A DNA stretch of 64,000 nt. It comes from Puniceicoccales bacterium. GTDB taxonomy: Bacteria > Verrucomicrobiota > Verrucomicrobiia > Opitutales > JAIRLM01. The notes under the pieces are model-generated. The model was not told the DNA's origin, did no database searches, and was given only the letters and a program-made list of their open reading frames with translations. Made by a program: the position numbers and the translations under genes. Location of the stretch: positions 23 through 64,022 of the forward strand of contig JAITCU010000026.1 in NCBI GenBank assembly GCA_031282835.1, read 5' to 3'. How positions within the stretch are numbered: position 1 is the first letter of the stretch; every line of letters begins with the position of its first letter. Of the stretch, positions 1 through 64,000 are shown in pieces.

Positions 1-250
1 GGCAAGGGGCGAAAGCAGCTATAGTTATCGCAATGGCAACAATAAACCTGGGGTTTCAGCCTGTAAATGCGTTATAAATTAACTCGATGTTAGGGTTCAT
101 GGTAAGCCAATTAAAAGTTCGTTCACGCTGGAATCGATGTTGGGGTAAGGTCTGGTCGGTGAGGATTTTTTCAAATTTCGCGTCCGTCCGCTGTCAAAGC
201 AGTAATTGTGGCGGGTACCACGCCCATAAATCCAGAGCGTTAAACTTTTT
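1..250 (+). repeat. Degenerate family-B repeat pieces (1-62 and ~100-250)
   Basis: 156-250 (gtcggtgaggattttttcaaatttcg...ccgctgtcaaagcagtaat) aligns with 17538-17635; 101-146 aligns with 56322-56367; 1-62 resembles the right part of the same unit (ataaacctggggttt). Confidence 0.7.
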
Positions 251-283
251 CACTGAAATGTGAGATTTTTTCGTGAAATCGGC

Positions 284-311
284 TTGACTTGCTCTATAAA
301 AACCTTAGAAA
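284..311 (+). promoter_or_regulatory. Sigma70-like promoter upstream of candidate ncRNA
   Basis: TTGACT(284)-N16-TAGAAA(306), with no ORF directly downstream. Confidence 0.45.
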
Positions 312-335
312 GTTTCGCGAGATGTGTCTTATAAG

Positions 336-530
336 TCCCGAGTTCGGGAAGGTTTTTGCTGGAGTCCCCTCCGGGGGCCTTGGGCGGCCTTAGATATATA
401 TTGTGAACACCTCGGGCGTAGCGGTGTTACTCCCGGGGAAGGAGCAGCGTGACGGAGATGATAAGGACGTACGCTGTGTTCCTTAGTTCGAGCATATATT
501 TAACGGTGCCACGGCGAAAACCTTTGCCGC
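336..530 (+). ncRNA. Candidate structured RNA, 6S RNA-like long hairpin
   Basis: Nested pairings: 349-361/512-524, ttagatatat 390-399/494-503, gaacac/gtgttc, gcgta 416-420/470-474, apical gttactcc/ggagcagc. Length is ~190 nt. Confidence 0.5.
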
Positions 531-758
531 TTTTGCCATTTAATCAAGTGGTGAAAAGTGGCATTTGATCTTTGACAGAAATATTAACATGCGAATTTTG
601 GAGCTTTGCCCCGAAAAGGGCTTTGCAGTGGCTAGTCGTGTGCAATCGTACCGCACAGATTAACCACAGAGGGCTTATACATAGCCATTGGTTGCTATTG
701 TAACGGAAGGCTGCTGCTAGAGTCAAATTGGAGAGCCCCGTCAAACGGGCTGGGTTGC

Positions 759-796
759 GGGTCGTTGTGTTTATACGTATAAACACGAAATGGCCC
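759..796. promoter_or_regulatory. Perfect 20-bp palindrome (possible operator or hairpin)
   Basis: GTGTTTATACGTATAAACAC at 767-786, with flanks gggtcgtt/aatggccc that extend the stem. Confidence 0.45.
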
Positions 797-878
797 AGAC
801 AACTGTCACAACGGGGATGCCGATGCTGAAATCTAGGAATTTGGGTTTTGCAAGTCGCGGAAAAATTGTTTTTCATTT

Positions 879-1892
879 ATGAATGAGATGAATTCTATTG
901 GAAGCTGTATGGAGGGCGGCGTTATTTCGTTAAGCGGAGGACTAATCCGCTTTTTGGGAGACACGGCGCCGACGAAGCTTTGTGTGGCGTGTTCCGGCGG
1001 AAGCGATTCCGTAGCACTTTTGGCATTGCTATGTCGGGAAAAATCCCTGCATCATAGGTTGGTTGTCCTGCATTTCAACCATGGCACACGCGGTGGCGCC
1101 TCCGATGGTGATGCTGATTTTGTCCAGAACTTGGCAAAAGAGGCACGAATTCCTGCCATCATTGGCCATCGAGATGATGTCGCCTTACCACATTTCAACG
1201 AGGATTTGCTACGGCGCTGCCGATTTCGGTTTTTTCACCGAGAAATGGCTCGCTTGTCCACGCCATACCTGCTCACCGCACACAATAGGGACGATGTGAT
1301 TGAAACCTTTCTCATGCGCCTGGCACGGGGCTCATCCATCGACGGGCTAGCCGCGCTACGGCCCGTGGAACATCGCCGCGACGGCCGTATTTACGTGCGC
1401 CCTCTCCTCTCCCTGTCCAAGGATGTTTTGCGCAACTATCTTCTGGTGGAGCGTATCCCCTGGCGTGAGGATGAGAGCAATGCGTCAGAGCTTTACTTAC
1501 GCAATCGCGTGCGGCATCAGCTTATTCCCCTTTGGGAAACCCTCGAACCCGAACGGCCTTTAAAATCCTGCCTGCTGCTAACGCGTACTCTGCTAGTAGA
1601 AGATGCGGACGCGCTTGTGGAACTGAGCAACCGCTGCTTTCAAATGGCCTTTCACGAAAACCGCCTAAACCTGGAAGCTTTAGCGGGTCAGCCGTTGGCC
1701 ATTCTGCGTCGGGTACTGCATCTATTTTTTCTGGAAAACGGCCATATCCTTGAACGAGCCCGAGCCGACCACTTGCTCAACATGTTGCGGCGTGGAAAAC
1801 CTTTCAAAGTTTCGGTCGCATCGAATGTGACATGCATTTCCACGGGGTTGCAGATTTATCTGCAGCAAACGCACCATCCGAAAACGCCGTAA
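879..1892 (+). CDS. tilS: tRNA(Ile)-lysidine synthetase
   Basis: SGGSDS PP-loop, HFNHG, TAHNRDDVIET, RPLL, DESN, RNRVRH motifs; exact start uncertain. Confidence 0.95.
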   Translation: MNEMNSIGSCMEGGVISLSGGLIRFLGDTAPTKLCVACSGGSDSVALLALLCREKSLHHRLVVLHFNHGTRGGASDGDADFVQNLAKEARIPAIIGHRDDVALPHFNEDLLRRCRFRFFHREMARLSTPYLLTAHNRDDVIETFLMRLARGSSIDGLAALRPVEHRRDGRIYVRPLLSLSKDVLRNYLLVERIPWREDESNASELYLRNRVRHQLIPLWETLEPERPLKSCLLLTRTLLVEDADALVELSNRCFQMAFHENRLNLEALAGQPLAILRRVLHLFFLENGHILERARADHLLNMLRRGKPFKVSVASNVTCISTGLQIYLQQTHHPKTP

Positions 1893-1912
1893 CCCAGGGA
1901 ACCCGTAGGTAT

Positions 1913-2860
1913 TCAAAATGCGGATCGGCATTCGCTTCGTATTTTTTGCGGTAAACTGGTGGCGATTATCTTGGTGGCAGATTCAGCGTTTCCATCTCCA
2001 ACTGGAGTACCATTAATCTTCACAACGGGAACAACTTTCCCACACGGGCGGACAAGGAAGCACTCAGTGGCCGTTGACAAGTCCTGGAGGCGTAGCTGTT
2101 TTGCGGAGACCTTCATCTCATCAACACCGGGCAAGATAGGATGCAAAAATTTCCCCAGGAACCAGGGCCGATCCAGGGCAGGAGTGAAGATATCTTTCCC
2201 GGATATGGCGAAAAGGTCCCCCTGGGTGCAGCCGCATATCACGCCGTTGGCGTCCGCCAAAATCGCGCCGTCGGCCGCTTTTTGCTTGGCTTCCGCCTGC
2301 GCCAGGAAGGTTCCCAGTTTTCCAAGTGTATACCGCTCCCATTGTAAAATCTTATCCCCGAGGGGAAAGTTCTCCAGTGACGCGAGCGAGATGCCAGCTG
2401 GTTCCTCCCGGGAAAGGGCTTTGGCGAGGATGACCAGCGCCGGTGCAGGACCGCATTCAACTTTTGCCGTTTTTTCAGCCGATTTTACCTCCACGTCTGT
2501 CTTTTCGGATGTCGCTTTTTGCCCTTTTTCGCCGTTTTCCGCGCTGGCGCAAGCGCAGCAGCACGGACTGGATCCGGCACTGAGAATGAGGGTCAGGAGA
2601 GCGTCGCCCCCGTTGAACCCGTTCATATCGTAGGTATTTGCCAACGCGTCCTTGATATCACCTAGCTGCCACGGAAAATCCATTTTCAGTTCGGCGGCAA
2701 ACGTTTGGAGATATTCCAGCCGCTCATCCAAGTGGAAGAACATTCCCTCGCGGCAAACGAAATGCTCTCGGATGCCCCTTCCGGACAAGAAACTGTCATC
2801 CAGGGTAGAAATTTTTGCGTCCCGTTCCGCGTATAGCGCACCGTCAATGTAGATTTTCAT
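1913..2860 (-). CDS. Aminotransferase class IV (IlvE/PabC-fold)-like protein with a degenerate active site
   Basis: MKIYIDG...AKISTLDDSF..G.G..E N-terminus and ECFL...VVPVVKING..VGDG C-terminus match the fold; start moved to ATG 2860. Confidence 0.75.
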   Translation of the reverse strand: MKIYIDGALYAERDAKISTLDDSFLSGRGIREHFVCREGMFFHLDERLEYLQTFAAELKMDFPWQLGDIKDALANTYDMNGFNGGDALLTLILSAGSSPCCCACASAENGEKGQKATSEKTDVEVKSAEKTAKVECGPAPALVILAKALSREEPAGISLASLENFPLGDKILQWERYTLGKLGTFLAQAEAKQKAADGAILADANGVICGCTQGDLFAISGKDIFTPALDRPWFLGKFLHPILPGVDEMKVSAKQLRLQDLSTATECFLVRPCGKVVPVVKINGTPVGDGNAESATKIIATSLPQKIRSECRSAF

Positions 2861-2906
2861 CGCCCAGGCTATGTTAGCCCAGGAGCGGAAAATGAAAACA
2901 CTTTTC

Positions 2907-3287
2907 CTATTTTCCCACGAACATAGACCGAATAAGGTCATCGGCAGTGGTTCCCGCTGGCTTTTGGGCGCGCAACCCAGCGGTCATAAATGCGACGATT
3001 TTTTCAAACTCATTAGCGAAATCAATGTCGTGTTCCTTTTGAAATTTTTCTACGACACTGCCGAGTTCCTCAAGCGTTAGGTCAGAAACCTGGTTCATTG
3101 CCTGGGTAAAGGATTCCTGAATTTTGCCTTCGCGGGCCAGGCGTGCGAATACCTTCAATATCATGTACGCCTTTCGTGCGTCCGGGTCACCGGCGTATCC
3201 CTCTTCGGAAATCTTTTCCGCTTCCGAATCCCATGAGTCCGCCACCTTCCGCACGATGTCGTCCACGCCCTCATCCATTATTTCCAT
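2907..3287 (-). CDS. Hypothetical helical protein (~123-126 aa)
   Basis: Protein-like ORF filling the gap; start may be 3278. Confidence 0.7.
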   Translation of the reverse strand: MEIMDEGVDDIVRKVADSWDSEAEKISEEGYAGDPDARKAYMILKVFARLAREGKIQESFTQAMNQVSDLTLEELGSVVEKFQKEHDIDFANEFEKIVAFMTAGLRAQKPAGTTADDLIRSMFVGK

Positions 3288-3322
3288 TTAGCGGAATAAA
3301 CTTGATGCGCAAATTAAAAATT

Positions 3323-5998
3323 TTAACCCGTGCCCCCTTCGGACGCTGACACAGCGTCATCGCACAGGTAAGGCAGCAATATCGAAATCGCCACGGTTTC
3401 GGACATGACCAATTTTTCAATAAGCTCACGAAATTCGGCCTTGGGCAACGTGCCCTTTATCTCTTCCAAGTAAGCCCGACGCATATCATATGACCCCGGT
3501 TTGGAGAGCGCCGGCACGAAACAATCAATCAAATCGCCGCTGTTTCCGGTTTCCTCCACTAGCCACAGGAGAAAACGCAATGAGAAACCAATGTCGAAGT
3601 TAGATTGTATCGCCTGTTTTAGAGCGTCCTCCGGGAGCGCTTTTCCAGCAGCCAACAAATCATTCTCCCACGGCTCGCGTTGTACGGTGCTACTTTCCAA
3701 GAGAAGACCTATGTCATTTTGCTCCCAAGTCATATGCCCGCAAATATCCGCTAAGTCCGCTGGTGACATGCGGCCCTGTCTGCACATGTCGTCCATAAAT
3801 TTGCACAATGCATTCCGCAGCTCAGCGGATGGATATTTCGCTGCCACGGGCAACGCATCATCGCCATAGGCACCGTGTAACGCTCTAATTACCCTATCGT
3901 TATCAACACCAATAAACATGCGCACAAAATCAATTGCCTCATATCTCTTTGTCGCCGCCTCCATAACGCTATCGAAGGCCCCTGGCGATATGCTGTTCTG
4001 TACCCGGGATACGATCTCTCGCGCGACCACTATTCCGATGCCGTCATCCATACTCGCTAGCGTACCTAGTATTTGGGTTACCATATCGGCGGCATCAGGG
4101 GCTCTTTGGGTCAACACAGCGCATAAAAGCATCGCAATTCCAGGCGCATCACCAGGATAAAGCTTTACGGAAGTCGCTAAAATCACCTGCCACACGCCAC
4201 TAGCGTACATTTTGTATGTACTGGCGCGAGCGAGAAATTCACTAACCCCGTCAAATTCCCTCTGAGCTCCAAGTTCTTTAAGAATCGCCCGTGCCGCCCA
4301 TTCACTGGCATCATCCCCCATGGACAATAGCAATTCTACCTCCTCTCCCCCTTGTGCGCTACAAAGCAGTTGCCATATAAGCCTGTACCCCCATTCCGTT
4401 GGGTTCTCCATAATGGCTCGGATAACAGCACCGGACGCATCCAAATACCCTATCATTTGTACGCATGCGCCCATGTCCAATGCCCCGAAGTCATGGGTGT
4501 CAAAGACGCGCCCACTAAGGTTCCTCCCGTCGGGGGATAGTATTCGTTCAAATTCGCCCATATCCGTGACAGCGGTTCGGCCAGAGCCATGGCTAAACAA
4601 CTCACCCGTTGAATGTTGATGTACAGCTTTCGTTACTTGTTGGGCCAAACCTGCATCCATTGTTGAATGTTGATGTACAGCTTTCGTTACTTGTTGGGCC
4701 AAACCTGCATCCATTTTCGCCAGCAAATCGCCAAACTCCTCTCGGAGCTGTGGGTCCAGTTGACCCAGTACGGAAACAACAAATTCTATGGAGTCACGCT
4801 CCCTCACAATCTCGATTGCGAGTTCACGCGCGTGCTTCATTGCAATCGGAGAATTCTCCGTCAAAAACAGGAATACAATGTCCGTTGCCGTTGCCCCTTG
4901 CACCATCCTTTTTCCATATTCAGTGGATGTTAGCGCGTCCAAAAGTGCGACCCCATCGCATGACCGGGAAAGTACGCTCCTCATTGCCGCTTCTGGGGGG
5001 ACGGCCTTTTCCATAAAATCTACCAACTTTTTTGTTTCCGTTGTCGCCAAAAGAAGGTCCACAAGTTCTACAGCTAATTTCTTATTCTTCTGGATAAGAG
5101 GAAGAATCTGATCGTCACAGGCGCATTCGGGCGTTATCGCAAGTAATGCCAAAGCTCCTTCATTATCGCCAGAGATGATGCAATTGGCAATGGCATCTCT
5201 TATTGCTTGCTGAGGTGTGTCTTTTACCAGCTTAGACGCCTCCCCAAGTATATGTAAGATATCAGCCATATTCTCCTTGGAGTTTTCTAGTCTTTTCCTA
5301 ATAGCATCAATTTTAGACGCAAACTCCTCCGCAGGGGTTGGTTTCTTGGGGCCCGGATCGCCATCCTCAGTTGACTTCGGCTGCTCCGGATGATCGTCTT
5401 TTGCTGGGGGAATCCATCTCGGCGTGGGATCGTCTCGTGCCGGAGGAGTCTCTTCCTTCGGGGCAGCGCTTTCTACCACAGGACTCTCATTCTCAACTGT
5501 GGCCGTCTCCCCCGGCGCGGAAGCGCTTTTCACGGGCACGGGGTTTCCGATGGCAGTTTCCGTAGCACTACCCGTCGCGTCCTGACTCAACGGTGGCTGT
5601 ACCAGCGTAATATTTTTAGCATGAACCAGGATCTCATTCACACGCTTTTTCGCTTCCGCAACCAGTTTGACTTCTTTCGCGTCCCTCCGGGGAAGCCAAT
5701 AGTCGAGGGCAATGAGAGATGTGGTGAAAGTGAGACCCTTTGCCGGCGTCTGGGCAATGGATCGCTTGATGATCCACAAAATGAGTGTCCCGATCCCAGG
5801 GAGAACACACTGGAACACGTAAAACAGCACGCGGCCCAAACGGAAGGCGCGCGCATTGAAAGTGCATACGCACCTAACCCGTGACTTCCCACCGGCAAAG
5901 CTCACACCCCCGCTGGTTGGTGTGGGCTCAGAAAAAGATGTTAAAAACCCTGCTCCGAACCCGATTCCAGACGCGTCCCGAGAGGTCGATACACACAT
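3323..5998 (-). CDS. Orphan 891-aa protein: Ser/Gly-rich N-terminus, hydrophobic segment, Pro-rich linker, helical-repeat body
   Basis: Long ORF; VLFYVFQCVLPGIGTLILWII hydrophobic stretch; TTGACT 39 nt upstream of ATG. Confidence 0.85.
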   Translation of the reverse strand: MCVSTSRDASGIGFGAGFLTSFSEPTPTSGGVSFAGGKSRVRCVCTFNARAFRLGRVLFYVFQCVLPGIGTLILWIIKRSIAQTPAKGLTFTTSLIALDYWLPRRDAKEVKLVAEAKKRVNEILVHAKNITLVQPPLSQDATGSATETAIGNPVPVKSASAPGETATVENESPVVESAAPKEETPPARDDPTPRWIPPAKDDHPEQPKSTEDGDPGPKKPTPAEEFASKIDAIRKRLENSKENMADILHILGEASKLVKDTPQQAIRDAIANCIISGDNEGALALLAITPECACDDQILPLIQKNKKLAVELVDLLLATTETKKLVDFMEKAVPPEAAMRSVLSRSCDGVALLDALTSTEYGKRMVQGATATDIVFLFLTENSPIAMKHARELAIEIVRERDSIEFVVSVLGQLDPQLREEFGDLLAKMDAGLAQQVTKAVHQHSTMDAGLAQQVTKAVHQHSTGELFSHGSGRTAVTDMGEFERILSPDGRNLSGRVFDTHDFGALDMGACVQMIGYLDASGAVIRAIMENPTEWGYRLIWQLLCSAQGGEEVELLLSMGDDASEWAARAILKELGAQREFDGVSEFLARASTYKMYASGVWQVILATSVKLYPGDAPGIAMLLCAVLTQRAPDAADMVTQILGTLASMDDGIGIVVAREIVSRVQNSISPGAFDSVMEAATKRYEAIDFVRMFIGVDNDRVIRALHGAYGDDALPVAAKYPSAELRNALCKFMDDMCRQGRMSPADLADICGHMTWEQNDIGLLLESSTVQREPWENDLLAAGKALPEDALKQAIQSNFDIGFSLRFLLWLVEETGNSGDLIDCFVPALSKPGSYDMRRAYLEEIKGTLPKAEFRELIEKLVMSETVAISILLPYLCDDAVSASEGGTG
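4608..4715. repeat. Exact 2 x 54-bp in-frame tandem duplication
   Basis: Encodes MDAGLAQQVTKAVHQHST twice; the two units are identical. Confidence 0.95.
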
Positions 5999-6059
5999 AC
6001 GGCACTAAGTAGGTATAAAGATTGCCAACATAGTCAAGCCTGTTTGCTAAGCATTGCAC

Positions 6060-6590
6060 GCGCCTCGGGTGGCCATGCGGTTTTTTTGCCGTGCCCCATC
6101 GAAAATTTGACAAAAGTTAGCCAAAATCACAACTGGGTTGACAAATCTCTATTCCCCAGCAATATGGTCCCAGAATCAGGATTCTAAAAAAGGAGATTCA
6201 ATATGAAAAATACCACCGCATTCACGACAAATACTTTTGATGGTGATTGGGAACTGCAAATGTCCCCAGTCCTAGAACTGCCACCCGGCCTCAAGCCGGA
6301 ACCCCCATTTTTACGGGAATTCCCCGCGTTTTTAGGCCGGGCCAGCTCGCTGTCAGCGGCAAAAGCCATTTGGGAAATATCTTCTTAAATAAAAAACCAA
6401 GCCACCTCATCCGATTGGAGAACCTATGAAAATCAACAAAAAACTAAGGACGAATTATTGCCCTAACAAACAAGTCGAGGACAACAACAGTGTTGGACCC
6501 GCTAACTGTAACATCGCATCCCGAGAGCGTTCTGTGGATATTTCGACACCGTTCCCCGGGATTAATTATAAATTTCCCACAAGTATGACC
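6060..6590 (+). repeat. Family-A dispersed element, copy 1
   Basis: TTGACA 6138, CAATAT 6160, AGAATCAGGATTCT 6172-6185, AGGAG, ATG 6203; aligns with 18850-19265, 33480-34020 and the reverse complement of 35745-36270. Confidence 0.9.
6203..6388 (+). CDS. Small ORF1 of family-A element (61 aa)
   Basis: AGGAG SD and promoter upstream; paralogous to 19005-19232 and 33650-33829. Translation unproven. Confidence 0.5.
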   Translation: MKNTTAFTTNTFDGDWELQMSPVLELPPGLKPEPPFLREFPAFLGRASSLSAAKAIWEISS

Positions 6591-6798
6591 ACACTTGAAA
6601 AGATTTCCCCCGGGCGCAGTGGAAATGTTAGACGTGCCAACGTCTTTCGTAATTTTTCCGCGCCCCGGCACGGAGGAAAGAGGGGCAGATTGGCCAAAAT
6701 TTTTGGCAAGCATATCTTGACATGGGCAACTTTTGGGACGGATATGCGCCCATTGGTTTGGTTTTGAACGTTATGATTTGCCGTTGAATTGGTTTTTT

Positions 6799-7230
6799 AT
6801 GAGTACGACATTGGCAAAAAAGGAGCAGCACGGTTCCGGGCAGAAGCGGTGGGTTTTGCTCGATGCGGCGGGTATGAGTTTGGGCAGGTTAGCCGTGCGC
6901 GTTGCGAACATACTGCGCGGTAGGCACCGGCCAATTTATACGCCCCACGTGGATACGGGCGATTTTGTTATCGTCATCAACGCCGACAAGGTACGGCTAA
7001 CCGGTGCCAAAGACGCTAAGAAGGAGTATATGTTCTATACTGGGTTCATAGGCAATGAGCGGTATCGTAGCGCGACTGAAATGAAGGGCCGGGATTCGCG
7101 GTTCCTCGTCGAACACGCGGTCAAGGGCATGCTCCCCAAAAACCGCTTGGCCGATCAGATGATTCGCAAGTTGAAGGTTTACGGCGGCGCGGAGCACCGC
7201 AACGGGGCGCAGATGCCCGTCAAATTATAA
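6799..7230 (+). CDS. rplM: 50S ribosomal protein L13
   Basis: WVLLDA...LGRLA...YTPHVDTGDFVIVINA...GMLPKN; start MSTTLAK at 6799. Confidence 0.98.
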   Translation: MSTTLAKKEQHGSGQKRWVLLDAAGMSLGRLAVRVANILRGRHRPIYTPHVDTGDFVIVINADKVRLTGAKDAKKEYMFYTGFIGNERYRSATEMKGRDSRFLVEHAVKGMLPKNRLADQMIRKLKVYGGAEHRNGAQMPVKL

Positions 7231-7241
7231 GGGTTTGTTCC

Positions 7242-7643
7242 ATGGCAACGGATGAAGGTGGAGAATTTTTAGGAACCGGTCGGCGGAAGACGGCGGTAGC
7301 GCGGGTGCGTCTCTCCCGCGGATCGGGTAAGGTCTCGATCAACGGGAAGTCTGTCACGGATTATTGTCGGGATACGGAGTTCTCCCGCGTGGCCCTTGCC
7401 CCCGTCGCCCTTGCGGAGATGGAAGGGATGCTCAACATCGGCGTGCGTGTTGGTGGTGGTGGCGTTATAGGCCAGGCCGGCGCGATTTCCCATGCCATTT
7501 CCCGAGCGCTCGTCGCCATGCAACCTGAAGTACGATCCGGACTCAAGCGCGCGATGATGCTCCGTCGGGACCCGCGCATGAAAGAGCGCAAGAAGGCCGG
7601 ACAGCCTGGTGCGCGCAAGAGGTTTCAATTCTCCAAGCGTTGA
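7242..7643 (+). CDS. rpsI: 30S ribosomal protein S9
   Basis: GTGRRKTAVARV, GGG..GQA, ERKK.G..GARKRFQFSKR. Confidence 0.98.
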   Translation: MATDEGGEFLGTGRRKTAVARVRLSRGSGKVSINGKSVTDYCRDTEFSRVALAPVALAEMEGMLNIGVRVGGGGVIGQAGAISHAISRALVAMQPEVRSGLKRAMMLRRDPRMKERKKAGQPGARKRFQFSKR

Positions 7644-7803
7644 TGAGGACAGAGATCGCAGCCCATGGGTTTCCTTCCCGTGTCTCATTTTCGACACGCG
7701 AGCGCAGGGAGTTGGCCCTGGTGGTGGTGCAGCTGATTTCGGCGGTTGTGTGATTTAGCAATTTTTTATTGAACATAAGGTCCGGGGCCGCCATAATGGT
7801 CCC

Positions 7804-8307
7804 ATGTCCGTTAACATGCCTCCAGGAGCGTCTCGTCCACTGGGATCGCGGGCTGTTGCCACCCCTCCGGATGAAAAATTTGATTCCAAAGGTGGTGCCA
7901 GCGCGCCGAAACCACTGCCGAGTGGGACATCCAGCGGCAGTGGATCAGCTTCCACTTCTGCCTCCGATGACGAAGCGGGAAGTACATCCGTCTCCGAAGC
8001 CGCCGCTGAAGAAGGAGGCACAGAGGCGCTGGATGGCGAGGATATGGGCGCCGTGGTTACTGCGGGCGAGTCCCACGTTGATACTTCTGTTGCAGAAGAG
8101 GCAGAAGCTGTAGGCGCTGGTTTTAAAAAAGAAGAGGGTATTGAGGAAGACGACGAAGGAGATGACGAAGAGGACGATGAAAGTGGAGCTGGCAAAAACG
8201 CAGACACCGAAAATGTGCACGTGGAAGAAAATTGCTGCTCGCCGGAGGAAATTCCACAGGAACTGGTCTCGGAATTCAACCTAGGACATCTTATCATCAA
8301 GGCTTAA
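7804..8307 (+). CDS. Hypothetical acidic, low-complexity protein (167 aa)
   Basis: Ser/Glu/Asp-rich ORF; TTGAAC(7769)-N17-CATAAT-N6-ATG; ends 9 nt before glgP. Confidence 0.7.
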   Translation: MSVNMPPGASRPLGSRAVATPPDEKFDSKGGASAPKPLPSGTSSGSGSASTSASDDEAGSTSVSEAAAEEGGTEALDGEDMGAVVTAGESHVDTSVAEEAEAVGAGFKKEEGIEEDDEGDDEEDDESGAGKNADTENVHVEENCCSPEEIPQELVSEFNLGHLIIKA

Positions 8308-8316
8308 GGGGGAAAA

Positions 8317-10824
8317 ATGACAACAAAAAGTTTAGCATCGGTTCGCACAACGCAGTGCAAAAATCCGCTCATTCCTGGGCATCTTTCCTGGAAGGTCGAC
8401 CAGGCGAAGGAGCGCATTGTTAAGCACTTGGAAAGTAGACTCGCCCGGGAACCACAAAGTGCCACGGTCCATGACTGGTTCCTTGCGGACGCCTATGCCC
8501 TGCGGGATCGCATTTTGGAGCGATTCATCAAAACGCAGGCGGCACAGCACACGGCCAACTGCCGTCGCGTCTATTACATGTCCATGGAATATTTGATGGG
8601 TCGGCTCCTGAGGGACAGTCTCAATAACTGCCAAATGTTTGATCTCAACGAAAAGGCAATTCGCGAGTTGGGCCTTAAGTTTGATACCATCGAGGAGCAG
8701 GAGTCAGACATGGGCCTGGGCAACGGGGGCCTGGGGCGACTGGCTGCGTGCATCATGGATTCACTGTCAACGCTCAACTATCCAGCAGTGGGCTATGGCA
8801 TTCACTACGAATTTGGCATGTTTCGCCAGGAATTTGATCATTTTCAGCAAAAGGAACTGGCTGACAATTGGCTACTTCACGGAAATCCGTGGCAGATCAG
8901 CCGGCCCGAAAACATGCAAACCATTCCCATCTATGGGCATTTGGAGGATGGCGTGGATACCGCGGGAAACCGCGTGGAAAAATGGGTTGGCTATTCCACG
9001 TTACGCGGCATCCCCTGGGATATCCCCGTCGTCGGCTATGGGGCACAGACGGTTAACTTCCTGCGCCTGTGGGAAGCAAAGGCATCCGACGAATTCGACC
9101 TTAATCAGTTTAATGCGGGTAATTTTCTAGAGGCGGTGGAAAAAAAGGCGGAAAGCGAAACCGTCTCCCGCGTCCTCTACCCCAATGACTCCAGCGATTC
9201 TGGAAAAAAATTGCGCTTGATACAGCAATACTTTTTTGCCGCCTGTTCCCTGCGAGATATTATTCGTCGCCACTTCAATGGCAATAATACCTGGGATAAC
9301 TTTAGCGAAAAAGTATGCGTCCAGCTTAATGATACCCATCCCACCATCGCCGTTGCCGAATTGATGCGCATCCTCTTGGATGACAACGGCTTTTCCTGGG
9401 AAAGGGCATGGCACATCACATCCCATGTTTTCAACTACACGAATCATACTCTTTTACCCGAAGCACTTGAAAAATGGAGCGTGCCCCTCTTCGAATTCGT
9501 TCTTCCCCGCCACTTGCGCATTATCTATGAAATCAATGAACATTTCCTGAGAACGATAGTTCAGGAGCGCCATCCGAATGACACGGAGAAACTTAAGGCG
9601 CTTTCCGTCATCGAGGAGGGACCCACAAAATTCGTGCGCATGGCAAATTTAGCCGTTATTGGCAGCGAATCGGTCAATGGAGTCGCTGAAATGCACTCCC
9701 AGCTGGTGAAGGATTCGCTATTTCCCGATTTTGCTCAACTTTTTCCCAAAAAATTCAAGAACGTGACCAATGGCGTTACCCCACGCCGTTGGATCAATTC
9801 CGCTAATCCCCGTCTGGCCGAATTATTTAACAAAACCATTGGCCCCGAATGGATCATCGATCTTGGCCGTTTGCGCGAATTGGAACCGTATGCCAACGAT
9901 CTTGCCTTCCGTAACGAATTTGCCCGCATCAAGCTTCAGAACAAAAATGCCCTCGCCACATATATCAAACTCCGCTGTGGCATTGAGGTTGGCTCGGAGG
10001 CTATCTTCGACTCACAGGTTAAGCGTATTCATGAGTACAAGCGCCAACATCTCAAGTTGTTACATATTTTATCCCTCTACCATCGGCTGATAGATGATCC
10101 CAAGCTGGAATTCCCTCCGCGCGTATTTATTTTCGCTGGCAAGGCAGCGCCCGGCTATTTCATGGCCAAGACCATTATCCACGCCATTAACCTGGTGGCT
10201 AACCATATCAATAATGACCCGCGTGTCGGAAATCGCATCAAGGTTGTTTTTATCCCAAATTACGGTGTCAGCTCGGCCATGAAAATTATCCCCGCGACGG
10301 ATCTTTCGGAGCAAATTTCAACGGCCGGAACGGAGGCTTCTGGTACGGGCAATATGAAATTTGCCATGAACGGCGCATTGACCGTGGGCACATTGGACGG
10401 CGCTAATGTCGAAATTCGCGAAGAAGTTGGAGATGGTAACATATTTATCTTCGGACACACCGCTTCCCAGTTGGATCAGCTCCGCCCCTCCTACGATCCC
10501 CATGAATTTTACCGAAAAGATGCAGAGTTGAAGTATATTTTGGATTGGATGCAATCGGATTTATTTGAGCGGAATGATGGCTCCAATCCCGTACGGAGAG
10601 TTGCCGAAGCTCTTCTAAATGAGGGGGATCGCTTTTTTGTCCTAGCGGACTACCGCAAATACATGGCCGCGCAAGATTTGGTTTCCGAGGCATACCTCAA
10701 CCAGGAACTCTGGTACTCCATGGCTATCCTCAACGTGGCACGCATGGGTAAATTCTCCAGCGACCGCACAGTCCAGGACTACGCCACAAATATATGGCAG
10801 CTGAAGAGGATAAAAATTGATTAG
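8317..10824 (+). CDS. glgP: Glycogen/starch phosphorylase
   Basis: GNGGLGRLAAC, QLNDTHP, KRIHEYKRQ and the PLP-lysine motif EASGTGNMK. Confidence 0.97.
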   Translation: MTTKSLASVRTTQCKNPLIPGHLSWKVDQAKERIVKHLESRLAREPQSATVHDWFLADAYALRDRILERFIKTQAAQHTANCRRVYYMSMEYLMGRLLRDSLNNCQMFDLNEKAIRELGLKFDTIEEQESDMGLGNGGLGRLAACIMDSLSTLNYPAVGYGIHYEFGMFRQEFDHFQQKELADNWLLHGNPWQISRPENMQTIPIYGHLEDGVDTAGNRVEKWVGYSTLRGIPWDIPVVGYGAQTVNFLRLWEAKASDEFDLNQFNAGNFLEAVEKKAESETVSRVLYPNDSSDSGKKLRLIQQYFFAACSLRDIIRRHFNGNNTWDNFSEKVCVQLNDTHPTIAVAELMRILLDDNGFSWERAWHITSHVFNYTNHTLLPEALEKWSVPLFEFVLPRHLRIIYEINEHFLRTIVQERHPNDTEKLKALSVIEEGPTKFVRMANLAVIGSESVNGVAEMHSQLVKDSLFPDFAQLFPKKFKNVTNGVTPRRWINSANPRLAELFNKTIGPEWIIDLGRLRELEPYANDLAFRNEFARIKLQNKNALATYIKLRCGIEVGSEAIFDSQVKRIHEYKRQHLKLLHILSLYHRLIDDPKLEFPPRVFIFAGKAAPGYFMAKTIIHAINLVANHINNDPRVGNRIKVVFIPNYGVSSAMKIIPATDLSEQISTAGTEASGTGNMKFAMNGALTVGTLDGANVEIREEVGDGNIFIFGHTASQLDQLRPSYDPHEFYRKDAELKYILDWMQSDLFERNDGSNPVRRVAEALLNEGDRFFVLADYRKYMAAQDLVSEAYLNQELWYSMAILNVARMGKFSSDRTVQDYATNIWQLKRIKID

Positions 10825-10878
10825 TTCGCTGATAATTTCATATTGACAACTGGGCGTTTTCTGTCATACAGGCGTTCT

Positions 10879-12387
10879 ATGTGTATTTCGTTGGCGACGC
10901 AGTCGCTGTTGTTGCCCACCGAACTCTCCGCGGGCGACGTTCCGCCTCGGAGCCCAGTGTGTGGCACAATGACCCGAATCTTGAGGTGTTCGATAGCTGG
11001 GTTTTGGCTTGTCGTATTCAAAGTTGCTGGATGCGTAACAGGGCCCGTCAATACAAATTGGGGTAGATTTTTTTTTGATCGCGCAGAAACGGAAAGGCTT
11101 CTATTTTTATCGTCGTGGGGTGGTTTGACTCCTCAAGGCCCAGCGGCACCACAAAATCGCACGTTCGAGGAAGGGAAGGGTAAGGAATCTGGTCCTGTTG
11201 CCCCAATGACTGAGGCCCCTGGCACACCGGGAGTGCTACAACTGGCAACGAGTGTCCAAAAAAAGTTTTTGCCCCCGGGAATCCCCTGCGAAACACCGGA
11301 GTCATGGCAAGTACAAGCCTCAAAGGAGCTTCTAGACGCCTGTCGAAGATTTTTACGGTGGGATTGTCTGTCAACCCATAACACGAATTTTTCCAGTTCC
11401 ATTCCTGATTCGGTATGGCAGGCGGTGTGTTCTTGCCTGGGAAATAAACAAGCGCCGAAATACGCATGTCCAACGAGAGTAGGCGCGCTTGACCCTCCGC
11501 CCCTGCACGTGCTTTATCCTACTACGGAGGAAAATGCGGAAGAATGGCGTGTCTGGGCGGCCCAAGTGAATGCTTTGAGTGCATGCCTAGAAGTGCGTGC
11601 CAGTGGCAAAATTGCTCTAGAGCAAGAATTGCGCATTTTCCAGGACCTTGAGCAAAAGATAAGGAACTCCAGGAGGCTTTTTGAACAATACGGCGAACCA
11701 CCCCTTGCCCCCCCGATTTGCCCCGAGGTAGATCAAGCTAAGGCGGTCTTGGCACGCAATCAGTCCACCCGCGATGAACTTGAAGCCCTTTGCCGAAAAA
11801 TACGAGCTTTCAATGAGGAGAATCTCCCAATCGTCTGGGAAGCCCTCAGTCGCCACGATGCGCTATACGAATGGGATCATCGGCTAACAATGGCACGTTG
11901 CCGCTACAAAATGTGGAGGGAAATCTGCACTCGATGCCCAAAGTTACCCGGTGGATATACGCCTACCGTTAATCTTCCAGCCCTGGACACCTGGGCCGCA
12001 GTTTCAGACCCCAAAACGTTTAAGCAATTGCAGCAGCAAACGACCGCGGGCGAAAAGCTTTTGTCTCAGTGCGCCCCGGAAATCGAGCCTTTGGCTAACT
12101 GGCTTATTCAGCGAGCGCGGGAACTTCCAACACCCGAGAGCCTTTTGCAGCAGTTGCCTGAGCAATCGCGTGACGAAGACAGTGACATGCGTTTTGCTCG
12201 GACGTGGCTGTGTACTACTGCAACAAATAAGTATCGCAAGTTCTCTCCATTGTTAGCGAGAAAGGTTCCCTGGGACACCTGGCGTCGGCCAGCTCAAGAT
12301 GGCACGTTAAAAATTTACGAAATCTTCGAGTACGTGTGTGGTATGTGGAAATTGCAAAAAAAGGTTATTTCCGCTGCAAAAATGTGA
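10879..12387 (+). CDS. Orphan ~502-aa protein with hydrophobic N-terminal segment and coiled-coil region
   Basis: Long ORF; ATG 10879 lies 36 nt after TTGACA 10843. Confidence 0.8.
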   Translation: MCISLATQSLLLPTELSAGDVPPRSPVCGTMTRILRCSIAGFWLVVFKVAGCVTGPVNTNWGRFFFDRAETERLLFLSSWGGLTPQGPAAPQNRTFEEGKGKESGPVAPMTEAPGTPGVLQLATSVQKKFLPPGIPCETPESWQVQASKELLDACRRFLRWDCLSTHNTNFSSSIPDSVWQAVCSCLGNKQAPKYACPTRVGALDPPPLHVLYPTTEENAEEWRVWAAQVNALSACLEVRASGKIALEQELRIFQDLEQKIRNSRRLFEQYGEPPLAPPICPEVDQAKAVLARNQSTRDELEALCRKIRAFNEENLPIVWEALSRHDALYEWDHRLTMARCRYKMWREICTRCPKLPGGYTPTVNLPALDTWAAVSDPKTFKQLQQQTTAGEKLLSQCAPEIEPLANWLIQRARELPTPESLLQQLPEQSRDEDSDMRFARTWLCTTATNKYRKFSPLLARKVPWDTWRRPAQDGTLKIYEIFEYVCGMWKLQKKVISAAKM

Positions 12388-12405
12388 TGATGCCACCCAA
12401 AAGTT

Positions 12406-12504
12406 ATGGGCCCCGTCCCCATGTGCTGCGTCCGGCAAACGCGTATTGGTCGGCAGGCGGCCCTCGCGCGTGTGCCGGTTGGTGAATGGTTGGGCTTGGC
12501 CCAT
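12406..12504. other. ~99-nt imperfect long hairpin (possible small RNA or terminator region)
   Basis: atgggcc/ggcccat, ccat/atgg, ccggca/tgccgg, acgcgt/gcgcgt, ggtcg/cggcc nested pairings between convergent genes. Confidence 0.45.
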
Positions 12505-12655
12505 GAAAGGTGTGGATTTTTGAAAGATTCTCGCCGTCGGGCATTTTTCGCCTTGACTTTCTGGCGGGAATCCCCATAAAGGAACGCAGTTCTTTGACAG
12601 ACTTTTAAAGCTTGTGAATTTTGCTGGGCCTCTTGCGTTAGACGGTAAGCGCCTT

Positions 12656-13675
12656 TCAGCTTGTGGTGCCGTCGATTTTTACGAAATGGCAACGAATGCG
12701 TGGGTTGTCGCCATTGCTGTTAAATACTTCTTTATCAGCAGTTCCGTTATCGTAGGTAATGGTCAGCTGAGAAGAGCTTAGAAGTGGTTCACCGTAGTCG
12801 CCCAGCTGAAGATGTTCACAGCCAATAATGGCAATGCTCCTCAAGTTGCCCATGCTTTCGCTACCGATTTTCAACGAGGAAACGGTGGAATGGGACAGGA
12901 ACAAATGTTCGAGGGAAAGTAACCCGCTGATGCGCACCTCGTGGAAGGAGCTGCCACTCAGGTCTATGGCCTTTAATCCGCCCAATTCGGGACCAAATCG
13001 GATAATTCCATCGGCTGCGATGTTTTGGCCATCGACGCGGATTCGTGTCAGGCTTCCGCACGAAAGGGAGCGCAGGGCATGGGAAATTTCCGAAGTAATG
13101 GCCATTTCCCGAACATGGCCAGGAAGTGACAGATTTTTTTCAATTTCATAGTTCCCCAAATAACTGATTTTTGAGACGGTTCCTGGCATGTGCGTGTGGC
13201 AGTTGCCACCGTCGAATACAACGTGTTCCAATCGAGGAAATTCCGAATGGCCAAGGACGCACGACTCGGCCTGGAAGATATTCTTCAGGACGATCGTGGT
13301 GATTAGGTCAGCCGTGAAGAAGGTGCGTAACAGGCTTTTCTCAAAAATCCCGCTGAAAATAAGCCGCGTTGGCTTTCCATGGTTGTTGGGGGAGAAAAAA
13401 ATAGAGACGCCGTTATTTTCGCCTTTTTCCACCGTGATCGACGGTTCTTCCAATTCTGTCGGGGAAGGTATCGGCTGAATCGGTTCTCCGTCTGAAAAAA
13501 CAGCCGACGTATTAGCGTCATCTCCGCCGTTTTTTAGGGATGCTTTTTTTTGCAACACGCCTCTATCCTCTGACCATCGCGGAGGAAAAATGCCAGAAAA
13601 ATCCGTGGAGCCGTACGGGATGCATATTCCCAGAGATGATTTCCCATTGACTCGCCCACTCAAAATTTCACACAA
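12656..13675 (-). CDS. Leucine-rich-repeat-like hypothetical protein
   Basis: Repeated LxxLxLxx units (LKAIDLSGS, LEHLFLSHS, LRSIAIIGC); start uncertain. Confidence 0.7.
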   Translation of the reverse strand: MCEILSGRVNGKSSLGICIPYGSTDFSGIFPPRWSEDRGVLQKKASLKNGGDDANTSAVFSDGEPIQPIPSPTELEEPSITVEKGENNGVSIFFSPNNHGKPTRLIFSGIFEKSLLRTFFTADLITTIVLKNIFQAESCVLGHSEFPRLEHVVFDGGNCHTHMPGTVSKISYLGNYEIEKNLSLPGHVREMAITSEISHALRSLSCGSLTRIRVDGQNIAADGIIRFGPELGGLKAIDLSGSSFHEVRISGLLSLEHLFLSHSTVSSLKIGSESMGNLRSIAIIGCEHLQLGDYGEPLLSSSQLTITYDNGTADKEVFNSNGDNPRIRCHFVKIDGTTS

Positions 13676-13693
13676 TCAAAACGGAGATCTGTT

Positions 13694-14293
13694 ATGAGAA
13701 AACTTCTTTTGGTACTCACGTTGAGCGGATTATTTGTCGGCGCCCTGCCCGCCGAGCAGTGCCGCCGCGAGAATAAACAGTGCGATTGCGAGAACAAGCA
13801 GTCCAGCTGTTGCTGTAATATCCTCACGGTGGACATGCCTAAGATTTATAACGGCTATGGCAAAGCGGAGCGGTCCAAGGAGAAGTTCCAAAAGGCAGTG
13901 GAAAAGGCCCAGGGTGAGCTTCGAACCATGCTAGAGGACGGAATCAAGTTGGCCAAAGAGTTGCGGGATCTCCAGGAAAAAGCGGATAGCCCCGCGCTCA
14001 GTGAGTCCGCGCGAGAAAAACATCGCAAACAAATCGAAGAATTAACAGAAAAGATCCACAAAAAAGAGGTGGAAGTGAACGAGTTTCGACAGGAAAGCGA
14101 TCGGCAACTTTCCGAGAAACGCGAGGAATTTGTGGTGCGCCACGTGAACGAAATCAAAGATGTTATCAGAAAGGTTGCTAAAGAGCGTGGTGCCGTTGTT
14201 GTCCTCAATTCAGCCGGCCTTGAAGTGCTTTACTCCGTCCCGGATTTGGATATTACTCAGGAGGTAAGTGTACGCCTCAATGCTGAAAAGTGA
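13694..14293 (+). CDS. OmpH/Skp family periplasmic chaperone
   Basis: Signal peptide, VDM.KI motif, coiled coil, C-terminal VLY....LDITQEV...LN. Confidence 0.88.
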   Translation: MRKLLLVLTLSGLFVGALPAEQCRRENKQCDCENKQSSCCCNILTVDMPKIYNGYGKAERSKEKFQKAVEKAQGELRTMLEDGIKLAKELRDLQEKADSPALSESAREKHRKQIEELTEKIHKKEVEVNEFRQESDRQLSEKREEFVVRHVNEIKDVIRKVAKERGAVVVLNSAGLEVLYSVPDLDITQEVSVRLNAEK

Positions 14294-14414
14294 TACCAGT
14301 ACGGGCAAATGTGTCGACAATCTGAGCCGGGCACTGCGCGCAATGGCGCGAATAAGATTGTGCGTGAGGTAGCAATTTTGTTGACTTATTTTCTTTTGCT
14401 ATTGTGATGAGAGC

Positions 14415-15422
14415 ATGCCTCTTTTAGACTATCTAATCGGTGGAAGCCTTTGCACAAGCTACGCCGTCGATGCCGTAGAATTTTTATCAGAGCCCGACGC
14501 ACCTTCCCCGGGTATCGTGGTAACTGATCCCGCGAAGCTTGAGCGTGTTTACCCCAATCCGCTTCTCCAGAAAATATTAGAGCGGAAAGGTGTTCAACTC
14601 CGAGGATCCCCCGGATTTTTTTTCCGGATGCGTGTTCTTTTCCGTGAAATTGGCCTGGGCCTCGTTACACTAGTCGCGAGTCCGTTGTCTATTGTTGTTG
14701 GAATTTGGGCTCACTTTAAGCTCAATGAGATTCATTATGCTTTGGCGGACATAAGCAACCCCAAACCCCAAGAAGGCAATAAAACAGTTTATGAGGTAAT
14801 GCAAAATGCAAATTCGACACTGGGCCAAGTTGCCATAAGGGCCGGGAAACCCGTTCGCATTATCAAAGGGGCCACAAATGATCTGTCGGCATGTTACTAT
14901 GACCCGATCGAGCATGTTGTTTCCATTCCACCATGTATCGGGAAAACAATTACACGAAGTGGCGGCAACCATTGCCAAACGGATCCGGATAGAAGTTATG
15001 GCCCACCAGCGGCTCTTGCTATTTCTGCGCATGAAATGGGACATGCGGAACAGCATAAATTTTTAAAATTTATCCATTACGGCTCAGTCGTGATAACGGC
15101 TTTGGTGCTTTGCTTTTGCATCATCGCGCATGTTTTTCTGGTGTCTCCAGGTTTGTTCATATGCATAGCCACCTTGGCGTTTGTTATCAGACCCATTATT
15201 CAATTCTTCTACGAACGTGATGCGTCCATTCGCGCCATAGCAAATTTGATCGCCAATGAAAATATTACAACACGACAGGAAGCCATTGAAGCGGTTGAAA
15301 CATTACAAATTGCTGCTAGTACCTACCTTGCAAATACTGCAATAAACTTGTTAAAATCGTTTTGGAAATTGCTTAAGCTGTACCTCCAACGCCATGAAGA
15401 TACGGCCTATAAACCAAGCTAG
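14415..15422 (+). CDS. Membrane zinc metallopeptidase, YugP/Zn_peptidase_2-like, with orphan N-terminal extension
   Basis: YYDP, AALAISAHEMGHAEQH (HExxH), two TM helices, ERDASIRA, AASTYLA. Confidence 0.8.
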   Translation: MPLLDYLIGGSLCTSYAVDAVEFLSEPDAPSPGIVVTDPAKLERVYPNPLLQKILERKGVQLRGSPGFFFRMRVLFREIGLGLVTLVASPLSIVVGIWAHFKLNEIHYALADISNPKPQEGNKTVYEVMQNANSTLGQVAIRAGKPVRIIKGATNDLSACYYDPIEHVVSIPPCIGKTITRSGGNHCQTDPDRSYGPPAALAISAHEMGHAEQHKFLKFIHYGSVVITALVLCFCIIAHVFLVSPGLFICIATLAFVIRPIIQFFYERDASIRAIANLIANENITTRQEAIEAVETLQIAASTYLANTAINLLKSFWKLLKLYLQRHEDTAYKPS

Positions 15423-15510
15423 CTGAGAAAAAAGCAGAAGAATCTAGGCCCTTGAATCCCGTTTTAAAAGGCCACCTTTTTAGTCAGAAGGCGCGCATGT
15501 AATCATTCGC

Positions 15511-16133
15511 CTATTTTATCCCGATGGCAGCGATGTCCGCTTGCAATTTCGGCATCATCTCTATAAACGCGACACCGCCGTGAAGCGGCAGCAGAAACTT
15601 AGCAAATAAAGTACCAAATTTAAGTGGCTCCCCCTGAAAAGAATCATAGAATGCCTTTGCGCTTTTCAGCTGTTTTCGCAGCTCAGCGTACGTATCGGCA
15701 CCTCCACCGGTGGGCGGTGGTGGTAATTGCTTCGAGAGTTCCTCTGGAGGGGGAAATTCCTCTATCTTTTGCTTTAGACCAGGGGTCAATTGTTTCAGTA
15801 CCGATTTATATTCCTTTATACGGGCTCTGCATTCCTCAATCTGTCGTTCCAACTCTTCGAGCGTTTTCGCCTTTTCCTTCGGGGGAATATCGATACACGG
15901 CTTAAGGCCGAGTATCTTCACGATTTTAGAATGTATTTCATAATTGGCGCCGATAGGCGCCACGCCAGCCCACACACGATAATTTGCACCCTATACGCTA
16001 AACTCTTAGCGTATGATCCCAGACGGAACAGAATACCTGGCCTGCCCGCCACCTTTGTAGATGTGGCCGTCGGAACGACCGGAGATTCCGGAGATGTTGT
16101 TCGGCTTGATCCTAAAATTCCACTGGCACGCAT
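15511..16133 (-). pseudogene. Orphan gene split by one frameshift (ORFs 15918-16133 and 15511-15975)
   Basis: TTGACA(16168)-N16-TAGGTT-N7-ATG(16133); one extra A in ctaaaatc near 15925 would join ...KYILK to IVKILGLKP... Confidence 0.55.
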
Positions 16134-16330
16134 GTCCGGCAACCTAAGAAAATGATGCTGTTTGTCAATGCTGTAAAATTCACCTAGATGAACAAATCCT
16201 CATGGGTAATTAATTTTAAAAGTCACCCCGCGAAATATTCTTCCCGTATTGGCCACACGTGGCGCGAGGTTGTCTACGCGACCGGCGATTAAAAAAACAA
16301 ACGAAATACCCCAGGCGCCACGGGCTGGAT

Positions 16331-17125
16331 TCAAGCAGTGTCTCCATTTTCTTTGGACAACAACGCTGCATAAATTTTCCGGCAACCTTCCGCCGTCGCT
16401 ACGAGGTCACCACACGGACCCTTCACTTTGTCCCTATAAAACTTGAGTTTCTGCGCGTGCTCCACACGGGCGTACACATCTTGTTTGTATTGTGGAAAAC
16501 ATTCGGAAATGAACTTTTCTAAGTTATTTATCAACTTTTCCAGAAAGAGACCCTTCGCATCGTAATCCTCATCTTCAAGTGCAGAAAAGGTCGCTACGCA
16601 ATCATCCACTTCATCGCACACGGCCATAAGCCCCAACTCGGCCTTTTGGCGTGCTACAAAACCCGGAAAATCTTGACGATCCGCTTCAATCGCATGGAAG
16701 CGCGCAGCAACATTATACAATTCTCGTTCCAGTTTCAAGCGCTCTATTCCAGTTGAAGATTTGGGCGAGGCCTTGTCAGCCTCGAGGATTCTCTTGTCAA
16801 GAGCTTTCGTATACTCAACAAGACCATTCTGCCGGGAGCGTCTTTGCCAGGCGGCCCACCCTCCAGTGCCGCCAGCAACCAAGGCCACGGCTGTGCCACA
16901 AATTACCAGCAAAATTGCAATCCGAAGAAGGGACGTGAAAAGCAAAATCACCACGCCCACGCATAAGACGGATACTCCCGAACCTGTGCACATCTTCCAA
17001 AAGGCGTGAAGGATAGGATGAGTAAGAATTTGTTGCAAAAATGATTCCTCAGCACGCACGGACAATCCCGCAAAATTAGGCGACATGGAGTATTGAGAGC
17101 TCTGAACTTGTAATTCACCTGACAT
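16331..17125 (-). CDS. Orphan protein with ~45-aa bilobed hydrophobic domain (Inc-like topology)
   Basis: VSVLCVGVVILLFTSLLRIAILLVICGTAVALVAGG followed by a helical domain; ATG 17125 lies 39 nt after TTGACA. Confidence 0.8.
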   Translation of the reverse strand: MSGELQVQSSQYSMSPNFAGLSVRAEESFLQQILTHPILHAFWKMCTGSGVSVLCVGVVILLFTSLLRIAILLVICGTAVALVAGGTGGWAAWQRRSRQNGLVEYTKALDKRILEADKASPKSSTGIERLKLERELYNVAARFHAIEADRQDFPGFVARQKAELGLMAVCDEVDDCVATFSALEDEDYDAKGLFLEKLINNLEKFISECFPQYKQDVYARVEHAQKLKFYRDKVKGPCGDLVATAEGCRKIYAALLSKENGDTA

Positions 17126-17404
17126 AGCGAGCTTGTGTCTCGCCCGTAAGTGTGGGGATGTCAAGTCAGCAATTTCGTTTCCACTAAAGTTGCAAAAAGA
17201 ACGCCAACAACAGATTTGTTTGGGAAATGGCCGCACGTGCGGTTGGCAAGCTCGCCCGATTAATAGAGGTCTTGCAGAAGTCGCTTTTGGCCATTTTGCC
17301 CCGCATGAAATGCGGGTTTTAAGACAGTGTTTCCAACTTTTGAGGGATCTCCAATAGGTCCGACGCGGTGAAGTGCACTAAAATTCATGGGCCAATTTTG
17401 CGGT

Positions 17405-17519
17405 CAGGCCTGTGAAAAATTTGCCACAATCTCTCCGAGTGACCCTGCGATTTTTCGCCGTAGCTTTCTGGAAAATTCACAAAAATTAGCCAAAATCATA
17501 AACGGGCTGATAAATGTCT
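17405..17519 (+). repeat. Family-A element, left-end fragment
   Basis: acaaaaattagccaaaatcataaacgggctgataaatgtct nearly matches 18912-18952; similarity stops at a family-B element. Confidence 0.8.
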
Positions 17520-17644
17520 ACCTCGATGGAAAGTTTAGTCGGTGAGGATTTTTCCAGATTTCGTACCTGGGCCGCTGCCAAAGCGGTAATCGGGGTAGCC
17601 GTGGTGGCTATAAATTTGGGTTTTTAGACTTTTTCCATCGGGGT
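17520..17644. mobile_element. Family-B MITE-like element (125 bp) with imperfect terminal inverted repeats
   Basis: Left acctcgatggaaagt, right actttttccatcggggt; internal sequence recurs at 156-250, 55688-55784 and 63954-64000. Confidence 0.65.
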
Positions 17645-17713
17645 TCGATATTAAGGTCCAGCGGGGTAAATTTAACGCTTGACAAGCAATAGTTCGGCGA
17701 CAGACTGCGCGGC

Positions 17714-18748
17714 ATGTCGAAGATTATATCTCAAACCTTTTCGGGTTCAGTTGGCGGGTCCCGCTTGGATATACCCCATCCTTCGGAGCCCACGAAAGTT
17801 GTTGAAACAGTTTCTTTGTCCATGCCTATAGATGTTTGGCGCCAAATTCAATGTTTCTTATGCCTTATTCTCCCGCGCGACTTTTGCGTATGGTTGATGT
17901 CCAAAATACGTAACAACTACAGCGGGCAAGACTTTCACCGGCCGCCAAGTGGGGATCGTACAACGGAGATTGAGGCGCTTCCCGCGGGAACTTTGGTTGC
18001 GCATCCGTCGCAGGAGACCCCGCAAGGAGAGTGCGACGTCACGGATATTGCGGTGGCGGCAACCCCCGGGGAGGGCCCTCCCGAAAACCATGAGTTTCAC
18101 ATCGAATTGCAGTACCCGCAAAAATGTGTTTCCCATGCGCCGACTACTCGCGGCGAGTGTTGCGTCGTTCCGTACTTCAGACTCGGAGATTATATGAGTC
18201 TTGGACTGGTGTCGTGTATTATGCCGAGGGGTGATGGTACCATAATGGTGACGCATGAAGGTTGCATGCTTCTGCATGAATTTGTGGAGAGTCTTTACGG
18301 TACTACTCGGTTGGTGGTAGCTAAGGCATACGAGGGTGTCACACAAATGGTGGTTGGCATGGGTGATCTTGCGAAGCGGCAATGGATTATGTTGCTCACG
18401 GTGGCTTTGTGTAAGGCAAATGGTAAACACGAAAATGACATGGCGAAAGATCGGCAACTCCAGGAGGAGATTGGCATCCTGCTTGACTTGTCGCGGCGGT
18501 ACAAAACCCCAACAGAGGTAAGAAATGATGCTGAGATTGCAAGAGCGTTGGCGGAGGTCGAGGAAGCAAATGCTAGGTATGCGGCGGCACATAAGCTGGT
18601 CGTCGATGCGACAACTAGTTGCGAGGCTGATATGGCCCGCACACGGAGGGAGCGGGAAGCGGCCGATGTGGAACTGAAGTTAAGACTCGAAAAGATGCAT
18701 GACGGTTTCTTTGTCATGCTTGGGAAACGCCTCTTTAGAAGCGGTTGA
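17714..18748 (+). CDS. Orphan 344-aa protein with C-terminal coiled coil
   Basis: TTGACA(17679)-N16-CAGACT-N7-ATG; Ser/Pro-rich N-terminus followed by a hydrophobic patch. Confidence 0.8.
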   Translation: MSKIISQTFSGSVGGSRLDIPHPSEPTKVVETVSLSMPIDVWRQIQCFLCLILPRDFCVWLMSKIRNNYSGQDFHRPPSGDRTTEIEALPAGTLVAHPSQETPQGECDVTDIAVAATPGEGPPENHEFHIELQYPQKCVSHAPTTRGECCVVPYFRLGDYMSLGLVSCIMPRGDGTIMVTHEGCMLLHEFVESLYGTTRLVVAKAYEGVTQMVVGMGDLAKRQWIMLLTVALCKANGKHENDMAKDRQLQEEIGILLDLSRRYKTPTEVRNDAEIARALAEVEEANARYAAAHKLVVDATTSCEADMARTRREREAADVELKLRLEKMHDGFFVMLGKRLFRSG

Positions 18749-18849
18749 AGTGGCCAACCTTTGATTGATGCCCCTCTTTTGTGCTTGGAGGAGAATTTTC
18801 CGTCGAGCATCAAGCGTTACGCCTGTGGTTAGTGTAGTTGGGCTACGGA

Positions 18850-19265
18850 CAATTTGTCGCAGCCCACCTGGGCGGCCGCGCGAGGTATAGCTGCGACCCA
18901 TCACGAATTTAACAAAAATTAGCCAAAATCATAAACGGGTTGACAAATGTCTGTTCCACAGCAATATGGTCCCAGAATCAGGATTCTAAAAAGGAAAGTT
19001 CAATATGAAAAGTACAACCGCATTCACGACAGATATTTTTGATGACAATTGGGAACGGCAGACGTTCCTAGTCCCAGGATTGACACCTGGCTTCAAACTG
19101 GAACCCCTATTCCCATGGGAGTTTCCTGCGTCTTCAGGACGGGCCAGCCAGCTGCCAGCTGCGAAAGCCATCCCCAAAATATCACCAACACATAAAAAAC
19201 TGAGCCAGCTTATCCGATCGGAGAACCTATGAAAACTAACAAAAAACCAATGGCAAATTATCACT
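18850..19265 (+). repeat. Family-A dispersed element, copy 2
   Basis: TTGACA 18940, CAATAT 18962, AGAATCAGGATTCT 18974-18987, ATG 19005. Confidence 0.9.
19005..19232 (+). CDS. Small ORF1 of family-A element (75 aa, longest version)
   Basis: Colinear with copy 1; its TGA overlaps a second ATG (ATGA) that is preceded by GGAG. Confidence 0.5.
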   Translation: MKSTTAFTTDIFDDNWERQTFLVPGLTPGFKLEPLFPWEFPASSGRASQLPAAKAIPKISPTHKKLSQLIRSENL

Positions 19266-19343
19266 TCGGCCACCGGGCCGCGGGCAATCATGCGTGCGGC
19301 GTTGACAGCCGGACGATTGGCAACAGCATATGAACGGAAATTG

Positions 19344-20906
19344 ATGGATACGGCAAACGAGATCATAGAGAGAATTCGGAAAGAAATCGCGGCCCTGCAG
19401 CCGTCCACCGTCCACGAAAATTTTGGACACGTGCTTTCCATCGGTGATGGCGTCGCGTTTGCCAGTGGACTTTCACAGGTAAAACTCAACGAAAAGGTAC
19501 AGTTTGCCGATGGCTCATTGGGCCTGGCGCTTAACTTGGCCGAGGACTGCGTTGGCATCGTGGTGCTTTCCGATGGGGCAAAGATTAACGCCGGGGATGA
19601 GGTAAAGACCACCGGCGAACTCCTTTCCGTTCCCGTCGGCAAGGAGCTCCTGGGCCGGGTGGTTAATGGACTGGGCGAGCCCATCGACGGCCACGGACCC
19701 GTGGGGACTACGGCCCACTATCCCGTGGAAAAAATTGCTCCGGGAATTCTCCCCCGCCAATCGGTGAGCCAGCCGCTGCAAACGGGAGTCATTGCCATCG
19801 ACTCCATGATCCCCATCGGCCGTGGGCAACGGGAACTCATCATCGGCGACCGGGCCACGGGAAAAACTTCCATCGCCATCGACGCAATTTTGAACCAGGC
19901 GAAAATCAACCACCAGGGGGAAGCGTCCGGGGATCCAAATTTTCGCCCCGTCTATTCCATCTACGTTGCCATTGGCCAGCGCCGATCCGCCGTCGCCCGG
20001 ACCATCCAACTGCTCGAATCCCACGGGGCGCTTTCCTACACCATCGTCCTAGCCGAAGGGGCATCCAATAATCCCGTGGGCCAGTACATCGCCCCCTATG
20101 CGGGAGCGGCCATGGGCGAGTGGTTCATGGATAACGGCATGGATGCGCTCATCGTCTACGACGATTTATCCAAACATGCCGTCGCCTACCGGCAAATTTC
20201 ACTCGTCCTCAAACGCCCAGCCGGCAGGCAGGCCTACCCCGGAGATATCTTTTACCTGCACTCCCGCCTTTTGGAGCGGGCGGCGCGGCTCACCAAGGAA
20301 AACGGTGGCGGATCCCTAACAGCTCTCCCCATCGTTGAAACGCAGGAGGGGGACGTCTCCGCATACATTCCCACCAACATCATATCCATCACCGATGGAC
20401 AAATTTATCTGGACACGGACCTCTTCAATCGCGGCGTCCGCCCCGCCGTCGCCACCGGCATTTCCGTTTCCCGCGTGGGATCGGCCGCCCAGGTGAAGGC
20501 CTTTAAGCAAGTGGCCGGGAAAGTGAAGTTGGACCTGGGTCAGTATTATGAATTGATGGCATTTGCGCAATTTGGTTCCGAGTTGGACGAGCGCACGCAG
20601 CAGCAATTAGACCGCGGTGCCCGCATCGTGGAACTTTTTAAGCAGCCGCGGCTCGCTCCGAAACCCATGGAAATGCAGGTTTTTCTCCTTTGGGCAGTGC
20701 AAAACGGATTTTTGGACAAAATTCCAGTCAACAAAACAAAAGCGGCAGTAGACGACCTGGAACAATGGGCTCAATCGGCACAATTGCATCTCTTGGAAGA
20801 CATTGCCACTAAAAAGGAAATCGACGGCGATATCTGTGAACGGCTCCATCGGGCATTAGAATCCTGGCAGGCGGCACAAGCCGAGGACGTGCAGGCAAGC
20901 GCGTGA
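19344..20906 (+). CDS. atpA: F1Fo ATP synthase subunit alpha
   Basis: [39 protein letters not shown]. Confidence 0.98.
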
Positions 20907-20912
20907 GGAACA

Positions 20913-21809
20913 ATGAAAAGCTTTAAGGAAATTAAACAGCGGTTGCGGGCCGTACGGAACACTGCGAAAATCACCCGCGCCATGCAGCTGGTCGCATCCT
21001 CGAAGATGCACCGGGCGCAGCAATTGGCCATTGGTGGACGTTCCTATTCGTTGCGCCTGGCCGAACTTGCCAACCGGCTTTTGGCGGAATTCGCCCAAAA
21101 TCGCCGGAAGAAATTTTCCCATCCGCTTTTGGAAGAACGCGAAATCCACTTCCGGGGCGTTATTCTGGTAAGTACCAACAAGGGCCTTTGTGGATCGTTG
21201 AATCAAAACCTCTTTCGCACGCTACCGCCAGCAGGTGACGCCGTAAAGTACATTGCCGTGGGAAAGAAAGGAAAGCAGTTCCTGGCATCGCGGCAACTGC
21301 CCCTACTTGCGGAATTTTCGCTCACCGACAACGTCCCCTTCCATGAAGTCCGCAATATCGCCAACTTTGCCCAAAATGCCTATTTAAATGGTGAGATCGA
21401 CAGCATCGAGGTAATCTCCACCGTATATGTCAACACCCTGTGCCAAAAGCCAATATTGCAAGCGCTTTTACCATTGAAGTTGTCGCCGGATGGCGCGGAA
21501 CAACAACGAAAAGTCCTTCGCCGGGAACGGGATGTGATGCCGGTGGATCCGCGAGGTTTAATCATCGAACCCTCGCCAGACGCGGTCATGCGGGCATTGG
21601 TGGAAAGCTTTTTGCGCGAGACCCTCTACCATCTGTTGCTGGAAGCGAAAGCCGCGGAGCAAAGCGCCCGGGTTGTAGCCATGAAAACGGCAACGGACAA
21701 CGCCGAATCCATCGCCAAGACTCTCAATTTGGAGTACAACAAAGCCCGGCAAACGTCCATTACCAATGAAATCATCGAAATTTCCAGCGCCTCCGTCGCT
21801 GCCCAGTGA
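20913..21809 (+). CDS. atpG: F1Fo ATP synthase subunit gamma
   Basis: KITRAMQLVASSK, KGLCG, YNKARQTSITNEIIEI. Confidence 0.97.
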   Translation: MKSFKEIKQRLRAVRNTAKITRAMQLVASSKMHRAQQLAIGGRSYSLRLAELANRLLAEFAQNRRKKFSHPLLEEREIHFRGVILVSTNKGLCGSLNQNLFRTLPPAGDAVKYIAVGKKGKQFLASRQLPLLAEFSLTDNVPFHEVRNIANFAQNAYLNGEIDSIEVISTVYVNTLCQKPILQALLPLKLSPDGAEQQRKVLRRERDVMPVDPRGLIIEPSPDAVMRALVESFLRETLYHLLLEAKAAEQSARVVAMKTATDNAESIAKTLNLEYNKARQTSITNEIIEISSASVAAQ

Positions 21810-21863
21810 CCACGGTACATTCCACTTGAGAAAGCAGAGAAATTTTAACCCAATGGATTGAGT

Positions 21864-23207
21864 ATGTTCGAGAAACTTTCAGAAAAGCTGCAGGGGGCCG
21901 TGCGTACCTTGCGCGGGCTCAATCATATCACAGAGCGCAATATTAAAGACGTGCTGGCAGAAGTCCGGGACGCACTTCTGGATGCGGACGTCTCTTTTGA
22001 CGTTATCAAATCGTTTTTGGAGACAATTCGCGAGAAGTCCATGGGGGAAAAGGTCCTCAAGTCCATCGCCCCTGGACAACAACTCATTAAAATCATCAAC
22101 GACTCTATCACCGAACTCTTCAGTCACACGCAAAAATTTTCCGAGGAAAAGCCTCTGCGCGTGCTCATGGTCGGACTTCACGGATCTGGCAAAACCACAT
22201 CTACCATTAAGCTCGCTTACCACTTGCGAAATAGGGGCTATCACCCTGCGGTGGCAACCTGTGACGTATATCGGCCAGCGGCCATTGACCAATTGGAGCA
22301 GTTGGCAAATGGGGAAGGTATCGCGGTTTACAGCGATCGGAATGAAAAGAAGCCCGTAACCATTGCCAAGGACGTCCTGGAGAAAATGAAAGGGGATGCC
22401 TTCATTTTTGACACCGCAGGGCGTTTGCAAATTGCTGAAGATTTAATCGCTGAATTGAAGGAACTTAAAAAGGCGGTGCAGCCACAGGAAATCCTCCTCA
22501 TCGTTGATAGTGCCCTCGGCCAGGAAGCCGTCTCCGTGGCTAAAACTTTCCACGAAGCGGTCGGACTCACGGGGATTTTTTTAACCAAATTGGATGGCGA
22601 CACGCGCGGAGGAGCGGCGTTGTCCATGAAATATGCCACTGGTGTACCCATCCAATTCATTGGGACTGGCGAGCACGTGACCGACATGGACGCCTTCCGA
22701 GCGGAGGGAATGGCCCAGCGCATCCTGGGCATGGGCGATGTGGTATCCCTGGTGGAGCGGGCCAAAGAGCGCGTGGACAAAGAGGAGGCGGATCGGCTGG
22801 CCAAGCGCTTCCGGAAGGCGGAGTTCGACTTTGAGGACTATCTTTCACACATTGAACAAATTGAAAAAATGGGATCCATGGCCTCGCTCATGCAGCTTCT
22901 CCCCGGCACCAGCGGCCAAACCATATCCCCACGGGAACTCTCCCAGGTCGAACAAACGAAGGCCATCATTCGCGCCATGACGCTTCAGGAGCGGCGCAAA
23001 CCGTCCCTCATCTCCGGCGGGCGCAAACTCCGCATTGCTAAGGGCTCTGGGGTGCAACTGAAGGATGTCAACCACCTGTTAAAGCAGTTTGAAATGGTCA
23101 AGAAATCGATGAAGAAAATGAAAACCCCGCAGGGGCAGAAGGCAACCCAGCGCATGTCCGGCGCCGGCGCGGTACAACAGATCGCAAAATTATTTGGCGA
23201 TAAATGA
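21864..23207 (+). CDS. ffh: Signal recognition particle protein
   Basis: GLHGSGKTT, DTAGR, TKLDGDTRGGAALS, RILGMGD and an M domain. Confidence 0.97.
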   Translation: MFEKLSEKLQGAVRTLRGLNHITERNIKDVLAEVRDALLDADVSFDVIKSFLETIREKSMGEKVLKSIAPGQQLIKIINDSITELFSHTQKFSEEKPLRVLMVGLHGSGKTTSTIKLAYHLRNRGYHPAVATCDVYRPAAIDQLEQLANGEGIAVYSDRNEKKPVTIAKDVLEKMKGDAFIFDTAGRLQIAEDLIAELKELKKAVQPQEILLIVDSALGQEAVSVAKTFHEAVGLTGIFLTKLDGDTRGGAALSMKYATGVPIQFIGTGEHVTDMDAFRAEGMAQRILGMGDVVSLVERAKERVDKEEADRLAKRFRKAEFDFEDYLSHIEQIEKMGSMASLMQLLPGTSGQTISPRELSQVEQTKAIIRAMTLQERRKPSLISGGRKLRIAKGSGVQLKDVNHLLKQFEMVKKSMKKMKTPQGQKATQRMSGAGAVQQIAKLFGDK

Positions 23208-26200
23208 ATCTTGCAACAAAAATTTTACACACATGCCCATTGACAATTTGCCTGCGTTTAATGGGATCCTCGACGAACTGTATGTTATCAACTTTGCGTA
23301 GCAACGATAAGCTGCCACCGCTGACTCCCAAAATGTCGGTTGCTGCATTGATATCGGATAAATGGACCATTGATGTGTCCCCGACTGATCTGAGCAATAC
23401 CCAGGGTTGCGTATCTGTTTGTATGATTGGCCTACTAAACAACCGTTCTCTTTGGAATTTTTTTAATGTTATCCGCTGCACCGTTGATAGTTATCCAGAT
23501 GGTGTGTACCTTATTATTAATCCGCCCCTGCTTGACAGCCTTTTTGCCGGGATTGCTGCACTCAATTGCCTAACTGAAGGTCAGTGTTTTCCGCCGACAC
23601 AAAGAGGTGGTTTCGGCGATTCACCACTGTGCCATTTTCACCCAACTGATAATCCCAGCATTTTCAAGTATTCCAGGGAAGTTAATGGAGATCTTTGTAA
23701 GAAATTTTCTATGCCGGATTGTGGCGATTGCAACGTGATGGGAAAAAGGTGGGATATCTACCGATCGTCTGATGTACTTTTCGTGAGGAGAATCGGCAGC
23801 ATTGATTATGAATATGCTCAAAAACTTGTTGAAGCCGTGCGATCAGGTCATCCTATTCGCGTGTTTGCGGTGAAAAGCAGAACTCTGGGCGTTGAGGCTT
23901 TAGAATGCGCTTTTCGGAGGGCATATGCATATGTAAACGAACGCGCTAATTTGCTTATCCCAAGAAACCAAGAGATGCGCGCTGGTTATTATTTTCTTAC
24001 ACAATGGCTCCACCGTGTTTTGCAATCGGAGCATCGTATGGAAAACAGCTTCCAAGGCAGCAATGAGAAATGCTTTATTTATTGTGGTTTGGATGTCCCG
24101 GTTGACATCCCCCCGCCACCAATTGGAACAAAAAGTGATTTGGGTGGTCAATTTGCTACACCTGACGAAAAGGAATTCGGCTTGCCAACATTCGACAGAA
24201 CCGTCGGCTGCGAATCCGCGGGAGAGTGGGAGTTTTCGTACGATGGTGAAACACTTACGGTAACGGCATTTGGCAATATTCGCTGGGAAAATGTGCAAAG
24301 GCTAGCTCTTGAGCTTCAGTTGGTTCAGGGTGAAATTGTGATTAGGATACCAGCCAATATCGAGGCAAGAATTTTGGCTGCGCAATTCCGGGCCGCATAT
24401 GAATACATGCTCACAGAGTCCGATTTAAGTGTTTCGCGGAATGAACAAATGCTTATTGGCTTTTGCCTGCTAGCCAATTTCTTTGGGCGAGTTGCCGATA
24501 TTTGTGTTTATGAGGAGGTTACGCAGGGGGACATGGTATGGCATGTCTTCAAGGGAACATTTCCTGAATTTAATGTTCCAGCGGCCAGTCTTGTGGCCAC
24601 AAGTAGGAGTCAGCGAGTAAACAGCGCGCTTGTGGATGCCTTCATTGAGGCATTTCCCGAGAGTCTTGAGATCACCAATCCAATTCTCCGGGATATGCAA
24701 GGCTTCAGGGAACGATTTCGCGTATTTGCAAACAAGCATGGCGATATCCTTCCGCATGAAGTTGTCAGTGAGATCCTAAGGTGCCCATTGGATAGTCATG
24801 AGCTTATTGAGTTTTTTGAATGTTGCATATTCCGAGAACTAACCCCCCCTTTAGCGCCGTGGAGTGGCATTGACATTATCGTGTTATATGACAAGTTTCG
24901 CACAGTTTTGGGCATTTCCGATGAAACAATGCCCATAACTGGGAGCGTGCACACTCGCGGCTGGACGGCCAGCGATTTTTGGCACACAGTGGCTTGCTGC
25001 GCCGTCGAATTGGACCCGAGAATTGTCAACATTATCGCGGTCAGCATTTTTAGACAATGGTGGACCGGCGTCATCTTGCGGAATTTTCTTGGATCATTAA
25101 GAATTTTTGCCGATCAGATTTGCACCATGTCCAAGGCCCAGATTGCCAAAGGTGTTTCTTTTAGATCATCAGCACACTGTGACATATTGCCCGTGCTGAT
25201 CGACACGTTTTTGAAAATCGGTCTGGAAATTGACGAGCCTGAGATCGCTCAGTCTGTTGCGGAAATTTTAAATAGCAACCTTCCGCCTGTGGATTTACAC
25301 ATCGCCATCGCCAGATACACTGCGGAGCAATTATCCAAACTAGCCGTGCCAATCGTTTGCAAGCCTTCGAGCGAACCAGCGATGGAGCCAAAATCATTTG
25401 CGCCAGAAACTACTCCAGAGTTGCTGCTCGAAGCGGCTACTACCGGTTCATCGCCTGAGCCAGTTACCAGTGAGCCGTCAACAGATCCTGCAGACAAATT
25501 TGGGTCGCCCGAATCGGGTGCTCCAGTTTATTCGGTTGAACTGGATTCGTCTCCCCAAAGGCTTTCACTACTTGTGCCTGATTCCTTGCGTAAATATTTC
25601 ACGTCGCAGGGGTGGGGGATCGTACATACGCGGGGCGATGGCAACTGTGCATTGAACGCAATTGCAGTTTCGTGTGCACTGAGTCTCTATACCAGCAGGG
25701 CCTTTCGGCGGGAATTGTGGTTTATTATTTTGGGGCTTCGCGGCCTCACACGATTTTCATCAATTTCGGATAGTTTGGCCGGCGCTAAGGTGGTGCCGTT
25801 TCCCGTCATCAAAATTTCCATTAAGGCTTTGCGCGTAAATGATACGAGAAATAATGAATTCGTTGTCAGAGTACTTATTAGGCACTGCCTTGAAATGATC
25901 CCTGAGGATTGGGCACTTTTCGGAGCGGATCGTCAAAGTCTCAAAGCACTCCTGTCAGAACTCCAGCAGATACCTGCACTATCCACGGTATTTACGGAAC
26001 TCCAACAAAGCGAAGCTTTCACGAACTTCTTCTCGTCAAATCCTACCCACCCAAATAATCCCTTAAAAGCGAGGGAAGATTTTATCCGTGCTCTTTTCGA
26101 CGAATTGCAATTTTTGGCACAATTTTACCTTCGCGACATATTGAGTACCGCCCCCCTGGGGGACAATGTGCCAGATTGTTTCCACCTGTTCCTTGAGCGA

Positions 26201-26503
26201 GAAGCCACTATCGCTGCTTATCGACAGAACATCACAGGTGTGACCGGTAGATTTTGCGGGTTTTTGGATATGGGATTTGCGTCTGTTATTCTGCGTATCC
26301 CGGTTGTTGTAGTAACGGACAAGTATGCAATTGGTTTTTCAATTGTCGGAGAGGTCTTCACTGTCGACCTTCACAACTTGCCAGCTGGATCAATTGTTTT
26401 ATGGTACAACGGCCATGAGCACTTTGAGGTTTTCTCCAGAGAACCTCTCATCGACAAAATGTGGCTTGTTAAGGATAGCCCCGATGGAGAAAGTCCTTCA
26501 TAG
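23204..26503 (+). CDS. Orphan 1099-aa protein with internal repeats and a C-terminal OTU-like cysteine protease domain
   Basis: TRGDGNCALNAI (Cys codon 25646) and LWYNGHEHFE (His codon 26420); start may be 23282. Confidence 0.8.
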   Translation: MNLATKILHTCPLTICLRLMGSSTNCMLSTLRSNDKLPPLTPKMSVAALISDKWTIDVSPTDLSNTQGCVSVCMIGLLNNRSLWNFFNVIRCTVDSYPDGVYLIINPPLLDSLFAGIAALNCLTEGQCFPPTQRGGFGDSPLCHFHPTDNPSIFKYSREVNGDLCKKFSMPDCGDCNVMGKRWDIYRSSDVLFVRRIGSIDYEYAQKLVEAVRSGHPIRVFAVKSRTLGVEALECAFRRAYAYVNERANLLIPRNQEMRAGYYFLTQWLHRVLQSEHRMENSFQGSNEKCFIYCGLDVPVDIPPPPIGTKSDLGGQFATPDEKEFGLPTFDRTVGCESAGEWEFSYDGETLTVTAFGNIRWENVQRLALELQLVQGEIVIRIPANIEARILAAQFRAAYEYMLTESDLSVSRNEQMLIGFCLLANFFGRVADICVYEEVTQGDMVWHVFKGTFPEFNVPAASLVATSRSQRVNSALVDAFIEAFPESLEITNPILRDMQGFRERFRVFANKHGDILPHEVVSEILRCPLDSHELIEFFECCIFRELTPPLAPWSGIDIIVLYDKFRTVLGISDETMPITGSVHTRGWTASDFWHTVACCAVELDPRIVNIIAVSIFRQWWTGVILRNFLGSLRIFADQICTMSKAQIAKGVSFRSSAHCDILPVLIDTFLKIGLEIDEPEIAQSVAEILNSNLPPVDLHIAIARYTAEQLSKLAVPIVCKPSSEPAMEPKSFAPETTPELLLEAATTGSSPEPVTSEPSTDPADKFGSPESGAPVYSVELDSSPQRLSLLVPDSLRKYFTSQGWGIVHTRGDGNCALNAIAVSCALSLYTSRAFRRELWFIILGLRGLTRFSSISDSLAGAKVVPFPVIKISIKALRVNDTRNNEFVVRVLIRHCLEMIPEDWALFGADRQSLKALLSELQQIPALSTVFTELQQSEAFTNFFSSNPTHPNNPLKAREDFIRALFDELQFLAQFYLRDILSTAPLGDNVPDCFHLFLEREATIAAYRQNITGVTGRFCGFLDMGFASVILRIPVVVVTDKYAIGFSIVGEVFTVDLHNLPAGSIVLWYNGHEHFEVFSREPLIDKMWLVKDSPDGESPS

Positions 26504-26534
26504 GCTTGACTATGAGGGACTTTTTCCATCGGGG
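26479..26534. repeat. Family-B 56-bp palindrome
   Basis: ccccgatggagaaagtccttcatag-gcttga-ctatgagggactttttccatcgggg; 25-bp arms with two G.T mismatches. Confidence 0.9.
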
Positions 26535-26588
26535 TGCTTTTCTCGTGATTTCCGTTGCGCGTGGGCTGGGCTCTGATAAAAAGTTTCA

Positions 26589-27341
26589 GTGGCATCAAGG
26601 ACCATTCCGCTGGACCTCAAGCTTGGCAGGTTAGTTTCCCGGCCCAATCGGTTTATATTTGAGGGAATCGCTAATGGCCAGCGGCAGCGGTGGCACTGCC
26701 CAGTTACGGGAAAAATTGGCAAAATTGATAACTTTGACGGGATTCCGTGCCTGTTTACTCCGGCAACGCCAGCGGACAAAAGATCGACTCAGGGAACCGT
26801 TGAAGCCATCCATCTGCGTGAAAAAACCGGTTGGATTGGCATTAATCAAAATCGCATTAATGGCTGGATTGAGGAATTTTTGCGCAAAAACGCCGTCCCA
26901 GATTTGGTTAACACCAGGGGCTGCACCATCCGCCATGAGGTCATGGCTGGGGATTCCCGATTGGATCTGGTCGTTGAAAATGGCAATTCCCGCACGTTCG
27001 TAGAACTTAAAACGCCGACCCATGACTTGCTGTTAACCGATGACGCCCGCTTCACTACGCCCAGTTCCGGAGCCTCATTTTTTGAACGGCTCATCCGGCA
27101 CTACGAAAGTCTTCGCCGTCTGGCAGCAGACGGAAATCGCACAATTTTGGTTCTTTGTTTCATGTACGACGCACCCCCGTTCACGCCACCGCCCATGGAC
27201 AAATGGAACGAGCCCATCATGCGGGCGGCCAAACACGCCCAGGAATGCGGCGTTGAGAACTGGCAAATGAACCTGCACATCACGCCCAAATCCCTGAAGA
27301 TTACACGGCACATGCCCGTAAATCGGGCGTATGAATTCTAA
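26589..27341 (+). CDS. sfsA: SfsA family PD-(D/E)xK nuclease-like protein
   Basis: RPNRF, HCPVTG, SRLD...FVELK, A...GVE motifs. Confidence 0.8.
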   Translation: MASRTIPLDLKLGRLVSRPNRFIFEGIANGQRQRWHCPVTGKIGKIDNFDGIPCLFTPATPADKRSTQGTVEAIHLREKTGWIGINQNRINGWIEEFLRKNAVPDLVNTRGCTIRHEVMAGDSRLDLVVENGNSRTFVELKTPTHDLLLTDDARFTTPSSGASFFERLIRHYESLRRLAADGNRTILVLCFMYDAPPFTPPPMDKWNEPIMRAAKHAQECGVENWQMNLHITPKSLKITRHMPVNRAYEF

Positions 27342-27462
27342 GCCGAAAAATGTGTCGTGGAGTTTGGGAAATGGTTCTCCAGGTGCGGCTAATCCGCGAA
27401 AAAGACTATTCCCGTGAAAGAGCTTGCAAGCTGGTCGGTTATGTGTTAGAAGGGCACCGTTT

Positions 27463-27867
27463 ATGGTAAGCGGATTTGTTTTTTTAGCCGACGAGATGCA
27501 GGTGGCTCCCAGGAGCGGCGGAATATCGCAGTTACTGGTGTTCGCGCTGCTTTTTGTTGGAATGTGGTTCCTGTTCATTGCTCCCCAGCGGAAGCGGCAG
27601 AAACAGCACCAGGAGATGCTTAAGTGTCTCCGTCCTGGGAATGGTGTCCTCCTGGCTTCGGGCCTCTTAGGAAAGATCATCAAAATTAAAGAAAATTTGC
27701 TCGTTATTGAGATTTCCAAAGGCGTGCAGGTGAAGGCGATGCGAAGTTCTGTGCAGCGAGTGGTGGAAGAACCGGCGGAAAATGGCGAAAGTGAGGGCGA
27801 GGTGGCAGCGCTTGAAACGAAGGTTGAATCAAAGATTGAGCCCAAGCGTATGAAATCCAGGAAATAA
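27463..27867 (+). CDS. yajC: Preprotein translocase subunit YajC
   Basis: MWFLFIAPQRKRQKQHQEML..L..G..V...SGL.GKI; directly upstream of secDF. Confidence 0.93.
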   Translation: MVSGFVFLADEMQVAPRSGGISQLLVFALLFVGMWFLFIAPQRKRQKQHQEMLKCLRPGNGVLLASGLLGKIIKIKENLLVIEISKGVQVKAMRSSVQRVVEEPAENGESEGEVAALETKVESKIEPKRMKSRK

Positions 27868-27870
27868 GCC

Positions 27871-30114
27871 GTGGCGGTCGTGGCCAGACAAAATCAGCGG
27901 GGTATGTGGCTCCGCCTCATTCTTTCGTTTGCGCTTTTCGTTTGGGCGTTGGCCGTGCTTTTTCCTGGGAACTCCGTGGCCATCCGGCGGGGATTGGATC
28001 TCTCTGGTGGTACGTCGGTTATTCTGGAGATTTCCCCCGCAGCCCTCGCCAAGACTTCGGAGGGGCGGGCGGAGCAGCTTAAAAAGCTCGAGGAAATCAT
28101 GCGCCGCAGGGTGGACACCTTCGGCATTTCTGAGCCTGTTCTGCGACGTCGGGGAAATTCCCAGCTGGAGGTTCAGCTACCAGGAATTAGCACAGAAGAC
28201 CACGGGAATCTGATTGATACCATCAAAAAGCCGGCCAAATTGGAATTTCGGCTACTCCATGAGAACGCTTTTCGGGATATATTTAGCATCTTACCTCCCG
28301 CTGGCTATGAGTGGATCGCCCCCGCTCCCATGCCTGGGACGCCCGAATCGACACGCCCCATGGCCGTCCTTGTCCGCGATCGGGCTGAATTGTCAGGAAA
28401 TGCGGTCAAGTCCGCCCATGCGGTGATCAATTCTGCCGGCGGCTATGAGGTGAGCCTACAATTGACCGCAGAAGGTGCCAGGCTTTTCGAGCGGGTAACC
28501 CGGGAAAATCTGGGAAAACCCCTTGGAATCATTTTGGACGGAAAACTCTATTCCGCGCCTGTCATCCGGTCCATCATTGGCGACGGCCGTGCGTCGATTT
28601 CCGGAAATTTTACCGCCAGGGAAGCTAGAAATTTGGCGGGCGTACTCAATAACCCACTGGATTTCGAGCTGCTCGTGGGCAAGGTTAGTGAAATCGGTCC
28701 CACGCTGGCAAAGGAGATGCAGGCCAAATCCGTGAAAGCTGCAGCCATTGGGTGTGCCCTGGTTACCGCCATCATGATTGGGGTTTATGCACTTGGCGGC
28801 GTCATGGCCATGCTGTCCGTGGTTCTCAATGTCCTTACCATATTGGGCGTGCTTGCTACCATTGGTGCTACCATGACCCTCCCGGGAATTGCGGCCCTGG
28901 TTCTTACCGTGGGGATGAGTGTTGATGCCAATATTATCATTTTCGCACGCATGCGAGAAGAACTACGTTCAGGAAAATCGCCAGCGGATGCCATAATCGG
29001 GGGATTTAACCGGGCATTTCGCACGATCTTCGACGCCAATCTGACCACGCTCCTTGCCACTATCGTTATGGCGATATGCGGCACGGGACCCGTCCGCGGT
29101 TTCGGGATCATTTTCGCCGTCGGCGTCGGAAGTACCCTGTTTTCTACGCTAATTTTTTGCCGCGGGCTTATGGAATTTGGGGTCAAAGTTCTGAAAATTC
29201 GCCACATCTTTTTCCCACCCTTTCGCCGAAATTTTGAGATAAATTTTATGGCATGGCGGAATGGGGCTTTCCTATTTTCAGGGCTACTTCTCGTTGGTGG
29301 ATTTGTGACCATGGTCGCTCGTGGGAAAAATTTATACGCCATTGACTTCACCGGCGGGGAAGAAATGACCATCACCTACACCGGAGAATTTGCTTTGGAA
29401 GACGTTCATATGGCCGCCGGAGCCGTTGGCATCAAAGAGGTTATCCCATTCGTTCAGAAATCCGGAATGGAGGGAAGGGAGTTGAAAGTGCAAACACCGG
29501 CAGGCACGGGCGCCACCCTGTTGGCAAAACTCCAGGAATCGCTACCCCAGTGCGGGTTCCAATTGCAGCGGCAGATTTCCACGGGAAGCAGCATAAGCTC
29601 CGCCCTGCGGTGGAATGCGCTTATTTCGGTGACCCTTGCATTGTTTGTAATTTTTGGCTACATGGCCATACGGTTCAATGCGCGTTTTGGGATCTCCGCC
29701 GTCACCGCAATTGTCCACGACGTATGGGTTAGCGTTGGTGTCTATGCCCTTCTGGGATACCAATTTAACGCCTCGACCCTGGCTGCCATACTCATGATCA
29801 TCGGCTATTCCGTCAATGACACCATTATCATTTTCGATCGCATACGCGAGGATGGCGGCTGCTCCTCCCAGGGTGAGCTAACAAACGTTATTAATCGGGC
29901 CATTAACAGCACTCTTCCGCGGACCCTACTCACAAGTCTAACAACCCTTGTCGCCGCTGCAGCTCTTTTTATCTGGGGTGCGGGAGCAGCGAAGGATTTT
30001 GCCCTTCTGTTCCTCATCGGCGTCTTCGTTGGAACTTTTTCCTCCATTTTCATAGCCAGCGCACTTCTCCCTCTGATGGATCACGGGCGCCGCAGGGAGG
30101 CCATGGGGGCATGA
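27871..30114 (+). CDS. secDF: Fused protein translocase SecDF
   Basis: GLDLSGG, TLPGIAALVLTVGMSVDANIII, IDFTGG, GYSVNDTIIIFDRIRE. Confidence 0.95.
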   Translation: MAVVARQNQRGMWLRLILSFALFVWALAVLFPGNSVAIRRGLDLSGGTSVILEISPAALAKTSEGRAEQLKKLEEIMRRRVDTFGISEPVLRRRGNSQLEVQLPGISTEDHGNLIDTIKKPAKLEFRLLHENAFRDIFSILPPAGYEWIAPAPMPGTPESTRPMAVLVRDRAELSGNAVKSAHAVINSAGGYEVSLQLTAEGARLFERVTRENLGKPLGIILDGKLYSAPVIRSIIGDGRASISGNFTAREARNLAGVLNNPLDFELLVGKVSEIGPTLAKEMQAKSVKAAAIGCALVTAIMIGVYALGGVMAMLSVVLNVLTILGVLATIGATMTLPGIAALVLTVGMSVDANIIIFARMREELRSGKSPADAIIGGFNRAFRTIFDANLTTLLATIVMAICGTGPVRGFGIIFAVGVGSTLFSTLIFCRGLMEFGVKVLKIRHIFFPPFRRNFEINFMAWRNGAFLFSGLLLVGGFVTMVARGKNLYAIDFTGGEEMTITYTGEFALEDVHMAAGAVGIKEVIPFVQKSGMEGRELKVQTPAGTGATLLAKLQESLPQCGFQLQRQISTGSSISSALRWNALISVTLALFVIFGYMAIRFNARFGISAVTAIVHDVWVSVGVYALLGYQFNASTLAAILMIIGYSVNDTIIIFDRIREDGGCSSQGELTNVINRAINSTLPRTLLTSLTTLVAAAALFIWGAGAAKDFALLFLIGVFVGTFSSIFIASALLPLMDHGRRREAMGA

Positions 30115-30131
30115 AGGTTTCGCTTTCGCGG

Positions 30132-31259
30132 TCAAAGGATGCGGAGGGTCCGTGCCAATTCCACAACGAGAATCCCCACAAATATTAACCATAGAATGAG
30201 ATATCCCGCATGAAAACGTGGACGGCGGAGAAACGGCATGACGGGAACGATTCCAGCAATTACGTTCCCGAACACTCCACCGGCAACGCCGAGGATAGTC
30301 ACAAATAGGTGCGGACAAAGCAGGGCAATGGGTAATGGCACCATGACAAGCAACCCTTTAAATTTTTTTGTATCCCAGCGGATATCCGCCAATGCGCCGT
30401 CCATTGCCATGGCAATGCCCAGCAGGGAGGTCCCTATGGCCAGAACGGAGAAACACCTGCCGGCAATAAACACCACTTCGTGGGCATTATGATCAAGAAA
30501 GAGCGAAAACATGGGCACCCCTAACTTTGCCGCTTCCACGAGTTCTTCCTGGGAAAAAATACGGAACCCCAAAGTGAGAATAATTAACGTAACGGCCAAG
30601 GGAATAAGTGTCCCCAGCACCAGTGCCCGACGGATGGCGGGCCTGTGGTAACCCAACCGGCGGCACACCGTGGGGATAATTTGATGATATCCAAAACTGC
30701 ATAGGATGATGGGTAGTCCCAATGGGAGGATGCGCCAGTTGGAGATAGAGTGAAGCCCGTGCCCCGGACGGCAAAAGCCAAAGCCAACCATTGCGGCAAA
30801 GGAGGCAATCAAAGCAATCGTTGCCCAAGAACTAATCCGCTTTAAAGGTCTGCAACCACGGCACAGACCCATATAAACGCCAGCGCCCAGCAGGCAAATT
30901 ATCAGCTTGGATCCTCCCAATAAGCCGAGCAGGCCACTCCAGTAGGCAACCAATAGGCAAAAGGCGAGGGTAAAATAACTTATATTAAAAAGCGCAGCCC
31001 AATTCGCCCCCAGGCACTTCAAAAAAAGAGACGGTAAATCGTCTTGTCCAGATTCCACAACCAGGCGGACGATGAGCATTCCAGAGGCAAGTGTGCACGT
31101 GTACACCAAACAAACTCCAGCAACCGCAGGGTAATAGCCAGCCTGGCCAAGTGACAGCGGAAGTCCCAATTCACCGGCGCCGATGGTAATGCCAGCAATG
31201 AGAAGAGCCGCGTCCCATACGGATTTCCCGAAAAAACTTCGTTGCTCATTTTGCGGCAT
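30132..31259 (-). CDS. Aromatic amino acid permease (Mtr/TyrP, HAAAP family)
   Basis: LIAGITIGAGELGLP, SFGYHQIIP, multiple TM helices. Confidence 0.85.
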   Translation of the reverse strand: MPQNEQRSFFGKSVWDAALLIAGITIGAGELGLPLSLGQAGYYPAVAGVCLVYTCTLASGMLIVRLVVESGQDDLPSLFLKCLGANWAALFNISYFTLAFCLLVAYWSGLLGLLGGSKLIICLLGAGVYMGLCRGCRPLKRISSWATIALIASFAAMVGFGFCRPGHGLHSISNWRILPLGLPIILCSFGYHQIIPTVCRRLGYHRPAIRRALVLGTLIPLAVTLIILTLGFRIFSQEELVEAAKLGVPMFSLFLDHNAHEVVFIAGRCFSVLAIGTSLLGIAMAMDGALADIRWDTKKFKGLLVMVPLPIALLCPHLFVTILGVAGGVFGNVIAGIVPVMPFLRRPRFHAGYLILWLIFVGILVVELARTLRIL

Positions 31260-31401
31260 ATCTTTTTTGAAGCGTCAGTAGGCTTTTTGAGGGAAGCAAG
31301 GGAAAAGCATATGGAACAAGTGGGCACCACAGGCTATCGGAGGATTTAGTCAAAGCGCTTATGGGTTGCCAACGACCGATGGCGCGCCATGAACGGTTCC
31401 C

Positions 31402-32520
31402 ATGGATCCAAGGTATGAAAAGTTGGCTGAAAACTTAGCTGGCTATTCGATGGACGTACAGCCAGGTGAGCGGGTCTTGATTGATAATAGCGCGGCACCC
31501 GTGGAGATGGTTTTGGCGCTCATGCGTGCCGTGCGCAAACGCGGGGGAAGACCATTTATAAAAAGTTCCGATAGCCGCCTTCGCAGGGAATTTATCGCCC
31601 ATGGAACCCACGAAGATTTTGAAGCAATGGGCGATGTCGAATTGCGACAAATCCGACAAATGCAGTGCTATGCGGTATTTCGCGGGTCGCATAATACTTT
31701 CGAAATGAGCGATGTTCCCGTGGAACAACAGCAGGCCTACACCCAAGCGGTCAAACCCGCCCACGAATACCGCGTTAATAAAACCAAATGGGTTCTTCTG
31801 GAATGGCCGACCGGTGCCATGGCGCAGTCGGCACACATGAGCACGGAGGCCTTTGAAGAATTTTTTTTCCGCGTCTGCACCCTGGACTATGGGCGCATGA
31901 GACCGGGCATTGAAGCACTCCAATCAGCCATGCTGTCCACGGATCGCGTGGAAATTAAGGGCCCGGGAACGGATTTGCAGTTTTCCATCCGAGGCATCCC
32001 GGCCGTTCCCTGCATCGGGGAACGTAACATACCCGACGGCGAAGTCTATACGGCCCCCATCCGTGACAGCGTTGAAGGAACGTTGAGCTACAATACCCGA
32101 TCCATTTACCACGGAAAATGCTTCGAAAATATTCGATTCACCTTCCAAAAGGGGAAGATCGTAGAGGCGGTGGCCAACGACACGAAAACCATCAACGAAA
32201 TCCTCAATGGAGACGAGGGGGCCCGGTACATCGGTGAGTTCTCTTTTGGGTTTAATCCCCATATTTTGGAACCGATTTGTGACACACTTTTTGATGAAAA
32301 AATTGCCGGGTCATTCCACTTTACGCCAGGAAATGCCTACGAGAACGATGCAGATAACGGCAATCGGTCGCAAATTCACTGGGATCTGGTTTGCATCCAG
32401 CGTCCCGAATACGGCGGCGGAGAAATTTACTTCGACGGGAAATTGATCCGCAAGGATGGCCTGTTCGTTGTCCCCGGCTTGGACAGGCTCAACCCAACCC
32501 ATCTCCTTGGCAATGAGTGA
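31402..32520 (+). CDS. Aminopeptidase, M29 family (AmpS/AmpT-like)
   Basis: NIPDGEVYTAP, GEFSFG, LFDEKIAGSFHFTPG, NRSQIHWDLV. Confidence 0.92.
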   Translation: MDPRYEKLAENLAGYSMDVQPGERVLIDNSAAPVEMVLALMRAVRKRGGRPFIKSSDSRLRREFIAHGTHEDFEAMGDVELRQIRQMQCYAVFRGSHNTFEMSDVPVEQQQAYTQAVKPAHEYRVNKTKWVLLEWPTGAMAQSAHMSTEAFEEFFFRVCTLDYGRMRPGIEALQSAMLSTDRVEIKGPGTDLQFSIRGIPAVPCIGERNIPDGEVYTAPIRDSVEGTLSYNTRSIYHGKCFENIRFTFQKGKIVEAVANDTKTINEILNGDEGARYIGEFSFGFNPHILEPICDTLFDEKIAGSFHFTPGNAYENDADNGNRSQIHWDLVCIQRPEYGGGEIYFDGKLIRKDGLFVVPGLDRLNPTHLLGNE

Positions 32521-33493
32521 TCCCATCGCCTTTACGGTTCCGTCCAGATGTGAGGGCTTGCGTTTGGACGTGGCCCTTGCCCGATGTTTCCCGGAAATGA
32601 GTCGCACACGAATCCAACGGGCCTGCGACGGTGGGTTCATCCGTTGCAGCGGCCTTCCCCTGGCGGCAAAAACGAAGGTAAAATCTGGCCAAGACCTTTC
32701 CATCCGGTGGGTGGAACGTGAGGAAATCTCCATCCAACCACGGGCAATGAGTTTGGAAATTCTCCACGAAGATGAGGCTATGTTGGCCGTCAACAAGCCA
32801 AGCGGGGAAGTGGTCCATCCGGCGCCCCATGTGAAAAACTCCTTCGTAGAGGTCATTCTCGCCCATACCAATGGCCAGTTGGCAAAAGCGGCGGGAGTTG
32901 GCCGGCCGGGGGTCGTCCATCGCTTGGACAAGGAAACCTCAGGAGTTCTTATTTTTGCCAAAACGGACTCGGCGTACTACCGCCTGAGTCAGATGTTCAT
33001 GAATCGTCTCGTGGAAAAATACTACGAGACATTGGTCTTCGGGGTGATGCGCGTGCGAAGCGGATCCATCCATGACCCCATTGGTCGCGACCCGTCCCAT
33101 CGCACGCGCATGGCCATTCGCCGCAACGGCCGGCCAGCCCATACGGATTGGGAGTGCCATCGGATTTTTTCCCAACCCGGCATCTCTCAGCTCGTCCTGC
33201 AGCTACATACGGGCCGTACCCACCAAATCCGCGTTCATCTGGCATCCATGGGCCATCCCATATTGGGCGACGAACTTTATGGATTTCGAGGGGATCGGCT
33301 CCCTGGCTGGCAAATTCCACGCATCCTCCTCCATGCCACGCGCATTAAACTGAAACATCCACTAACCGGCTTGGAACTATCCATCCAGGCGCCACTGCCA
33401 GCGGACATGGAAAATTTTATCGCGTCATTGGTTGCGCCGGGAAAAAATACCCGCAGGCCACCGGATTTCCAAAAAGCATGGGCAAGCTTGTGA
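32513..33493 (+). CDS. rluD: RluA-family pseudouridine synthase (RluD-like, with S4 domain)
   Basis: RLD...SR S4 motif, NKPSG.VVHP, GVVHRLDKETSG, TGRTHQIRVH, GD.LYG. Confidence 0.9.
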   Translation: MSDPIAFTVPSRCEGLRLDVALARCFPEMSRTRIQRACDGGFIRCSGLPLAAKTKVKSGQDLSIRWVEREEISIQPRAMSLEILHEDEAMLAVNKPSGEVVHPAPHVKNSFVEVILAHTNGQLAKAAGVGRPGVVHRLDKETSGVLIFAKTDSAYYRLSQMFMNRLVEKYYETLVFGVMRVRSGSIHDPIGRDPSHRTRMAIRRNGRPAHTDWECHRIFSQPGISQLVLQLHTGRTHQIRVHLASMGHPILGDELYGFRGDRLPGWQIPRILLHATRIKLKHPLTGLELSIQAPLPADMENFIASLVAPGKNTRRPPDFQKAWASL

Positions 33494-34020
33494 AGGATTC
33501 ACCACAATCTCCTCGAATGGCCCTGCGGTCCTCCGCCGCGATTTACCAAAAATCCGCCAAAAATCTGCCGAAATCACAAAGTGGTTGACAAATGGCCATT
33601 CCCCAGCAATATGGTCACAGAATCAAGATTCTAACATGAGAGGATTAATATGAAAAGCAACACCGATACCACCGCACACGCATCAAATATTTTTGACGGC
33701 GATTGGGAACTACAAATGCTCCCAATCCCAGGACTGACACCTGGCTTCACACTGGAACTCCTATTTTTATGGGAATTTCCTGCGTCTTTGGGACGAGCCA
33801 GCCCGCTGTCAGTTGCAAAAGCCATTTAAGGAATATCATCAATGAACAAAAAAACTGAGCTAACTTGGCCAATCGGAAAACCCACGAGGATAAAATGAAA
33901 AAACTAATGGCGGATTATCACTCCAGTAAAATAACTAGAGACAATGATAGCAGGGAGCCTTTTAATTATGGCATGCATTTAGATAATCTTGCTATGAATA
34001 TTTTTACATTATTCACCCGG
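33480..34020 (+). repeat. Family-A dispersed element, copy 3
   Basis: TTGACA 33585, AGAATCAAGATTCT 33619-33632, GAGG, ATG 33650. Confidence 0.9.
33650..33829 (+). CDS. Small ORF1 of family-A element (59 aa; absent from ORF track)
   Basis: MKSNTDTTAHASNIFDGDWELQMLPIPGLTPGFTLELLFLWEFPASLGRASPLSVAKAI*, translated by hand. Confidence 0.5.
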   Translation: MKSNTDTTAHASNIFDGDWELQMLPIPGLTPGFTLELLFLWEFPASLGRASPLSVAKAI

Positions 34021-34117
34021 GCATTGACGTTTGCTAGGCGAGCGCCCATGGGGTAAATTTTAAATTTATTTGACGTTTTGTGTAACTTATTTTTGATTAG
34101 ATATAAGGTGGTGAGCC

Positions 34118-35704
34118 ATGATCGTGGCAATTGAGTCCTGGAAAGCAGGACTGTGGAAGTGGGAAAATATCACTCGTAATTTATTCAGCGGCATCGTGGT
34201 GGGCGTAATTTCCCTCCCCCTTTCCATGGCCTTTGCCATCGCTTCGGGTGTCGCACCGGAAGTTGGGATTTACACAGCCGTCGTGGCGTGCCTGTGTGTC
34301 TCCCTCCTGGGTGGCAGTCGATACCAAATCGCCGGACCCACCGGTGCATTTGTTCCGCTCCTGCTGGGAATCCTCCGGGAACACGGCCTGAGTGGATTGC
34401 AACTGGCGACACTAATGGCGGGTATCATCCTGATCATAATGGGATTTTTGAAATTCGGTCGATTGTTGAAGTACATCCCCACGCAGGTGCTCGTCGGGTT
34501 CACTTCCGGAATCGGAACCATGCTTTTCTTGGGGCAAATCCGACAATTTTTTGGGTTGCATGGCGACCACATTGCCATCGATTACCCGACGACATTCATC
34601 GGTCTCGGCTGCCTGGCGGTGATCGTCCTATCGCGCTTTGCACCCTATATGTGTCACATTCCGGCACCACTGCTGGCACTGTTTGCAGGTGGGATTCTGC
34701 AGGCAATTTTTCGATTTCCATCGGTGGCCACCATCGGATCCGAATTTGGCGGGATCACTTCTTCGTTTCCCAGTCTCTCGTTGCCAACGGGAATAAACTG
34801 GGACCACTGCGTCCTGCTTCTGGGTCCCGCCTTTGCTATTGCACTCCTGGGGGCAATTGAATCGCTCCTCTCCGCGGTGGTAGCCGATGGCATGACAGGG
34901 AACAAGCACCTGGCCAACCAGGAACTCATCGGCCAGGGTATTGCGAATATTCTCTGTCCGCTGTTTGGCGGGATTGCAGCAACGGGAGCCATTGCGCGGA
35001 CGGCCGCCAATGTACGCGCTGGCGGAAATTCGCCGCTTTCCGGAATCGTTGCCGTTGGGACGTTGCTGTTTATATTGTTGTTTTGCGCGCCGCTGGCCCA
35101 ATCCATTCCGCTGGCCGCATTGGCGGCAATTTTGTTTGTAATTTCCTACCACATGTTCGGATTTTCCTACTTCATTCATCTGCTTCGCCATGCACCCGTG
35201 AGTGACGTGGTTATTTTGCTCATAACATATGCTTTGACCGTTGCCTGTGGGCTGATGGTCGCGGTTAACGTCGGGATTGTCCTCTCCGCGCTGGCACTCA
35301 TGCAACGCATGTCGAAAGCCATTCACATCGACCGCAACAAGTCCCACGAATCCGAAGAGAATATGGAGCAACTCGCCCATTTGCCTCCAACGGTTGCCGT
35401 TTATACCGTTTCCGGGCCATTGTTTTTTGCCGCAATGGAAGAGCTGGAATTTGCCATTTCTCGGGTAGATCCGGAAGTAACAACCATCATTTTGCGCCTG
35501 GGGGAGGTCCCGTTCGTCGATACCACGGCTCTGGCCCATTTGCGGCGGATTATCGAAACCTTTGAAGCCGCTGGTCAAAAATTTATCTTTTGCGAGGCTT
35601 CCAAGGATGTTGCCCACAAGCTCCGCCGCGTTGGCATTGAAGATTCCCTGCGGGACAAAAATCCGCAAAAAACACTTAAAGCCGCAATTCGATACCAGGA
35701 TTAG
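34118..35704 (+). CDS. SulP/SLC26 anion permease with STAS domain (DauA-like)
   Basis: LPLSMAFAIASG, GPTGAF, ESLLSAVVADGM, NQELIGQG, GPLFF, VPFVDTT. Confidence 0.93.
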   Translation: MIVAIESWKAGLWKWENITRNLFSGIVVGVISLPLSMAFAIASGVAPEVGIYTAVVACLCVSLLGGSRYQIAGPTGAFVPLLLGILREHGLSGLQLATLMAGIILIIMGFLKFGRLLKYIPTQVLVGFTSGIGTMLFLGQIRQFFGLHGDHIAIDYPTTFIGLGCLAVIVLSRFAPYMCHIPAPLLALFAGGILQAIFRFPSVATIGSEFGGITSSFPSLSLPTGINWDHCVLLLGPAFAIALLGAIESLLSAVVADGMTGNKHLANQELIGQGIANILCPLFGGIAATGAIARTAANVRAGGNSPLSGIVAVGTLLFILLFCAPLAQSIPLAALAAILFVISYHMFGFSYFIHLLRHAPVSDVVILLITYALTVACGLMVAVNVGIVLSALALMQRMSKAIHIDRNKSHESEENMEQLAHLPPTVAVYTVSGPLFFAAMEELEFAISRVDPEVTTIILRLGEVPFVDTTALAHLRRIIETFEAAGQKFIFCEASKDVAHKLRRVGIEDSLRDKNPQKTLKAAIRYQD

Positions 35705-35744
35705 AAAAATCGGAAGGCCCAGCGCTTTTGGGGTGTGTTTTATA

Positions 35745-36270
35745 GCTGAGCTTGTGAAAGGTTTATGATTAAGCATTGTAAACATTAATTTCGAAGTAAA
35801 TAATGCCGCGAAATACATATGGAAAGAGCCTCCGAATGCGATGTGGCGACCAGAATGCTTAATGCCATTGTTGCCAGCGGGCCATTGGGCGAAATAATGA
35901 TGCGCAACTAATTCCCTATTGATGTCCATTGGTCCTCCGATCTGGCAGGCTAGCTCAGTTTTTTTGTTCATTGGCAACATTCTTTAGATGGCTTGCGCAC
36001 CCTAAAAACGCAGGAAATCCTCCAAAAATGGAAGCTCCCGCTTGAAGCCAAGCGGTGGGCTTGTGCACGGGAATATTTGTCGCATGGGTGCGGCAATGGT
36101 GGTATTTTTTTCATATTAAACCTCACATGTTAGAATTCCGATTCTGGAACCATATTGCTGGGATATAGTCATTTGTCAACCACCTTGTGATTTCGATGGA
36201 TTTTTGGCGAATTTTTGGTAAATTGCGGCAAAAACCGCAGGGACACTCGAGGAGGTTACGGCAGATCTTT
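35745..36270 (-). repeat. Family-A dispersed element, copy 4 (inverted; ORF1 frameshifted with deletions)
   Basis: Minus strand: TTGACA 36179, palindrome 36132-36145, GAGG, ATG 36114 followed by an A7 run. Confidence 0.88.
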
Positions 36271-36411
36271 ATCGGAGGGCCATATGGCAAGTTTCCCGAT
36301 GGATTAAAGTCCATTTCCACCATATATAAGCTATAAATTGCATGGACATATCGCCCCGGAAATACATCCGTGCATTCCCGGTCGGATCACATCTAATCGT
36401 CACACCAAATG

Positions 36412-39400
36412 CTAAGCTACCGGTTCGGGTGCACTAGATGCGGATGTGCCAAGCATAGACTCGATGGCTTCATGCGTTTTTTCAACCACAGCAATATATG
36501 TATCAAGGGAGCCACCTGCCGCTTTGCGTCCATCTTCATAGTACGAGGCAAGAGCGCCAACGTCCAGTTTAAGGGGTAGTACCGCGACAGCACCCGGCTG
36601 TGCATCCGGCTTGAGTACACATGAATCATTCGGTTGGGCAGTGCTATCAACGTTTCCGCCGGGATTCAGTGGAAGAGCGGGGTCGGGGTCGGGGTCGGGG
36701 ATACGCGCAGTGGCTTGTTGGCAAAGTGCAAGTACGGTAGCACGGTCTGGATTCTTCAGGTTAGCGATCTGCATCTTTATGTGCTCCATTTGGGCCTCGA
36801 ACCTAAATGGGAATTTCAAAAGTTTATCGAATTCCGAATCTTCGCTCCGAAATATTAACGGAAATCCGGCCAAAAGATACACAAACACCCATGCGAGAAT
36901 TGCCTTTACCTTTCTCGCAGTTGTCAACGATGCCTTCACTCGGGCAAATGATTCATCATATCCCCTAATCTCCTCCAAAAAAGACGCATACCTCTGGTCG
37001 AAAAGTTGTTTGATAACCACATCCACCCATTGTTTGATCTGGGCTAATTGGGCGGGTGAACATTTTTGTTGGACGCTCGCATTAGCCTGCAGCAGGGCGT
37101 TGCCTACGGCTTCTTGAAGAGTTCCCGCAGAACAATTTAGCATGCGGTCCTTGCTCAAATTGTCTCGAAATATAGCGGCCATAGTTCTCTGAAACATATC
37201 CTGGGCACACTGCCGATCAGATGGACTCAAATTTATATCATCCGTTTCCCAAAAGCCGAATAAACGTACCGCCTCTGACACAGTATCAGATATCTGCTTA
37301 CAGAACACCGCTAGAGTAGCTTCCACTCGCCCGTCCGCTGCCGTTTGGAGGGCTTCAAGTGGGCTCGTACCCTCAAAATCCTGTTTGCTGAATGCCAAAA
37401 ACGCCACCGCGGCTTTCTCTATACATTCACCGAGTCCAGGATGATATTCTTTATCAGTAATGCAGCAAATCATATCATACATAATGAGCCGTTCCGGAGA
37501 TAATCCAGCCAGGTCAATATGGCTTAGGAACTCCATGCATATTTGCACAAAAAGATCGACCGGCAGATCATTTAATACATTCCCTGTCATTTGTTGAACG
37601 ACTTCTTCCGTCAGCCCATCCCTTCGTTGTGATAAAAAGAGGGCAACAGCAGAAGAGTTCCACGGCTGCTCCAAAGTCTTAGGTACTAACTGTGACAATG
37701 GGAACATCGAGGCCGACACTGTTCCTTTACGACTCCCAGTTCCCCCATTCTTTGTAAAAAGCTTGGCAATGGCAGCTTTCTCGTCCTCGTCCAACGGTAG
37801 GAGGCCCGCTTGCCTTCTTCGGTCGCTCTCTGTTTCGCATAAAAGCACGAAAGCTGTTACTGTGGGACCCGTAAATTCGTTTGGATGAGCCGGATCCATA
37901 AATCTCCGAAGCCATTCCACTGGTATATCACTATATCTCCCAAGCAACAACAAAGCTTCATAAATTTCTTCCCCATGTTCTGGTAAGGCATCTTTATTCC
38001 CGACCAATACGCCTCCATTTGGCGTAAAAAGCACCGGCTTTCCGGGCGCCCAAAGATTCGCATTTGCAATGTATCGGTTCGCCTCGAAACCATCGACAAT
38101 GAAGGTTTTGCCATGCTGCGGATCTACCATGATGAAGAACTCGCCACCCAACTCGTGAAATGGCCATCCAATCTGCGAATCCTCAGTCAGGCAGGCCAAA
38201 TTCTTAGTTAGGTACAGTCTTGAAAAAAGCGTACCAGGATTTGGATACTTCTCATCTTGGGTCCGCCATCCGCGGAACATGCTCGCGTCGACTTTAATCG
38301 CATATTCAGACGGAACTCCTTCCATCAGGTTCAACTCATCTTTTACGCGCGGGTTACTTGACGGAAAGGTGGTGGTCGTCGTAGTCAAAGTGCATTGAAC
38401 ATTCAACGAGCATTCTTGCTGGTTTTCAAGTTCGAACTGAACAGTTTTTTGTACAATTGTTTCCACCTGCTGCTCGAGCGTTGAACCGCCACTTCCGCCC
38501 ATGGCCGAGGAACGGTACATGAAACCCTTAAGACGCTTCCCTATATCTTCTAAGAATAAAGGCAATTCGCCTTTGGGCGCGTTTAAGGCAGTAAACGCCC
38601 CTCTTATTTTTGCGAAAGCGGGACAGTTTTGGTATTTGTCGAGAACATCTAAAAATTTAGATGTATACATCCTCGCTTGCCTCTGAATAATTTCGACTCC
38701 AGGTACCATCGATTGGCGGCGCGCACAGGAGGAAATTACATCAAGATCCACATTTTTCACAAAAAAATCACAAAATGCGCTCAGAACAAGTTTCGCATCC
38801 GAAAAGCTAAGATTGGCAATTGCATCTACAAGGATTGATTTAAACATGTAGTGCAGTTCGTTAAGGGCTGCTTGGAGTATCAAGGTTTTATTATTTTCTC
38901 CTTCATTTTGCGCTAGTAATGCAAGAAGTTGAACCAGTTGCTCTTGCGTCGGAAGATCTTTTAGCCCCTCAGTCCGTGGGCATTCTGCAACTGCTATACA
39001 TATTTGCTGCCCAGTAAAATACTGGCGAAGACGCATTATCGCCTGCGCCCACTCTTCTGGTGTGTTTGTATTTGGATTTGCGGTCATAATCCCATAAGCA
39101 TTGGCCGCAAATTGAGCATCCGTTCCTGTCGCAAGTCGCTCGGAAAAAAATGCCGCACACTCGTCGGGATTGAGGCCCGCCTTTCGTAAATCAGCGGACG
39201 TAACGCCAGTGAGATGTTTGTTGTTCTTCCCGTCACCGCGGATGTCATAGGCAATGAAGTTCCCACCCGAATCTTCGCAGACAATCCACTCAACACCAGC
39301 ATTATTGTCAATTAACTCCTGCCCAAATTGGACCAAAATATCATGGAGACTTTTTACTTTAAATAGCCCACCTCTATCCACGAGAAGACGAACCTGGGAA

Positions 39401-49687: not shown

Positions 49688-50467
49688 TCAATGGGCTATG
49701 CCGCGCGAACTAACGCCATAAAAATCCAATACGGGCCGTTTAATTTTTTCGGCTACCTGATCCTCGCTTTCGATGGCACTTATGGCATCGGCAACATTCA
49801 AATTGTTTTCGTATAAAATTTTAAACAGATGGCGTACCTGGGTGATTTCGTCCTCCGTAAATCCATTGCGCTGCAACCCAATTTTATTGTACGCTCGAAT
49901 GCGCGCGCGGTTTCCCTCGGCAATCATGTACGGTGGCAGGTCCTGCACGAGGGCGGAACCACCGGCAAGCATGGCATAGGCCCCAACCTTGCAAAATTGA
50001 TGAATGGCGGAAGCCCCACCGATGTTGGCATAGGAGTCAATTTGCACATGACCGCCCAAAACTGCCTGGCTGCTGATGATGATATGATTCCCAAGCGTGC
50101 ACTCATGGGCAACGTGGGCATAGGCAAAAATATGATTATCGTCACCGATGGTCGTTGCTACTCCTTCAAAGGTTGCACAGTGGACGCTGGCAAATTCGCG
50201 AAAGGTGTTGCGGCTACCGATGCGAAGGGGGGGATCTCCGCCGCGATATTTCAAATCCTGCGTTTTTCCGCCTACCATGGCAAAGGGAAAAATTTCATTT
50301 TCATTTCCGAGCATCGAGTTGCCTTGGACCGTCCCATGGTGGTGGATAAGGCACCCATCTCCCATGACCACATGGGCGCCGATGAAGGCATAGGCTCCAA
50401 CCTCAACCCCATCCCCGAGCTGCGCACCGGATTCTATGATCGCCGTCGGATGGATTTTTTTTGCCAT
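49688..50467 (-). CDS. lpxA: UDP-N-acetylglucosamine O-acyltransferase
   Basis: IHPTAII, hexapeptide repeats, QDLKY, HVAHEC, IHQFC. Confidence 0.96.
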   Translation of the reverse strand: MAKKIHPTAIIESGAQLGDGVEVGAYAFIGAHVVMGDGCLIHHHGTVQGNSMLGNENEIFPFAMVGGKTQDLKYRGGDPPLRIGSRNTFREFASVHCATFEGVATTIGDDNHIFAYAHVAHECTLGNHIIISSQAVLGGHVQIDSYANIGGASAIHQFCKVGAYAMLAGGSALVQDLPPYMIAEGNRARIRAYNKIGLQRNGFTEDEITQVRHLFKILYENNLNVADAISAIESEDQVAEKIKRPVLDFYGVSSRGIAH

Positions 50468-50510
50468 GGCCTTCCACGCTGGAACAAAGGAGACGTGACT
50501 CAAGTCCAAT

Positions 50511-51509
50511 TCAAATCAACCAGCGCACCAGGGCGGTCCCAAAGGTCATTCCCCCACCGAAAGTGGCAAACATTAGGAGATCATTCTGAGCGAAACGCCC
50601 TTGGCGATAGGCCTCATCGAAGGCGACCCCAGCCGATCCGGCGGACATGTTCCCCGTTCGATGGAGGATGACGATAAATTTTTCAACGGGAATGGCAGAT
50701 GCTTCTGCAACGGCTTCGATTATGCGCATATTGGCCTGGTGGGGAATGAAATGTTGCACATCCGCCAACTCGATTTGATTGCGAGAGAGGATATCTTTTA
50801 GGGAAATTCCCATTCCGCGGACGGCGATTTTAAAGACCTCCCGCCCATTCATTTTCAAATAATGCAGGCGATTTTTAACGGTTTCCTCGGACGCGGGGTG
50901 GCGGGATCCACCGCCCGGTTGGAATAAGATGTCACCGCCTTTTCCGTCCGCCCGCAGGAGAGTGTCAACGAGCACCGCCCGGGCTCCGGATGCGTCCGTG
51001 CTGAGGACCATCGCACTGGCGCCGTCGCCAAAAAGCACACACGTGCTACGGTCCTGCCAATCGGTGATGGAGGTCAATTTATCGGAGGCGATGACGAGGA
51101 TGTTTTTGTAGCTCCCCAATTGGAGCAACCCGGCAGCAACTTCCATGCAATAGACCAACGCGGAGCACCCGGCTTCGATGTCCATGCATGGACAGGTGGA
51201 GATTTCTAAATTCTTTTGGACGATGCATGCCGTCGCCGGGAAGGCCATGTCAAAGGTAACGCTGCAAACCAGAATACAGTCGACCTCCTGGGGCGACATC
51301 TTTGCATCCCCCAGCGCTCGTCGAGCGGCCTGCGTGGCCATGTCCGAGGTAAATTCGTCCTCCGCGGCGATGTGCCGTTCCCGAATTCCCGTGCGGGTAA
51401 CAATCCACTCGTCGCTCGTATCAACCATGGCTTCCAGGTCGCGATTGGTTAACACGCGCTCCGGCAGATAAGAACCAATTCCGCGGATAAAGACTTTTTT
51501 TGAGGCCAT
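50511..51509 (-). CDS. fabH: 3-oxoacyl-ACP synthase III
   Basis: DTSDEWI..RTGI, AGCS, LFGDGA, PHQAN, GNMS. Confidence 0.96.
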   Translation of the reverse strand: MASKKVFIRGIGSYLPERVLTNRDLEAMVDTSDEWIVTRTGIRERHIAAEDEFTSDMATQAARRALGDAKMSPQEVDCILVCSVTFDMAFPATACIVQKNLEISTCPCMDIEAGCSALVYCMEVAAGLLQLGSYKNILVIASDKLTSITDWQDRSTCVLFGDGASAMVLSTDASGARAVLVDTLLRADGKGGDILFQPGGGSRHPASEETVKNRLHYLKMNGREVFKIAVRGMGISLKDILSRNQIELADVQHFIPHQANMRIIEAVAEASAIPVEKFIVILHRTGNMSAGSAGVAFDEAYRQGRFAQNDLLMFATFGGGMTFGTALVRWLI

Positions 51510-52567
51510 TAAATTTTCTCCGATCCGGTTAATATCTTTTCCGCACGTGCGATGTCACGCTCCAATTGACTGGAGGATTCGCCGCGAGCGAAGCGAGCGG
51601 CAATGGTGATGGCATGCTCGATGGCCTCGCTGTCGCTGGAGCCGTGGGCCTTGAACACGGGCTTGGTTAATCCCAGGAGGGGAGCTCCGCCGTAGCGCTT
51701 CGCGTTCAATTTGCTGCCAATGTTTCGGATGGCGCCGCGAAGGAAAAGACATCCGAAGATTCGCAGGATATTTCCAAGCAATTCCTTCTTCAAATAGACC
51801 TTCAGCTGGCTTACCAGGCCTTCCATGGCCTTCAATAGGACATTACCAACAAATCCATCACAAACAACCACATCCACGTCCCCGGAAAAGAGCTGGAATC
51901 CTTCCACAAGGCCAACGTAGCGGATGATACCATCCAACGCCTTTAAATTTTCGTGGGTCTCCTGCACCAGCCCGGTGCCCTTGCCTTCTTCGGTTCCGAT
52001 GGAGAGCAGCCCCACGCGAGGCGAGTGAAGGCCTATGGCCGTGCGACAATAGTGCGAGCCCAGCAGGGCATTTTGCACCAACTGGCGAACCGTCGGATCC
52101 GGGTTGGCGCCGACGTCCAAGAGGACAAACCGACTCCCCAAGGCAGGGATAACTGTACCCAGGGCCGGGCGCTCCAAATGGGCCATGGGCCGCAAGCGAA
52201 TGGTTCCCAGGGCCACCAGCGCCCCCGTATTTCCGCAGCTCAGGACCGCATCCGCCTCTCCTCTCTGCACGAGCTCAATGGCGCGCACCATGGACGCATC
52301 CTTCTTGTGGCGAATAGCCTTCGTGGGAGACTCGTCCATTCCGATTGTTTCTCCGGCGTGAAATACGGTCAACAGGGTCCGGAACGGGGCAAATCGCCGC
52401 CCATTAACAATCGGATCCAAAACTGCCCGATCCCCAATGGCGATAACCCGTACGCAGTCGCGCCTGGGGCGTCTAAAAAAGCGGTAAATGCCCTCAAGCA
52501 CTTCCTCCGCCCCTCGGTCCGACCCCATCACATCGACAGCAAGGACAACCTGCTCGTCAGCGTGCAT
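51509..52567 (-). CDS. plsX: Phosphate acyltransferase
   Basis: AVDVMGSD, GNTGAL, LDVGAN, DGFVGNV.LK, YGGAPLLG, HGSS. Confidence 0.96.
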   Translation of the reverse strand: MHADEQVVLAVDVMGSDRGAEEVLEGIYRFFRRPRRDCVRVIAIGDRAVLDPIVNGRRFAPFRTLLTVFHAGETIGMDESPTKAIRHKKDASMVRAIELVQRGEADAVLSCGNTGALVALGTIRLRPMAHLERPALGTVIPALGSRFVLLDVGANPDPTVRQLVQNALLGSHYCRTAIGLHSPRVGLLSIGTEEGKGTGLVQETHENLKALDGIIRYVGLVEGFQLFSGDVDVVVCDGFVGNVLLKAMEGLVSQLKVYLKKELLGNILRIFGCLFLRGAIRNIGSKLNAKRYGGAPLLGLTKPVFKAHGSSDSEAIEHAITIAARFARGESSSQLERDIARAEKILTGSEKI

Positions 52568-52584
52568 TTTGATTTAAAAATTCG

Positions 52585-52758
52585 TTACTCCACCTCAATG
52601 ACCTGACGCCCCCGGTACATCCCGGTGGTCGGATTGACGTGGTGCGGCATGAAAAGCGTCCCATCCCGCTCCTTGGACAGTTGTGGCGCCGAAAAGCGAT
52701 GGGCTCCGCGTCGTTTGTGACTGCGCTGCTTTGAGTTTTTACGTTTTGGCTGAGCCAT
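52585..52758 (-). CDS. rpmF: 50S ribosomal protein L32 (57 aa, Cys-free; absent from ORF track)
   Basis: MAQPKRKNSKQRSHKRRG...PHHVNPTTGMYRGRQVIEVE*; canonical position before plsX. Confidence 0.93.
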   Translation of the reverse strand: MAQPKRKNSKQRSHKRRGAHRFSAPQLSKERDGTLFMPHHVNPTTGMYRGRQVIEVE

Positions 52759-52884
52759 GGCAGATCCTTAAAATTGGCCGTAGGCTGGAACATATACATC
52801 CGTTGGGCAAGCAAATTCATAAAAATTTTCACCTCCCATAGGCGTGAAGGCCTCTTCGCACTCCATCGAAGAAACTCAAAAACA

Positions 52885-52922
52885 CCCCGATGGAAAAAGT
52901 ATGCGAGTTGCAAAACTCGCAT
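52885..52922 (-). terminator. Probable valS terminator abutting a family-B half-site
   Basis: Hairpin atgcgagtt/aactcgcat (52901-52922) followed on the minus strand by ACTTTTTCCATCGGGG. Confidence 0.5.
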
Positions 52923-52975
52923 AAACATCGCTATCCTAAGCGCCTGTACATGCTGAATTTTTTTATATGAGAGAT

Positions 52976-55630
52976 TCATTTTAAAGACCCTATGAATTTT
53001 CGTAATTTGCCGAGTTTGCCACGATTTTCCGCCAGAAGAGCCTTTGCGCCAGCAATGACCTTCTCCGGTGCGTGAGCGAGAAAATCTTTGTTATTTAGCT
53101 TTGCTTCGTTACTGGCGATGCCTCGCTCCAGGGCTTCGATTTCCTTGGATAAACGTTCCCGCTCCCGGTCGTGGTCAATGATATCGGGCACGTCCACGGC
53201 GAAGGTCCCCCAGGGCGTTAGTGTCGCTGGACGTCCTTGCAGGGAATCCACAGCGATTAATTTCTCAAATCCACACAGGGCGCACAAAATCGGAAGATAT
53301 TTTTCGATAGCGGCTTCCCTATTTTCTGAGTAATAATAGGCGTGCAATCGCGTCTGAGACGCCATGCCAAGGGAAGATTTATGGGCGCGAATGGCAGAAA
53401 CGGCCGCCCGCAATTCCGCAACCATAACAATGTTTTCGGACAAAACGGGAGTAATTCTTCGCAGTTGTTCGGCGGTTTGCAGGGGAAAGTTTTGGATGAA
53501 TTTTTCCTCATCGTCATAGCCCAGGGCGTGCCAAAGTTCCTGTGCGATAAAGGGCACGAAGGGCTGGAGAAGTTGTAAATAGTGGCGCAAAATTGTGTCC
53601 TGCAGGGTTAAGATATGCGCCCGTTGGGATTCCTCCTGACGCATGCGGATTTTACATACCTCCACATACCAGTCGCAGTAGTCGTCGCGGAAAAATTTCT
53701 CCAACCGCTGTACGGCGCCGTGGAACTCGTATTGGCCGAAAGCGAATTCCAATTGCTCAGTTAAATCAATGAGACTTTGCAGAATGGCTTCGTCTTCCGC
53801 GGCCATAGAGCCCAAGTTGGGTGTATGCGGCTTTTCCAATTTTCCCTGCAGGATTCGAAATCGGCACGCGTTCCAAAGTTTAGTGCAAAGATTACGCCCC
53901 TGCTCCATGCGCACACCGTCGAAGAGCACATCCTGCCCCTGGGGCGCGATGGAAAGCAGGCCAAAGCGTACGCCATCGGCTCCGTACTGGGCAATGAGAT
54001 CCAACGGTTCCGGAGAATTTCCAAGGCTTTTGGACATCTTCCGCCCCTGGGCGTCGCGGATTATTCCTGTGAAATACACCGCGCGGAAGGGGACGATTTG
54101 CGCCAGATCGCCTTCTAAAAAGGCCAGGGACATGATGATCATACGAGCGACCCAGAAGAAAATGATGTCGGGACCCGTGACTAACGTGGCCGTTGGGTAG
54201 AAAAAATCGAAATGGTGTCGCGCCATCGCTTCCTGGTCTGGCCATCCAAGCGTCCCCAAGGGCCAAAACGCCGAGGAGAACCAGGTATCCAGGACGTCGT
54301 TGTCTTGCTCCCAATTTTCCACGTCCGCTGGGCCATCCACGGAGACGTGCCAGTTGGCTGGGTCCTGCCGGTCGCAGCTCCGCCGGTACCACACGGGAAT
54401 GCGGTGGCCCCAAAGCAGTTGCCGACTGATGCACCAATCTTGGATGTTGTCCAGCCAATGCAGGTAAGTCTTTTCCCAGCGGCGGGGAAAGAATTGAATA
54501 GTCCCGCTTTGGACTGCCTCCTTAGCCCGTTCGATGCAGGGATAGCGGAGGAACCACTGCTCGGAAAGACGCGGCTCGATTGGGACGCCTGAGCGTTCGG
54601 AAATGCCCACGGAATGTTCGTAATCCTCCGCCGCCAAGAGCAATCCGCGTTCCTGGAGCATTTGTACCGCCTTTTCCCGCGCGGCTTCCCGGGTCAGGCC
54701 GCGTAATTCCGGTCCAGCCAGTTCGTTCAGCCGCCCGTCCAGGGTAATCACGTCGATGATGGTCAGTCCATGTCGCTGACCGATGGCAAAGTCTACGGCA
54801 TCGTGGGCCGGCGTAATTTTGAGGGCCCCCGTGCCGAAATCCCGTAGAACGGAACTGTCACCGATGATGGGAATCTCCGCCCCGGGAAAGGGCCTCCGGG
54901 CGTGCTTGCCAATAAGATGTTGATAGCGCGGATCTTCCGGATGCACCGCCACGGCCACGTCCCCGGGAATAGTTTCCGGACGGGTCGTGGAAATTTCGAT
55001 GAAGGTCCCAGGGGTTTCCACAATTTCGTAGCGCATGCGGTAAAGCTTGCCCTTTCGCGTCTGCATGAGCACCTCTTCGTCGCTCAACGCCGTTTGCGAC
55101 TTGGGACACCAATTGACCATGCGCCGTCCACGGTAGATGAGGCCACGTTTAAAGAGTTCTACGAAGCCCGTCAGAACCGTCCGCGAATAGGCCGTGTCGA
55201 GGGTGTGCACCTTTTTAGAAAAATCGCAAGATACGCCCAAATGTCTCAGCTGGTCGAGAATGATACCCCCATGCTCATCTCGCCAGCGGCAAGCATGGGC
55301 CAAAAACTCCTCCCGTGAGAGCTTCTTGGGATCGATGCCCTCCTTGAGAAGTTTTTTTTCCACAACGACTTGCAACGAAATGCCTGCATGGTCCGTCCCA
55401 GGTTGCCAGAAGACGCAATGGCCATTCTGTCGAGCTCGGCGAATGAGCACATCCTGTAGCGTATTATTGAGTAGGTGGCCCATGTGCAGCACGCCGGTGA
55501 CATTGGGCGGGGGAATTACGATCGCATAGCTTTTCCCCTTTGGATTTTCCGATCGGCGGAAACACCCCGATTTCTCCCAAAGTTCATACCAGCGGCGTTC
55601 GACTTCCTTAAAATGATATTCTTTTTCCAT
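52976..55630 (-). CDS. valS: Valyl-tRNA synthetase
   Basis: PPPNVTG.LHMGH, DWCISRQL.WGH, KMSKS, C-terminal coiled coil; start MEKEY at 55630. Confidence 0.98.
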   Translation of the reverse strand: MEKEYHFKEVERRWYELWEKSGCFRRSENPKGKSYAIVIPPPNVTGVLHMGHLLNNTLQDVLIRRARQNGHCVFWQPGTDHAGISLQVVVEKKLLKEGIDPKKLSREEFLAHACRWRDEHGGIILDQLRHLGVSCDFSKKVHTLDTAYSRTVLTGFVELFKRGLIYRGRRMVNWCPKSQTALSDEEVLMQTRKGKLYRMRYEIVETPGTFIEISTTRPETIPGDVAVAVHPEDPRYQHLIGKHARRPFPGAEIPIIGDSSVLRDFGTGALKITPAHDAVDFAIGQRHGLTIIDVITLDGRLNELAGPELRGLTREAAREKAVQMLQERGLLLAAEDYEHSVGISERSGVPIEPRLSEQWFLRYPCIERAKEAVQSGTIQFFPRRWEKTYLHWLDNIQDWCISRQLLWGHRIPVWYRRSCDRQDPANWHVSVDGPADVENWEQDNDVLDTWFSSAFWPLGTLGWPDQEAMARHHFDFFYPTATLVTGPDIIFFWVARMIIMSLAFLEGDLAQIVPFRAVYFTGIIRDAQGRKMSKSLGNSPEPLDLIAQYGADGVRFGLLSIAPQGQDVLFDGVRMEQGRNLCTKLWNACRFRILQGKLEKPHTPNLGSMAAEDEAILQSLIDLTEQLEFAFGQYEFHGAVQRLEKFFRDDYCDWYVEVCKIRMRQEESQRAHILTLQDTILRHYLQLLQPFVPFIAQELWHALGYDDEEKFIQNFPLQTAEQLRRITPVLSENIVMVAELRAAVSAIRAHKSSLGMASQTRLHAYYYSENREAAIEKYLPILCALCGFEKLIAVDSLQGRPATLTPWGTFAVDVPDIIDHDRERERLSKEIEALERGIASNEAKLNNKDFLAHAPEKVIAGAKALLAENRGKLGKLRKFIGSLK

Positions 55631-55687
55631 TGCAGTTAAACCCATTGATGGACATCCAGATGCGCAAATGCAAGGCAGGGATGCGCT

Positions 55688-55784
55688 AATCCAGAAGCCC
55701 GATTTTGTAGCCAGGGGTTGTCGCAATTTACGGATCCCCAAATATGAGGTCCGAAAAATCTCCACCGGCTAACTTTTTCAATCG
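55688..55784 (-). repeat. Degenerate family-B element upstream of valS
   Basis: Reverse complement cgattgaaaaagttagccggtggagattttt...tggctacaaaatcgggcttctggatt aligns with 17524-17630. Confidence 0.6.
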
Positions 55785-56123
55785 TCAAAATTCTTTAGCC
55801 GCCCCTATCACAGGGGGCGTTTATTTTGCCCATTCTACCTTCCATGTTTTTCTATTTTTGCTATAAATTTGAAACTCTGTTATTAGGCCGCAGCCCGCAT
55901 GTCCGACGACGCGTCTTCGTTTAATTAACCCTTAAAACCAGCGGAGCTAAGATATGACACTTGAGCCACACCCGCCCCGGCAGATTCACCACCGTTAAAA
56001 CCGTTACTACTGTACATGACTTGTATGCCATGGAACCCCCACGGCAAGTAAAAAGCGCAGATTACTGCGTGTCTTTCTGGTGATTTTTTCACGAAAGTCA
56101 AGAAGTTTTTCTGGAGAGCTATA

Positions 56124-56179
56124 CCCCGACGGAAAAAGTCCCTCACAGGCTTAACTGTGGAGGATTTTTTCCATCGGGG
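56124..56179. repeat. Family-B 56-bp palindrome, second copy
   Basis: ccccgacggaaaaagtccctcacag-gcttaa-ctgtggaggattttttccatcgggg. Confidence 0.88.
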
Positions 56180-56498
56180 GTGAAGTCCGCATGCTGGACC
56201 TGAATCATGGGAGAAATCCCAGTTATTTTCCTTGCAGACATCATCCCCCGCGATAGATAAACCAATCAATGCATCTTCTTGGGACATTGTAAAAAACACG
56301 AAGATGCAGCAAGATCTTCCTGGCGAGCCAATTAAAAATTCGTTCATGCCGGCCTTGATGTTAGGGTGATGTAAGCCTTTGTCTGCCATGCTCCACCGCT
56401 AACGCTGCAAAGTTTGGGGCGGCAAGGACTTATTTGACGACGCCCTCTAGTCGAGATTCTAACATTTTTACCTTGACAATTATGAAACGGTCCACCAG

Positions 56499-56999
56499 AT
56501 GGGCCGTGCTATGACGAATTTCGATTGGCTGAAAGGGATTCCATCGCTGGCAGCTGGAAGTAAGAGTGACGCTCCTCTAGCCGTGGATACTACCATTGAT
56601 GTTACTGGTATTACGGATGTCCGCTTGCTAAGAGCGCCGGCTGATCCAACAAAACCCTCGGTCTATTTAGTTAAGGATCAAGATGCACTTGGAAAATTAA
56701 CGAGTTCCATACAGGCGGGGCTTGTTAAAGGGGCGAACAAAACCAGGATTTCCTACATCATGCCAGGAAATTCCGGCATACAGACCGTTACGGTCAGGGC
56801 GTCACCGGATTTACCTTGGTATCTGGAACTAACCAAAAATCTTGTATCCGCGTTTCTCACCTCTGGCGCAGGTGCTTTGGCTTTGGCTATTACTTCCCTG
56901 GTCGTCGGGTCTCCCGTTACTCTGTGGATGTTCCTGGCATCTTTTGTGGCCCTCGTCCTCGGAATCGTCTTCCACGTTGCCTATTTGAAATTGGGGTAG
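56499..56999 (+). CDS. Hypothetical membrane protein with C-terminal hydrophobic hairpin
   Basis: Two adjacent TM segments; TTGACA at 56473 favours a start at 56511. Confidence 0.75.
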   Translation: MGRAMTNFDWLKGIPSLAAGSKSDAPLAVDTTIDVTGITDVRLLRAPADPTKPSVYLVKDQDALGKLTSSIQAGLVKGANKTRISYIMPGNSGIQTVTVRASPDLPWYLELTKNLVSAFLTSGAGALALAITSLVVGSPVTLWMFLASFVALVLGIVFHVAYLKLG

Positions 57000-57077
57000 T
57001 CTCTAGCTTGCACGCGACGATAATGTCGTTGGTTTGCCGTTGACAATATGCCCTTGCCGCATGGGCTGGTTTTCGTT

Positions 57078-57162
57078 GCTCGGGTGGTGAAATTGGCAGA
57101 CACGCTGTCTTCAGGCGGCAGTGCCGTGAGGCGTAAGGGTTCGAATCCCTTCTCGAGCACCA
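57078..57162 (+). tRNA. tRNA-Leu (anticodon CAG)
   Basis: GCTCGGG/CTCGAGC acceptor stem, CTGTC-TTCAGGC-GGCAG anticodon arm, long variable arm, TTCGAAT, encoded CCA; TTGACA at 57040. Confidence 0.97.
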
Positions 57163-57211
57163 GGTTTTGGGCTTTCGGCGTGTCGCAGGGTGTGCTCGTT
57201 GTATGTATCGC

Positions 57212-58219
57212 CTATAGGCGAAGCCTTGGATGGAAACGAGTGGGTGATTTTTCTCCGTGGTCCTCGTCGATCGCCGCGGCAAAAGCAATCATAGATGCGT
57301 TGTCTCCACAGTAGGGCTCGGGCGCGAGCAGTAATGGCAGATTTAAGTTTGTGCAAATTCTTTCCATTTGTTCGCGCAATATCCTATTTTGGGACACACC
57401 GCCGGAAAGCCCGATGCTCTTTGGTTTGAACTCTTTGGCAGCGTGGGCAATCTTTTCAACAAGTGCATCGCAAACAGCCTGCAAATAACTGGCACATAAA
57501 TCTGCCTTACGCCGCTCGATTTCATCTGGTTGCATTTTGCGCAACTGGTACAGCAGAGAGGTCTTGAGCCCGGAAAAACTGAATTTCATGATCGCTGGGG
57601 TAAATGCGCGGGGAAAGTTGTAAGCTTTTGGATCTCCCAAACGGGCCAACTCCTCCATGGGACTCCCTCCTGGGTAGGGCAGCCCAAGCATCCGAGCTCC
57701 CTTGTCCAATGCCTCACCAGCCGCGTCATCCACTGTTTTTGCAAGTATCTGGCTGTTAAAATTCTCATCCAAGGAAAACAGCAGCGTGTTGCCCCCGGAC
57801 GCTAAAAGGCCCAAGTGAGGAAACAGGCCTGACCGCGGTTGATTTTTCTGCCACAAGGGAATAAACGGCGACAGAGCGTGCCCTTTCAAGTGATTAATGC
57901 CCAGTAAGGGACGTCCATAAAAATCTGCCAGCTGGCGCGCCGCATCCAGCCCCGTACCTAACGCGCAAGCCAACCCGGGACCGTGGGTCACAGCAACCAA
58001 ATCTGGAACCGCAAAGGAGCTACTTTCTTCCCAACGCTTGATAAGCTCAGGCAACGCTTTCCGGTGCTCCCGCGAAGCCAACTCGGGGACGACCCCACCG
58101 AACTGACGATGGATTGCGGCCTGCGAACTTATAAATTCGTGCGTAAAGCGCCGGGACTCACCATCCAACACGGCCAAAGCGGACTCATCACAGGAACTTT
58201 CAATGGCCAAAACACACAT
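57212..58219 (-). CDS. tsaD: tRNA N6-adenosine threonylcarbamoyltransferase
   Basis: LAIESSCDE, GGVVPELASREH, NHLKGH, DDAAGEALDK, FSFSGLKT, DNASMI. Confidence 0.95.
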   Translation of the reverse strand: MCVLAIESSCDESALAVLDGESRRFTHEFISSQAAIHRQFGGVVPELASREHRKALPELIKRWEESSSFAVPDLVAVTHGPGLACALGTGLDAARQLADFYGRPLLGINHLKGHALSPFIPLWQKNQPRSGLFPHLGLLASGGNTLLFSLDENFNSQILAKTVDDAAGEALDKGARMLGLPYPGGSPMEELARLGDPKAYNFPRAFTPAIMKFSFSGLKTSLLYQLRKMQPDEIERRKADLCASYLQAVCDALVEKIAHAAKEFKPKSIGLSGGVSQNRILREQMERICTNLNLPLLLAPEPYCGDNASMIAFAAAIDEDHGEKSPTRFHPRLRL

Positions 58220-58225
58220 AGCCCC

Positions 58226-58327
58226 CTAAGTCCCCCACGTGCGCTTTTTATGCCGCGATGCGCGGGACTGCTTGCGTCGCTTGTGTTTATTCATCTTCAG
58301 TCGCCGCTTTTTCTTGAGGTTGCCCAT
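58226..58327 (-). CDS. bS22/mS38 (AURKAIP1/COX24-domain)-like small basic protein, 33 aa (absent from ORF track)
   Basis: [33 protein letters not shown] with an upstream AAGGA; matches the KKRR.KM.KHK.RK family motif. Confidence 0.85.
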
Positions 58328-58405
58328 GGTGCACTATCCTTCTCGGGGGAACACTCTCCTATGACCCGGTTTGTGTAAAGTTTTTTTTGAATCTTTTCCA
58401 ACGAT

Positions 58406-60241
58406 TCAACCTTTGTGGGTCTGCTGACGCCGCTTCCGAAAGCTGTCAAATCCTTCACCCTTTGGCGTTGGATTATTGCCAAAAAATCCGTGCAACTGGC
58501 GTATGCGTGTGGGATGACGCATTTTACGTAGCGCTTTGGCTTCGATTTGTCGGATGCGCTCCCGGGTGACGCTAAACAGTTGCCCAACCTCTTCCAGCGT
58601 ATGGCTATAACCGTCATCAAGCCCGAAGCGCATGGAAAGTACCTTTTGTTCGCGCTCCGAAAGAGAGCCCAGAATTTCACGAATTTTTTCCCTTAAGAGG
58701 CTGTTGGCGGCTATATTATGGGGATCGCCGGCGGATTTATCTTCGATAAAGTCCCCGAAACAGGAATCCTCGCCGTCTCCAACGGGACTCTGGAGGGAAA
58801 TGGGTTGTTGAGCCATCTTCATGATGCTCTGCACGCGTTCCACGGGCATACCCATTTCATTGGCCACCTCCTCCGGTGTTGGCTCGTGGCCCAATTCCTG
58901 GAGCAGCTGCTTTTGGGCCTGCATTACCCGATTGAGTGTTTCGATCATGTGCACAGGGATCCGTACCGTGCGTGCCTGGTCGGCGATGGAACGGGTGATG
59001 GCCTGGCGAATCCACCAGGTGGCATAGGTGGAAAATTTATAGCCGCGGCGGTACTCGAATTTTTCAACGGCTTTGATGAGGCCTATGTTTCCCTCCTGGA
59101 TAAGGTCCAAAAAGGACAGGCCGCGGTTAATATATTTTTTGGCAATGCTGATGACCAATCGCAAATTAGCCGCAACCATTTCCGTCTTCGCCGCATGAAG
59201 TGCCTTCATCTGCTTGCGAAAACCCTGCAAAACGTCGAAGAGTACGGCTGGCTCCGTGTGATATTCCTTGCGGAAATCTGCTAGGTCCTGCTCGACCTGC
59301 TTGAGTTCCTGTGGGCGAATGGGCCTTCGTTTGTCCAGCTCAAGCAAGTCCAAATCCCGGCGCAGGCGGCGCAATAGGGCGGCTTTGTCTGCCAGAAAGT
59401 CTTCAAAAAGCTTCATTTTGAAGCAGAAGCGCTTCAAAATCTGCTTCAGTTGCGTCTCAAAATTGCGCACGCGTAAGGCCAATTTGTCGCGCATTTCCGC
59501 GTCCGTGCATGTTTCCAGTTCGGCGGCGACCTCTTCGATTTTCTTCAGCAGTGTTTCGCTGTCCTGAATGAGCCGGGGCAATATCTGATAATACGCCTCG
59601 CGGCTCTCAATTTTTTTATCAAGAACGATTTGGTCAAAGCGCTCATCACGAAGGCTTAATTTGCGCGCGATATCTAGAAGATAATTTGCCGTGAATCGCA
59701 CGGAAAAAAGCTCGTCCTGCGCCTTTTGCTCCGCGGACTCAATGCGCTTGGAAATACTAATCTCCTGGTCTCGGGTGAGAAGGGGAACCTTCCCCATCTG
59801 TCGCAGGTAGGTGCGGACGGGGTCTTCGTTGGCGGTGGCCAACTGGTCTTCGTAGACTCGATGTTCCAGTCGCTCTTTATCTTCGCGCTCGTATTGAACG
59901 ATTTCATCCGAATCCAAGACCTGGATTTCCAGATTTTCCAGGATGTTGATAATATTTTCGATGTCAGTTTCTGAGACTTCTGTTTCTTCTCCCAGAGAGG
60001 CGTTGATGTCGTCGAAGGACACGTATCCCTGGCTTTTTGCGAGTTCCACCAAATCTTTGATGCGCTGCTGGGCAGCACTCATGGTGCCGGCGCCAGATCC
60101 CTCTGAGCCTGGCTTGAGCTTTTTTGCCAGTGCCGCTTCGTTCGATTTTGCTGTCGCCGCCGCCGACTTTAAAGCTTCCCTTGATGCACGAACGGGAGTG
60201 TGTGGTATTTCTTGGGTGCGGCGCTGCTCCTGATTAGGCAT
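58406..60241 (-). CDS. rpoD: Primary sigma factor RpoD
   Basis: Region 1.1, [49 protein letters not shown]; start uncertain. Confidence 0.97.
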
Positions 60242-60398
60242 GTTGGGCGTGATTTTGGGCGCATTTGAGAAATGGCAAGCCTTAGTTGCGGCTTTTGGCG
60301 GAGAAAATCGATGGGCGGTCAAGTTAACTTTTTAATAACAAACGACATGTGTTTGTCAATTGTTTTTTCTTGCTCGCACGCTGGGCGGGGAGGCGTCA

Positions 60399-64000: not shown

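Follow-up and report, generated by a model that had tools for sequence, protein, structure and literature searches.

The locus lies in a 64-kb stretch of DNA (64,000 nt, called the window here) from a Puniceicoccales bacterium. At 6029..6593, a 565-nt element lies between two decayed inverted repeats and contains an A-tract-rich stretch, a putative promoter, a short dyad, a Shine-Dalgarno (SD) sequence and two open reading frames. This element was designated copy 1 of a repeat family, family A, and further copies were found in the same window. The features are given below with their window coordinates.

6029..6593, plus strand: copy 1, the whole element between the inverted repeats, 565 nt, with its ends located
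6020-6753, plus strand: profile hit of copy 1, of which the last ~150 nt are the copy's own flank
6029..6054, plus strand: left inverted repeat, decayed, with 8 of 26 mismatches to the consensus; placed from the consensus ends
6100..6137, plus strand: A-tract-rich stretch of repeated GCCAAAA-type units upstream of the -35, read from the sequence and the consensus
6138..6143, plus strand: putative -35 hexamer TTGACA, unchanged in 64 of 64 copies
6160..6165, plus strand: -10-like hexamer CAATAT, family pattern CANNAT, 16 nt past the -35
6172..6185, plus strand: dyad AGAATC-AG-GATTCT, proposed to form a stem-loop at the transcript's 5' end
6191..6195, plus strand: SD sequence AGGAG, with purine-rich SD variants across the copies
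6203..6388, plus strand: ORF1, 61 aa, beginning with ATGAAA, with a coding signature
6426..6767, plus strand: ORF2, 113 aa in copy 1, where it extends beyond the right repeat; poorly preserved among the copies
6568..6593, plus strand: right inverted repeat, decayed, with 9 of 26 mismatches; placed from the consensus ends
17398..17524, plus strand: truncated fragment, profile positions 10-136, with the -35 decayed to CTGATA
18828..19291, plus strand: copy 2, profile positions 6-469
19005-19232, plus strand: ORF1 of copy 2, overlapping ORF2 via ATGA
33476..34039, plus strand: copy 3, ORF1 start at 33650
35741..36291, minus strand: copy 4, ORF1 start at 36114, frameshifted, 48 aa

The original prediction had described a dispersed cassette with four copies and one fragment in the window. 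The plus strand matched CAGAATCNNRATTCTAA at 6171, 18973 and 33618, and the minus strand matched it at 36130-36146. These are 4 matches where 0.26 would be expected, and none of 100 shuffled windows reached 4. Together with the profile hits, the motif matches confirmed all four copies in their places. When the four loci were aligned, similarity extended over roughly 500 nt and the flanks were unrelated. The ATGA overlap of ORF1 and ORF2 that had been noticed in copy 2 was readable in this alignment, and the frameshift reported for ORF1 of copy 4 was also present and left 48 aa. The count of four copies and a fragment was correct within the window and underestimated the scale of the family. The genome-wide copy number, which had been proposed as a check, was determined with an iterated nhmmer profile. 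This gave 87 hits in the assembly, covering 36,372 nt or 3.5% of 1.04 Mb. The host assembly consists of 48 contigs (1.04 Mb) and is 88.8% complete. Both the promoter and ORF1 were covered in 64 of the 87 hits and the other 23 were fragments, and the copy number is about 65-87. The hits were spread over at least 40 contig locations, and the copies were ~75% identical. The window's glycogen phosphorylase gene was 91% identical to that of a Puniceicoccales MAG. The single public run containing the window region was termite-gut metagenome DNA, which may be the source, and no RNA run was listed for it.

Each copy carried the same module in the order TTGACA, 16 nt, CANNAT, a short dyad, SD, ATGAAA and ORF1. 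We compared the conservation of these parts over 64 copies. In TTGACA, none of the 384 bases departed from the consensus, and all 64 copies had a spacer of exactly 16 nt between TTGACA and CANNAT. The CANNAT hexamer was spelled CAATAT in 31 of the 64, and ATGAAA was 98% consensus. Non-consensus bases amounted to 18.5% in ORF1, ~30% in the spacer and upstream DNA, and 31% in the spacer beside the -35. The promoter had therefore not decayed as fast as the ORF, as the unchanged -35 and the 18.5% of non-consensus bases in ORF1 show, and the earlier statement that the control module is more conserved than the cargo was upheld. The -10 hexamer matches TATAAT at 3 of 6 positions, so a simple sigma-70 scan misses this promoter. 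The conservation suggests that TTGACA/CANNAT is a promoter. The A-tract-rich stretch upstream of the -35 is a possible UP-like element, judged by its position and composition. A constant distance of 65 nt from TTGACA to ATG had also been reported. It was found in the four window copies but in just 26 of 64 copies genome-wide, where the distance ranged from 63 to 75 nt.

The family had been taken for a dispersed mobile unit, and its inverted ends and the insertion upstream of rplM bear this out. The consensus left end matched the reverse-complemented right end at 23 of 26 positions, and none of 2000 shuffles was as good. In single copies, the inverted ends had 7-10 mismatches in 26 (three copies with both ends placed). 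The window has ~550-600 nt upstream of rplM that are missing in the congeners G002 and G001. The TTGACA promoter of rplM itself lies downstream of the copy 1 insertion, is similar in layout to the family A promoter, and is conserved in the three genomes. It had been proposed to look for the true ends and for target-site duplications. The inverted ends were located (565 nt in copy 1), but target-site duplications were not recognisable in the flanks of the decayed ends and could not be recovered. The copies have diverged by ~0.19 substitutions per site since insertion. Family A has the size of a MITE, for which the limit is about 800 bp, and no transposase (565 nt, with ORF1 and ORF2 both without a Pfam match). 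It also has the terminal inverted repeats of a MITE in its consensus ends, and its copies are dispersed and absent from the corresponding sites in relatives, with 0 of 3 congeners carrying family A.

A younger MITE family, family T, is present in the same genome. Its copies are ~260-325 nt long and 85-98% identical, and it breaks contigs with 119-nt overlaps. The 17-nt terminus motif of family T occurred 95 times, and its 5' flank was TTA in 20, TAA in 12, CTA in 10 and ATA in 8 cases. A 3-bp target duplication of the TWA type is a criterion for IS5/Harbinger-type (DDE_Tnp_4) elements. Palindromes of ~55 nt consisted of two family T termini back to back. The left end of family A matched the right end of family T at 19 of 23 positions (0 of 2000 shuffles as good). 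The T-like segment at the family A end points inward, which is an odd geometry. Because of this inward orientation, it is not established that family A derives as a simple MITE from the IS behind family T. The genome contains nine DDE_Tnp_4 fragments, none of which reaches the curated cut-off and several of which lie where contigs end. A single HTH_Tnp_4 remnant was cut by a palindromic unit. No intact transposase with family A-like ends was found in the assembly. From these fragments and the related ends, family A was probably mobilised in trans by a transposase of the IS5/Harbinger type (DDE_Tnp_4). The earlier suggestion that the cassette is the left end of an extinct IS was thus right in one respect, since the ends are related to IS5/Harbinger-type MITE termini in the same genome. 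It did not hold in another, as family A has both ends and carries no transposase remnant.

We then asked how the copies have evolved since insertion. The maximum-likelihood tree of the 64 copies was star-like. Its terminal branches summed to 12.31 substitutions per site with a mean of 0.19, and its internal branches to 2.46, which gives a terminal share of 83% (12.3 of 14.8). Terminal branch lengths were used in place of singleton counting, which has no power here (~3 expected in the -35). For the six -35 sites, 12.3 substitutions per site predict ~74 changes, and 0 were seen in 384 site-copies. Mutations on terminal branches are immune to selection for transposition, and these results therefore point to purifying selection on each copy at its own locus. 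Invariant and variable bases alternated from one position to the next, a pattern that speaks against gene conversion. The preservation of promoter, hairpin, start codon and reading frame indicates maintained micro-genes and not decaying junk.

The coding potential of ORF1 was examined by simulations in which each copy's own substitutions were re-placed, under a consensus-star model and not a tree-based codon model. ORF1 was open in most copies, with lengths of 46-195 aa and a mode of 59-70 aa. Its variability at the three codon positions was 0.285, 0.270 and 0.267, without a three-base periodicity. In the ORF1 core of 39 indel-free copies, 0 stops were found against 20.8±4.3 expected, and 0 of 500 simulations were as low. 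Over the whole ORF1, the ratio of synonymous to nonsynonymous changes was 183:453 against 189:462 expected, which is the neutral ratio. In the C-terminal RASPLPAAK motif, there were 86 synonymous changes against 53.5±6.5 expected (54 copies; 0 of 1000 as high). This synonymous excess indicates purifying selection on the amino acids. The 36 codons before the motif had 142 synonymous changes against 179.9±11.9 expected (47 copies; 1 of 1000 as low), a deficit that indicates excess replacement there, and 0 stops against 25 expected in the same 47 copies. In a six-frame comparison of the motif, the sense frame had the strongest synonymous excess (z=+5.0). One antisense frame, which has its wobble positions in common with the sense frame, reached z=+2.5 with 3 stops against 10.3 expected. 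Among single codons, A322 had 7 synonymous changes to 1 replacement, and V250 had 0 to 25. Judged by this pattern of substitutions, ORF1 is a truly coding gene. The proposed dN/dS-type check across ORF1 copies was thus carried out by simulation and found a constrained motif and a replacement-rich body. This fits the suggestion of a diversifying small-peptide family, with the motif constrained and excess replacements elsewhere. ORF2 was kept at 34 aa or more from the copy 1-type start in only 22 of 64 copies.

The product of ORF1 is probably a largely disordered small protein. Its structure models were of low confidence (pLDDT 0.43 in the ESM Atlas; pLDDT 55.8 and pTM 0.22 with AlphaFold2 and 20 paralogs). 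Usable neighbours of the ORF1 peptide were not found in the ESM Atlas, and Pfam matched 0 of 20 members of ORF1 and 0 of 9 members of ORF2. ORF1 has a variable body and a C-terminal motif that is conserved. RiPP precursor-peptide families combine a conserved recognition part with a hypervariable part and have a modifying enzyme next to them or elsewhere in the genome, and we mention the resemblance as a lead only.

These findings bear on the view that family A is a purely selfish, decaying MITE, the conservation of which would reflect recent ancestry or the needs of transposition and no host function. Inverted ends, many copies and positions between genes, as seen here, would be expected of such an element, as would the decay of ORF2 and of the ends and the 23 fragments among 87 hits. 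We consider this very unlikely, however, as 83% of the tree length is terminal, at a mean of 0.19 substitutions per site, while the -35 has 0 changes in 384 and ORF1 has 0 stops where 20.8 are expected. The single-base alternation of invariant and variable positions also speaks against gene conversion as the source of this conservation. The pattern along the copies suggests that they have apparently been retained by the host.

Next, we examined the genomic context. The copies are intergenic. The gene downstream has the same orientation as the copy in 38 of 62 cases, often at a distance of less than 100 nt, and 24 of 62 face the 3' end of a convergent gene. A neutral insert between co-directional genes should point either way equally often. 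Between such genes, 25 copies were co-oriented and 7 were anti-oriented (p=0.002), and the result was stable to the ORF-length threshold. This 25:7 bias indicates that orientation matters, as expected if the promoter fires. Among truncated copies, about 11 of 13 keep TTGACA, the hairpin, SD and ATG, followed by ORFs of only 14-119 aa. In none of these truncated copies was the ATG of the module seen joined to a host gene. Since they have the module without the ORF1 body, the peptide may not be the main selected feature.

The module could instead be a portable promoter, selected as an entry point for transcription and translation, with ORF1 kept open just for ribosome cover against Rho-type termination and its peptide of no importance. 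The truncated copies with an intact module before unrelated sequence fit this explanation. So do the neutral ratio of the whole ORF with its 0 stops, the 38 of 62 copies pointing at a co-oriented downstream gene, and the orientation bias. MITEs that bear promoters are also known, as described in the excerpts of PMC10969869. A mere spacer ORF, however, is not expected to have the 86 synonymous changes of RASPLPAAK against 53.5±6.5, nor their z=+5.0 in the sense frame. In addition, 24 of the 62 copies run towards a convergent gene and would reach its 3' end first, and rplM keeps a conserved promoter of its own on the downstream side of copy 1. Taking both sides together, we regard this explanation as unlikely, and selection on the micro-gene itself as the better account.

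The dyad was then analysed for covariation. In the four stem pairs of 64 copies, 231 of 256 pairs were Watson-Crick, 24 were G·U, 0 were A·C, and 1 was of another kind. Compensatory changes in the stem replaced T-A by C-G, and A-T by T-A or G-C. Several copies had a 4-nt central insertion, which gave a longer stem around a TCGA loop. Dyad positions G154, A155 and T164 were invariant. In the substitution spectrum of the family, A>G and T>C were equal in frequency and G>A exceeded C>T, and the 24:0 asymmetry is therefore beyond mutation bias. The 24 G·U pairs against 0 A·C indicate a hairpin in plus-strand RNA (or single-stranded DNA), unlike a symmetric operator. This covariation suggests that the dyad behaves as a plus-strand RNA hairpin.

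A repressor-controlled cassette had been one of the earlier suggestions. In that case, a dimeric DNA-binding protein would use the 14-bp dyad at the transcription start as its operator and switch all copies together. The dyad is conserved and overlaps the expected start site, and its symmetric double changes would also suit a palindromic operator. As an RNA hairpin, the dyad has little thermodynamic stability (-1.3 to -4 kcal/mol), and it was not above shuffles in the four window copies. A symmetric dimer site, however, should treat the same change alike in both halves. Such symmetric tolerance of changes in both half-sites was not found, as all 24 single-sided departures were G·U on the plus strand and 0 were A·C, and the 4-nt insertions at the centre change the half-site spacing. 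The G·U-type asymmetry and the compensatory changes thus speak against an operator, which we consider improbable, and favour the RNA hairpin.

Other RNA-level roles were also considered. RNAalifold on the transcript and the upstream part gave only the 4-bp hairpin and two small unsupported helices. In the whole 64-kb window, the sole Rfam match at the gathering score was a tRNA at 57078-57159. No terminator-like sites were found on the plus strand at 5950-6850. The family does not have the features of a leader-peptide attenuator, as there is no terminator, there are no alternative conserved helices, and 24 of 62 copies face a convergent gene. The suggestion of an sRNA family was also not supported, since structure beyond the hairpin is not conserved and the coding signal is frame-specific. 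The ompA leader has a 5'-terminal stabiliser stem-loop of a bacterial mRNA, a short hairpin upstream of SD. Family A shares with this type a short hairpin 5' of SD. It differs in that its start site is predicted, its stem has only 4-6 AU-rich pairs and is weak, and covariation is what suggests its role.

We searched for family A outside the host genome. A DNA search gave 0 matches in 40 relatives, including 3 congeners. In coding DNA, the congeners are only 77-83% identical to the host, so the absence of family A there needs no very recent origin. The ORF1 profile gave no accepted match in 13 other genomes of the family and 0 matches in 400 other genomes sampled from the order. One match in G001 (E=0.006) was rejected, as it lay inside an ordinary coding region without promoter or dyad. 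A back-translated scan of species-representative genomes gave 49 stretches, of which 0 were confirmed. With a 19-base promoter-to-ATG pattern in genome and metagenome collections, 0 of 204 among the matches listed fitted the element profile, which is a weak negative. A strict promoter-plus-hairpin pattern in genome contigs gave 6 single matches in unrelated taxa, where about 4 are expected by chance on our own estimate, and 0 of 6 fitted the profile.

Relatives of ORF1 were found at the protein level. A word-indexed protein search gave 40 matches, 38 from this genome and 2 external, and an exhaustive profile search gave 37, comprising 25 from this genome, 9 external small proteins and 3 giant ones. 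The 9 external small proteins were 38-52% identical to host copies and annotated as hypothetical only. These external relatives sit on eight JGI/IMG metagenome contigs of 1.6-22 kb, which indicates that the family is present in at least one other, unsampled lineage. The three giant external repeat proteins (P0055-P0057) were rejected as relatives, with 1-7 bits per stretch. Their resemblance to ORF1 was a short LTP..LE.PF, summed across tandem repeats. In titles and abstracts of the literature on termite-gut Puniceicoccales and Verrucomicrobia, this repeat was not described. The cassette had not been recognised as a described family, and this was borne out by Rfam and Pfam, which gave no match to it.

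From these data, we think it rather likely that family A is an old MITE-like element carrying a promoter and a micro-gene, which was kept by selection after a burst. A non-autonomous element of ~565 nt bounded by inverted repeats, MITE-like or mobile-cassette-like, would have spread in a single burst, in a termite-gut Puniceicoccales lineage with a reduced genome. An IS5/Harbinger-type transposase, now present only as fragments, probably mobilised it in trans. The cargo would be a self-contained expression cassette, comprising the A-tract region, the promoter, the stem-loop, SD with ATGAAA, and an ORF1 of ~60 aa. The stem-loop is predicted to lie at the transcript's 5' end or close to it, with transcription possibly starting at the hairpin and the mRNA possibly stabilised by it. 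The predicted ORF1 peptide would keep RASPLPAAK at its C-terminus while the rest changes fast. After the burst, the inverted ends would have drifted freely, and promoter, hairpin, start codon and open frame would have been kept at nearly every locus. A strong outward-firing promoter would also constrain the direction of the copies relative to their neighbours. A more tentative possibility is that the family represents a transposon-borne expansion of a gene family, in which one burst seeded at least 65 independently promoted micro-genes across a symbiont-type genome of 1 Mb. Nearly all of them would have been kept expressed by the host while their bodies diversified around the fixed C-terminal motif, as a bacterial counterpart of effector or surface-peptide families that diversify rapidly.

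Several known systems resemble family A in part. Mobile insertion cassettes have IS-derived inverted repeats around passenger genes, without a transposase. Those described are typically low-copy and have ordinary enzymes as passengers. Family A is like them in its IS-type inverted repeats, its passenger coding sequence and its lack of a transposase, but its passenger is a self-promoted micro-gene that is present in at least 65 copies and has diversified. Mobile insertion cassettes have 0 occurrences in the excerpts of PMC10969869. The same excerpts describe MITEs with sigma-70-like promoters (Correia elements of Neisseria, MITEAba12, BrickBuilt, QMITE1 and SonMITE_1), and also MITEs that carry orphan ORFs, with BOX, ERIC and QMITE1 among the ORF-carrying repeats. 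As far as these excerpts go, family A is like the promoter-bearing MITEs in being short and non-autonomous, with inverted ends, many intergenic copies and an internal sigma-70-like promoter, which in these MITEs can affect neighbouring genes. Compared with Correia-type MITEs, family A is larger (~565 nt), and its promoter would drive an internal gene, whereas theirs points out of an end. Its ends are decayed while its promoter and ORF are under purifying selection after insertion, and in our searches it had no sequence similarity outside its own lineage.

Putative mobile promoters have been defined by at least 80% identity over at least 50 nt (Nijveen, Matus-Garcia and van Passel 2012; PMC3575422). 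They are mostly pairs, and no vehicle is known for them (PMC3575422). Family A is similar in having closely similar promoter regions 5' of unrelated genes in one genome. It differs in showing a vehicle, the inverted ends, and a cargo that is translated by its coding signature; in addition, identity among its copies is ~75%, and no more than 38 of 62 point towards a gene of the same orientation. Family A is also like the Rickettsia palindromic elements, which in the excerpts of PMC10969869 are repeats encoding conserved peptides with no function assigned. Those elements lie in-frame inside host genes without a promoter of their own, whereas family A is intergenic and predicted to be self-expressed. 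By its sequence features, family A is a new family of the general kind of promoter- and ORF-bearing MITEs, with an unusual history.

MITEs with promoters or ORFs are usually seen as selfish DNA with incidental effects, and family A differs from this. Its mobility parts have decayed, and its expression parts have survived ~0.19 substitutions per site at ~64 loci. This retention took place while the rest of the genome was being reduced to 1 Mb. Provided that the peptides are made, family A would show clearly how a transposon can, in nature, spread a functional micro-gene and multiply it, and a large unannotated small-protein family would occupy 3.5% of a reduced genome. If the expansion of a gene family is true, the diversified peptides may have a role in how the bacterium interacts with its termite-gut host or with the host's protists. 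The family also provides a single promoter and 5' leader in 64 naturally occurring versions, a comparative data set that could define rules for promoters and leaders in Verrucomicrobiota, where few are known.

The genome carries a second MITE family, T, which is younger than family A (the ~565-nt element with a TTGACA promoter and ORF1). Family T is ~260-325 nt long, with 85-98% identity between copies. The genome contains 95 matches (≤3 mismatches) to the 17-nt motif at the family-T terminus, mostly flanked by TTA, TAA, CTA or ATA. Many contig ends of the assembly fall inside family T (e.g., C10, C11, C12, C13 and C47), and contigs that break off within it overlap by 119 nt. Near-perfect palindromes of ~55 nt were also observed, each consisting of two back-to-back family-T termini with the centre TCAAGC.

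Family-T terminus motifs in the window:
17627-17643, minus strand
52885-52901, plus strand
63955-63971, plus strand
Family-T palindromes (~55 nt) in the window:
26479-26534
56124-56179
Further examples on other contigs:
C24:104311-104366
C18:18493-18548
C41:3040-3095

At C41:2700-3098 (locus L343), a 132-aa ORF encodes an HTH_Tnp_4 domain (38.9 bits) and is truncated by a family-T palindromic unit. Elsewhere in the assembly, nine DDE_Tnp_4 fragments were detected, all sub-threshold, and several of them lie <200 nt from contig ends. Together, the HTH_Tnp_4 remnant and these fragments suggest an IS5/Harbinger-type IS that is either decayed or missing from the assembly.

Families T and A are joined in three composites.

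T-A composites:
C5:2352-2938
C5:5750-6431
C4:120-596

In all three, the right end of family T lies directly 5' of the family-A core and replaces family A's own left repeat. The composites are nearly identical to one another and look like recent duplicates of a single T-A junction.

Copy 1 of family A was inserted immediately upstream of the native rplM-rpsI promoter region (window 6717-6722 and flanks, ~6690-6760; A/T tract and TTGACA), which is kept in this genome and in the congeners G002 and G001. Copy 1 also adjoins an 891-aa ORF (3323-5998, minus strand), in which the 18-residue stretch MDAGLAQQVTKAVHQHST is present twice as an exact internal tandem duplication. ORFs very large for a 1-Mb genome were observed at ~36400-48750 (minus strand) and on other contigs. 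By crude ORF calling, a 4113-aa ORF adjoins copy 4, and further large ORFs elsewhere encode 3706, 1620, 1539 and 1393 aa.

Genome-wide alignment of the family-A ORF1 core showed a strong transition bias (665 transitions versus 107 transversions). This bias may reflect the mutation spectrum of the reduced genome.

Follow-up and report, generated by a model that had tools for sequence, protein, structure and literature searches.

A divergent OTU-fold cysteine protease domain with an enlarged helical lobe, predicted in a small-genome Puniceicoccales bacterium

In a window of 64,000 nucleotides from a Puniceicoccales bacterium (Verrucomicrobiota), the whole stretch of DNA analysed here, we found one open reading frame whose C-terminal ~300 residues we confidently predict, on a structural model and on family profiles, to form a divergent OTU-fold papain-like cysteine protease. 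The best explanation of the whole, which we hold with reasonable rather than high confidence, is a multi-domain protein that an injectisome would export into a host, where its C-terminal OTU protease would remove ubiquitin. An OTU deubiquitinase-like domain had been predicted here from the letters of the DNA, on the basis of one Cys-containing and one His-containing peptide. Both peptides were found in frame in this single ORF (23204-26503, + strand), and the interval then proposed, 25600-26440, falls within the OTU domain as we delimit it, at about 25586-26476. The Cys-His distance of 258 residues given in the original prediction was also correct, as counted from Cys815 to His1073. Counted from Cys815 to His1071 the distance is 256 residues, and alignments identified His1073 as the His kept in paralogs. 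The features of the ORF are listed in Table 1.

The OTU domain was modelled with AF2, and the model reached a mean pLDDT of 80 and a pTM of 0.82; in the core, made up of the blocks at model residues 1-60 and 221-300, pLDDT values were 84-94. As originally proposed, the predicted fold was that of an OTU protease, with the catalytic residues Asp812, Cys815, His1073, and Glu1075 in place. When the model was compared with 48,161 representative chains by VIA-align, ranks 1-32 were all occupied by OTU-fold proteases, with Z from 14.4 to 6.0, and at rank 33 Z fell to 4.9. These matches included wMelOTU (Z 14.4, 152 aligned residues), OTUD3 (13.4), yeast Otu2 (13.2), OTUB1 (12.3), nairovirus OTUs (~12), and Simkania SnOTU (11.3). 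All matches listed by Foldseek were likewise OTU-family proteins, the best having an E of 1.6e-4.

As a single sequence, the protein matched no family in Pfam or NCBIfam at E <= 10, and phmmer against the PDB gave three matches, the best at E 0.11, none of them an OTU. With a profile of 17 relatives (A4), all ten PDB sequences matched at E <= 0.01 were OTU domains (best 5.1e-5). With this profile, the Cys box D812-G-N-C815 fell on the D-G-N-C motif of solved OTUs, and the family's G-x-W-G-E helix-strand motif on the corresponding motif there. On the Pfam OTU model (PF02338, gathering cut-off 23.3 bits), the 1099-aa protein had no match at E <= 10. Its paralogs scored 13.2-22.2 bits, below the cut-off, and one relative (G007:C41) lay exactly at it with 23.3 bits. 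Since the PF02338 cut-off was missed, we class the protein as OTU-fold only, and not as a PF02338 member by score.

In the model, Cys815 is residue 24, at the N-terminus of a helix (24-36), and His1073 is residue 282, immediately ahead of a strand (283-287). Asp812 stands three residues ahead of Cys815, and Glu1075 two residues past His1073. In OTU proteases, the catalytic His stands at a strand start and is followed by an aromatic residue and then by an acidic or polar one; in the paralogs, this His box reads H-W-D/N/Q. The variable loop of the 1099-aa protein is degenerate, with Phe in place of Trp and C-G in place of G-E. In alignments, its Phe1017 occupies the position of the conserved Trp in the G-x-W-G-E motif that paralogs and solved OTUs have; according to PMC7396840, this Trp holds the Gly-Gly tail in OTUs. 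Two paralogs of ~25% overall identity kept the same order of elements: the Cys box, then Y..T..G-x-[WF] with a helix and a strand, then an H-[WF]-[DE] box.

Table 1. Features of the OTU ORF; coordinates are positions in the window.
Feature	Residues	Coordinates	Strand	Basis or remark
Whole ORF		23204..26503	+	1099 aa plus stop
Alternative start	M27	23282	+	Start in database gene call
Alternative start	M44	23333	+	Paralog similarity starts here
N-terminal head	44-170	23333..23713	+	Common to paralogs P0003, P0004, P0005 (alignments)
Sub-module copy 1	176-272	23729..24019	+	Extra copy, specific to this OTU protein
Sub-module copy 2	336-430	24209..24493	+	Aligns with single sub-module of paralogs
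Conserved middle motif region	570-630	24911..25093	+	Alignment of three full-length proteins
Pro/Ser/Glu-rich linker	720-785	25361..25558	+	Precedes protease domain
Predicted OTU-fold cysteine protease domain	795-1091	25586..26476	+	AF2, Foldseek, VIA-align, family profile
First peptide (Cys)	803-820	25610-25663	+	
Cys box D-G-N-C	812-815	25637..25648	+	Asp812 at 25637-25639, Cys815 at 25646-25648
Enlarged helical lobe (the insertion)	828-1010	25685..26233	+	AF2 model, family alignment
Variable-loop motif G1015-R-F1017-C-G-F-L-D1022	1015-1022	26246..26269	+	Alignments
Second peptide (His)	1064-1075	26393-26428	+	
His box H1073-F1074-E1075	1073-1075	26420..26428	+	Alignments, AF2 model

The 200 residues from Cys815 to Gly1015 are all helical in the model. 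Model confidence is lowest in the enlarged lobe, with helices from model residues 45-59 to 212-220, where pLDDT values span 56-91 and blocks go down to 56. According to Shin et al. (2020, PMC7690952), OTU helical lobes are typically 50-60 aa long, those of Otubains 110-120 aa, and those of Lot enzymes 178-210 aa. The original prediction had ascribed long helical insertions to the Lot class. The same prediction had set an unusually long Cys-His spacing against a norm of about 100-120 aa. Judged by the lobe lengths in that text, this norm fits minimal OTUs but not OTUs at large. The spacing is long in the sense that a lobe of ~200 aa stands against the usual 50-60, but 258 is not extreme within the gene family, where Cys-His spacing varied from 172 to 402 and the distance from Cys to variable loop from 85 to 280 aa.

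Classical minimal OTUs (wMelOTU 6w9o/6w9r, OTUD3/OTUD1, Otu2, and vOTUs) were the best matches to the core, with Z of 12-14.4. They aligned by VIA-align over 130-152 residues, with an rmsd of 2.6-3.4 and 12-20% identity, and have the same order of Cys box, variable-loop aromatic, and His box. However, their domains comprise 141-186 residues compared with about 300 here, and lack both the ~200-aa lobe and the ~790-aa N-terminal region. The Legionella Lot class (LotA, LotB/Ceg23, LotC/Lem27, and Lpg2529; 7uyg, 7f9x, 6ks5, 7bu0, and 6yk8) is alike in lobe length, and its members are multi-domain effectors of an intracellular bacterium. In contrast, Lot chains reached Z of 6.9-8.7 in VIA-align, relative to 10.4-14.4 for twenty classical OTU entries, and no sequence relationship to Lot enzymes was detected, none of them being present among the A4 profile matches at E <= 10. 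Lot enzymes also depend on type IV delivery, whereas the present genome has an injectisome and no VirB4 was found in it.

Otubains (OTUB1/OTUB2) and OTULIN/FAM105 head the Foldseek list with E of 1.6e-4 to 3.5e-3, at low TM-scores of 0.32-0.50. The Otubains, whose lobe is likewise enlarged to the length given above, had VIA-align Z of 10.4-12.3, below the minimal OTUs, and gave the longest alignments (159-171 residues). The 1099-aa protein had no match to Pfam Peptidase_C65 (PF10275), and Otubains and OTULIN/FAM105 are eukaryotic and without a similar N-terminal region. Simkania SnOTU (8cmr), the OTU of an obligate intracellular bacterium, matched at Z 11.3 over 153 aligned residues; it shares 16% identity, belongs to another phylum, and carries unrelated accessory domains. 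Chlamydia-like or rickettsial intracellular bacteria also have OTU proteases. Taken together, the lobe as modelled is Lot-like in length and the modelled core is nearer to classical OTUs. The domain may represent a new OTU subclass, as the original prediction had considered, but the type of enzyme itself is not new.

We found the OTU paralog family in 9 of 14 genomes of one Puniceicoccales family (f1), whose genomes measure 0.7-1.4 Mb. In the same order, it was detected in none of 27 further families, most of which have larger genomes, and 400 other genomes of the phylum gave a single weak, broken match. The present genome contains at least three OTU paralogs, the 1099-aa protein included, and a congener at least six matched ORFs. 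Among the paralogs are one with a short lobe, on contig C32, and one on contig C46. A phmmer search of 1.84 billion representatives returned, at E <= 0.001, the protein's own record and two others (a paralog in this genome and a same-genus protein). A word-indexed protein search with residues 780-1099 returned the query only, among 3,314 candidates, and profiles A3 and A4, run against a set of 5.8 billion proteins with 8,000 candidates scored each, recovered the family members P0005 and P0006 and the query only. Cys and His are kept in 14 of the 17 aligned family domains, while three are without Cys and/or His. These three domains are catalytically dead, and hence loss of activity occurs in the family; two of them cluster in the clade of the 1099-aa protein, whose own branch is long, at 1.33 changes per column. 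From sequence comparison, the family appears to be lineage-restricted and fast-evolving, with catalytically dead members. It constitutes a set of sequence-orphan OTUs from Verrucomicrobiota, missed by current Pfam and NCBIfam models.

The OTU ORF stands alone between two housekeeping genes, ffh and sfsA, one on each side, and its start ATG overlaps the stop codon of ffh. In the same-genus genome G001, ffh and sfsA abut and the OTU gene is absent between them; it is a lineage-specific accessory gene. Its GC content of 0.48-0.50 compares with 0.511 for the genome, and base composition gives no sign of a recent foreign origin. Scanned for promoters and terminators, the surroundings of the gene gave results no better than those of shuffles, with 6 promoter-like signals (5.1 expected) and 8 terminator-like signals (4.8 expected), and no RNA run appeared among the public runs listed for the gene.

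The assembly is 1.04 Mb in size, at 88.8% completeness, and encodes a TLC ATP/ADP translocase (E 2.7e-177), which was also present in all 13 other genomes of family f1. On contig C12, SctV (FHIPEP, E 6.8e-228) is flanked by YscX and TyeA, which constitutes an injectisome-type T3SS; two secretins are encoded in the genome, and a T3SS marker was found in most of the small genomes bearing the OTU family. Searches of this genome, at 88.8% completeness, detected no flagellin, VirB4, TssC, CE-clan protease (Peptidase_C48), or ankyrin repeats; the last two would have been further marks of ubiquitin or host manipulation, and their absence counts against the preferred reading. One run only contained the OTU gene, a termite gut metagenome that is possibly this assembly's own source. 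The small assembly, the TLC translocase, the injectisome T3SS, and the termite gut label of this run support the original suggestion that the bacterium lives in or on a eukaryotic cell. This small-genome bacterium is probably an intracellular inhabitant of the termite gut.

To judge from the predicted domain, the OTU protein is most likely a secreted enzyme stripping ubiquitin from host-cell proteins. Its Cys-His pair would cut behind the Gly-Gly tail of ubiquitin or a ubiquitin-like modifier, hydrolysing the isopeptide or peptide bond there. The large helical lobe would provide an S1 ubiquitin-binding surface and in this way a substrate or linkage preference, on the model of Legionella LotB/LotC, and the N-terminal and middle domains may target the enzyme inside the host cell. 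The organism would be a genome-reduced, energy-parasitic member of the Puniceicoccales (Verrucomicrobiota) of the termite gut, with a gut flagellate as its most plausible host. Export of the protein into this host would probably proceed via the injectisome T3SS, followed by removal of ubiquitin marks.

An active OTU-fold protease could, however, act on a substrate other than ubiquitin, such as NEDD8, SUMO, another host ubiquitin-like modifier, or another host protein with a suitable tail. The top structural matches include nairovirus OTUs whose solved structures contain ISG15 or ubiquitin, and the poorly conserved lobe, varying from 85 to 280 aa in the family, is the expected chooser of substrate. 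We consider such a substrate unlikely: the titles of the solved OTU matches name ubiquitin, and ISG15 for some viral OTUs, while most name no ligand, and the sequence holds no pointer to a different modifier. A slightly smaller chance is given to a pseudo-enzyme or binding module, in which the OTU fold, no longer catalytic, would act as a scaffold for the binding of ubiquitin or proteins. The 3 of 17 family domains without Cys and/or His, two of them in the clade of this protein, would fit such a loss, as would its long branch and degenerate variable loop. On the other hand, Asp812, Cys815, His1073, and Glu1075 are all kept at the aligned catalytic positions, and the dead paralogs show that catalytic residues vanish fast once they are unneeded.

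A role within or between bacteria, with no eukaryotic target, seems improbable to us. Bacterial polymorphic toxin systems can include OTU-like peptidases, and seven ORFs of about 2,900-4,130 aa in this genome might need processing. One could envisage a part in inter-bacterial conflict, or the self-processing of a large protein that is secreted or lies on the surface. Nevertheless, PADLOC gave zero matches on three paralogs, the gene has housekeeping genes as its neighbours rather than a toxin or giant gene, and the genomes in which the family was found are all small and carry the translocase, most of them with the T3SS marker. As for the motifs themselves, a single sequence with no significant database match might have a different fold and carry both of them by coincidence. 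This is hardly credible, because the motif pair is placed beyond chance by its ordered conservation in two paralogs, by the profile matches to OTU domains, and by the predicted OTU fold with its fold-search matches.

Removal of host ubiquitin by an exported OTU protease, the reading we prefer, has a bearing beyond this single gene. Among bacteria, a few intracellular ones are known to have OTU deubiquitinases (Legionella, Chlamydia-like organisms, Wolbachia, and Rickettsia), and no such OTU enzyme in Verrucomicrobiota turned up in the literature searched. The present family goes together with a lineage that bears several signs of an obligately intracellular existence: small genome size, an ATP/ADP translocase, and an injectisome. 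We speculate, quite tentatively, that genome-reduced verrucomicrobial endosymbionts of termite-gut eukaryotes have undergone an OTU radiation of their own, in which the lobe was repeatedly remodelled, independently reaching and exceeding the Lot-type lobe, dead paralogs were spun off, and the products were delivered by T3SS. If this were true, lobe length would act as a rapidly evolving module that sets specificity towards host ubiquitin signals. The series of lobe sizes, together with the dead paralogs, offers a natural set for testing how the lobe sets ubiquitin-chain specificity, and the family gives a molecular handle on uncultured termite-gut symbionts in relation to the host ubiquitin system.

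Upstream of the protease domain, the region aa 44-309 was modelled by AF2 from a 5-row alignment, with a pLDDT of 67.6 and a pTM of 0.53. In a structural search with this model, the top match reached Z 5.5 across 91 residues and the matches formed no coherent family. Residues 44-790 yielded nothing usable in a search of the ESM Atlas. Sub-module copy 1 is an insert relative to the paralogs in the alignment, and BLASTP matched it to copy 2 at E 8e-10, with 29% identity over 101 aa. In the middle region, D573, T575, G586, I610, I611, F616, W620, T621, and R626 are invariant in the three full-length proteins. Within the linker, half of the residues (33 of 66) are P, S, or E.

The window holds a single long ORF on the forward strand that encodes a protein of 1099 aa, and both peptides quoted in the original prediction lie within it. 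His1071 and His1073 are located 256 and 258 residues from Cys815, respectively, and the observation of a Cys and a His 258 codons apart was therefore exact. The ATG of the ORF overlaps the ffh stop codon; other candidate starts are Met27, used by the database gene call, and a position near Met44, where similarity to the paralogs begins.

Coordinates of the OTU gene, its protein features and the other loci discussed (window positions unless a contig is given)
Feature	Residues (aa)	Location	Strand
OTU gene (1099 aa)		23204-26503	+
Duplicated module, two copies	176-272, 336-430
Conserved middle motif region, before protease domain	570-630
Pro/Ser/Glu-rich linker, before protease domain	720-785
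First quoted peptide	803-820	25610-25663	+
Second quoted peptide	1064-1075	26393-26428	+
atpA, atpG, then ffh		19290-23207
ORF of 301 aa		16331-17236	-
ORF of 344 aa		17714-18748	+
Giant ORF of 4112 aa		36412-48750	-
TLC-family ATP/ADP translocase		G000:C3 1045-2508	-
Injectisome cluster SctV, YscX, TyeA		G000:C12 (L051) 9519-13397	-
atpD		G000:C46 (L002/L005)
516-aa ORF after ffh in same-genus genome G003		L048 (G003:C14) 11641-13191	-
Interrupted match in genome G151		L053 (G151:C1) 880782-880967

Searches of Pfam and NCBIfam with the 1099-aa protein returned no family at E <= 10, and phmmer against PDB sequences gave three chance-level matches only (best E 0.11). At E <= 0.001, an exhaustive phmmer search of 1.84 billion cluster representatives found three proteins: the query itself and two paralogs, P0003 (919 aa, E 2.8e-12), encoded in the same-genus genome G001, and P0004 (885 aa, E 3.7e-9), encoded upstream of atpD on contig C46 of the window's own genome. 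The three can be aligned over their full lengths, with about 25% identity and with Asp812, Cys815, a central block (Y1006, T1011, G1015, D1022) and His1073 among the invariant residues. His1073, not His1071, is thus the conserved His, and an aromatic and then an acidic residue come after it (H-F-E in the 1099-aa protein, H-W-D in P0003 and P0004).

Several paralogs gave sub-threshold matches to the Pfam OTU model whose parts agreed in order. The Cys box of P0003 covered model positions 1-18, the central motif of the P0004 ortholog in genome G002 covered 61-90, and the paralog on contig C32 of the window's genome matched 1-96; the paralog on G001:C12 scored 22.2 bits against a cut-off of 23.3 bits. 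When a 17-row family profile was compared with 177,635 distinct PDB sequences, 35 matched at E <= 10, and all 10 with E <= 0.01 were OTU domains, led by a nairovirus OTU (5.1e-5) and OTUD5 (1.5e-4), then OTUD1, OTUD3, yeast Otu1, more viral OTUs and EschOTU. In these alignments the family Cys box fell on the D-G-N-C of the solved OTUs, and the "G-x-W-G-E, helix, strand" block on theirs.

AlphaFold2, given residues 792-1099 and the 17-row alignment, produced a model with a mean pLDDT of 80 and a pTM of 0.82; per ten-residue block, pLDDT was 84-94 in the core (model residues 1-60 and 221-300) and 56-91 in the middle. In the model, Cys815 (model residue 24) opens a helix (24-36) and His1073 (model residue 282) directly precedes a strand (283-287); the chain between them forms more helices, followed by five strands. 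The matches listed by Foldseek against the PDB were OTU-family proteins only, with Otubain-2 and Otubain-1 at the head (E 1.6e-4), then OTULIN/FAM105, viral OTUs, OTUD3 and LotC; TM-scores were low (0.23-0.50) because the helical lobe does not superpose. VIA-align, independent of Foldseek and covering 48,161 representative chains, placed OTU-fold proteases at all of ranks 1-32, and an unrelated helical protein at rank 33 (Z 4.9). Wolbachia wMelOTU came top (Z 14.4, 152 aligned, rmsd 3.4), followed by OTUD3 (13.4), yeast Otu2 (13.2), OTUB1 (12.3), nairovirus OTUs (about 12), and Simkania SnOTU (11.3). The Lot enzymes scored lower, at 8.7 for LotC and LotB and 7.9 and 7.7 for the two domains of LotA, and a tymovirus protease closed the series (6.0). 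Given the gap in Z after rank 32 and the coverage of model residues 1-300, the assignment of the C-terminal domain to the OTU fold is secure, for a predicted model.

What had been described as an unusually long insertion is the helical lobe that separates the Cys helix from the variable loop, in enlarged form; 200 residues, with helices in the AlphaFold2 model, separate Cys815 from the invariant Gly1015. According to Shin et al. (2020; PMC7690952), the helical lobe measures 50-60 aa in typical OTUs, 110-120 in Otubains, 183 in LotB, 210 in LotC, and 179 and 178 in the two LotA domains, and the Lot lobe contacts ubiquitin. Apart from its simplified "normal spacing", the original interpretation is supported, with deubiquitinase activity as a predicted property. 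The lobe of the 1099-aa protein is Lot-like in length and position, but its core is structurally nearer to classical OTUs by VIA-align, and Lot sequences were absent from the matches of the 17-row profile among PDB sequences; we therefore suggest that the protein would work in the manner of a Lot-type OTU, without placing it in that class. Across the 17 aligned family domains, the distance from Cys to variable-loop Gly ranges from 85 to 280 and that from Cys to His from 172 to 402, so that 258 is mid-range within the family; the lobe is very plastic.

Both Cys and His are kept in 14 of the 17 aligned members. One or both are lost in the paralogs on G001:C5 (L013), G001:C14 (L016) and G011:C21 (L007/L021), which are candidate pseudo-deubiquitinases; all three retain the central motif. 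That the 1099-aa protein is itself a pseudo-enzyme is a reading we keep alive, mainly because such dead paralogs occur together with a degenerate variable loop and a long branch in the protein itself. A conserved aromatic in this loop holds the Gly-Gly motif in wMelOTU (PMC7396840); here it is Phe, not Trp, and the remainder of the loop is degenerate. In the maximum-likelihood tree the protein groups with P0003, P0004, the G002 ortholog, two dead paralogs and G011:C21 (seven members, support 85/90), on a long branch of 1.33 and without a close ortholog. Its catalytic residues, however, are in place.

With these residues, a predicted OTU fold and an enlarged helical lobe, an active protease would cleave as a thiol protease after the Gly-Gly tail of ubiquitin or a related modifier, the lobe would choose the substrate, the N-terminal domains would target the protein, and the type III system would deliver it to a eukaryotic host. 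The N-terminal region contains an internal duplication (BLASTP E 8e-10) whose module is single-copy in the paralogs. Its domain model was weak (pLDDT 67.6), a structural search with this model gave nothing convincing (best Z 5.5), and an Atlas search with the N-terminal part was blank.

The window's genome, an assembly of 1,042,913 bp in 48 contigs that is 88.8% complete, carries two secretins, and no flagellin, VirB4 or TssC was found in it. Among its genes are one for an ATP/ADP translocase of the TLC family (E 2.7e-177), matched in none of 14 control genomes, and one for the type III export gate FHIPEP (SctV; E 6.8e-228), whose flanking YscX and TyeA family genes mark the system as an injectisome and not a flagellum. 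This cluster adjoins a 1392-aa ORF without a Pfam match. Every one of the 13 further genomes from the taxonomic family of the window's organism carries the translocase, as do 7 of the 27 other families of the order. Of these seven matches, six were strong (E <= 1.6e-169) and came from genomes of 0.8-1.8 Mb; the remaining one, weak and partial (E 3.1e-12), came from a 3.6-Mb genome. Across the order, the translocase goes with small genomes. TyeA was found in 11 of the 13 and 7 of the 27. Only one public run contains the OTU gene; it carries the label termite gut metagenome, and the assembly may itself derive from it. As described by Williams et al. (2021; PMC8204192), the verrucomicrobial "Nucleococcus cluster" comprises intranuclear and cytoplasmic endosymbionts of termite-gut flagellates and ciliates, and Ca. 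Nucleococcus has an unpublished genome of ~1 Mbp. We infer that the window's genome belongs to this cluster. Translocase, injectisome genes, assembly size and run label together support the eukaryote-associated life proposed originally.

A three-row family profile matched 6 of 41 genomes: the window's own and 5 of the 13 others of its family (0.7-1.4 Mb), with none in the 27 other families. With 12 rows, 9 of 14 genomes of the family matched (8 of 13 if the window's own is set aside), several copies per genome being found and at least six different ORFs in G001. The Pfam OTU model at E <= 0.01 detected 4 of the 13 plus the window's own and 0 of the 27, with 1 of 41 over the cut-off. The 17-row profile found exactly three ORFs in the window's genome among 4,660 (>= 80 aa), on C44 (the gene under study), C46 and C32. 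Among 401 genomes drawn across the phylum it matched two, one being the window's own; the other match was weak (E 1.6e-4, a 67-aa frame with two stops) and may be a remnant or chance. It covers the OTU Cys-box region in G151, a genome from the same class that consists of a single 0.9-Mb contig. Completeness of the genomes compared was 64-94%, which makes the counts of absence lower bounds. Within these searches the paralog family is lineage-restricted and confined to small genomes with the translocase, mostly also with a type III secretion marker.

In OTU paralogs from other genera of the family (L024, L025, L022/L009, L032 and L026, in G010, G012, G013, G011 and G009), a long hydrophobic stretch at the start, which may form a hairpin of two membrane segments, precedes a very long lobe (Cys-His spacing 333-402). 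This arrangement suggests membrane-anchored versions.

A limited literature search found no report of OTU proteases in Puniceicoccales or Nucleococcus-type termite endosymbionts, and the accessible part of a 2026 review mentions Verrucomicrobia solely for a HECT-like ligase. The enzyme class and effector logic are already known; within the literature covered, there was no earlier description of the family, of the lineage that carries it, of its architecture or of its spread of lobe sizes.

The OTU gene lies between atpA-atpG-ffh and sfsA-yajC-secDF. In G001, whose Ffh shares 88% identity, the ffh frame runs directly up to that of sfsA, and in G003 a different ORF with hydrophobic stretches, unrelated to the OTU gene, follows ffh. 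The slot thus looks like a variable accessory-gene site and the OTU gene like an accessory gene; its GC content bears no mark of foreign origin. The genes for F-type ATP synthase are divided between two contigs, atpD being on C46 directly downstream of P0004, and the G002 ortholog of P0004 also adjoins atpD. The 301-aa and 344-aa ORFs of the window match no Pfam family at E <= 1e-5, and the sole Pfam match of the giant ORF is sub-threshold (DUF3638, 20.1 bits, cut-off 31). In all, this 1.04-Mb genome contains seven ORFs of about 2,900-4,130 aa, an unusual share given its small size.
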